Assembly: GCA_050253335.1 (NCBI GenBank)
Contig: JBFWJG010000019.1
Location: 1-39,428 of the forward strand
Reading direction: 5' to 3'
Origin: Deferribacterales bacterium
GTDB lineage: Bacteria > Chrysiogenota > Deferribacteres > Deferribacterales > Geovibrionaceae
DNA: 39,428 nt
Part shown: in pieces, positions 1-39,428 of the stretch
Numbering within the stretch: the stretch's first letter is position 1
Layout: each line of letters starts with the position of its first letter
Made by a program: the position numbers and the translations under genes
Notes under the pieces: generated by a model
Told to the model about the DNA's origin: nothing
Database searches by the model: none
What the model saw: the letters and a program-made list of their open reading frames with translations, nothing else

Positions 1-40
1 CTGCTTCGTTTCCTTGAAGGAATCTAATTTCTCTAGCCAC
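1..40 (-). CDS. oorA: 2-oxoglutarate:ferredoxin oxidoreductase alpha subunit, 5' fragment (runs off left edge)
   Basis: GTG at 40 preceded by GGAGG; reads MAREIRFLQGNEA, matching the N-terminal GNEA motif of 2-oxoacid oxidoreductase alpha subunits; directly follows the ferredoxin subunit. Confidence 0.75.
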   Translation of the reverse strand, partial: MAREIRFLQGNEA

Positions 41-52
41 AAATTCCTCCTG

Positions 53-250
53 TTAGCCTTTTTTATAAACTTCGATTGCAAAGTCGGGACACCTAAGCTC
101 GCACTGCATGCAAGCTATGCACTTGTCAAGGTCGGCGACATGCGCTTTAAAGTCCTTCATATCAAGGACTTTGGTAGGACAGAGTTCCACGCAGATTTCG
201 CAACCCTTGCAGTACTCTACAATAATGTTAATGCTTTCTGCCTTACCCAT
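53..250 (-). CDS. oorD: 2x[4Fe-4S] ferredoxin, 2-oxoglutarate oxidoreductase delta subunit
   Basis: CKGCEICVELCP and CIACMQCELRCPDFAI motifs; ATG at 250 with GGAGAAG SD (ORF track start at 295 is probably too long). Confidence 0.88.
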   Translation of the reverse strand: MGKAESINIIVEYCKGCEICVELCPTKVLDMKDFKAHVADLDKCIACMQCELRCPDFAIEVYKKG

Positions 251-362
251 TAACTTCTCCTTTTGTAATTGCGGCAGCCTATACGCCGGCCGCATTCAGA
301 ACACACACTCAGCCCAGAGCCGCTGAGATCGGGCCTTGTGCGAATCCTCTACTTTTATATTT

Positions 363-394
363 AGGCCGCCCGCATACCCCAATGCGGACGGCCT
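363..394. other. GC-rich stem-loop immediately after the sucD stop (stabiliser or attenuator-like)
   Basis: AGGCCGCCCGCAT/ATGCGGACGGCCT inverted repeat; no U-tract on the minus (coding) strand. Confidence 0.5.
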
Positions 395-401
395 TTTATT
401 T

Positions 402-1283
402 CTAAATTTTCCCGAGAACCTCGGCAACTTTTTTACCGATGTCCGAAGGTAACTCCACAACATGAACGCCGCACTCGGCAAGCCTTTTCATCTTTGAGGC
501 CGCCGTGTCGTCCCCGCCGGAGATTATTGCTCCCGCGTGACCCATTCTTTTACCCTTGGGCGCGGTCTGTCCGGCTATGAAGCTGACTACGGGCTTCGAA
601 AAGTTGTTTTTAATCCATTCCCCTGCCTTAACCTCTGCCTGGCCGCCGATTTCGCCGATCAGAACCACAAGCTCCGTCTGCGCGTCGTACTCAAACATTT
701 CCAGCAGGTCGATATATTTAAGACCTATTACAGGATCTCCGCCTATTCCCACACAAGTTGACTGTCCGAGACCGTATGCGCTTACCTGCTTAACGGCTTC
801 ATAAGTCAGTGTGCCCGATTTTGAAATAATTCCCACTGTTCCGGGAGTATGTATTTCGCCGGGCATAATCCCCATCTTGCATTCGCCGGGCGTGATTACG
901 CCGGGGCAGTTGGGGCCTATGAGCATTGTCCTTGAACCTGTGGTTTTTATCATCCTTTTAACCGCGAGCATGTCCCTTACGGGTATGCCTTCGGTAATGC
1001 ACACGCAAACATCAAGGTTTGCATCCACCGCTTCCATGATGGAGTCAGCAGCATACGCGGGCGGAACATAAATGATGGACGCATTGGCTCCTGTTGCTCT
1101 CACTGCTTCTTCAACAGTGTCAAACACGGGAGTGCCGTCTACGTTTTCTCCGCCTTTGCCCGGAACGACACCTGCTACGATGTTTGTTCCGTATTCTTTC
1201 ATCTTGGCTGCGTGGAATTTTCCCTGACTGCCTGTAAGGCCCTGTACAATAACCTTGGTCCTGTTATTTATAAGTATGCTCAT
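402..1283 (-). CDS. sucD: succinyl-CoA synthetase alpha subunit
   Basis: [30 protein letters not shown] and the phospho-His motif RMGHAGAI. Confidence 0.98.
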
Positions 1284-2497
1284 TTGTTACCCCCTTTCTT
1301 CCTTGCAGGAGCATCGGGTGCGGGTTCGTTCGCAAGTTTGACGGCAAGCTGGGCGGCGTCTGCCATCGTGTCTGCGGCGTAGATGTTCAGTCCTGATGAT
1401 TTGGCTTCTTCGTTGATGATTTTTTTGCCTTCAGCAACGTTTGTGCCGTCAAGTCTGAGTACCACGTGCTTATCGCCCGGAACCTCGTTTGCTGCCTTTA
1501 GAACGCCTTTGGCTATTAAGTCGCAGCGAACAATACCACCGAAAATATTCACGAAGATAACCTTCACGTTCGGGTCGGTAAGGATGATTCTGAAAGCTTC
1601 CCTTACCTTGTTTTCGTCCGCTCCGCCGCCAACGTCCAGGAAGTTTGCGGGTTGTCCTCCGAAGGACTTGATGATGTCCATTGTGGCCATAGCAAGGCCG
1701 GCTCCGTTTACCATGCAGCCGATGTTGCCTTCCATGCTCACATAGGACAGGTCGTAAATGGATGCTCTTACTTCCTGAGGCTCCATTTCGCCGTAGTCCT
1801 TCATCTCTTCTATCTTGGAGTGACGGAAGAGTGCGTTGTCGTCCACAGTGATTTTCGCGTCAAGGCAGACGATTTCGTTGTCACTGTTTACAACAAGGGG
1901 GTTTATTTCAAGCAGCATGCAGTCATAATCCATGAAGACCTGATGCAGCTTAACCACAACCGCGGAAAACTTATTGAGAAGATTGCCTTTAAGCCCGAGT
2001 TTTTTGGCAATTTTCCTTCCCTGATAGAAGCCCATGGCTTTTATAGCGGAGAGTTTCTCCTTTATAATAGCCTCAGGTCTGCTTTCAGCGAGAGTCTCAA
2101 TCTCTGTGCCGCCTTCTGCGCTTGCTATTAAGATGTGCTGCTCGTTGTCTCTGTCGACCATGAAGCTCAGGTAGATTTCCTGTCTGATGTTAGTCGCTTT
2201 TTCAACAAGGATCCTGCGGACGATTTTACCCTCTTCCCCGGTCTGGTGAGTAACCAGTTTCATACCGAGCATCTGGGTGGCCTCGTCATAAACATCCGAG
2301 AACGACTGAACAATCTTGACACCGCCGGCTTTTCCCCTTCCGCCTGCGTGCACCTGAGCCTTAATGACCCATTTTTCTCCTTTCAACTCTTTTGCAACGC
2401 GAAGCGCGTCGCTGGCTGTGGATGCTACCCCTCCGTCCGGTACGGGAAGACCGTACTCGCGGAGAAGACCCTTAGCCTGAAATTCGTGTAAATACAT
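1280..2497 (-). CDS. sucC: succinyl-CoA synthetase beta subunit
   Basis: [61 protein letters not shown] overlap with sucD. Confidence 0.98.
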
Positions 2498-2545
2498 GGC
2501 TCACCTTCCAGCTGTTTTGTTTTATTTCGGGCTTAAAACACAAAA

Positions 2546-2574
2546 ATAGTATTCCAAACCAATGTTAACTTCAA
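2546..2574 (-). promoter_or_regulatory. putative sigma70 promoter for sucCD inside the mdh-sucC spacer
   Basis: TTGAAG (2574-2569), 17 nt, TACTAT (2551-2546) on the minus strand. Confidence 0.55.
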
Positions 2575-2624
2575 GCCTTAATTGGTGAGCCATGTTAATA
2601 TAGCCTTAAAATATAACAGTTATT

Positions 2625-3617
<993 letters not shown>

Positions 3618-3767
3618 TTATAATTTCAGAGCACCCAAGCTCTAATACATTCATAGTACACGCTTTTGAGACTATAATCAGCAGTTTTTCAGAAACCCGC
3701 CTCAGAAAAGTCCGTTTTCGTTACCGCGCACTCACACCGGAAAAGCGTTTTTAGAACTGCTTTCTGA

Positions 3768-3810
3768 TGTATACTGTATACAGTTATAATTATACACAGA
3801 TTTTTGTCAA
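3768..3810 (-). promoter_or_regulatory. mdh promoter (TTGACA at 3810-3805) with operator-like TGTATACTGTATACA box (3768-3782)
   Basis: Perfect -35 hexamer, TATAAC 16 nt downstream; near-identical box upstream of acnB. Confidence 0.6.
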
Positions 3811-4178
3811 GTATTATTGGCAACGCCGATAATAAAACATTTTTTAAATTTGATAAAGGGGAAAATAGGTTTTTTTGCATATAATAAGAGACAAAAAAAA
3901 TAGCAGAGAGTTCAGCATCTTCGGGAACCCTTGAAAATACGCATCTCGGGAGCTAATAGCAGAAGGCGGTTATTCAGCCTTTTTTCCGATATGCCGGTTT
4001 AAAAAATACCGGCGGATCCCTTCCATATTCTGTTAGCGGGCTTAGGATCGGCGGGATCGATCTGCTGATTGGGCTTACCTATAGCCCTATCATTTTTATC
4101 TATCAATTTTGTATAACGATGTTTTATGAACATAAATGCATTTGAAGCATAACGAAATGGGAAAACGACTCCCCCTGC

Positions 4179-4250
4179 CGTCATCCTGAACGCAGTGAAG
4201 AATCTCCCATTCAACAGAACCCGAGGCTCTTCGCTCTGCTCAGAGTGACG
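4179..4250. repeat. CGTC-type REP-like palindromic element (inverted dimer)
   Basis: CGTCATCCTGAACGCAGTGAAGAATCT, 18-nt spacer, AGGCTCTTCGCTCTGCTCAGAGTGACG; terminal CGTC/GACG tags, resembles the widespread GTCATCCTGAGCGAAGCGAAGGATCT repeat. Confidence 0.75.
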
Positions 4251-4261
4251 TATTATGCCAT

Positions 4262-4285
4262 AAAAAAGGGGCTCCTGAGAGCCCC
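4262..4285 (-). terminator. intrinsic terminator of acnB
   Basis: GGGGCTC-TCAG-GAGCCCC followed by T6 on the minus strand, just after the acnB stop. Confidence 0.85.
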
Positions 4286-4301
4286 CTGTGTCAAAATCCT
4301 T

Positions 4302-6857
4302 TTAGAATGCCACTCTTTCGATATATGAAAGCTCAAAGTCTCCCATTTTGTCGAATTCGAGGTATTTATACACTTCGGCCTGTTTCGGCTCAATTTTGCT
4401 CTTATACAGCATGAAGTATTCCGCGGGAGAAGGCAGTTCGCCCATAAGAGCGGTCACAGCCGTAAGCTCCGCGGAGCCGAGGTAAACCTGAGACTCATCC
4501 CCTATGCGGTTGGGGAAGTTCCTTGTTGATGTTGAAAGAACATGAGCCTTGGGCTGTACGCGTCCCTGATTGCCCATGCAGAGAGAGCAGCCGGGGATCT
4601 CCGTTCTTGCGCCGACGCTGGCGTAGATTGAGTAGTAGCCTTCTTCCATAAGCTGCATCTGATCCATAAGGGTCGGAGGCGTAAGCCAGATTTTGGTTTT
4701 GGGATAAGCCGCTCCTTCCCAGATTTTGCCCGCGGCACGGAAGTGGCCTATGTTGGTCATGCACGAACCGATGAATACCTCGTCAATTTTGTTCCCTGCG
4801 ACTTCGCTGAGGAGTTTGACATCATCAGGGTCGTTGGGGCATGCGAGGATCGGTTCTGTGATTTCCGCAAGGTCTATCTCTATGACTGCCGCGTATTCGG
4901 CGTTTTCATCCCTTTCCAGAAGAACGGGTTTGGCAAGCCATTTTTCAGCGTCCTCGATGCGTTTTTTCAGCGTGTCGGCGTGCTGATAGCCTGCTGCTAT
5001 CATCTTCTTCATAAGGGCGATATTGCTCCTGAGGAAGTCTGACACTGATTTTTCGCTGAGTTTTATTGTGCCGCCCGCGGCTGATCTTTCAGCAGTAGCG
5101 TCAGTAAGCTCGAATGCCTGCTCAACAGTGAGGTCGGGCAGACCTTCCATTTCGAGGATGCGGCCGTTGAAGATATTCTTTTTATTCTGCTTAGGAACAG
5201 TGAGAAGCCCCTGTTTGATAGCCCAGTAGGGGATTGCGTTTACTGCGTCCCTGAGAGTTATGCCGGGGTTGAACTTGCCCTTGAACTTAACAAGAACAGA
5301 CTCGGGCACGTCAAGGGGCATGAAGCCCAGTGCGCCTGCGAAGGCGACAAGACCTGAACCCGCAGGGAGTGAAAGCCCTATGGGGAAACGGGTGTGCGAA
5401 TCGCCCCCTGTTCCCAGAGTGTCGGGCAGAAGAAGCCTGTTCAGCCATGAGTGGATAACACCGTCGCCGGGGCGGAGGGAAACACCTTTTCTGGATGTGA
5501 CAAAATCGGGAAGAGATTTGTGCATGGTCACATCAGCTTTTTTGGGGTAAGCCGCCGTGTGGCAGAATGACTGCATGAACATATCCGCCTGGAACTCAAG
5601 GCAGGCAAGCTCTGTGATTTCGTCTCTTGTCATGGGGCCTGTGGTGTCCTGAGAGCCCACAGTGGTCATCTTCGGTTCGCACGCTGTTCCGGGGAGAACT
5701 CCCTCGACACCGCAGGCTTTGCCGATGATTTTCTGAGCCAGTGTGAAGCCCTGACCTTTTTTGGGAACGGGGTTAACCGTAGCCGTGAAAACAGTGCTTT
5801 CGGGAAGACCGAGAGCCTTGCGGGCTTTTGCGGTAAGCTGACGGCCGATTATAAGATTAAGACGTCCGCCCGCCCTGTATTCGTCTTTTATAGTGGAGGG
5901 AGTGAGTTTGAAGGTGGAAATAACCTTGCCCGCCTCGTCCCTTACTTCGCATTTTTCAGTATCAACAATTATCACATCGCCTGTTTTGATGTTGTTCACA
6001 TCGCAGGTGATGGGCAGACCGCCTGAGTCCTCAGTTGTGTTGAAGAAGATGGGGGCTATTACGCCGCCGAGGATCACGCCGCCGCGTCTTTTATTGGGAA
6101 CAAAGGGGATGTCCTGACCGATTTTCCACATAACCGAGTTGCAGGCTGATTTTCTTGATGAGCCTGTGCCCACAACATCTCCCACGAAGCCCGCCTCAAA
6201 GCCTTCCTCGCGGAATTTGTCGATTGTGGCGTTCCCCTGAGGCCATGAGGTTTCGCCCATGGCAAGGGCATGAAGGGGGATGTCGGGTCTGCTCCATGCG
6301 TGTTTCGCGGGGGAGAAGTCATCCGTGTTGGTTTCGCCGTCAGCCTTAAAGACTTTCAGTTTGAAAGACTTGGGGAATTCGGGTTTGGATGTGAACCACT
6401 CAGCATCCGCCCATGACTGAACAACGGCCTTGGCGTTTGCATTTGTTTTGGAGAGAGCGAGAACATCATCAAAGGAGCCGTAAACAAGTATGGTCTGTTT
6501 AAGGGCTTCCGCTGCGTCAGCGCCGAGTTCCGCATCCTTGAGGAGGTCAACAAGGGGTTTTACGTTATATCCGCCGAGCATTGTTCCGAGAAAGAAAACC
6601 GCTTCTTTTTTGGTGATAACAGGACATTTCACCGTGCCCTTTGCGACTTTCTCAAGCCATGCGGCCTTGACCTCCGCGGCGGGGTCAACACCGGGAGAAA
6701 CACGGTTAACTATAAGATCTTTAAGAAAATCCGCCTGATCTTTTGCCGGATTTTCCAGCATTTTACAAACTTCTGCTGTGAACTGGGGTGAAAGAGGCAG
6801 AGGCGGAATGCCCTGAGCCTTTCTTTCTTCCACGTGCTTAATGTAGTCTTGCATCAT
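4302..6857 (-). CDS. acnB: aconitate hydratase B
   Basis: N-terminal GIPPLPL, LGTMLGGYN, GETNTDD, GTGSSRKS, SQDTTGPM, DSHTR, FIGSCM, PGCSLCMGNQ, STRNFPNR; ATG at 6857 follows AGGAG (ORF track start at 6959 is probably too long). Confidence 0.97.
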   Translation of the reverse strand: MMQDYIKHVEERKAQGIPPLPLSPQFTAEVCKMLENPAKDQADFLKDLIVNRVSPGVDPAAEVKAAWLEKVAKGTVKCPVITKKEAVFFLGTMLGGYNVKPLVDLLKDAELGADAAEALKQTILVYGSFDDVLALSKTNANAKAVVQSWADAEWFTSKPEFPKSFKLKVFKADGETNTDDFSPAKHAWSRPDIPLHALAMGETSWPQGNATIDKFREEGFEAGFVGDVVGTGSSRKSACNSVMWKIGQDIPFVPNKRRGGVILGGVIAPIFFNTTEDSGGLPITCDVNNIKTGDVIIVDTEKCEVRDEAGKVISTFKLTPSTIKDEYRAGGRLNLIIGRQLTAKARKALGLPESTVFTATVNPVPKKGQGFTLAQKIIGKACGVEGVLPGTACEPKMTTVGSQDTTGPMTRDEITELACLEFQADMFMQSFCHTAAYPKKADVTMHKSLPDFVTSRKGVSLRPGDGVIHSWLNRLLLPDTLGTGGDSHTRFPIGLSLPAGSGLVAFAGALGFMPLDVPESVLVKFKGKFNPGITLRDAVNAIPYWAIKQGLLTVPKQNKKNIFNGRILEMEGLPDLTVEQAFELTDATAERSAAGGTIKLSEKSVSDFLRSNIALMKKMIAAGYQHADTLKKRIEDAEKWLAKPVLLERDENAEYAAVIEIDLAEITEPILACPNDPDDVKLLSEVAGNKIDEVFIGSCMTNIGHFRAAGKIWEGAAYPKTKIWLTPPTLMDQMQLMEEGYYSIYASVGARTEIPGCSLCMGNQGRVQPKAHVLSTSTRNFPNRIGDESQVYLGSAELTAVTALMGELPSPAEYFMLYKSKIEPKQAEVYKYLEFDKMGDFELSYIERVAF

Positions 6858-6969
6858 AAAAAAATCTCCTTGGTAAAGGTATTCATACAGAGCGCAGGCT
6901 CCGCCTATTTTCAAATCACAGGTTCTGTGCCCCGTGCTTTCAGGGACTGAACCGCTCATAACTCAAGAT

Positions 6970-7005
6970 TGTATTCTGTATACAATTTTGAACGCTTTTT
7001 GTCAA
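6970..7005 (-). promoter_or_regulatory. acnB promoter (TTGACA at 7005-7000) with overlapping TGTATTCTGTATACA box (6970-6984)
   Basis: TTGACA, 17 nt, TATACA; the box differs by one base from the mdh box. Confidence 0.6.
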
Positions 7006-7260
7006 AATATTTTAGAACATATTTTCGTATCGGGCATATATAAAACTCGGCATGACTCAAAAACACGGATTCTCAAGACATAAATAACTGTATTATAAAA
7101 GATTTTAAAAATGAATAAAACAAAAAGCGAACCGGACTGAAAACATTGCTATATTTCATGCCCTGTTCAGGCGCGGTAATTGAACCGTCCGCCCGTTACT
7201 TTATCTTTAAGAAAGATAATACCCGCCTTTATATGAAAAGCTGCGGCTGTACTCAGGCGG

Positions 7261-7518
7261 TCAGTCGTAAAAATCTATATTCATGGAATTTCTCTTCTGC
7301 ACAAACTCCGCTATGCTCTCCTTCGCTATGCGCCAGTGCCCCTTGCCGTCTGCCCGGGTGTTCCATGCGGGCAGCTCCACCCGCCAGATCCACCGCTTCA
7401 CGGTAAGCGGATTTACCTGAAGAACCTCCGCCGCCTGAGATACGGACAAAAAACCGTGAGGTATCTTACTCAGCTCCTCTTTAATGCTTTTTTCCTCCCA
7501 TTCCAGCTCTCTGTACAT
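7261..7518 (-). CDS. excisionase-like (MerR-type/HTH_17) helix-turn-helix protein
   Basis: LSVSQAAEVLQVNPLTVKRWI...LPA...GHWRI pattern; GGAGGGG SD upstream. Confidence 0.85.
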   Translation of the reverse strand: MYRELEWEEKSIKEELSKIPHGFLSVSQAAEVLQVNPLTVKRWIWRVELPAWNTRADGKGHWRIAKESIAEFVQKRNSMNIDFYD

Positions 7519-7535
7519 TGCACCCCTCCATAATC

Positions 7536-7616
7536 ACAAATTATATTTGTTAATACACAAATCGTGCGTATAAATCAACAATAATTTTTTGTTATAATTT
7601 TACACAAATTTCATGT
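7536..7616. promoter_or_regulatory. divergent control region with four 15-bp operator-like boxes (ACA-N9-YGT)
   Basis: ACAAATTATATTTGT 7536-7550, ACACAAATCGTGCGT 7555-7569, ACAATAATTTTTTGT 7578-7592, ACACAAATTTCATGT 7602-7616. Confidence 0.65.
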
Positions 7617-7628
7617 ATCTTTGTTTCC

Positions 7629-8009
7629 ATGGATTTAGCAGAAAGATTAAAAACCCTCAGAAAGCATTTCAGGATATCCCAGACAGACATAGGAGACATT
7701 CTCTCCGTGCGTCAGCAGGCCGTGTCCCATTACGAGAAATCGGGTAATATTGACGCGGCGAAGCTTGAGGTTCTGGCGGATCATTTCGGGCTGGACATAA
7801 AGTTTTTTTATGAGAAGGCTCCTCTGGAAAATTATCTGCACTCCGGAAGGCAGACTGTCCGCCCTCTTTCATCTTCGGGCGGAATTCCGATTCCGGCGGG
7901 CTGGGATACTCTTCTGGAAAGAATAAGCCGCCTGAGCTACACAAATATAAAAAACATTGAGAAAGTCATTGTGCCGCTGGTGGAAGTTTTTGAGGGTTCA
8001 AAAGAATAA
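7629..8009 (+). CDS. XRE/Cro-CI family transcriptional repressor
   Basis: LAERLKTLRKHFRISQTDIGDILSVRQQAVSHYEK..IDAAKLEVLADHFGL HTH_3 signature; short helical C-terminus, no S24 peptidase domain. Confidence 0.9.
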   Translation: MDLAERLKTLRKHFRISQTDIGDILSVRQQAVSHYEKSGNIDAAKLEVLADHFGLDIKFFYEKAPLENYLHSGRQTVRPLSSSGGIPIPAGWDTLLERISRLSYTNIKNIEKVIVPLVEVFEGSKE

Positions 8010-8052
8010 AATCCGGCCGCTCTGAAGCCGCATTTTTGCCGGAGTCTGAATA

Positions 8053-10209
8053 ATGGGGAGTATCTTCAAAAACCCCATACTATTCATGGAGTTTTCTGAA
8101 AATTTTGTTAAAGCGCGTCCCGCTTCCGGCATCCCCGTGAAGCCCAGAATGTCGGGACATCCGCCCCTCAGCAGGGGGACAATTGTCCGCATGATGGAGG
8201 AAGGATTCTGCTTTTACAGAAATTTCGAATACAACAAAGGGCTTCCGGTCGTGGAAAAATTTATGCTGAGGGAGAACTCGCTGGCAAAGTCCCTCCGCTA
8301 CAGTTTTATTGAAACAACAAAAATATCCCTTATCGGCTCTTCCGGACAGACAGGATTCCTTTTCTCCGTTGAGGACGATTCTGAGCTTTCCAGAATATGC
8401 AGCATACTCCGCTTCAGCAGAAGCAAATCCCTTGAAGCATCTCTCACGCATATTGAGAACATAGGCGGATTTTATCCGAACGAAAAGCTGGAGCTTTCCC
8501 GCGGCTTTGTCCGGAGTGCGGTGTTTGACAAATCATCCGGCAGGCTGATACGCCTGCGCTGTTTCCCTTTCCATGACGCAAGGGAGAAAGTTGCCTGTTT
8601 TCTCAATGATCTCGGCGCATCATCAGTGAAGGTGCATCCATTTTCCGCAAGCTCGGTTTTCATCGAGGCTTATCTCACGGACTACAAGCCGAAAATCACC
8701 GCACTCCTTAACCACAGCTACATAAGCGAGATCTCAGAACCTGAAGCGATAGGGATAACCGAGCATTATCTCCGCAGGGAGGATCTTTTCGAGGACTGTG
8801 TGACAGAGAAAACAGCAGGGCAGACCTACCCTGCCGTAGGGATAATAGATTCCGGCGTGGCGGAGAACTCTTTTCTGAGGAAATGGGAGGCGGGACGTGA
8901 GCTTTTTGTTGAGCCGGAGCACATGGACACCGCTCACGGAACCTTCGTGACGGGACGGGCTCTTGTCTGCGGAGAGAGTTTCGGCGGAACGGAGTTTCTT
9001 GATGTGGCGGTTATGCCCGGGCGGAACGGAACGCCCCCTGATCTGGCAAGGCTCGCGGAAATACTCCGCGATGTGGTTCCCAGATACAGCAACAGAATCA
9101 AGATATGGAACCTCTCGCTGGGCACGGACATGACAGCGGGAGAGAATATAAGCCTGTTCGCGTATATACTGGACAGCATTCAGCGGGAGCAGGATGTTCT
9201 GTTTGTTCTGCCTTCGGGAAACTACACGCCTTTGCGCACATGGGGCACGGAAGAGCTCAGGGATGATGACCTAATAACAATTCCCGCAGAAAGCCTGTTC
9301 GCCCTCACAGTGGGCTCAGTCAGCCACATTGAAACAAATCTCACGCCCATCCACTCCCCCTCTCTCTTCTCAAGGCGGGGCAGAGGAGTCTTCTCGTCAG
9401 TGAAGCCGGAGCTGGTATATTACGGCGGAACCCATGAACAGCGTTTCGGCCAGCAGATCCCCAGAGGGGTTTTCTCCATAGGCAAGTTCAATGAAATAGC
9501 CGAAGATACAGGAACAAGCCACGCCGCCCCCGCAGTAGCCTCCGCCGCGGCGAAGCTGCACTCTCTTCTGGGGAAAGCCGCCACGGTGGACGCCGTGAAA
9601 GCCCTCATGATCCACAAAGCATCGGGCGGAAGCCCCGAAGGAACATATACGGGCTGGGGACTGCCGGAGCAGCCGGAAAATATAATGAGAACAGACGGCA
9701 GCACCGTAACTTTGCTCCATACAGGTATCTACAGCAAAGGAAACTATATAGAAACAGGAGCAGTGCCTGTTCCTCCGGAAATGCTGAAAGACGGAAAGCT
9801 AACCGGCGCAGTGAGGATAACTCTTTCCTGCCGACCGCCTGTCAGCACAGGTTATCCGGGCTACTATACCTGCGCCAGCCTGAAGGCTTCTCTGGGCTAT
9901 TACAAAAACGGTAAGTGGAACAGCCTTGTCACAGAGCGCAATCTCAGGTTTCTCCCTGACACCCCTGCGGAAAAAAACGGTTTTCTGTGGCTCCCGATGA
10001 AGGATTACTGCGCCGAATTCAGCACAGCCTTCAGTGCGGACAGTTTTTACATAAGGATAACAGCGTCAAAGAGAGACTTCTGGAAGGAGCCGCTGAACGT
10101 GCCTTACGCGGCGGTAATCTCATTCATAAGCACAAGCGGGGGGAATTTTACAAGTTTTAAAAAAATTATGGAGGAGAGAGGTACTGATTTCTGTTTTTTG
10201 GAGCTATAA
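8053..10209 (+). CDS. S8 family serine peptidase, IetS/IteS (Y4bN)-like
   Basis: Catalytic D (VGIIDSG), H (HGTFV), oxyanion N (PSGN), S (GTSHAAP); IWNLSLG, PAES..ALTVGS, FSRRG, KPELVYYGG; long N-terminal region, no signal peptide. Confidence 0.9.
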   Translation: MGSIFKNPILFMEFSENFVKARPASGIPVKPRMSGHPPLSRGTIVRMMEEGFCFYRNFEYNKGLPVVEKFMLRENSLAKSLRYSFIETTKISLIGSSGQTGFLFSVEDDSELSRICSILRFSRSKSLEASLTHIENIGGFYPNEKLELSRGFVRSAVFDKSSGRLIRLRCFPFHDAREKVACFLNDLGASSVKVHPFSASSVFIEAYLTDYKPKITALLNHSYISEISEPEAIGITEHYLRREDLFEDCVTEKTAGQTYPAVGIIDSGVAENSFLRKWEAGRELFVEPEHMDTAHGTFVTGRALVCGESFGGTEFLDVAVMPGRNGTPPDLARLAEILRDVVPRYSNRIKIWNLSLGTDMTAGENISLFAYILDSIQREQDVLFVLPSGNYTPLRTWGTEELRDDDLITIPAESLFALTVGSVSHIETNLTPIHSPSLFSRRGRGVFSSVKPELVYYGGTHEQRFGQQIPRGVFSIGKFNEIAEDTGTSHAAPAVASAAAKLHSLLGKAATVDAVKALMIHKASGGSPEGTYTGWGLPEQPENIMRTDGSTVTLLHTGIYSKGNYIETGAVPVPPEMLKDGKLTGAVRITLSCRPPVSTGYPGYYTCASLKASLGYYKNGKWNSLVTERNLRFLPDTPAEKNGFLWLPMKDYCAEFSTAFSADSFYIRITASKRDFWKEPLNVPYAAVISFISTSGGNFTSFKKIMEERGTDFCFLEL

Positions 10210-10308
10210 TAGATTATAAAGTCAAAAGCGCAGGGTATTTATTTCAATGGCATTGATATATTCCCTTTTCCGTATTACTATTGTGAAAGATATCATCAGG
10301 AGTGATTG

Positions 10309-10668
10309 ATGACCAAAGATTTATCAAAGCTGAGCATACTTTATGTCGAGGATGAGTCCGTTACGAGAATGGCGGTTACCCGCGTCCTTCAGAAGCGTGT
10401 CGGCAGCATCTACCCCGCAAAAGACGGCAAAGAAGGACTGGCCATGTTTCTGGAACACAGACCCGACATGGTGCTTACGGATCTTCAGATGCCTGTTATG
10501 GACGGCTGGGAGATGATATCGGAAATACGCAAAGTTGCTCCCTCTGTCCCCATTATAGTTATATCCGCCTATGAGTATGACAACAGTGACCACTCAGTGA
10601 CCGATTCCATAGTTAAGCCGGTTATCAAAGACACTCTTTTTGAAAAAATCGAATACTGTTCAAAATAA
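10309..10668 (+). CDS. single-domain response regulator (receiver only)
   Basis: ILYVEDE, PDMVLTDLQMPVMDG, IVISA, KP; AGGAG 6 nt before ATG 10309. Confidence 0.93.
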   Translation: MTKDLSKLSILYVEDESVTRMAVTRVLQKRVGSIYPAKDGKEGLAMFLEHRPDMVLTDLQMPVMDGWEMISEIRKVAPSVPIIVISAYEYDNSDHSVTDSIVKPVIKDTLFEKIEYCSK

Positions 10669-10693
10669 AAAAAGAGGGGCTTCTGCAAGCCCC
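10667..10693 (-). terminator. intrinsic terminator of fumC (between convergent genes)
   Basis: GGGGCTT-4nt-AAGCCCC hairpin followed by a T-run on the minus strand. Confidence 0.75.
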
Positions 10694-10704
10694 CCTGCCC
10701 TTGT

Positions 10705-12096
10705 TTATTCTTTAGGAGTGACCATCTCCTCGGGTATGACATACTTATCAAATTCCTCCGCGGTGAGAAGACCGAGCCTGACCGCTGTCTCTTTCAGGGT
10801 TGAGTTCTCCTTATACGCCGTTTTTGCTATCTTGGCGGCGTTTTCATATCCTATGTAAGGGTTGAGGGCAGTGACAAGCATCAGCGAATTTTTCAGATAA
10901 CCGTCTATAACATCCCTGTTTGCCTCAATTCCTGAAGCACAATGCTCATTGAAGGAATCCATGCTGTCCGCAAGGAGCCTCACAGACTGCAGATAGTTAT
11001 AAATTATCACAGGCTTGAACACATTAAGCTCAAAATTGCCCTGACTGGCGCCGAAAGCTATGGCCGCGTCATTGCCGAAAACCTGGCAGGCAACCATAGT
11101 CACCGCTTCCGACTGGGTCGGATTCACCTTGCCGGGCATTATTGAGCTTCCCGGCTCGTTTTCAGGTATGGTCAGTTCTCCGATTCCGCATCTTGGACCG
11201 GAGGCAAGCCAGCGGATGTCATTTGCTATCTTCATGAGGTTCGCGGCCAGGGACTTTGCCGCCCCGCTGGCATAAACAAGGGCATCGTGGGATGTGAGCG
11301 CCTGAAACTTGTTCGGCGCGGAGACAAACCGCCTTCCGGTGAATGAGCTTATCTCTTCTGATGCCATAACGCCGAGTTTAGGGTGCGCGTTGATCCCTGT
11401 GCCCACCGCTGTTCCGCCTATCGCAAGCTCACGGACATATTCCAGCGAACGCTCAATCTGCGTGTAGTTTGTTTCAAGCATCGCCACATATCCGCTGAAC
11501 TCCTGCCCGAGGGTTAGGGGCGTTGCGTCCTGAAGGTGGGTACGGCCGATTTTCACAATCCCCGCGAACTCGTCCCTCTTCTTCGCCAGAGTCTCTGTCA
11601 GACGTCTGAGAGCGGGCAGAAGTAGATCCTCAACCTCAGCAACCGCCGCAATATGCATAGCCGTGGGGAAGGTGTCATTGGAACTCTGGGACATATTCAC
11701 ATGATCGTTGGGATGGATCAGCCTCCTCGTGCGGAAATCACCGCCGAGGATCTCCGTTGCCCTGCTGGCTATGACTTCGTTAAGGTTCATGTTGGTCTGG
11801 GTTCCGCTGCCTGTCTGCCACACGGCAAGGGGGAACTGGTCAGCGAGCTTTCCTTCCAGTATCTCATCGCAGGCTTTTACAATCGCCGTTGTTTTTTCAT
11901 CATCAAGCTTGCCCAGCCTGCTATTCACCACGGCAAGGGATCTTTTCAGAACCGCGAAGGCCTTGATAAGCTCCGCCGGCATTTTTTCAGTGCCTATGCG
12001 GAAGTTCTGAAGGCTTCGCTGGGTCTGCGCCGCCCAGTAATTGTCATTGGCGACCTGAATTTCGCCCATTGTATCTTTTTCAATCCTGAAGCTCAT
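10705..12096 (-). CDS. fumC: class II fumarate hydratase
   Basis: [52 protein letters not shown] 12096 after GGAGG. Confidence 0.97.
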
Positions 12097-12375
12097 TGTT
12101 TTCCTCCGATGTTTTATTATAAAAAATCTGATACCTGCTTTAGCATAAAACAAGACTTATTTCCCATAAACGGATTCTATCATGCTTAGTCATTCCTAAC
12201 ATCAGAAAATTCCTGTAATTAAAGGGGTGTACGCACATTATGAGCATTATGTTTATAATATAAATTAATACCTGATTAAAGCGGTTCTTGAAATATAACA
12301 TTTTTTGGGTTACATATGAGTATAAGCGCAAAATAACGCTATTAATTTTTTCAATAGCTAAATAATGAGGTGGCT

Positions 12376-13242
12376 ATGGAACTTAAAAACGCTATGCTGG
12401 AACTGCTTCGCAGAGCATCCACTGACCTTGCACCGGATGTGGAGAAAGCGATCAGACAGGCCTACAAAAATGAGGACGAGGGAACATCCGCGAAAAACGT
12501 TTTCGGCACTATTGTCGAAAACATCGAACTGGCGAGGGAAGCCTCCACGCCCCTCTGTCAGGACACGGGTTCGATAATCTGTTATGTTGACTTTCCCGTC
12601 GGCGAAAGCGAAAAGAAATACCGCGAAGCTCTGGAGTGGGCAGCAATTGAGGCCACCAAGCTTCAGTATCTCCGCCCCAACGCGGTTGACCCCATCACAG
12701 GCAAAAACACAGGCAATAACATCGGCATAAACGCCCCCTACATGCACTTTCACCAGTGGGACAAACCCGAAGTCAGAGTGAGAGTTATGCTTAAAGGCGG
12801 CGGTTCCGAAAACGTCGGCGCCCAGTACAGGCTGCCCGATGCCGCGCTTAAAGCAGGCCGCGACCTTAAAGGCGTGCGCAAAGTAATCATAGACGCCGTG
12901 CACAAAGCACAGGGCTACGGCTGTGCGCCCGGGATAATCGGCGTCGGAATCGGCGGAGACAGGGTGACAAGCTACGCCCTCTCCAAAGAGCAGTTCTTCC
13001 GCACTCTCGGCGAAAAGAGCGACAATCCCGAACTCGCCAAGCTTGAGGAAAGCCTCCTTGAAGACCTGAACAAGCTGAAAATCGGACCCATGGGCTTCGG
13101 CGGAAAAACAACGGTTCTCGGAGTGAACATAGGCCTTCAGCACAGACACCCCGCCACCTACTACGTTGCAATATCATACACCTGCTGGGCTTACCGCAGG
13201 AAAACCATGATTATCAAAGGAAGCGAGGTGAGCTATGATTAA
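12376..13242 (+). CDS. Fe-S class I fumarate hydratase (fumarate/tartrate hydro-lyase family), alpha subunit
   Basis: PLCQDTG, KGGGSEN, GCAP, GPMGFGG, RHPA, CWA; start at ATG 12376 (GTG 12370 is an alternative). Confidence 0.92.
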   Translation: MELKNAMLELLRRASTDLAPDVEKAIRQAYKNEDEGTSAKNVFGTIVENIELAREASTPLCQDTGSIICYVDFPVGESEKKYREALEWAAIEATKLQYLRPNAVDPITGKNTGNNIGINAPYMHFHQWDKPEVRVRVMLKGGGSENVGAQYRLPDAALKAGRDLKGVRKVIIDAVHKAQGYGCAPGIIGVGIGGDRVTSYALSKEQFFRTLGEKSDNPELAKLEESLLEDLNKLKIGPMGFGGKTTVLGVNIGLQHRHPATYYVAISYTCWAYRRKTMIIKGSEVSYD

Positions 13243-13816
13243 GCTGAAAACTCCTATTTCTGAGGAAACCGCAAGAAGCCTCAAAGTCGGCGATGAGGTT
13301 CTTCTCACCGGAACAATAGTTACAGCAAGAGACGCCGCGCACAAGCTTATGGTTGAGGAAAGACCCGACTTCATCAGAGAGCACCTCTTCGGCTCCGTAA
13401 TATATCACTGCGGCCCTGTTGTGAAAAAAGATGAAAAAGGGAACTACTCCTTCGTTGCCGCAGGCCCCACAACATCTTCAAGAGAAGAACCCTATCAGGC
13501 TGATGTTATAGAGGAATATAAAGTCCGTGCCGTAATAGGCAAGGGCGGAATGGGCCCCAAAACAGCAGACGGGCTCAAGAAAACAGGCGCTGTCTACCTC
13601 CATGCAGTGGGCGGCGCAGGTTCGCTCATCGCAAAGAAAGTAACCAGCGTTGACACTGTTTACAAGCTTGAGGAATTCGGAACACCTGAGGCCTTCTGGG
13701 TTATTCAGGTTGAGGATTTCCCCTGCGTTGTAACCATGGATTCCCACGGCGGCAGCCTTCACAAGGACATTATGGAAATGTCCGGCAGCATAGCCAAAGA
13801 ACTCATGGAGAAATAG
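13235..13816 (+). CDS. Fe-S class I fumarate hydratase, beta subunit
   Basis: LKVGDEVLLTG, TARDAAH, YHCGP, GPTTSSR, IGKGG, MDSHG; overlaps the alpha-subunit stop. Confidence 0.92.
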   Translation: MIKLKTPISEETARSLKVGDEVLLTGTIVTARDAAHKLMVEERPDFIREHLFGSVIYHCGPVVKKDEKGNYSFVAAGPTTSSREEPYQADVIEEYKVRAVIGKGGMGPKTADGLKKTGAVYLHAVGGAGSLIAKKVTSVDTVYKLEEFGTPEAFWVIQVEDFPCVVTMDSHGGSLHKDIMEMSGSIAKELMEK

Positions 13817-13835
13817 GATAATTAAAAATGATCAC

Positions 13836-13874
13836 AAAGCCCTGTCCGGAAATTCCGGCCGGGGCTTTTTTTTT
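13836..13874 (+). terminator. intrinsic terminator of the class I fumarase operon
   Basis: AAAGCCCTGTCCGG-AAATT-CCGGCCGGGGC followed by T9. Confidence 0.85.
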
Positions 13875-13878
13875 ACGG

Positions 13879-13912
13879 AAAAAACGGACTCCCATCGAAG
13901 AGAGCCCGTTTT
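13879..13912 (-). terminator. intrinsic terminator of the 13959-14405 gene
   Basis: ACGGGCTCTC-TTCGAT-GGGAGTCCG followed by T6 on the minus strand. Confidence 0.7.
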
Positions 13913-13958
13913 AGGACTTTAGTCTGGTTATACCTATAACCGTATGATAACTGACGGC

Positions 13959-14405
13959 TTATGATGAAAAGTGCACCGTCACTATGGTTATGGGGATAAC
14001 CACCGCAATAACATAGGCAAAGTGAGCCGCGTAAATCGCAAGCCCTTTGCTGAAACCGATGGGGGCTCCTTTCTCCTCACGGCCGAAAGACCTGCCGTAG
14101 ATCCAGCCCCCTACCGGAATAAGCAGAAAGAAAGTGAGAAACATAACTCCTTTCACCGCATATTCCGAAATTTCCTCGCCTGCGGAATACTCCTTAAAGT
14201 AATGAGCCGCTGTTGCCCCAGCAACATAAACTCCGCCCGCAGTAAGGGTTATTTTTCTGAATGCCGTGTGCTTTTCAGGCTCAAAGCTGCAGAGCTTTCT
14301 GCATAACCTGCTGATGAGCACAACATTGCTGTAAAGATAAGCAGAAATAAAACCCATTACTACTACCATTAAAAGCATCCCGCCGATAGTCGTCAGCAAA
14401 CCCAA
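13959..14405 (-). CDS. hypothetical integral membrane protein (about 4 TM segments)
   Basis: TTG start after AGGAGGTG, four hydrophobic stretches, own promoter and terminator. Confidence 0.75.
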   Translation of the reverse strand: MGLLTTIGGMLLMVVVMGFISAYLYSNVVLISRLCRKLCSFEPEKHTAFRKITLTAGGVYVAGATAAHYFKEYSAGEEISEYAVKGVMFLTFFLLIPVGGWIYGRSFGREEKGAPIGFSKGLAIYAAHFAYVIAVVIPITIVTVHFSS

Positions 14406-14496
14406 ATTTCACCTCCTGACTGATAATGAACCGGGCTCCGCTGACTTACGGGTTTTCAAACAGTGTCCCGTAAGCGTGCAGACTTCCGGGTGAGTG

Positions 14497-14524
14497 ATTA
14501 TAGCAGGCGGAGGGCGGATGTCAA
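14497..14524 (-). promoter_or_regulatory. consensus sigma70 promoter
   Basis: TTGACA (14524-14519), 16 nt, TATAAT (14502-14497). Confidence 0.75.
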
Positions 14525-14594
14525 AAGAAACCGGATAACTGACTGACAGATATACCGAAGCACGGATTATGCCATATGAAGCGGTTTAATGAAT

Positions 14595-14630
14595 AAAAAA
14601 AACCCCCGCCTCGGCAGAGACGGGGGGTTT
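14595..14630 (-). terminator. intrinsic terminator after the tRNA/lipoprotein unit
   Basis: CCCCCGTCTC-TGCC-GAGGCGGGGG followed by T8 on the minus strand. Confidence 0.8.
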
Positions 14631-14682
14631 CCATATATAAAAGGGGTTAGCAACCCCTCTGGGTTAACAAATGAATGTTAAC

Positions 14683-15216
14683 TTACTTTACTACGGATTT
14701 GATAAGCGACAGCACATAATCGGGATGTGCGAATGAACCATGCATATCGGGGAAATTTTTGTAAAGCATGCCGTCGAAAATTTCCTGCTCGCCTTCGAAA
14801 ACCTTAATTTTAACAGCGGGGTTGTTCTCTTCGCCCGATCTTGTTGTGTAAGTGCCGTCTCCGTCTATGACGAATTCAGGCAGATAATGCTCAACAAGAA
14901 TGGTGAAGGGAGTTCCCTGTATCTCGGATTTCTGGCCGATGAGGACTTCAGTCTGCACATCAATACCTTCTTTCTCGTTCTTTACGCCGATGATAACGCT
15001 TTTGAACTTATCAGAAATTTCCTTGGGGATAGATACTTTCTTCTCTTTGGAAACTTTGATTCCGTGAGCGTCGCCGCCGGTCATGTCTGCGCTGCCGTTT
15101 TCAGACTGCTGTTCCTGCGCCATGGGGGCGCCGGTTTCTTTCTTCTCATCAACAACACCCTGAGAGCAAGCGAAGATGACAAAAGAAACGAGTACCAGGT
15201 AGAGTGCTTTTAACAT
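14683..15216 (-). CDS. lipoprotein, probably DUF2155-like
   Basis: Lipobox IFAC; YLPEF..D...TTRS.EENNPAVKIKV..GMLYKNFPDMH.F.HPDY pattern recalled for DUF2155-type proteins. Confidence 0.75.
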   Translation of the reverse strand: MLKALYLVLVSFVIFACSQGVVDEKKETGAPMAQEQQSENGSADMTGGDAHGIKVSKEKKVSIPKEISDKFKSVIIGVKNEKEGIDVQTEVLIGQKSEIQGTPFTILVEHYLPEFVIDGDGTYTTRSGEENNPAVKIKVFEGEQEIFDGMLYKNFPDMHGSFAHPDYVLSLIKSVVK

Positions 15217-15245
15217 AGTTTTTCCCTCTTATGCTAATTCAAGAA

Positions 15246-15491
15246 TTAGTTAGCAGAAGCATTGTCAGCTGCGGGTGTGGCGTTGTCAGCCATACCAGCT
15301 TCAGCTGAAGCGTTGTCTTCTGCCATAGCAGGTTCCTCAGCGGTAAGGTTGTCAACTGCAGTGTAGTTATCTGCAACCTGTTCCTGAGTTACTGCGGGAG
15401 CTGCCGGCTCCTCAGTTTTTGTTTCTTCGGCTTTCTGTGAGCAAGCGAAGATAACAGCCGAAATGAGTAGTACATAGACTGCTTTCAACAT
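15246..15491 (-). CDS. small acidic, low-complexity lipoprotein with DN-x-S/T repeats
   Basis: AAGGAG SD, lipobox IFAC, Ala/Glu/Pro-rich body with five DNx(S/T) units. Confidence 0.8.
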   Translation of the reverse strand: MLKAVYVLLISAVIFACSQKAEETKTEEPAAPAVTQEQVADNYTAVDNLTAEEPAMAEDNASAEAGMADNATPAADNASAN

Positions 15492-15517
15492 AGTTTCTCT
15501 CTCCTTTATAAAAGTAA

Positions 15518-15610
15518 CGGAGGGGGAGGGATTTGAACCCTCGGTACGGTATAAACACCGTACACTCGCTTAGCAGGCGAGCGCCTTCGACCTAACTCGG
15601 CCACCACTCC
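15518..15610 (-). tRNA. tRNA-Ser(GCT)
   Basis: GGAGTGG 5' end, anticodon arm CTCGC-CTGCTAA-GCGAG, long variable arm, GAGGG-TTCAAAT-CCCTC T arm, G discriminator, CCA not encoded. Confidence 0.95.
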
Positions 15611-15627
15611 TTTCCTTCCTTACAAAA

Positions 15628-15716
15628 CGGAGGAGGTAGGATTCGAACCCACGGATGGCTCACACCATCAACGGTTTTCAAGACCGCCTCCTTAAGCCAG
15701 ACTCGGACACTCCTCC
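15628..15716 (-). tRNA. tRNA-Ser(TGA)
   Basis: GGAGGAG/CCTCCTCC ends, anticodon arm GCGGT-CTTGAAA-ACCGT, long variable arm, GGTTCGAATCC, CCA not encoded. Confidence 0.95.
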
Positions 15717-15727
15717 AAGGAACAAAC

Positions 15728-15756
15728 CTTATAAAACAACTTCCCTTATTTTGCAA
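15728..15756 (-). promoter_or_regulatory. putative tRNA promoter embedded in the 3' end of the pseudouridine synthase gene
   Basis: TTGCAA (15756-15751), 17 nt, TATAAG (15733-15728), 11 nt before tRNA-Ser(TGA). Confidence 0.5.
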
Positions 15757-16415
15757 GCGGTATCTTTATTGATCCCGAACTTTTTTAAGGAATCTGTCAT
15801 GTAAGGACTCAGTTCGGCATCTAGGATAACACGGGCGCCGCCCATGTCAATAAAATTCATATATTTAGCAAAAAGAGTCAGTCTTCTGTCTTCGGATTTC
15901 TCTCCGTAAAGCCAGTCGGATACGAGCGGATGCCCGTGCGCCCTGAGGTGCACCCTTATCTGGTGGGTTCTGCCTGTGTGCAGGCGGGCAGCGGCAAGAG
16001 ATGCTCCCGCGCCCTGCTCCAGAGGGAAAAAGGATGTTCTGGCGCTTCGGCCGCTTTTGAAGTTGATGCGGTATCTGCCCTTCTGGTTTTTTGCGGCTAT
16101 GGGGAGCATAATGGAAACTGGGGCGGTAAAACTGCCTTTGACAAGCGCGGCATAAACCTTGCTGACCCTGCCCTCTTCCATCTGGATATTAAAATAGCGG
16201 TGGGCGGCGGCGTTTTTGGCAAGGAGAAGCACACCCCCTGTGCCGGAATCCAGCCTGTGAACAATATAGAGCCTGCCGAAGCGCGGGGCGAGGATATCGG
16301 TCACAGTGGGGATGGAGCTGTCGTATCTGTCGGGGAGAACATGAAGCCCGTGGGGCTTGCGCACAGCCACCCAGTTTTCGGTTTCCGCCAGTATATCCTC
16401 GGAAAAATTCAGCAT
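15729..16415 (-). CDS. RluA-family RNA pseudouridine synthase (no S4 domain)
   Basis: KPHGL, VHRLDSGTGG.LLLAK, KVYAALV, TGRTHQIRVH, GHP...D.LYG. Confidence 0.93.
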   Translation of the reverse strand: MLNFSEDILAETENWVAVRKPHGLHVLPDRYDSSIPTVTDILAPRFGRLYIVHRLDSGTGGVLLLAKNAAAHRYFNIQMEEGRVSKVYAALVKGSFTAPVSIMLPIAAKNQKGRYRINFKSGRSARTSFFPLEQGAGASLAAARLHTGRTHQIRVHLRAHGHPLVSDWLYGEKSEDRRLTLFAKYMNFIDMGGARVILDAELSPYMTDSLKKFGINKDTACKIREVVL

Positions 16416-16979
16416 CTAAATCTTTTCTCTGACAAACTTTTCTATAACGGCCGCTATTTCATCTGTTCCCGAAGGGGAAGAAGCATTCGGGAGAAGCTCC
16501 GCTATATCCCTGAAACGGGCGACTGTTTTCTGGAGCAGACCGATGAGAGCGTCTTTCATGTCCTGATTTCTTTTGAGTTCTATATGGGTTCTGACCCTTG
16601 CCAGAAGCTCTTCGGAGTTGAAAGGCTTTGATATATAATCAACAGCGCCCGCATGGAAGCCTTTTTTGATGTCCTCCGCGGATGCGCGTCCGGTGAGAAA
16701 AATAATAGGGATGCCCTCTGTGAGCGGATTGGATCTGATCTTTTCGCACACCTCAAGGCCGTCCATCCCGGGCATAACTATATCAAGCAGTATCAGCTCG
16801 GGGCTGATGCTCTCAAGCATTTCAAGCGCCTGTTCACCGCTGACGGCGAAGGCTATTTCATAGTTTTTACGGGAAAGGATCAGGCTGAGGAGCTGAATGT
16901 TCTTGGGAACATCATCCACAATAAGCACAAGAGGCTTCCGCTCGCTCATCTCTTCCAGAAGGTCGCTCACTTCATACAT
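16416..16979 (-). CDS. response regulator (receiver plus short helical C-terminus)
   Basis: VLIVDD, LILLDIVMPGMDG, PIIFLT, GAVDYISKPF, ELLARVRTH; no recognisable output domain. Confidence 0.92.
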   Translation of the reverse strand: MYEVSDLLEEMSERKPLVLIVDDVPKNIQLLSLILSRKNYEIAFAVSGEQALEMLESISPELILLDIVMPGMDGLEVCEKIRSNPLTEGIPIIFLTGRASAEDIKKGFHAGAVDYISKPFNSEELLARVRTHIELKRNQDMKDALIGLLQKTVARFRDIAELLPNASSPSGTDEIAAVIEKFVREKI

Positions 16980-17196
16980 TCATCACCGGTGTTTTCTGAT
17001 TTTTCCATAAAATAGTCCATGGCACTCAAAATTACAAATGTAAGTTGGGATTGTGGGCAGCTTTTTCTCACATGTAACGCACATGCACAGTTAAAACATA
17101 TATGTCTCCAGTGAAACTGTTTATAGATAAACATTTTTTATTTAGCATGGCAATTGCTTTCAGTCAGGAGTAACATATCTCAGGGAGAGTGCACTT

Positions 17197-18036
17197 ATGT
17201 TCAGAAAAGTATTGCGTAAAACAGTTTCATTAACGGCCTTGTTCTCTTTTTTCATCATGACCTTCACCGGAACGGTGATAATGCTCACACCCCCCGGTCG
17301 GCTTGCGGAATGGGCAGTCTGGAGGGTTTTCGGGCTTACCAAAGAGGAGCACACCAACATCCACCTGACAACTGCCTGTCTTTTTATTCTGGCGATGATC
17401 CTTCACATATGGCTCAACTGGAAATCGATCTGGGCTTATCTGAAAGGAAAAACCGCTGTGAAAGCAAGCGCTGAGCTTGCTGTTTCCCTCGTGCTCACGG
17501 TTCTTGTGGTGTGGGGGACGATTGTTTCCGCGCCGCCTTTCAGCACAGGAATTGAGGCGCTTGAAAGCTATAAGGATCACTATGAGGACACAATTGAGAA
17601 CCCGCCCTTCGGTCATGCGGAGCTTGCCCCCCTTGACGGACTTATCACAAAAATGGGCTTTGACCTTGAACAGTCGCTCGTTCTGCTTGAGGAAGCCGGA
17701 ATAAGGATGGACAGTCCTTCATCAACTCTGAAGAAAATTGCCGCGGAAAACAGGGTCAGCCCCGCGTATATTTACGGCATAATAAAAACAACCAAAAAAG
17801 AACAGGAAGAAACCGAACCCCAGCCGATTCAGGAAGAGCCAGTATCGGGAATCGGCAGAATAGGTCTTGACACTCTCGCCGGAAAAATCGGAATGACTCC
17901 GGAAAAAGCCGTGGAACTGCTGAAGGCGAAGGGGATTGAAGCCGCCGCGGATGAAAAGGTTAAGGATATAGCGGAAAGAGCGGGTATGCTCCCCATGGAT
18001 ATTTACGATTATCTCAAAGAGAATATGCCGGAATAA
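17197..18036 (+). CDS. DUF4405-like membrane protein with duplicated C-terminal helical unit
   Basis: Three TM segments with two His (NIHL, LHIWLNW) typical of DUF4405; PPFGHAE; two similar ~50-aa C-terminal repeats. Confidence 0.8.
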   Translation: MFRKVLRKTVSLTALFSFFIMTFTGTVIMLTPPGRLAEWAVWRVFGLTKEEHTNIHLTTACLFILAMILHIWLNWKSIWAYLKGKTAVKASAELAVSLVLTVLVVWGTIVSAPPFSTGIEALESYKDHYEDTIENPPFGHAELAPLDGLITKMGFDLEQSLVLLEEAGIRMDSPSSTLKKIAAENRVSPAYIYGIIKTTKKEQEETEPQPIQEEPVSGIGRIGLDTLAGKIGMTPEKAVELLKAKGIEAAADEKVKDIAERAGMLPMDIYDYLKENMPE

Positions 18037-18108
18037 GCCGTCCTTTGAGGCGGTTCGGTTACTGACTATGTCTTTTTAAGACAAGAACTATCAGCGAAAA
18101 TCATACCC

Positions 18109-18140
18109 TGCCCTCCTTCGAAAGGAGGGCATTCTTCTTT
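18109..18140 (+). terminator. intrinsic terminator between convergent units
   Basis: TGCCCTCCTT-CGA-AAGGAGGGCA followed by TTCTTCTTT. Confidence 0.8.
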
Positions 18141-18168
18141 TACGAATGATTTTATAAATACACAGAAT

Positions 18169-18579
18169 TCAGTCCGCTTTTGTGTGGTAGATCTGCTTCA
18201 TAAGCAGGGCTGACTTGTAAAGCTTCCCCTTATCCGCCAGCGAAGGACTGATAAACGGGGTGTAGCCGCGTCTTTTTATGTGTGCTTCCAGCTCCGCAAG
18301 GGATGAGAGAAGCTCTTCATCCTCTTTTCCGCCTTCCGCCGGTGAAACAAGAAACTCCATATATTTGAGCGTCTTATCAGTATAAGCGTTGATAAGTGCG
18401 TCAAGCTCGGCATCACCCGGACAGTTTGCCGCCAGCTTCCTGAAAAGCCTCAGAGTTTCGGTTCTGCGCCTTCTGCTTCTTAAAAGGAAAAAAACAAATA
18501 CCCACGCCACCATAAACACGGTGAGCGCCTGAATAATAAAAAATCCCAGAGTAAACTGGGTAACCTCTGCCCCCTGCAT
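18169..18579 (-). CDS. hypothetical protein with one N-terminal TM helix
   Basis: GGGGGA SD 10 nt after the galE stop; hydrophobic segment followed by RRSRRRR. Confidence 0.65.
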   Translation of the reverse strand: MQGAEVTQFTLGFFIIQALTVFMVAWVFVFFLLRSRRRRTETLRLFRKLAANCPGDAELDALINAYTDKTLKYMEFLVSPAEGGKEDEELLSSLAELEAHIKRRGYTPFISPSLADKGKLYKSALLMKQIYHTKAD

Positions 18580-18589
18580 CTATCCCCCG

Positions 18590-19552
18590 TCAGACTGTTT
18601 TCCAAACAGTTTTTATTATATCCTCAACGGCCGTATATTCAGGCCGCCAGCCAAGAACATGCCTTGCCTTTGCGCTGTCCGCCACAAGAGAGGCGGGATC
18701 ACCCGCTCTTCTTCCTTCGGTTTTTACTTCAAAATCCCTGCCGCTGACAAGCCTTACCTTGCTTATCACCTCTTTAACGGAAAATCCGCTGCCGTTTCCA
18801 AGGTTAAAGTCCTCGGACTCCCCGCCGCCTTCCAGATATTTAAGGCCTGCCAGATGAGCCTCGCAGAGGTCGTTCACATGGATATAGTCCCGCACGCAGG
18901 TTCCGTCCGGAGTGCCGTAGTCATCACCGTATACCGCTATGCAGCTTCTCTCACCCTTGGCAGCCTGAACCACAAGGGGGATAAGGTGCGTCTCGGGACT
19001 GTGGCGTTCCTTCAGATCGCCCGATTCATCGTGCCCAGCCGCATTAAAGTAACGGAAAATAACATATTTAAGATCATAAGCCGCCGAATAGTCCCTTAAC
19101 GCCTCTTCGATCATGAGCTTGGTTCTGCCGTACGGGTTCACCGGTTTTTTCGGGTGGTTCTCGTCCATGGGCAGGTATTCAGGATCCCCGAAAACCGCCG
19201 CAGTCGAGCTGAATATAAACCTGTCGCAGGCGTGCCTGCGCATTGTTTCAAGGAGGCTTAAAGTGCCCGCCACATTATTCCTGTAATACTTCTCCGGTTT
19301 CTCAACCGATTCCCCCACAAGGGAAAAAGCGGCAAAATGCATCACCGCGGCGGGGTTGTATTTCTCCAGTATTCTGCCCATCCCCGCAGAATCTGCTATG
19401 TCGCATTCTTCAAAATCGCCGTGGAGAACCGCATCACGGTGGCCTGTGGAAAGGTTGTCCACTGTGACCGGATTAAAGCCCGCTTCACTGAGTTTTTTGA
19501 CCATATGCGAACCGATATAGCCGGCTCCTCCGGCAACTATTATGTTTTTCAT
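18590..19552 (-). CDS. galE: UDP-glucose 4-epimerase
   Basis: GGAGYIGSH, HFAAFSLVGES, FSSTAA, YGRTK, FRYFNAAG, DGTCVRDYIHV. Confidence 0.96.
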   Translation of the reverse strand: MKNIIVAGGAGYIGSHMVKKLSEAGFNPVTVDNLSTGHRDAVLHGDFEECDIADSAGMGRILEKYNPAAVMHFAAFSLVGESVEKPEKYYRNNVAGTLSLLETMRRHACDRFIFSSTAAVFGDPEYLPMDENHPKKPVNPYGRTKLMIEEALRDYSAAYDLKYVIFRYFNAAGHDESGDLKERHSPETHLIPLVVQAAKGERSCIAVYGDDYGTPDGTCVRDYIHVNDLCEAHLAGLKYLEGGGESEDFNLGNGSGFSVKEVISKVRLVSGRDFEVKTEGRRAGDPASLVADSAKARHVLGWRPEYTAVEDIIKTVWKTV

Positions 19553-19556
19553 GTTT

Positions 19557-20294
19557 TTACCTTAGCCTGTCTCTGCCGAAAGGGAAAAAATTCCTTGTCT
19601 CCGTGACGGCAGCGACACTGATTTCAGCGGTGAAGACTCCTTCAGCACTGCCGCATTCAATAACGGCATCGCCAAGAGGGCTGTAAACGGCGGAGTCTCC
19701 AGAATAATGTGCCTTGGGGTCGTTTCCTGTTCTGTTGACACCTATGACAAAAGCCTGATTTTCAACGGCTCTGGCACGCAGCAGACTTTTCCAGTGGAGG
19801 CTTCTTGATGCGGGGCAGCTTGCGTTTACTAAAAATATATCCGTTTCCGCGGCCTTTTCCCAGAAGAGATAAGCAAACCGCAGGTCATAGCAAACAAAGG
19901 GGGTTATCCTTGCGCCGTTCAGACTGAAAGTGACGGTTTTGTCCCCTTTGGAATAAAACCTGTCCTCATCTGCGTAGCTGAAGAGGTGGATTTTTTTATA
20001 TGATGCGATACGTTCGCCGTTTTTATCCAAAGTTATCTGACAGTTGAAGCCGTTTTCCACTGCTCCGTATGTAACCGCGCAGGAAAAGCGCCTTGCAACA
20101 GATGCGAAAAATTCCCTGTCTGCCTCATCTGACAAGGTTTCTGCGGTGTTCATGGAAAACCCAGTCAAAGTCATCTCAGGAAATATCAGCAGATCAGTGT
20201 CACCCTTGAAAGAGCCCAGCAGGTTTTCAATCCGCTCCTTCGTGGCTTTCTTGTCTTCCCAGAACATATCAAGCTGAACAAGGGAAATTTTCAT
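19557..20294 (-). CDS. nitrilase-fold carbon-nitrogen hydrolase (omega-amidase/YafV-like), copy 1
   Basis: E-K-C triad: FPEM, YKKIHLF, VCYDLRF; RARAVENQ, GVNRTG. Confidence 0.92.
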   Translation of the reverse strand: MKISLVQLDMFWEDKKATKERIENLLGSFKGDTDLLIFPEMTLTGFSMNTAETLSDEADREFFASVARRFSCAVTYGAVENGFNCQITLDKNGERIASYKKIHLFSYADEDRFYSKGDKTVTFSLNGARITPFVCYDLRFAYLFWEKAAETDIFLVNASCPASRSLHWKSLLRARAVENQAFVIGVNRTGNDPKAHYSGDSAVYSPLGDAVIECGSAEGVFTAEISVAAVTETRNFFPFGRDRLR

Positions 20295-20295
20295 T

Positions 20296-21690
20296 TTAAT
20301 TTCTTCCGTGGTCGTCGCTTATTCTTATTATGTCATCTTCTCCCGTGTAGCTTCCGACCTGAACCTCAACAATGACTAAATCTTCTGCGCCTTTATTCTC
20401 AAGCCTGTGAATCTCCCCCTGAGGAATATATGTGGACTCGTTAGATGAAACTGTTATTTCCCTGTCACCCACAGTGACAGCAGCAGTTCCGCTCACCACA
20501 ACCCAATGCTCACTGCGGTGGAGATGTTTCTGCAGAGAAAGCCTCTTTCCGGGCTTTACAGTAATCTGCTTTATTTTATAACCGTTCCTTTCCTCAAGAA
20601 CTGTAAAATGCCCCCACGGACGGCGGGCAAAATCCGACACTTCTGTTATTGACGCAGAATCTTTTGATTTTTCAAGCTGTTCAACTATGCGGCGCACTTT
20701 CTGGGATGAGCCCCTTCTGCTGATCATAAGAGCATCCGGAGTATCTGCGATAATAAGGCCGTCAACATCAATAACCGATATTTTTCTCTTTGAAGCAATG
20801 AACAGATTCCCGTGAGAATTTACAGCAACAGGCTCCGGCGAATTTTCCGGAAAAACCACATTCTCCGCCTCGTCTTTGTCAAACGCATCATGCAGTGCCT
20901 CGAAGCTGCCTAAGTCGCTCCAAGAAAAATCAGAAGGTATCACTTTAATAAGACTGCTTTTTTCCATCACTGCATAGTCTATGCTGTCGGCCGGAATCGA
21001 ATTCATTTTTTCAGCAGGTACAGTCAGTCTGCGGGTTTCACCAACAGATTTCAAAGCCTCTATGCTTGCCGAATAAATTTTCGGACAGTGCTTCCGCATC
21101 TCTTCCAGCATAACCCCTGCCTTAAAGCAGAACATGCCGCTGTTCCAAAGAAAACTGCCTTTTGAGATATACTCTTCCGCAGTTTTTATATCGGGCTTTT
21201 CTTTGAATGAAACCACATCAAGACCATCTGCCTCGATGTATCCGTAGCCGGTTTCGGGGGAAGAAGGTTTTATGCCGAATGTAACTATAAAACCTTTTTC
21301 CGCCTCTTTTTCTGCGAGTCTTACGGATTCTGCATATTTATCATTATCACGGATTAAATGATCGGAAGGAGTTACAAGAAGTATGTCATTTTCGCCACAA
21401 AGCATTGATGCCATAGCTATTGCCGGAGCGGTATTCCGCCCTGCGGACTCAAAAAGGAAACGGAAGCTGTTCTTATCCGCCTTTATTTCATCAAGATCAT
21501 CCTGAACAAGAAAGGCCTGCTCAGAGTTGGAGACGATCAGATATTCGGAACACAACGGTCTGTTCCGCTCCACGGCTTCCTGAAAGAGGGATCTGCCGCC
21601 GAAAAATTTTATAAACTGCTTGGGAAGCTTTTTTCTGCTCAGAGGCCACAGCCTTGTGCCGCTTCCACCGGAAAGGATTATGTTTATCAT
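20296..21690 (-). CDS. manC: mannose-1-phosphate guanylyltransferase / mannose-6-phosphate isomerase
   Basis: GGSGTRLWPLSR..PKQF, GRNTAPA, ETGYGYI, WNSGMF, SIDYAVME, WSDLG, RPWG, HRSEHW cupin. Confidence 0.95.
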   Translation of the reverse strand: MINIILSGGSGTRLWPLSRKKLPKQFIKFFGGRSLFQEAVERNRPLCSEYLIVSNSEQAFLVQDDLDEIKADKNSFRFLFESAGRNTAPAIAMASMLCGENDILLVTPSDHLIRDNDKYAESVRLAEKEAEKGFIVTFGIKPSSPETGYGYIEADGLDVVSFKEKPDIKTAEEYISKGSFLWNSGMFCFKAGVMLEEMRKHCPKIYSASIEALKSVGETRRLTVPAEKMNSIPADSIDYAVMEKSSLIKVIPSDFSWSDLGSFEALHDAFDKDEAENVVFPENSPEPVAVNSHGNLFIASKRKISVIDVDGLIIADTPDALMISRRGSSQKVRRIVEQLEKSKDSASITEVSDFARRPWGHFTVLEERNGYKIKQITVKPGKRLSLQKHLHRSEHWVVVSGTAAVTVGDREITVSSNESTYIPQGEIHRLENKGAEDLVIVEVQVGSYTGEDDIIRISDDHGRN

Positions 21691-21703
21691 AGTTAAAATC
21701 TGC

Positions 21704-22804
21704 TTAATCCAGAGAATTTTTTATTATTTCGGATATCAGTTCTATATCGTTTCGCTCCATAGCTGTTCCGGAGGGAATGCATAACCCTTTTGCGAAGAGC
21801 TTTTCTGAAGTTCCGTCTACCAAACTTTCGGCTCCGCAGAATAATTTTTGCAGATGCATAGGCTTCCATAAAGGGCGGCTCTCGCATCCGTTTTTATTCA
21901 GTTCTGTCATGACCTTCCGGTAATCGGTTTTCTCAAAAGTTATAGTGGTAAGCCATCTGTTACCCCTTGCACCTTCCAGCTCGGGCATAAACTCAATTTC
22001 CTGAACACCGCTCAACGCCTCTTTATACCAATCGAAAATCTGCCGTTTCTTCAGCACTCTTTTCTCTATAACTTCCATCTGGCCTGCACCTATTGCCGCC
22101 AGAACATTGCTCATTCTATAGTTATAACCGTAATCTGAATGCTCATAGTGAATTTCGGGTTCTCTTGCCTGCGTGGAATAAAACTTCGCTTTTTCTATCC
22201 ATTCCTTGTTTTCGGAAACAAGCATTCCGCCGCCTGAGGTTGTAAGAATTTTGTTGCCGTTGAATGAGTAAATTCCAAAATCACCGTAGGTTCCCGTGTG
22301 GTTCCCCTTGTAGGTTCCTCCAAGTGATTCTGCTGCATCTTCAATAAGATATATACCTTTCTCTTTGCATATTGCATATAACTCTTCAATGTCCGCACTC
22401 TGTCCGTAAAGATGTGTAACAATAACTGCCTTCGGCTTTTTAGCCGCAGAAGATAAATACTTCTTCAGAAGCCGCGGTGACATATTCCAGCTATCGACAT
22501 CACTGTCTATAAATACAGGGTTAGCTTTCTGGTAAAGTATCGCACCTACGGAACCTATGAATGTGAAGGTGGAAGCGGCGACATCATCCCCTTCTTTAAC
22601 CCCTAAAACTCTCAGAGCCAGATGGATTGCCGCCGTTCCGCTGACAACAGCCAGCGCATTTCCCGTACCGGTGTATTCTTTTATGCTGTTTTCAAACTTA
22701 TTAACATATTCTCCGAGAGGAGCGATGTAATTGCTCTGGAAAACTTTTTCAACATTACTAAGCTCATTTCCGCTCATATGTGGAGGTGAAAGATAATACT
22801 TCAT
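21704..22804 (-). CDS. pglE: DegT/DnrJ aminotransferase, PglE/EpsN-like (UDP-4-keto-6-deoxy-HexNAc aminotransferase)
   Basis: LSPPHM, SNYIAPLG, EDAAESLG, SFNGNKILTTSGGG, GYNYRMSN, NRWL, RPLWKPMH. Confidence 0.85.
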   Translation of the reverse strand: MKYYLSPPHMSGNELSNVEKVFQSNYIAPLGEYVNKFENSIKEYTGTGNALAVVSGTAAIHLALRVLGVKEGDDVAASTFTFIGSVGAILYQKANPVFIDSDVDSWNMSPRLLKKYLSSAAKKPKAVIVTHLYGQSADIEELYAICKEKGIYLIEDAAESLGGTYKGNHTGTYGDFGIYSFNGNKILTTSGGGMLVSENKEWIEKAKFYSTQAREPEIHYEHSDYGYNYRMSNVLAAIGAGQMEVIEKRVLKKRQIFDWYKEALSGVQEIEFMPELEGARGNRWLTTITFEKTDYRKVMTELNKNGCESRPLWKPMHLQKLFCGAESLVDGTSEKLFAKGLCIPSGTAMERNDIELISEIIKNSLD

Positions 22805-22822
22805 AAAACCTCTGAAATTATG

Positions 22823-23440
22823 TTACTCACTGCCCTTGAATTTGGACATGGTTGCCTGTCCGTCCTGCGATATGTCGCTTCTTTTAACCACTTTAAACAG
22901 TGTAAGAAAAATAACTTTCATATCAAGGAGAAAACCTGCATTATCGACATACCACACATCAAATTTGAATTTATCTTCCCATGTGATGGCATTCCGCCCG
23001 TTAATCTGCGCCCAGCCCGTTATCCCCGGACGGACTTCGTGCCTCCTTGCTTCAAAGCTTGAATAAAGAGGGAGATACTCTACCAGCAAGGGTCTGGGGC
23101 CTACTAGGCTCATTTCACCTTTTATCACATTTATAAGCTCCGGAAGTTCATCGAGGCTTGATGCTCTCAGAAACTTACCGAACCTTGTAAGTCTTTCTGC
23201 ATCAGGGAGAAGATTTCCGTTCTTATCTTTCTTTTCTGTCATGCTCCTGAATTTGTACATTGTAAAGAGCTGTCCGTTCAGCCCCGGTCTTGCCTGACAG
23301 AAAACAACGGGTGAACCCAGCTTAACCCTTACAAGCAAAGCAATAGTTATAATCATCGGGCTTAAAACAAGAAGTGCAGCCAACGCCAGAAGAAATTCCA
23401 ACGGATGTTTCAAATAATTCAGGTAAAACCGCTTTTTCAT
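22823..23440 (-). CDS. pglC: monotopic phosphoglycosyltransferase, PglC/EpsL-like initiating transferase
   Basis: LGSPV.F.Q.RPG, KFRSM, LRASSLDELPE, GEMSLVGPRP, RPGITGWAQINGRN. Confidence 0.85.
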   Translation of the reverse strand: MKKRFYLNYLKHPLEFLLALAALLVLSPMIITIALLVRVKLGSPVVFCQARPGLNGQLFTMYKFRSMTEKKDKNGNLLPDAERLTRFGKFLRASSLDELPELINVIKGEMSLVGPRPLLVEYLPLYSSFEARRHEVRPGITGWAQINGRNAITWEDKFKFDVWYVDNAGFLLDMKVIFLTLFKVVKRSDISQDGQATMSKFKGSE

Positions 23441-23441
23441 T

Positions 23442-24668
23442 TTAGTTTCCCGTTACCTGTTTTATAAGCCCTGCATATTTCTCAGAAGTAACTTTTCTGT
23501 CAAAATTTTTTCTGACATAATCATACCCCTGACTGCCCATTTTATCCAATTCATCGCCGGGCATATCTGCCATTTCGGCTATTACCGATGCGAAAGAATC
23601 TGCATTCTCGGGCTCACTGAAGAAACCGCAGCCTGCATCTTCCACAAGTTCACGGGTTATGCCGTCAATAGTAACTATTACAGGGCGTGAGCAAGCCATA
23701 TAGTCAAAAACCTTATTGGGGTAAACAGTTTTGAATGTGTCGGTCTTCTTGAGAACAGCCACGCAGACATCCGCCGCCGCAATATATGAATACACTTTAT
23801 CTTTGCTCACTGCATCTATAAAGCTGAGGTTGCTTATTTTCCTTTCTGCGGCTTCTTCAACCAGCTTTTTCTTTAGCATACCATCGCCTATCATCACCAG
23901 AAGAATATCTTTTCTGTACTCAAGCTTTTCAGCGGCATCAAGCATAATACCCAAGTCATTGGCAAGACCGTGGGCTCCGAAATATGCAAATACTTTTTTG
24001 CCGCCCCAGCCGAGGTTCTCCCTGATGCCTGAACCGTCGATATTATCAACAAAGTCCAGATCTGCCGCATTGGTAATAATTTCTATTTTTGAGTCAAAAT
24101 CAGGAAACCTTGCAGATATATCTTTTTTGAAAGCAGGAGTCAGAACGACTATTTTATCCGCATGTTTGTAAAACATTTTTTCCATAGCATACATAATATT
24201 TATCAGTCTTTTGTTTGTAACAACCCCTGTAGCCACAGCAGATTCTGGCCAGAGGTCTCGCACTTCAAATATGAAAGGCACTCTTTTAAGCTTTGAAAGC
24301 ATAAGAGCCGCCATACCTATGAAGAGAGAGGGGGAAGTCGCTATAATCAGCTTTGGTTTTTTTAGAAATAAAGCACATAAGAAGCCGGAAGCAACATAGG
24401 AAAAATAACCTAAGATCCTGCCGAAAAAGTTTTTATTGTACCCTGAGTATGTCCATGTTCTGTACACATTTATCTTATCAGAGAGGCATTCCTTGTTCAG
24501 CCATGTGTTTTTGCCTATTTTTGTGCCTTTTGTGTAGTGAATATTACCGGCGACAACATCTATCCGCTCAACTCCGCTTTCGCTGAGGTACCTTGTGAGC
24601 TGGTTCCAGCGGGAACCGCCCGGATCATCTTTCCCTAAAAAAAACTGATGAAAAAGTAACAGTGACAT
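23442..24668 (-). CDS. GT4 family glycosyltransferase (WbuB-like)
   Basis: ATSPSLF, FEVRDLWPE, Y.GAHG.AN, IGDG, PNKVFDYMA; ATG overlaps the upstream TGA. Confidence 0.9.
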   Translation of the reverse strand: MSLLLFHQFFLGKDDPGGSRWNQLTRYLSESGVERIDVVAGNIHYTKGTKIGKNTWLNKECLSDKINVYRTWTYSGYNKNFFGRILGYFSYVASGFLCALFLKKPKLIIATSPSLFIGMAALMLSKLKRVPFIFEVRDLWPESAVATGVVTNKRLINIMYAMEKMFYKHADKIVVLTPAFKKDISARFPDFDSKIEIITNAADLDFVDNIDGSGIRENLGWGGKKVFAYFGAHGLANDLGIMLDAAEKLEYRKDILLVMIGDGMLKKKLVEEAAERKISNLSFIDAVSKDKVYSYIAAADVCVAVLKKTDTFKTVYPNKVFDYMACSRPVIVTIDGITRELVEDAGCGFFSEPENADSFASVIAEMADMPGDELDKMGSQGYDYVRKNFDRKVTSEKYAGLIKQVTGN

Positions 24669-26524
24669 CAAAAAATTATCCTTGTTGAAATAATTATTTC
24701 TTCACTCCCGCCGGCAGAAACAACTATCCTGCTGCCTTCGGTGTAAGAATTATAATAAGCGGAGATATATGAGGTATCCAGATTTATATCTCCGTCAGAA
24801 AATAATTTAACGCCTTTTTCTGATTCTGCTCCGCCTGCAAACAGACTGAATTTCTCAGCAGAGTTCCAGAACTGTTTTACAGTAAGTTTTCCGGTATGCC
24901 CGTATATCCTGTCCGTGATCAGCACTGAATCATCAAAAAGCTCGATTTTTCTGTTATGGACAGCTCCGAATTTATCCTTATAACCGTAATGCTCACACTC
25001 AAGAAAATTATCCGAAGCACTGATAAGCTTTGCAGTGTACCATCCGCTCCACCCGAAACTGCCATATCTGTCCATTGGGTTCACACCATTGATTTCAACG
25101 GTGTTATGCCCGCATATCCCCGTAAAATTCTCTTTTATTTTGATGTCTGTATTGTAAGAATATGAACCGCTGTCGCAGAAAATGTTATCCCCGCCTGCCC
25201 ATATGTCAAGGTGGAGCATATCGCACTGGTGCGGGCGGTGGCGGTAAGAGTGACAGCGGGTAAAAAGAGCCAGCTCCCCTTTTCTCAAAAAAAAGTATCC
25301 GCTGTCCGGGAAAAAATTCTTTTTCTCTGAATCGGCCTTCACTCCGTGATTTTTTATCCCGAAGAAGCTGATAAGTGCATCTGCGCCATTGTAAACAGCA
25401 GCTCCGCTGTTCACTGCTGAGGCAAGGTTTATGCTCTCCCTGTAATCCATGTAATCTGTCTCAGTCAGAGGAAAAAGAAGTGCGCCGTCATTTGGACCGT
25501 AATTGGGTAATTTACCGTTCTTTATTTCTGCGGAATAAAGAAACCCGCACAGCAACGAATGCTTTGTTCTTATCTCTTCAGGCAGGGGAAAATCGTTTTT
25601 ATCCGCAGCAATGATAACCAGAGAAAGAACATCTGTCACAAGCCTGTGATAGTTCATTGAATGCTGGATATAACCGCCGTCCGCATAAACCTGATAAACT
25701 GTCTGGGACAGAAGATACCGGATACCTTTTGAAATAAACCGTTCTGTATCACTATTTTTCGCCAGATAAAGCCCGCCGATAAAGAGCCCAGCCGCTTCGC
25801 TGACAGAATGATTGTTTCTCACTGATTCTGCCGCGAAACTTATGTTTGACTCGATACGCAAAAGCGACGTGTGGATGCATCGGGCGGCTTCCTCTCTTAA
25901 ATCTGCATCTACATAGTCCTCAAAGTATGACAAGGCACAAAACCATGCAAAAACTCTGAAGGCTATTTCCTGCCCGCATTTATAGTTCACTCCGCATGGG
26001 AAAGGATTATCCTCAATCCACAGACGTATCTGCTCGATACAGGCATGGGCATACTTTTTATCTTGGGTTGCGGAGTGAGCTGAAATGAAATGAAAGATCT
26101 GAGGGAAACGGCTTATTTCCCATATGAGTTTTATATCGCCGACAGAACCGAAGTCAGGAATATTCTGCCATTCTGCTTCTTTTGAAGACTTCTTCCCGCT
26201 GACGGGATTATAGTTCCAAAAAATTTTGCCTTCAGGAGCATAGTCCAGCTCCGCTGAAGAGAATGCCCTGATTCGTCCGTTAATGGCATTATCAGCAATC
26301 CTGCGGATTTTCTCCGGTTCTGAAGTGCATTTATATTCTTTTGAAACAAGACTAAAAAGAGACTGCGAGAAGCCAACCGGTGATGACTGCGATTTTGCGG
26401 ATATTCGCCTGTTAGCTCTGCCAAAAAAACCGGTCTTGATCTTAAAAGCATAGACGAGGCGGAAGCACAGCCACCTCAGCCCCATTTTTCTTACATATCC
26501 TGCGAATGCTCTGCTAATTACCAA
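24668..26524 (-). CDS. heparinase II/III-family protein
   Basis: GDIKLIWEISRF, NNH..SEA, DGGYIQHSMNYHR, PNYGPNDG, D.LHLDIW, DSGSYSYN, HNT; start uncertain (TTG 26524 has a GGAG SD; 26485 and 26569 are alternatives). Confidence 0.85.
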   Translation of the reverse strand: MVISRAFAGYVRKMGLRWLCFRLVYAFKIKTGFFGRANRRISAKSQSSPVGFSQSLFSLVSKEYKCTSEPEKIRRIADNAINGRIRAFSSAELDYAPEGKIFWNYNPVSGKKSSKEAEWQNIPDFGSVGDIKLIWEISRFPQIFHFISAHSATQDKKYAHACIEQIRLWIEDNPFPCGVNYKCGQEIAFRVFAWFCALSYFEDYVDADLREEAARCIHTSLLRIESNISFAAESVRNNHSVSEAAGLFIGGLYLAKNSDTERFISKGIRYLLSQTVYQVYADGGYIQHSMNYHRLVTDVLSLVIIAADKNDFPLPEEIRTKHSLLCGFLYSAEIKNGKLPNYGPNDGALLFPLTETDYMDYRESINLASAVNSGAAVYNGADALISFFGIKNHGVKADSEKKNFFPDSGYFFLRKGELALFTRCHSYRHRPHQCDMLHLDIWAGGDNIFCDSGSYSYNTDIKIKENFTGICGHNTVEINGVNPMDRYGSFGWSGWYTAKLISASDNFLECEHYGYKDKFGAVHNRKIELFDDSVLITDRIYGHTGKLTVKQFWNSAEKFSLFAGGAESEKGVKLFSDGDINLDTSYISAYYNSYTEGSRIVVSAGGSEEIIISTRIIF

Positions 26525-27428
26525 TGCTGTTCTCCGCAGAATCCTTTCTTTCTCTGCGGTATTCTTCAAGTATTTTTGCTACCACCGAAAATACAATAAT
26601 TCCTGCTACTGCGATAAAAAAACTCGCCGCAAAAACTGCCGTAACAATGCCCACTCTGTCAGGTTTTACCCTGTTGGCAGGGTCTGCCACATAAGGCTCG
26701 GACACTACAGTGACTCCATAGTACCCCTGAGCTTTTGCCAGAACCTTACTCTGAATAAGCCCTGCTATAATATCGCTGAGCTTATTTTTCAGGGTAATAT
26801 CATAGGTAAGATTTATCTCATTTTTGAAATTCTCAATTTTTTCATCAATGCTTTTAAACTCGCTGTTTTCCAGTCCGCTGCTTATGCTTTTAAGAATAAT
26901 TCTGCAAAATTTTTCAGCAAATACGCGGTCTTTATGGTACACACTGATGGTAATAAACGAAGTATTCAGATCCTGATTAATTGAAAATATTTTCGAGGCT
27001 GATTTCTGAACGATAGAGTTGTAGTTTTCTTTAAAAAATTCGGTATTTTTTATCTTGTCGTAATCCTCAACTACATAAGCCTCAAGCTCATTCTCTTTTA
27101 TCATTTTCCCGACAAATTCTGCATTTCGTATCATTGCAGTCATATTGTGGAATATATTGCGTTTTCCTCCGCCGAAGACCTCACCCACCACAGATGAAAA
27201 CGCATTCAGATTAAGCAGGGAATTTTCCTGGGTTTCTGTCGGTTTAAGAATAAAATAACTCAAATAAATATTATCCATTCTGTACGCTGCAAATACGGAG
27301 CATAATGTAGATACAGCAACAAAAGCGGCAATAAGCATTTTTCGCTTCCAAATCATCAGAAAAAGTTCCAACAGGTTTATTTCCAGAGATCTGTAGCTTT
27401 CTTTGTTATCCTTTTTCACTATAGACAC
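26514..27428 (-). CDS. wzz: Wzz-like polysaccharide chain-length regulator
   Basis: EINLLELF..IWKRK N-terminus, two TM helices, coiled-coil, Pro-rich VVSEP..A...VKP before TM2. Confidence 0.8.
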   Translation of the reverse strand: MSIVKKDNKESYRSLEINLLELFLMIWKRKMLIAAFVAVSTLCSVFAAYRMDNIYLSYFILKPTETQENSLLNLNAFSSVVGEVFGGGKRNIFHNMTAMIRNAEFVGKMIKENELEAYVVEDYDKIKNTEFFKENYNSIVQKSASKIFSINQDLNTSFITISVYHKDRVFAEKFCRIILKSISSGLENSEFKSIDEKIENFKNEINLTYDITLKNKLSDIIAGLIQSKVLAKAQGYYGVTVVSEPYVADPANRVKPDRVGIVTAVFAASFFIAVAGIIVFSVVAKILEEYRRERKDSAENSIGN

Positions 27429-28825
27429 CGTTTTGAATGATATTTTTTCTTTATGTAATATGCGGTTATCAATACTAAAGATGCTGATAAAAACAGCACA
27501 GCAAACATATAACGGCCTGTATCCCCCAAGATATTCTCTTTCAGAACTGCAAAATAGAGGAGGTTGAATGAAAGGAAACCCGCAACCATCAGGGCAGCTC
27601 TGGGGTACAGCGTATTAAAGGTTTTCAAAATATATGATACACACAGGAACAGTAAAGCCACAAGTACAATAACAGAAATCAGGACAGAGGATATTTCTGC
27701 AGAATAATTTTTTCCTATAAACATAATGAGAAAAACAATCCCGACAACGCTTAAATCAATTAAAACGGCCAGCCATTTTCTGCCCAATGAAATTATGTAG
27801 GTTGAGTGGATGGTCATTGCGCTTAAAAGGCTTACCTGAGTATATGCAAGAAGTATTACATCGATATGCTCCGCAGAATCCGGAATGGCTAAAGGCATAA
27901 ATACTATAAAAACAGATAGAAAGCTGCTCAGAAGCAAAGACAAAAACATCTGTTTGTAAACCATATTCTCTTTTTTTTCTTTCCCTGAAAGAAGCAGAGG
28001 AAGAAGCCACGCAGAGGCGGAGGAGGAAAGAATTATTATAGGCATGGCATAAAGACCGCCCAAACCTATAACTCCGGCTACGGAAGCACCGAAGAATATA
28101 CCCAGAATCATTTTGTCGCCATACTGATAAGCCGTCTGTACCCAGCCTTTAAGACACAAAGGGATTCCCACTTTAGTAATCTGCTTCAGAACAGTAAGTC
28201 TGGTTTTATAACCTATCTTACGATTTATTGATGATGGTACATACTGAACAAAAGTTTTCAGCCAGCTCTTTATTCCCTGAGAAAGAATGAAAAGCTCAAA
28301 GTTATGCATAAATGCAGCGGCGATGGATAAAACAGCCCCTACAGCCTCACACAGGCCGCCAAGCAGAAGCATTTGTCCGTTTTTGTTTCCTCTGGCTACA
28401 GCACCGGTAAAACCGCTGAAATAAAGCCCCGACCAGAAAAGGATAAGTCCCAAAGCTGTCATACCGCTGAATTTATAATAAAATATCATCACTGAGGAGG
28501 CTATGACCGTGCTGAAAACAAGCCATAGCTTTGCGGTTTTTAATGCAGAGTCATAGTAGAGCCCCTGCACTCTTCTGCTGTAGCTTTTTTCCGGAATCAG
28601 AACAGACATGGCAAGGCCGAATCCAGGACTTATATTTGAGGTAAGCTGACAGGCTGTTTTCCAGATCAGCCAGTAGCCGAACAATTCTATCCCCAGATAA
28701 CGGACCGCAAGAATATTAGCGAAAAAATTTGCACCTGCCGGCAAAAGAACAGAGGCAACCAAAATTTTCTTTGACCACCACAAATCAGGATTTATGATTT
28801 TTTTCAACAGTGCCTTGACATTCAT
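27419..28825 (-). CDS. wzx: Wzx-like oligosaccharide flippase
   Basis: About 12-14 hydrophobic segments; VRYLG.ELFG, GIPL and DKMILG.FFG...GV patterns of PST/MOP flippases. Confidence 0.75.
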   Translation of the reverse strand: MNVKALLKKIINPDLWWSKKILVASVLLPAGANFFANILAVRYLGIELFGYWLIWKTACQLTSNISPGFGLAMSVLIPEKSYSRRVQGLYYDSALKTAKLWLVFSTVIASSVMIFYYKFSGMTALGLILFWSGLYFSGFTGAVARGNKNGQMLLLGGLCEAVGAVLSIAAAFMHNFELFILSQGIKSWLKTFVQYVPSSINRKIGYKTRLTVLKQITKVGIPLCLKGWVQTAYQYGDKMILGIFFGASVAGVIGLGGLYAMPIIILSSSASAWLLPLLLSGKEKKENMVYKQMFLSLLLSSFLSVFIVFMPLAIPDSAEHIDVILLAYTQVSLLSAMTIHSTYIISLGRKWLAVLIDLSVVGIVFLIMFIGKNYSAEISSVLISVIVLVALLFLCVSYILKTFNTLYPRAALMVAGFLSFNLLYFAVLKENILGDTGRYMFAVLFLSASLVLITAYYIKKKYHSKRCL

Positions 28826-30177
28826 AGAGTTTGAAAATATTTCTTTGTTTCATCAGGGATATAAACATCAAACTGTTGGCTGAGTGATGTCTCCCCGATA
28901 ATTTTATAGCTTCCGAGCCGCCCGGGGGTGGATGTAAGAAAATAGTCTATAAGGCTAAGCTCCTTCTCCCCGTCTTTGTAGCTGTCTGCCATGGCTTTCT
29001 CCACTACTGACAGTATTTCGGCTTTATCATCAAGAGTTTTCAAAACTGTTCTGCCGTGTGAGCCGTAAAAAGGAGTTCCGGTGAACATAACATTTTTCTC
29101 ATTCAGCATGGCTTGAAGCATAGTTGTCGTACCGGAGCCGATAACAAGTGAAGCGTTCTGCATGATTAACCCTGTGGGCATAAGAAGGGGAGCGAAGATC
29201 ACCCCTCTTTTGACAATCTCATTCAGAAATTTTTCATCACGCCTTCCTATGGCAGCAGGATGTTCCTTCATAACCACAGGGTATCTGCCGCCCACAGCAT
29301 CTATTATCTTCAGTACTGTTTTATGGTGGTCGCACATTTCAAGTTCAGGAATCCAGTAGTCCGTGGTTGATTCAGGATAGAACTGCATAGGTATAAATAT
29401 ATGTCCGTCAGGAATAACTGTTTTTGAGATATTCTCAAGCTCAACAGCTTTCAAAGCTCTCGGCAGAGTGGCAAACATCCTCTTCAACATATACTTCCGT
29501 TCAGGAAAAGAAAAACTCAGGGGGTCATTTTTTATGATTCTATACGCAGAGAAAAATGGTTGTTTCACAGAGTCTATCAATAATCTCCGCATAATAGTCT
29601 TAGTTGCTCTGGTGTTTATTCCCATCAGGATATCAGCCCTATAGTTCTGCTGGGCAATATTTTCTGCTTCTTTTGCTATTATTTCGGCGTACTGTTCTTT
29701 TGTTCCGGTGATACCTTCCAGCTCACCGCGTTTGGAAAATCTTATTCTTCCTTTAAAAGGGGTGGTGACAGGAAAGAAAACTTTGATACCGGCTAGCTCG
29801 GCAGATTTGATAAGCGTATCGACAATGAATGAATCCACCGGCAGAGACAGAACTTCATCGTAACCGTAATTTTTAAAAATTTCCGTCCAGGCGGAAATAG
29901 CGGAAAGTACGCAGCGCTCTGCTTTTTTTCTCTCAAAATTGCGGAGAAACCTGCACCTTGATATGTAGCTTTCCATCTCATCCGCTTCCGGAATAATTTT
30001 AAAACAAGAGCATTGGTTAAACTCCTTATAAAAAAACTCCCCGAACCATTTTACACGTTCACCGCCAAGATTCTCGTCTGACCATAAGTCGATGGAGCAA
30101 TCGTCATATAAATTTTGAGCAAGTTTATATACTCTGTCAAAATGTCTTCTGCGCCCGAGAGCCATTATTTTTTTCAT
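28822..30177 (-). CDS. capsule-biosynthesis (KpsS-like) GT-B protein, candidate nonulosonate transferase
   Basis: FIPMQFYPESTTD and VMKEHP motifs, GTT.LQA...EK.V...G.PFY C-terminus; located in a NeuB cluster. Confidence 0.6.
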   Translation of the reverse strand: MKKIMALGRRRHFDRVYKLAQNLYDDCSIDLWSDENLGGERVKWFGEFFYKEFNQCSCFKIIPEADEMESYISRCRFLRNFERKKAERCVLSAISAWTEIFKNYGYDEVLSLPVDSFIVDTLIKSAELAGIKVFFPVTTPFKGRIRFSKRGELEGITGTKEQYAEIIAKEAENIAQQNYRADILMGINTRATKTIMRRLLIDSVKQPFFSAYRIIKNDPLSFSFPERKYMLKRMFATLPRALKAVELENISKTVIPDGHIFIPMQFYPESTTDYWIPELEMCDHHKTVLKIIDAVGGRYPVVMKEHPAAIGRRDEKFLNEIVKRGVIFAPLLMPTGLIMQNASLVIGSGTTTMLQAMLNEKNVMFTGTPFYGSHGRTVLKTLDDKAEILSVVEKAMADSYKDGEKELSLIDYFLTSTPGRLGSYKIIGETSLSQQFDVYIPDETKKYFQTL

Positions 30178-31394
30178 TACAAATCCTTATTAGAAATCAT
30201 ACCTAAAGAGATCCAGAGCATCGGATCCTGAAAAATAGTATAAAGAGAAAGAGTAGACACAAGATAGCCGACCACAGATAAAGCCCACAATCTCCTGTTT
30301 GCCGATGTGGACTTGGATGAAGTGAGATTCTTAAAAACTATTAAAATAACCGTAAGCATAAATAAGGATGCCAGCGGCACCCCATATATGAAAGAAAGAG
30401 CAACAGGGCTTATGTGAACTGTGCTGTCCGCATCGCCCGCCTGATTGATAAATGCCGCTCCGAAACCTTTTCCTGTATACATACTGGAAGGCTCAGACTT
30501 CCACGTACTCATAACAGCCAGGACCTCGAACATTCTTCCTGAAGTCATCTGATCATATTTTGTCCTGCCTGTTTCCTCCGCATCGGGTGTTGCGACAAAG
30601 GCAATCAGCCTTGCGGCTACAGGTTTCGGAAGAGCTGAAACTACTTTTTCAATATCTACTTTAGAAAGGGCATATATGGAAAAAAGTGACATTATACCAA
30701 GTATAATAAGCGGCACAACCATGCGCTTTGAAACAAAAAAACTTAGGAAAATCATTGCGAAGGCAGAGAGCATATGCCCCCTCTTCCCCCCGAGAATTAT
30801 AAGAATAACAATGAATACAGCATAAAGCCATTTCCAGCGGGGCTCTTTAACCAGCACATAAGCAAGCGCAATAAAGGCAGAGCTGGTTCCGAGACCGAGA
30901 TAAACAGGGAAAGGACCGAAAACGCCGAGAAGATAAAGAATCAGTACCGCAAAAAATGTTCCAGCCAAACCATATTTCGCCAGCCTGGAGTCTATACCCT
31001 GCTCAGCAAGATTCAGCGCATAGACTCTGGTTGTATGATAGCAGGCAAGGCTGAAACACATCCGGAGAAGATTTGCAGTAACATCCATGGCATCACCTGC
31101 ATACAGCAGCGTAACCACGGTTCCCCACAGGATCATGGTGAGGATAACTATCTCAAGAAAGTTAGGCCTCAGTATTTTCAGGTTTCTGCCAAAAATTAAT
31201 GACATACCAAAGAAAATGGCTATCAGAGGGAAAGTGACATAAAAAAACACCGCACCGACAGTATTTCCCATACGCAGAAGTTTGATGCAGTGAAGAACAG
31301 GATTAAAAAAAAGAGTAAGGGCAACTATGCCTACAGCAAGCCTGTTAAAAAGATCGTTATTTTCATACATAGGCCTGAGAGACAAAGTGTTCAT
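30177..31394 (-). CDS. wzy: Wzy-like O-unit polymerase
   Basis: About 10-11 TM segments, GGKRG motif, large late periplasmic loop (TSGR...GKGFG...VH). Confidence 0.7.
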   Translation of the reverse strand: MNTLSLRPMYENNDLFNRLAVGIVALTLFFNPVLHCIKLLRMGNTVGAVFFYVTFPLIAIFFGMSLIFGRNLKILRPNFLEIVILTMILWGTVVTLLYAGDAMDVTANLLRMCFSLACYHTTRVYALNLAEQGIDSRLAKYGLAGTFFAVLILYLLGVFGPFPVYLGLGTSSAFIALAYVLVKEPRWKWLYAVFIVILIILGGKRGHMLSAFAMIFLSFFVSKRMVVPLIILGIMSLFSIYALSKVDIEKVVSALPKPVAARLIAFVATPDAEETGRTKYDQMTSGRMFEVLAVMSTWKSEPSSMYTGKGFGAAFINQAGDADSTVHISPVALSFIYGVPLASLFMLTVILIVFKNLTSSKSTSANRRLWALSVVGYLVSTLSLYTIFQDPMLWISLGMISNKDL

Positions 31395-31396
31395 TT

Positions 31397-31954
31397 TCAG
31401 CCGATGTCCCCTTTATATTCCGATCTCAAAATTCCGAAAAGCAAATGATTGCTGTATGTACCGTTGATGTAGTCGGACTCTCTCAGTACACCTTCCTGTT
31501 TATATCCGAAATACTCGAGAACCTTGACCATTCCCGTGTTATGTTCGTTGCATCCGCTTGTGATCCTGTTAAGCCCCAAAGTACCGAAGGCATAGTCCAG
31601 AATCACTTTATAAACTTTCTTCGCAACTCCCTTGCCCCAGAAATTTCTGTTGCCTATCATTATGCCGTCTTCGGCACTCTTTGTGTAATGATTGATTTTA
31701 TCGAGCTTTGCAGTGCCTATCAGCTCACCAGTTTCAAAATCCTGAATAAAGAAACCGATACAGCTTTTGGACTGAAACCTCACAAACGAATCATCTATAA
31801 ACTGCATATTCTTTGGCATAAGAAGAGATTCCGATGCGATAAGGCCTGTAACTTCAAGGTCTTCAAGCCATGAAAGATAAGTTTTTCTTACCTCTTCGCT
31901 CCTTTCATACTCACCGAAGGAAACAAGTATAATTCCGTCACCCTTTAATCTCAT
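31397..31954 (-). CDS. GNAT N-acetyltransferase (RimJ/RimL or PseH-like)
   Basis: GIMIGNRNFWGKG, F.TLGLNRI, N.GM.K...GYKQEGVLRE; ATGA overlap with the SDR stop. Confidence 0.88.
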   Translation of the reverse strand: MRLKGDGIILVSFGEYERSEEVRKTYLSWLEDLEVTGLIASESLLMPKNMQFIDDSFVRFQSKSCIGFFIQDFETGELIGTAKLDKINHYTKSAEDGIMIGNRNFWGKGVAKKVYKVILDYAFGTLGLNRITSGCNEHNTGMVKVLEYFGYKQEGVLRESDYINGTYSNHLLFGILRSEYKGDIG

Positions 31955-32703
31955 AAGCACACTCCGTCATCAACAATGATGTTCTGTCCGTTTACATATG
32001 AAGACATATCAGAAAGCAGGTACACACAGGTTCCAGTTATATCCTCAGCATCAAGCATCCCTTTGCTCAGACCAAGCTTGTTATAAGCATTAAGAAACTT
32101 TTCAGGCTGGTTATTCAGCAAGCCGCCGGGACTGACACAGTTAATTCGTATATTTTTGCCTTTAAAATATTTTGCTATGTATTTCGTGAGATGGATCAGC
32201 CCTGATTTAATAGTGCTGTACTCAACAGGCATAGTAAAGCTTACTTCTTCGTATATCTCGAATTTAGGGGCAATCACGCCGTATATTGAAGCTATGTTCA
32301 ATATAACTCCGCCGCCGGATTCCGCAAAATAGCGGCAGAATTCCCTGCACATAAGAAAATAGCCGCCCAGATTCAGATTCATATTCTCACAAAAGTCTGC
32401 GTAAGATACATCCTCGAACCTGTTTCCGTAATTATTATTCCGTGGGTAGGCGTTATTCACCAGACAGTCTATTTTTCCATATTTATGAACAACATTCTCT
32501 ATGAGAGAGCGGATGGATTCCTCACAGGTTATGTCAAGCACACGGCTGTCTGCCCCTAGCTCATCCGCCGCCTTTGCCGCAGAAGCTTCATTTATATCGG
32601 CTATAACTGCAATGCCGCCCTGAGCGATCACCGAATCCGATATTCGCCTGCCCAAGAGCCCTGCACCGCCTGTAATAACGCAAACCTTATCTTTAAGAAG
32701 CAT
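31951..32703 (-). CDS. ptmA: short-chain dehydrogenase/reductase, PtmA/ElaC-like
   Basis: TGGAGLLG, VNNAYPRN.NYG..F.DV, ASIYG..APKF..Y, MPVEY..IK, GQNIIVDDG. Confidence 0.8.
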   Translation of the reverse strand: MLLKDKVCVITGGAGLLGRRISDSVIAQGGIAVIADINEASAAKAADELGADSRVLDITCEESIRSLIENVVHKYGKIDCLVNNAYPRNNNYGNRFEDVSYADFCENMNLNLGGYFLMCREFCRYFAESGGGVILNIASIYGVIAPKFEIYEEVSFTMPVEYSTIKSGLIHLTKYIAKYFKGKNIRINCVSPGGLLNNQPEKFLNAYNKLGLSKGMLDAEDITGTCVYLLSDMSSYVNGQNIIVDDGVCL

Positions 32704-32704
32704 A

Positions 32705-33490
32705 TCAGATAATCTCCCTGTAACAATCCGGCTTTCTGTCCTGAAGAAATCTGAATTTTTCTCTGTTTTCAGCAGTTTCAGCAGGATTTATATCATAGAG
32801 CTTCATCTCTCCTGAAGTCAGCAGAGGTTCGCATTCTGAGCCGTAAGGATGTATGAGTTTTGATGATTCGACATACTCAAGCCCTTTTCCGTCTGTCCCA
32901 GTTCTGTTTACCCCTGCGATCTGAATCTGGTTTTCTATAGCTCTTGCAGTAAGTAGTGCATTCCAATGGGTAATTCTTGATGCAGGCCAGTTGGCGATAA
33001 CAACTATTACATCGTTCTCCTTGTTTTGAGCAGTAAACAGCTCAGGGAACCTGAGATCATAGCAAACAGCGAACCCCAAACGAAGCCCCCCTCTTTTCAC
33101 GGAAACAAGTTCATCTCCGCCTGAGAAAAACTTATCCTCTCCGGCGTAGGAGAATGGGTGAATCTTTTTATAAATGCCCTGAACCGCACCGGAACTGTCA
33201 ACATAGACCATTGCATTAACAGCTTTTTTGCCTGCTTTAAATACACAGCCGAAAATTATATCCATACAGTTTTTCACTGCCAGCCCTTTAAAGGCATCAA
33301 CAGTCAAGGAACTATCCTCATCCTCTGCACTCAGTGCAGTGTTCATTGTGAAACCTGTAAGAGTCATCTCCGGAAAAATTACAAGATCGGCACCTGCGGA
33401 TGACGCATTCCTGATATGCTCACCGCACAGTTCCAGATTGCCCGTTTTATCTTCCCAAAGCTGATTCATGGATATAAGCGCTGTTTTCAT
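32705..33490 (-). CDS. nitrilase-fold carbon-nitrogen hydrolase, copy 2
   Basis: FPEMTLTGF, YKKIHPF, VCYDLRFPE, IANWP, ARAIENQ; ATGA overlap with the aminotransferase stop. Confidence 0.92.
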   Translation of the reverse strand: MKTALISMNQLWEDKTGNLELCGEHIRNASSAGADLVIFPEMTLTGFTMNTALSAEDEDSSLTVDAFKGLAVKNCMDIIFGCVFKAGKKAVNAMVYVDSSGAVQGIYKKIHPFSYAGEDKFFSGGDELVSVKRGGLRLGFAVCYDLRFPELFTAQNKENDVIVVIANWPASRITHWNALLTARAIENQIQIAGVNRTGTDGKGLEYVESSKLIHPYGSECEPLLTSGEMKLYDINPAETAENREKFRFLQDRKPDCYREII

Positions 33491-34797
33491 TTGTTGTACA
33501 CTCTCCAAACCGGCTTAACAGGGCCGCCCGTAAGATACTTTTCATAACCTTCGTCTATAGCCTTTTTATAAGTAGCAAAAGCGAAATCACACGCTTCCAG
33601 AGTTATTTTAAGTTCTTCTTCGCCGTGTTCCCTGCAAAAAGCTATCCAAGGCATAAGCACGCCTTTCTTAATAATTTCCTGCTGAAACAGAGTATGGTAA
33701 TAGAGATTGGGTTTCTTCTCAGCGTCTTTCGCAACAATTATCGGACTGCACTCATAGCCTCTTATTTCAAAGTAATCAGCGACTCCGTTGCTTTTGGCTA
33801 GGCTGTTTATTCCTTCCATAAATCTGCGGCCGTAAGCCCAGTGGTGTTCACTCACTTTATCACGTTCGTAAATATCAATATTTTTCAGCGCAGCAGCAAG
33901 CCCTGTGGATTCTGCTCCGTGGGTTTGGGAAAGGAGGAAAACTCTGGGCTTATCATGGAAAAGCCCGCCCAGCTCCATAATCTCTTTACGGCCGCCGAGA
34001 ACAGACACAGAAAATCCGTTGGCTGTTGCTTTTCCGAAGGTAGTGAGATCGGGTCTGATCCCCACAATTTCCTGCGCTCCTTTGAGATTCCAGCGAAAGC
34101 CAGAAATCATTTCATCAAAAATAAGAACTGTTCCCTCTTTTTCCGTTACAGCTCTAAGCTCCTGAAGGAAGTTGTCTTTCGGTTCATCATTTTTAAGAGG
34201 TTCAAGTATAATGCCCGCTATCTGACCCGGGTATTTCGCAAAAAGCTCTTTAACACTTTCTATATCGTTGTACTTAAATCTAAGAGTAAGGTTTCTTATT
34301 TCGTCGGGGATACCGTTATTGCATGGCGTAGAACCTATGAACCAGTCATTTACACTGAAAAACGGATGGTCCTGACAAACTGCTATATACTTTCTTCCTG
34401 TATATGCACGGGAAAGCTTTACCGCTGCAGAAGTAACATCTGAGCCGTTCTTGCCGAACTTCACCATTTCCATGGAAGGTATGAGGGAAACATATCTTTC
34501 TGCAAGTTTAAGTTCAAGAACGGAAGGACGGGTGAGGTTTGTGCCGTTGGCAAGCTCCTTGACTACTGCCTCATTTATCTCATCATCGGCATAGCCTATT
34601 CCAACAGAGCGCAGTCCCATTCCGTAATCCAGAAACTTGTTACCGTCCGCATCCCATGAGTAGGCTCCTTTTCCTCTTACCATCAGCCCCGGAGCAAGCT
34701 CAGGGAACTGATCATCGCCCTTGCTGTATGTATGGCCGCCGGCCGGCACTATTTCATGCAGCCTTTTCTGAAGCTCTCTACCTTTAGTAAATTCCAT
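33487..34797 (-). CDS. class III PLP aminotransferase (glutamate-1-semialdehyde aminomutase-like, sugar-cluster type)
   Basis: GGHTYSKGDDQFP, KFGKNGSD, LIFDEMISGFR, PDLTTFGKA.ANG; lacks the GGVNSPVRA motif of HemL. Confidence 0.88.
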   Translation of the reverse strand: MEFTKGRELQKRLHEIVPAGGHTYSKGDDQFPELAPGLMVRGKGAYSWDADGNKFLDYGMGLRSVGIGYADDEINEAVVKELANGTNLTRPSVLELKLAERYVSLIPSMEMVKFGKNGSDVTSAAVKLSRAYTGRKYIAVCQDHPFFSVNDWFIGSTPCNNGIPDEIRNLTLRFKYNDIESVKELFAKYPGQIAGIILEPLKNDEPKDNFLQELRAVTEKEGTVLIFDEMISGFRWNLKGAQEIVGIRPDLTTFGKATANGFSVSVLGGRKEIMELGGLFHDKPRVFLLSQTHGAESTGLAAALKNIDIYERDKVSEHHWAYGRRFMEGINSLAKSNGVADYFEIRGYECSPIIVAKDAEKKPNLYYHTLFQQEIIKKGVLMPWIAFCREHGEEELKITLEACDFAFATYKKAIDEGYEKYLTGGPVKPVWRVYNK

Positions 34798-34799
34798 TT

Positions 34800-35534
34800 T
34801 TAATCTCCGAATCCATCATGCAGATGTTTGTTCATAATTGTCAGCATACCGCTGTCGTACAGCTCAACCAGCTGTCTCTGGCTGAAAGTATGAAGACAGT
34901 TTTTAGTTCCGAAATATTCGAGAATTTGCGTAATGAGATCCAAATCCTCCTGATAGTCAACAGATAAGTATATATCATCTCTGATGAGAATGTTTTCTTC
35001 CGGCGTCAGAGCCTCTTTTGTAAAAAGGGGGGATTTTCTCAAAAAAGTTACAACGTGTTCTCTATCTGCCTTTTCCGCTGAAGGATAAGCATCAGCAAGG
35101 GCATTCAGCTCAAACAGTTCTGCCGCTGTTCCGTAAATCCATCCTTTTCTATGGCTTGCATATATAAGGTTTGAAGGTTTCTGCCTGTGTCTTTCTATGA
35201 GTTTTTTTATACACTGCGGATCTATGAGCGGATCATCCCCGCCCACCCTTATCACTGTTTCAAATCCGAAAAACTCTGCACTCTCGATGTATCTTTTCAT
35301 AACATCGTCAACATCGCCTCTGAAGCAATCAACTCCGGCACTGCTGCATATTTTTTCTGTTATATCATCATTCTCAAGGACTGTAGTTGCTACTGCCAAG
35401 TTCTCAAAACCGGCACTCTTCAACCTCATAAGCTGGTGGTAAAGCATGGGTTTGCCGAGTATTTCATAATGAATTTTGCAGGGGCATCTTGTTGAACCTG
35501 CCCTCGCCTGAACTATTATTCCGTAATTTTTCAT
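34800..35534 (-). CDS. SpsF-like cytidylyltransferase (CMP-ulosonate synthetase family)
   Basis: IIVQAR.GSTR.P.K, VATT, FRG..DDV..RY, R..GD.PLIDP, REHV, SVDY.ED. Confidence 0.87.
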   Translation of the reverse strand: MKNYGIIVQARAGSTRCPCKIHYEILGKPMLYHQLMRLKSAGFENLAVATTVLENDDITEKICSSAGVDCFRGDVDDVMKRYIESAEFFGFETVIRVGGDDPLIDPQCIKKLIERHRQKPSNLIYASHRKGWIYGTAAELFELNALADAYPSAEKADREHVVTFLRKSPLFTKEALTPEENILIRDDIYLSVDYQEDLDLITQILEYFGTKNCLHTFSQRQLVELYDSGMLTIMNKHLHDGFGD

Positions 35535-36526
35535 TGTTTCACTCGGACTATGGATGACTCGGAAAAAGCCTGTTCTGCTGCATAGAGGTAAGATAGTATT
35601 TCCTCATCCTCTTCCAAAGTATAAGGGAAAGGTGCTCCGCCTGCGGAAGCTTCAAGAAACGCTTTAATCTCGAGTACATACATCTCCTCAGAAGAAACAG
35701 TGGTTTTCATGCTGTCTCTTCTGAAAATTTTCCAGCTGCCCGTATCGGAAGAAAAATACCTCAGTTCGCCTTTCACAAAATCTATCTCGATATTTCCTTT
35801 ACTGCCTATTATCCTCGTGTCCCTGTAGCTTACTTTTGAGAGCACATCTATTGTCAGATGAAGCTGGCATCCTTTGTCGGTATTCATCAGCACAGAATAT
35901 ATATCATCAATATTCACACCGAGTGTCCCGCTGTTTTTCTTTAGAGCAGTTATCTGCGATGGTCTGCCGAGTAGCCACACGAGGAAAACGAGATCAAAAG
36001 GAACAATCTCTCTGGCTGCGCCTGTTTCATAATTTGAGACGTAGAAATCTTTGATGTCTTCATAAGGGTGCCAGTAAGGAAGGTACTGCCCGAAATAATG
36101 ATTGGCAAAAATTATTTCACCCAATGCTTCGCTGTCTATCAGTTCTTTTGCCTTAACGACAAGGGCATCATAGCGCATTGTGCAGGACGGAGCGATAACA
36201 CAGTCTGTATTCTTTTTCAGAGCCATAAGTTCGTCCATTCTGTTATCAACAACACTGGCCTCTATAAAAGTATGCTTGTTTCTTTTGGCAGCCTCGATCG
36301 CATAACCCATATGCAGATCAGGCGGAGTTGATATTGAGACATGAGTTACTTCGTCCCAGTTTATAGAGTTAAAACTTACGGCCGGAGTTACACCGTAGCG
36401 TTCAACTGCTTCCTTTATCCTGTCTTCTCTCTTATCATATACAGTAATATCTTTGACACCGTGGAACTGGAAATTTCTTATTCTTCTTTTGCCCATTGAG
36501 CCGCAGCCGATCTGTAACACTTTCAT
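35531..36526 (-). CDS. Gfo/Idh/MocA-family NAD(P)-dependent oxidoreductase
   Basis: IGCGSMGKR, ISTPPD.H, GQYLP.WHPYED. Confidence 0.88.
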   Translation of the reverse strand: MKVLQIGCGSMGKRRIRNFQFHGVKDITVYDKREDRIKEAVERYGVTPAVSFNSINWDEVTHVSISTPPDLHMGYAIEAAKRNKHTFIEASVVDNRMDELMALKKNTDCVIAPSCTMRYDALVVKAKELIDSEALGEIIFANHYFGQYLPYWHPYEDIKDFYVSNYETGAAREIVPFDLVFLVWLLGRPSQITALKKNSGTLGVNIDDIYSVLMNTDKGCQLHLTIDVLSKVSYRDTRIIGSKGNIEIDFVKGELRYFSSDTGSWKIFRRDSMKTTVSSEEMYVLEIKAFLEASAGGAPFPYTLEEDEEILSYLYAAEQAFSESSIVRVKQ

Positions 36527-37566
36527 TTTGAATCATTGCCCTCATAGATAATTTTAGCTTCATTGTAGCTTTTTAAATGCCCTATGTCTGTCCAGTAACC
36601 ATCGAACCTGTAAGGGCTGACAATACCGGAATCATTAATAACCGCTCTGATGAGATCAGGCATATCAAAAAATGAATCCTGGGGAATGTGACGGAGAACT
36701 GTACTTTCCAGAATATAAATACCTGAGCTGACATAGTAATCATATATAGGTTTTTCTCTGATTGAGGAAACTCGGTTTGCAGCGTCAATTTCAACGACGC
36801 CGTAGGGTATGCTGTATTCGTTCTTCTTCACACACACGGTGAGATCATTGCCGCTGTTGATATGGGTGCTCAGCATATCAGAAAAGTCAAGGTTGGTCAT
36901 TATGTCGCCGTTGGCAACATAAAAAGGCATATTCAGACTGTGGCTGATAAGAGCCAGGGAACCGGCAGTGCCCATTCTCTTCTTTTCGTCAACATACTCT
37001 ATGTTTATTCCGAAAGCAGAACCGTTGCCGAAGTATTTCCTCAACTGCTCCGCCAAGTAATTTACTGTTATAAAAAAATTCACAAAGCCGCTTTTCACGA
37101 AACTTTCGATAAGATGTTCAATAATAGGCTTGTCACCTATTTTGAGCATGGGCTTAGGCACTTTTTCCGTCAGTGGGCGAAGTCTTGTTCCAAGCCCTCC
37201 CGCCATAAGAACAACAGGATTATCATTAATAAGAAAGCTGCTATCGTCCAGAGACAGTATTTTTACCATTACCCCGTTTTCATCCACAACGGGAATCTGG
37301 CGTCTGTGGATGCGCTTCAGGTATGCAATGGCGGCTTTTTCAGGCTGGTCAGCTTTCCATATATAAGGGGTTTTATTCAGCAGTTTATCCAGGCTGAAAT
37401 CACCCTGAAGGACGCATCTGCGGATGTCGCCGTCAGTAACAATACCGAGAAGCTTCATGTTTTCGTCAACAGCCGCAGCAAAGCCGTAGCCGCCTCTTTC
37501 CACCGCAGCTACCAAATCCTGATAGGTTGTGTCGCTTTTTATAACGACTATGCAGTCTTTCATCAT
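36523..37566 (-). CDS. CBS-domain sugar-phosphate nucleotidyltransferase (PtmE/LegX/LgaF-like)
   Basis: GIVTDGDIRR CBS pair, MAGGLGTRLRPLT..PKPML, GTAGSL, NGD, IPYGV, W.DIG. Confidence 0.9.
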   Translation of the reverse strand: MMKDCIVVIKSDTTYQDLVAAVERGGYGFAAAVDENMKLLGIVTDGDIRRCVLQGDFSLDKLLNKTPYIWKADQPEKAAIAYLKRIHRRQIPVVDENGVMVKILSLDDSSFLINDNPVVLMAGGLGTRLRPLTEKVPKPMLKIGDKPIIEHLIESFVKSGFVNFFITVNYLAEQLRKYFGNGSAFGINIEYVDEKKRMGTAGSLALISHSLNMPFYVANGDIMTNLDFSDMLSTHINSGNDLTVCVKKNEYSIPYGVVEIDAANRVSSIREKPIYDYYVSSGIYILESTVLRHIPQDSFFDMPDLIRAVINDSGIVSPYRFDGYWTDIGHLKSYNEAKIIYEGNDSK

Positions 37567-38625
37567 TTAGATCAAATCCTCAAAGGAGAACGGATAGTCG
37601 GCCTTGATCATATTTCTGACAGTTCTTCCGGCAACCATAGCTCTGAACTCCGGCGCTATACCTGTTCCGGGGCGTTTATAGTCTATATCACCGGCAGATA
37701 TAATCTCTCCCGGAGCATAATCTCTTTTCAGTATTATACTCCTTTTGAAAGCCTCACGCCTTTCTTCGTTTTCAACGGTTATCACTCTTGAACTGCCAAG
37801 AGCCGTATTGATCCTTGCCGAACCCTCTACTATCTCCTTCAGTTCAGCGTAATCTGCTGAGACTTTATGATCCCAGCCGAACATATCTTTATCCAGAGTG
37901 TAGTGCTTTTCTATTATGCAGGCGCCTTTTGCCACAGCTGCCAGCGGAATGCTCGTTCCTATTGTATGGTCTGAAAATCCCACTGGATAATCTGGAAAAG
38001 CAATTCTGAGCGTATCCATCCTGTTGAGGTTAACATCTTCATCCTTCGGGGGATAAATTGATACACAATGGAGGATTACAATCTCCCTGTTTCCTGCTTC
38101 TTCTATGGTTCTGACAGCTCTGTCAACATCGCTTAAATTACTCATACCGATCGACAAAACCACAGGCTTGCCTTTTGAGGCTATGTATTCGAGAAAAGGG
38201 TAGTTAGTTAGATCCATTGAAGCTACTTTTATAAAAGGAGCCTGCATCTCATTCACCAGAAAATCCACTTCGTTTTTTGAAAAAGGGGTTGAAATACAGT
38301 CCAGACCTGCATTATCGCATAACTTCTTCATATTGAGGAGTTCCTGCTCAGAGATTGAAAATTCCTCAACTATAGCTTCAAGAGAAAAGTCCTCTCTCTG
38401 CCTGTAGTCATCTTTCAGGAAGTAGTTCTCTTCATAAACTTTTCTTGAAAATATAGTTTCTTTTGACCAGCTCTGGAATTTTACACAATCGGCTCCGGCT
38501 TCTTTTGCCTGCATTATCATTGTTTCCGCAAGCTTCATGTCTCCATTATGGTTTGAGCCTAGTTCGGCAATTATGTAGGGTTTGCAAAAGTTACCCACCG
38601 ATTTGTTTTTAGTAAGTCGGATCAT
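37567..38625 (-). CDS. neuB: nonulosonic acid synthase (NeuB family) with SAF domain
   Basis: YIIAELGSNHNGD, GADCVKFQ, STPF, KVASMD, LHCVS.YP, GFSDHT, IEKHYTLDK, KRPGTGI; ATG 38625 after AAGGAG. Confidence 0.92.
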   Translation of the reverse strand: MIRLTKNKSVGNFCKPYIIAELGSNHNGDMKLAETMIMQAKEAGADCVKFQSWSKETIFSRKVYEENYFLKDDYRQREDFSLEAIVEEFSISEQELLNMKKLCDNAGLDCISTPFSKNEVDFLVNEMQAPFIKVASMDLTNYPFLEYIASKGKPVVLSIGMSNLSDVDRAVRTIEEAGNREIVILHCVSIYPPKDEDVNLNRMDTLRIAFPDYPVGFSDHTIGTSIPLAAVAKGACIIEKHYTLDKDMFGWDHKVSADYAELKEIVEGSARINTALGSSRVITVENEERREAFKRSIILKRDYAPGEIISAGDIDYKRPGTGIAPEFRAMVAGRTVRNMIKADYPFSFEDLI

Positions 38626-39428
38626 GCAGTTCTCCTTCAAAATATGCGGCCTCCTCCCACCAGAGGGGAAAAGCCTTATTACAGGGAAATTTTTTCATAT
38701 ATTCCGCTATGAACTGAGGACTCACAGCCTTTTTATTCAGCGTACAGAAAAACTCTGCGGACTTTCTGAACGCAGGATACACCTTTTGAAGCTCTTTGTA
38801 ATGTGCTGCTTTCACTTCGATTGCTTTTTTGACACGCTGTTCAGAAACAACTGAGAAACCTGCAGTATTTGAGCCGTGCTGTCTGTAGCAGGTTGCAAAA
38901 TCTGAGGTGAAAATACAGCTTTTATTCTCTAGCAGCATGACAGAGAAAAGAAACCAGTCCACTGCAATAAGAGAATTATCAAACCTTACGGCGGGGACTG
39001 CAGATGCTCTCACGGCGGTGTTTGACATACCGCAGAAGTTAGAAGTCTCTATATCAGAGAAAATAACCTGTTTACCGTTATCTATTCTTTTTCCCAGATA
39101 GTTTTCAAATATCAGCTTGTTGTTTTCATCCGTGAGATGAACATCGTTTACACACATATCCGCCTCTTCAAGCATGGCTATGCAGCCTTCAATACGGTTA
39201 TTCGTAAAACTGTCATCACTGTCACAGAAAATAATATTTTCATATCCGTTTTCAATAGCTGTATCTATCATTTCATTTCTCAGATAAGCTATTGAACCGC
39301 TACATTTTTTATATTTTATACGAAGCGAGTGATATTGCCTTGTGTATATATCTATTTTATCAGAAACGTCGATTATAATAAGGATATCAAAATCTTTGAC
39401 AGTATGTTCTGAGAGAGATGAAAAAAAA
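38609..39428 (-). CDS. GT2/GT-A-fold glycosyltransferase, 5'-truncated by the window edge
   Basis: Frame stays open from 39271 to the edge (FFSSLSEHTVKDFDILIIID...); DxD motif FCDSDD, DW and YRQH..N. Confidence 0.75.
   Translation of the reverse strand, partial: FFSSLSEHTVKDFDILIIIDVSDKIDIYTRQYHSLRIKYKKCSGSIAYLRNEMIDTAIENGYENIIFCDSDDSFTNNRIEGCIAMLEEADMCVNDVHLTDENNKLIFENYLGKRIDNGKQVIFSDIETSNFCGMSNTAVRASAVPAVRFDNSLIAVDWFLFSVMLLENKSCIFTSDFATCYRQHGSNTAGFSVVSEQRVKKAIEVKAAHYKELQKVYPAFRKSAEFFCTLNKKAVSPQFIAEYMKKFPCNKAFPLWWEEAAYFEGELHDPTY

Follow-up and report, generated by a model that had tools for sequence, protein, structure and literature searches.

A candidate phage-like control switch with an IetA-less IetS-type subtilase, conserved across a family of Deferribacterales

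Here we describe a three-gene module, located in a 39,428-nucleotide stretch of a Deferribacterales genome (the window), that we tentatively read as the CI/Cro-like control switch of a domesticated phage-derived element, with an S8 subtilase as its trans-acting protease. Two roles are weighed for the protease: that of an anti-repressor, which we favour provisionally, and that of a toxic or lytic output held by the XRE-family repressor, which is possible if somewhat doubtful. The wider proposal, in which an IetS subtilase that has shed IetA acts as the trans-acting protease of a switch governing a domesticated, possibly gene transfer agent-like, particle cluster, is likewise conceivable rather than probable.

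IetAS/IteAS systems consist of an AAA+ ATPase antitoxin and an S8 protease toxin, and serve both in Ti-plasmid stability and as an anti-phage system. The gene order of ICEBs1 is immR-immA, divergent from xis, and in Pseudomonas aeruginosa both PrtR/PrtN (pyocins) and AlpR/AlpA (lysis cassette) pair a repressor with a divergent small activator. IetS proteins are reported solely in the roles of toxin or defence effector (PMC13069673), and two other papers treat the pairing of a metallopeptidase with an XRE protein as a repressor-protease system (PMC12828697, PMC8960796). Release of the gene transfer agent (GTA) of Caulobacter crescentus is reported to be controlled by CdxB-LypABC (Nat Microbiol 2026, PMC13236601).

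Results

The three genes named in the initial annotation (HTH_17, XRE and S8) were borne out as open reading frames (ORFs) with the corresponding Pfam domains (Table 1), as was the 43-bp spacing between XRE and S8 in the window. The module indeed sits among TCA genes, with succinyl-CoA ligase, malate dehydrogenase and AcnB on one side and FumC and a class I fumarase on the other, and the 36 ORFs scanned in the window include no AAA+ ATPase, integrase or phage structural gene, as had been claimed.

Table 1. Module features and the adjoining response regulator, in window positions
Feature	Position	Strand	Remarks
HTH_17 (excisionase/MerR-type winged helix) regulator, 85 aa	7261..7518	-	PF12728, E 3e-12; divergent from XRE
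O1, putative operator, ACA-N9-TGT	7536..7550	.	PWM 16.9; 18 bp from HTH_17 start codon
O2, putative operator, ACA-N9-CGT in window genome	7555..7569	.	PWM 18.2
O3, putative operator	7578..7592	.	PWM 17.2; exact in 15/15 genomes
O4, putative operator	7602..7616	.	PWM 20.7, genome's best site; 13 bp 5' of XRE ATG
XRE-family repressor, 126 aa	7629..8009	+	Pfam HTH_3, E 5e-7
IetS-type S8 subtilase, 718 aa	8053..10209	+	Peptidase_S8 PF00082, E 4e-24
S8 catalytic codon D266	8848-8850	+
S8 catalytic codon H295	8935-8937	+
S8 catalytic codon N390	9220-9222	+
S8 catalytic codon S489	9517-9519	+
Single-domain response regulator	10306..10668	+	Pfam Response_reg; neighbour, outside module

The family comprises 16 loci, those of the window genome and 15 others; g1 denotes the genus group of the window genome (four genomes), and g2, g3 and g4 the other genus groups. 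When recurrence was checked, the triplet was found in all 15 other family genomes (Geovibrio, Limisalsivibrio, Seleniivibrio, Denitrovibrio), in the same order and orientation, which is far beyond chance, and in none of 25 genomes from seven sister families. A profile search of the genome contigs with the S8 alignment returned nine loci, all from the same family. In a midpoint-rooted FastTree tree the 14 intact family copies of S8 form one clade with a support of 100, on a stem of 1.4 substitutions per site, and branch as (g2,g1),(g4,g3), in agreement with the genera. By these sequence comparisons the triplet is vertically inherited across the whole family rather than an island gained recently, and its flanks show no meaningful direct or inverted repeats that would mark the cassette as mobile.

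The HTH_17 gene is monocistronic, the next gene being AcnB in g1 and g2 and a convergent ORF in g3 and g4, while the response regulator lies 3' of S8 in g1 and g2 and is missing there in 11/11 g3/g4 loci. XRE and S8 form one predicted operon: their gap measures 28-43 bp in 13 of the 16 loci and contains a Shine-Dalgarno sequence and no operator. The protease would therefore be made whenever the repressor is made. A search for RNA runs came up empty and carries no information about expression. An attenuator between the two genes was considered and rejected, the g1 hairpin being weak and lacking a proper T-run after it on the plus strand.

The claim of an IetS-like protease held: S8 matches the PADLOC IetS model PDLC02197 at full length, across N-terminal domain, core and C-terminal domain (E 5e-108, residues 8-688 of 718 on model positions 7-711 of 749), and structure searches returned the subtilase fold, the top Foldseek matches being ProN-Tk-SP 3afg (E 1e-24), KP-43 and SubHal. 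Against NCBIfam IteS it scores 277.9 bits and misses the equivalog cut-off of 900 bits; on its sequence it is a divergent IetS branch, not an IteS equivalog. It also matches phrog_3964 (E 3e-89). Tandem propeptide-like units at the N-terminus (66-139 and 163-228) precede the core (~251-540) and a C-terminal beta domain (~551-692), and AF2 models each of the three domains with confidence (pLDDT 93.1, pTM 0.94). Asp, His and Ser occur in subtilase order together with the oxyanion Asn, and all four residues, described as intact in the initial annotation, are invariant in 14 family orthologues and 116 IetS-like sequences. The N-terminus, on inspection, lacks any hydrophobic stretch resembling a signal, which suggests a cytoplasmic protein.

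Within the genus, S8 has a dN of 0.09-0.18 and an omega of ~0.07-0.11, values by which it is judged to be under purifying selection; its nonsynonymous rate is 4-8 times that of housekeeping neighbours, and the C-terminal domain evolves fastest (dN 0.21-0.30). The gene carries a stop codon in two of the 16 genomes, both Denitrovibrio (TAA in G006, TGA in G010), and these two retain XRE, HTH_17 and all four operators; the switch can therefore persist without the protease. Such losses are what one would expect if S8 were a decaying passenger kept by linkage, with only the two regulators mattering. We regard this as highly improbable, given that S8 is intact in 14/16 genomes over family-level divergence (34-77% identity), with invariant catalytic residues, low omega and a confidently modelled three-domain structure (pLDDT 93).

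IetA adjoins S8 at none of the 16 family loci. At all 66 evaluable out-group IetS loci the gene immediately upstream is IetA, and none of the 66 has an XRE gene there, so that XRE in the family occupies the slot that IetA has elsewhere. Because the ATPase is present at this spot in 0/16 family loci and 66/66 out-group loci, a simple recent deletion is ruled out. The search for an unlinked IetA, suggested in the initial annotation, found none in the window genome, where the best matches to the IetA model are FtsH and ClpX; in 14/16 family genomes all matches are of FtsH type. Canonical ietAS is sporadic in the family: G008 has a single intact pair, and both G002 and G008 carry IetA-like genes that contain stop codons. 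At E<=1e-30, 437 relatives were recovered, and IetS-like genes also occur on phages and plasmids.

The occupation of the exact IetA slot by XRE (66/66 out-group loci) is consistent with S8 being a toxic or lytic output that keeps the toxin activity of IetS, with XRE replacing IetA as its keeper, whether as a type II-style binding antitoxin, as an operon repressor, or as both. Loss of XRE would then let S8 kill or lyse the cell, leading to release of phage-derived particles or to abortive infection. We consider this explanation possible while leaning against it. PMC13069673 presents IetA as antitoxin to the toxin IetS, and the rapidly evolving C-terminal domain (dN 0.21-0.30) is of a kind often seen in target-recognition parts of conflict proteins; however, a toxin co-transcribed with an ever-needed repressor requires further restraint, and S8 is passed down vertically and present throughout the family, whereas canonical ietAS copies there are sporadic.

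The HTH_17 gene is present in 16/16 family loci (mean column identity 72%), and its product scores 33 bits against the TIGR01764 excisionase-family domain (cut-off 28.8) and also matches phrog_66. XRE consists of an HTH (1-60), a disordered linker (~68-88) and a conserved two-helix C-terminal unit (92-123), with P89, G91, W92 and L117 invariant in the family alignments; the AF2 model has a pLDDT of 82.9, with residues 73-84 below 50. Full-length relatives are confined to the Deferribacterales family of the window genome, and outside the HTH the fold similarity to DdrO and CapH is weak (E 7e-3 to 1e-2). Pfam finds no peptidase domain in XRE itself and no M78/ImmA peptidase (PF06114) in the genome, where one S24 peptidase ORF passes the Pfam cut-off. 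This S24 ORF, together with an operator that has a single extra paired target, speaks against the module as an SOS substitute of the DdrO/IrrE kind. A complex prediction for S8 with XRE scored 0.02 against a mark of 0.32, with controls absent, and counts neither way.

The 110-bp gap between HTH_17 and XRE, at 7519-7628, holds four conserved putative operators, 15-bp ACA-N9-TGT palindromes; their placement is constant across 15 genomes with proteins only 35-50% identical. O1 matches ACA-N9-TGT exactly, and at the same place, in every one of the 15 g1, g3 and g4 genomes, O2 is exact in 10/15 with one mismatch in the other five, and O4 is exact in 11/15 with one mismatch in four. The right arm of O3 overlaps a TGnTATAAT-like extended -10 (TGTTATAAT), which by inspection is read as the XRE promoter; a simple sigma-70 scan called no promoter at this place. 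The operators of the phage 434 repressor, ACAA-N6-TTGT, resemble these sites. An XRE dimer is most likely what binds the palindromes, and HTH_17 could also be the protein that does so. With a PWM trained on switch sites only, the sole site pairs 17-27 bp apart in the 2.58-Mb genome are the switch's own three. An operator-like match ~160 nt inside the S8 coding region, found in three of four g1 genomes and in weak form in two others, was dismissed as a coding by-product: it coincides with codons for a conserved FYRNFEYN motif and is absent from the window.

This arrangement of a small HTH gene, a short gap, a larger gene and autoregulatory palindromes is also that of type II toxin-antitoxin systems with an XRE antitoxin, where the small HTH gene lies 5' of the toxin gene behind an autoregulated promoter, and it thus lends some weight to a toxic output. 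It does not discriminate, because it is shared with the ImmR/ImmA type, and a plain toxin-antitoxin pair leaves the divergent HTH_17 and the four-operator layout unexplained.

A phage-like capsid cluster of ~10 kb, with a head-maturation protease as its first gene, abuts the triplet in 11/11 g3/g4 loci (two genera), lies 70-78 kb away in the other three g1 genomes and in g2, and is on another contig (C4) in the window genome. Its phyletic pattern is the same as that of the triplet (15/15 family vs 0/25 sister-family genomes), a co-occurrence that amounts to a single event, the family genomes not being independent. All 16 genomes retain an intact capsid gene (62-97% identity), and the g1 and g4 clusters are syntenic over 13 genes; such lineage-wide conservation, synteny and integrity of structural genes mark a domesticated prophage or GTA-like element. 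Ten ORFs of the cluster have no known family, and searches of G000, the window genome, for a lambda-type portal (PF05136) and a terminase (PF05876) found neither. The cluster gave no recognisable endolysin or holin family, as might be expected if S8 supplied lysis. A conserved TPR protein adjoins the head genes. RapI triggers ImmA, and by the lipobox rule the N-terminus of the TPR protein has, on inspection, a lipoprotein-type signal; it was rejected as a Rap-like cytoplasmic trigger.

Two predicted operators lie just upstream of the head-maturation protease gene, whose promoter is at about 16540-16600 of contig C4 in G000. Among 25,734 100-bp windows this promoter alone, the switch aside, combines a best site of at least 13 with a second of at least 9. 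Matches of at least 13 occur upstream of the gene in 12/16 genomes, 11 of these 12 having two sites ~32 bp apart; three of four Denitrovibrio genomes lack them, and in g2 they are weak. In g1 and g2 the triplet left the capsid cluster as one block, and in g1 the operator pairs are kept though the cluster is ~70 kb or more away; conservation of this non-coding sequence has therefore persisted after the separation. Together, the divergent regulators, the four predicted operators and the sites at the capsid-cluster promoter support the phage-like genetic switch of the initial annotation. Framing the module as an orphan defence gene in a TCA cluster is not right, because the switch is vertically inherited family-wide and its operators recur at the capsid-cluster promoter.

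A further explanation would make the triplet an anti-phage system in its own right, in which an IetS variant acts as a single protein under two transcriptional regulators, much as CapH/CapP or BrxR control defence operons elsewhere, its link to the capsid cluster being a remnant of the prophage that delivered both. The strong IetS homology of S8, the carriage of IetS-like genes by phages and plasmids, a nonsynonymous evolution 4-8 times that of housekeeping neighbours and the departure of the triplet as a unit from the capsid cluster in g1 and g2 all fit this idea. We nevertheless judge it unlikely: defence systems are rarely fixed and syntenic family-wide, as the triplet is (15/15), the head-promoter pairs are retained in g1 at ~70 kb or more, and no other defence genes lie beside the triplet in either the TCA or the capsid-cluster context.

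Discussion

We propose that the family ancestor acquired and domesticated a phage-derived element that carried the switch. In the resting state, XRE would autoregulate its own operon and repress HTH_17 and the particle genes, while HTH_17 would be the Cro/Xis/AlpA-like counter-regulator of the induced state. S8, of the IetS lineage, would have lost IetA, which accompanies all other members sampled, and its own pair of propeptide-like N-terminal units would hold it latent. On a signal, it may cut XRE within the disordered stretch that links the HTH to the dimerisation helices, flipping the switch and acting as a serine-protease analogue of the ImmA/IrrE/CapP metallopeptidases. From the initial annotation, the switch, the IetS-like and IetA-less protease and the recurrence of the triplet have stood; of its two mechanisms, a protease held purely by transcriptional repression is weakened, because S8 shares its operon with the repressor.

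Several known systems resemble parts of the module. S8 is homologous to IetS over its full length and shares its three-part architecture, and it differs from IetAS in that an adjoining IetA is absent from 16/16 family loci and from anywhere in the window genome, that the gene is vertically inherited and family-universal rather than sporadic with XRE in the IetA slot, and that the family clade sits on its long stem of 1.4 substitutions per site. As with PrtR/PrtN and AlpR/AlpA, a regulator pair would control a domesticated phage-derived structure or lysis module; PrtR and AlpR have their own S24 self-cleavage domain, whereas XRE has none and is followed by a separate S8. The layout is also that of ImmR/ImmA (ICEBs1, phi105), in that the protease gene lies directly 3' of XRE in the same predicted operon, with a divergent xis-like gene and operators between, and an XRE with HTH, flexible linker and C-terminal helical unit is shared with ImmR/ImmA, IrrE/DdrO of Deinococcus and CapP/CapH of CBASS, in all of which a partner protease cleaves the XRE repressor. 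The proteases themselves differ, ImmA, IrrE and CapP being M78/COG2856 zinc metallopeptidases of ~170-330 aa and S8 a serine protease of 718 aa with propeptide-like N-terminal units and a proposed role in repressor cleavage.

The Caulobacter system offers a precedent for a toxic or lytic output. There, CdxB, a 132-aa XRE repressor, is reported to bind promoters on both the protease and the particle side, those of the GTA activator genes and of lypABC, a toxic, defence-derived protease/ATPase system without which lysis fails (PMC13236601). Common to both cases are a small XRE with a C-terminal dimerisation domain and a defence-derived serine protease tied to a domesticated particle cluster. LypABC, by contrast, combines trypsin-like peptidases with an NLR-like ATPase and apparently lies outside the repressor operon (PMC13236601), whereas here a lone S8 without an ATPase is predicted to be co-transcribed with the repressor, and the particles are themselves a prediction.

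Neither an XRE-held S8 toxin nor an S8 anti-repressor was found described in the literature searched, in line with the initial annotation. The family clade is a natural IetA-less form of IetS, stable across four genera, and its S8 has a defined genetic partner in XRE and a defined DNA motif; the cleavage target and the restraint of IetS are therefore directly testable. If S8 cuts XRE, the logic of repressor-plus-protease switches would extend to a new protease class, and S8 as anti-repressor would give the ImmA/IrrE/CapP metallopeptidases their first counterpart among serine (S8) proteases. If S8 is instead a lytic output, it would be a second, independent defence-type protease co-opted for a domesticated phage element, after Caulobacter LypABC. 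Either way, the analysis points to a family-wide, phage-derived cluster of particle genes in Deferribacterota that had not been described before, together with a candidate regulator and operator.

Conservation and inheritance of the three-gene module

The three genes described in the initial annotation, namely a divergent HTH_17 gene, an XRE repressor gene and an S8 protease (S8) gene, together the triplet, were recovered at the same positions, and Pfam places them in HTH_17, HTH_3 and Peptidase_S8. Genes for succinyl-CoA ligase, malate dehydrogenase and AcnB flank the triplet on the left; on the right come a single-domain response regulator, FumC and a class I fumarase, with a polysaccharide/NeuB cluster beyond them. 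The response regulator, a stand-alone CheY-like protein, is encoded directly 3' of S8 only in genus groups g1 (that of the window's genome) and g2 (a single genome), and is accompanied by a promoter-like site of its own and a terminator. The window also holds a tandem pair of tRNA-Ser genes and a long cluster for surface polysaccharide and nonulosonic acid synthesis, with genes for NeuB, a CMP-sugar cytidylyltransferase, a DegT aminotransferase, Wzz, a heparinase II/III-like protein and glycosyltransferases, as well as three ORFs of 405-468 aa without a Pfam family. In two Geovibrio genomes (loci L013 and L014), an insert not found in the window separates AcnB from HTH_17; its genes are those of a CRP-like regulator and a multihaem cytochrome of 707 aa.

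Coordinates of the triplet, its predicted operators and other features (window positions unless a locus or genome is named)
Feature	Position	Strand	Remarks
HTH_17 gene	7261-7518	-	Pfam HTH_17
O1	7536-7550		18 bp from HTH_17 start codon; exact in 15/15 genomes
O2	7555-7569		ACA..CGT in the window's genome; exact in 10/15 genomes
O3	7578-7592		overlaps TGnTATAAT-like element; exact in 15/15 genomes
O4	7602-7616		13 bp from XRE start codon; exact in 11/15 genomes
XRE gene	7629-8009	+	Pfam HTH_3
S8 protease gene	8053-10209	+	718 aa; Pfam Peptidase_S8
Promoter-like site	10253-10281		of the response regulator
Response regulator gene	10306-10668		CheY-like
Terminator	10673-10696		bidirectional
tRNA-Ser pair	15518-15717	-	anticodons GCT, TGA
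Polysaccharide and nonulosonic acid cluster	18169-39428	-
AcnB/HTH_17 insert	L013 4044-6892		3.9 kb; same place in L014
Phage-like capsid cluster	L029 7814-18542		window's genome, contig C4
Canonical ietAS pair	G008 C1:265027-267987		Denitrovibrio genome
IetA-like gene	G002:C1:248802-249791		TAA stop
IetA-like gene	G008:C1:665175-666137		TAA stop

The window's genome (2.58 Mb) belongs to a family of the Deferribacterales with Geovibrio, Limisalsivibrio, Seleniivibrio and Denitrovibrio as its named genera. When it was compared with 15 other genomes of the family and with 25 genomes of seven sister families of the same order, the S8 protease was present in 15/15 of the former versus 0/25 of the latter, and in all 15 it was flanked by HTH_17 and XRE in the same order and orientation. 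Identity to the window's proteins is 74-94% within the genus and falls, in the two most distant genera, to 34-37% for S8, 36-47% for XRE and 43-53% for HTH_17. A FastTree phylogeny, rooted at the midpoint only, combined 14 intact family proteases with 55 of 66 IetA-linked out-group proteases, leaving out 11 duplicate or short out-group rows and two Denitrovibrio S8 sequences with a stop codon. The family proteases form one side of a branch with support of 100 and a stem of 1.4 substitutions per site, and branch internally as (g2,g1),(g4,g3). We regard the triplet as an old module that has been passed on vertically.

The two interrupted proteases belong to Denitrovibrio MAGs (TAA in L026 of G006, TGA in L027 of G010), both of which keep XRE, HTH_17 and all four predicted operators. 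In a separate pair of genomes, G003 and G002 (L013 and L014), not a single nucleotide differs in HTH_17 or the operator region, yet dS is 1.31 for S8 and 0.28 for XRE (AcnB, 0.18), which points to a recombination breakpoint within or near XRE; FumC is likewise mosaic, so recombination was not specific to S8.

An IetS-lineage protease without IetA

The proposed likeness of the protease to IetS was borne out by a nearly full-length match to the PADLOC IetS model PDLC02197 (E 5e-108). S8 also matched phrog_3964 (E 3e-89), and scored 278 bits against the NCBIfam IteS equivalog, far below its 900-bit cut-off. A scan of 36 ORFs in the window turned up no ATPase, integrase or phage structural gene, as had been noted from the sequence.

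A search for an unlinked IetA, the AAA+ ATPase partner of IetS, returned none in the window's genome. The PADLOC IetA model PDLC02196 matches generic AAA+ cores and rings in 14/14 control genomes; its best matches here were FtsH and ClpX, and in 14/16 family genomes it matched FtsH-type proteins only (about 1e-36). The search is able to detect IetA where present, since it found a separate canonical ietAS pair in G008, with a full-length IetA beside a second, unrelated or distantly related S8 gene, and IetA-like genes with a stop codon in G002 and G008. These are sporadic accessory genes; the triplet, in contrast, is fixed.

Outside the family the arrangement differs. Annotated relatives on two plasmids and one coliphage carry a gene for a 363-387-aa ATPase directly upstream of the protease gene. 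A metagenome scan yielded 80 IetS-like loci, of which 66 were evaluable after removal of 4 without a callable S8 ORF and 10 with less than 500 bp upstream. IetA lies immediately upstream of the protease in 66/66 (gaps of -37 to +20 bp, one of +525 bp), and XRE or HTH_17 occupies that slot in 0/66, with three weak XRE matches at least 1.7 kb away. XRE thus sits in the slot filled by IetA everywhere else. The arrangement arose once, at the family's base; a simple recent deletion of the ATPase does not fit the data. Members of unrelated phyla (Peribacillus, Acinetobacter) supply the closest out-group proteins, a scatter expected of a mobile defence gene, and in a profile search of 1.84 billion representatives the family scored >860 bits and all else ≤373 bits.

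By sharing the IetS protease family the triplet resembles IetAS, but it is not a two-gene IetAS system because no IetA is adjacent. The position of XRE in the IetA slot supports a reading in which S8 is a toxic or lytic output and XRE its keeper in place of IetA, a role we regard as only slightly less likely than the anti-repressor role proposed below. Caulobacter CdxB-LypABC offers a precedent for it and is the closest functional parallel: there a repressor links a protease of defence type with a phage element that has been domesticated, although the protease and ATPase belong to other families (PMC13236601).

A four-operator control region and a second predicted target

In the 110-bp gap between HTH_17 and XRE lie four palindromes of 15 bp (O1-O4) that follow the pattern ACA-N9-TGT. 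Their positions and spacing are kept across 15 genomes from three genera (spacings of 19, 23 and 24 bp in the window; 23, 23 and 24 bp in g3/g4); the g2 genome (G004, L016) has variant operators in which CGT replaces TGT arms. Twofold-symmetric sites are typical targets of dimeric XRE/Cro-type HTH proteins, and these resemble the phage 434 operators (ACAA-N6-TTGT), for which reason they are predicted to be XRE targets. We read the TGnTATAAT-like element at O3 as a putative XRE promoter; a simple promoter scan called none at this element.

In 11/11 g3 and g4 genomes the triplet adjoins, across a TPR lipoprotein gene, a conserved phage-like cluster encoding a head-maturation protease (phrog_976), a decoration protein (phrog_49, PF02924-like) and a major capsid protein E (PF03864, phrog_29), along with about ten further ORFs of no known family; in the ESM Atlas, two of these fall among proteins of tailed phages. 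On its opposite flank the triplet is bordered, in these genera, by housekeeping genes (FtsY, a radical-SAM enzyme). In the window's genome the syntenic cluster, roughly 10 kb long and with its TPR lipoprotein gene divergent, is found on contig C4, which does not carry the triplet; in g2 and the other g1 genomes, cluster and triplet share a contig, at a distance of 70-78 kb. The capsid gene has the same phyletic pattern as the triplet (15/15 versus 0/25) and is intact in 16/16 genomes at 62-97% identity. No lambda-type portal or terminase was found in the window's genome. The cluster could represent a GTA-like or other domesticated particle.

A matrix derived solely from the operators of the switch (60 sites, 46 distinct 21-mers) was run over the whole genome. 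Pairs of sites spaced by 17-27 bp were confined to the switch's own three, and among 25,734 windows of 100 bp, the only one outside the switch with a best site of at least 13 and a second of at least 9 was the gap between the TPR and head-protease genes on C4. Windows as AT-rich as this gap (GC ≤0.30) number only 452 of the 25,734, and the genome background of sites of at least 13 is 13.6 per Mb. At least one such site occurs in the head-protease promoter region of 12/16 genomes, 11 of which have a pair spaced by about 32 bp, and in a control of 323 kb of locus sequence such sites fell in switch regions, head promoters and about eight other places. The capsid cluster promoter is accordingly a candidate second target of the switch. 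Head-promoter sites are absent in 3/4 Denitrovibrio genomes, G008 and the two with a broken S8; together with the S8 stops, their loss may reflect decay of the coupling in this genus, or assembly error. In g2 (G004, L050) the site is weak (9.6), and a TAG stop interrupts the head-maturation protease match.

Properties of the protease and repressor

AF2, given an alignment of 116 sequences, modelled S8 with high confidence (pLDDT 93.1, pTM 0.94); the model comprises two N-terminal beta-alpha-beta-beta-alpha-beta units (66-139, 163-228), the S8 core and a C-terminal beta domain (about 551-692). In fold it comes closest to subtilases that possess both a propeptide and a beta domain at the C-terminus, namely ProN-Tk-SP (3afg, E 1e-24; sequence match from residue 153, inside the second N-terminal unit), KP-43, SubHal and Kex2/furin. 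As the N-terminal units share what we take to be the topology of the inhibitory subtilisin propeptide, the model suggests a zymogen-like, self-restrained enzyme. Within the genus, dN is 0.09-0.18 for S8 versus 0.008-0.03 for AcnB and 0.015-0.045 for FumC, the C-terminal domain evolving fastest (0.21-0.30); omega, where dS is computable, is about 0.07-0.11, a rough value given saturated dS. In the family alignment (A1, columns 731-745), 9/9 aligned g3/g4 proteases carry a conserved C-terminal tail, LEPASxMWKTC, that is absent from g1/g2.

In the XRE model (pLDDT 82.9), residues 1-60 form the HTH and residues 73-84 are disordered, while 92-123 fold confidently into two C-terminal helices; the most conserved residues (P89, G91, W92, L117) lie in the C-terminal helical part. 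Full-length relatives of XRE are confined to this family, and outside the HTH its fold resembles known structures only weakly (DdrO, E 7e-3; CapH N-terminal domain, E 1e-2). XRE and S8 are separated by 28-43 bp in 13/16 loci; g2 (58 bp) and the two genomes whose S8 is interrupted are the exceptions. This short gap, a Shine-Dalgarno sequence before S8 and the lack of an intervening operator indicate a single operon.

A proposed switch

What the computations support is a conserved module of three genes whose divergent control region holds four operators, a further pair of operators in front of a phage-like cluster inherited alongside it, at that cluster's promoter, and an IetS-lineage protease without IetA that is co-transcribed with the repressor. 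The triplet shares the architecture of ImmR/ImmA switches, down to the immR-immA and xis gene layout, but is not a member of that group because its protease is S8 and not M78. In the openly searchable full-text literature, we found no IetS paired with XRE and no S8 protease described as an anti-repressor, in line with the initial view that neither architecture had been described, and no phage-derived cluster in these Deferribacterales genera.

We tentatively propose that S8 may serve as the anti-repressor of the switch. This role is suggested by the immR-immA-like layout, by a repressor with an exposed linker and no built-in peptidase domain, and by the genome itself, in which no M78 peptidase was found. 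Furthermore, a protease made together with the repressor suits a latent sensor better than a toxin, and no missing component is needed for repressor inactivation. Acting as anti-repressor and acting as toxic or lytic output are not mutually exclusive roles for S8. In the switch as proposed, XRE would act in the manner of CI, repressing both promoters as well as the particle genes, and HTH_17 would be the regulator of the induced state.
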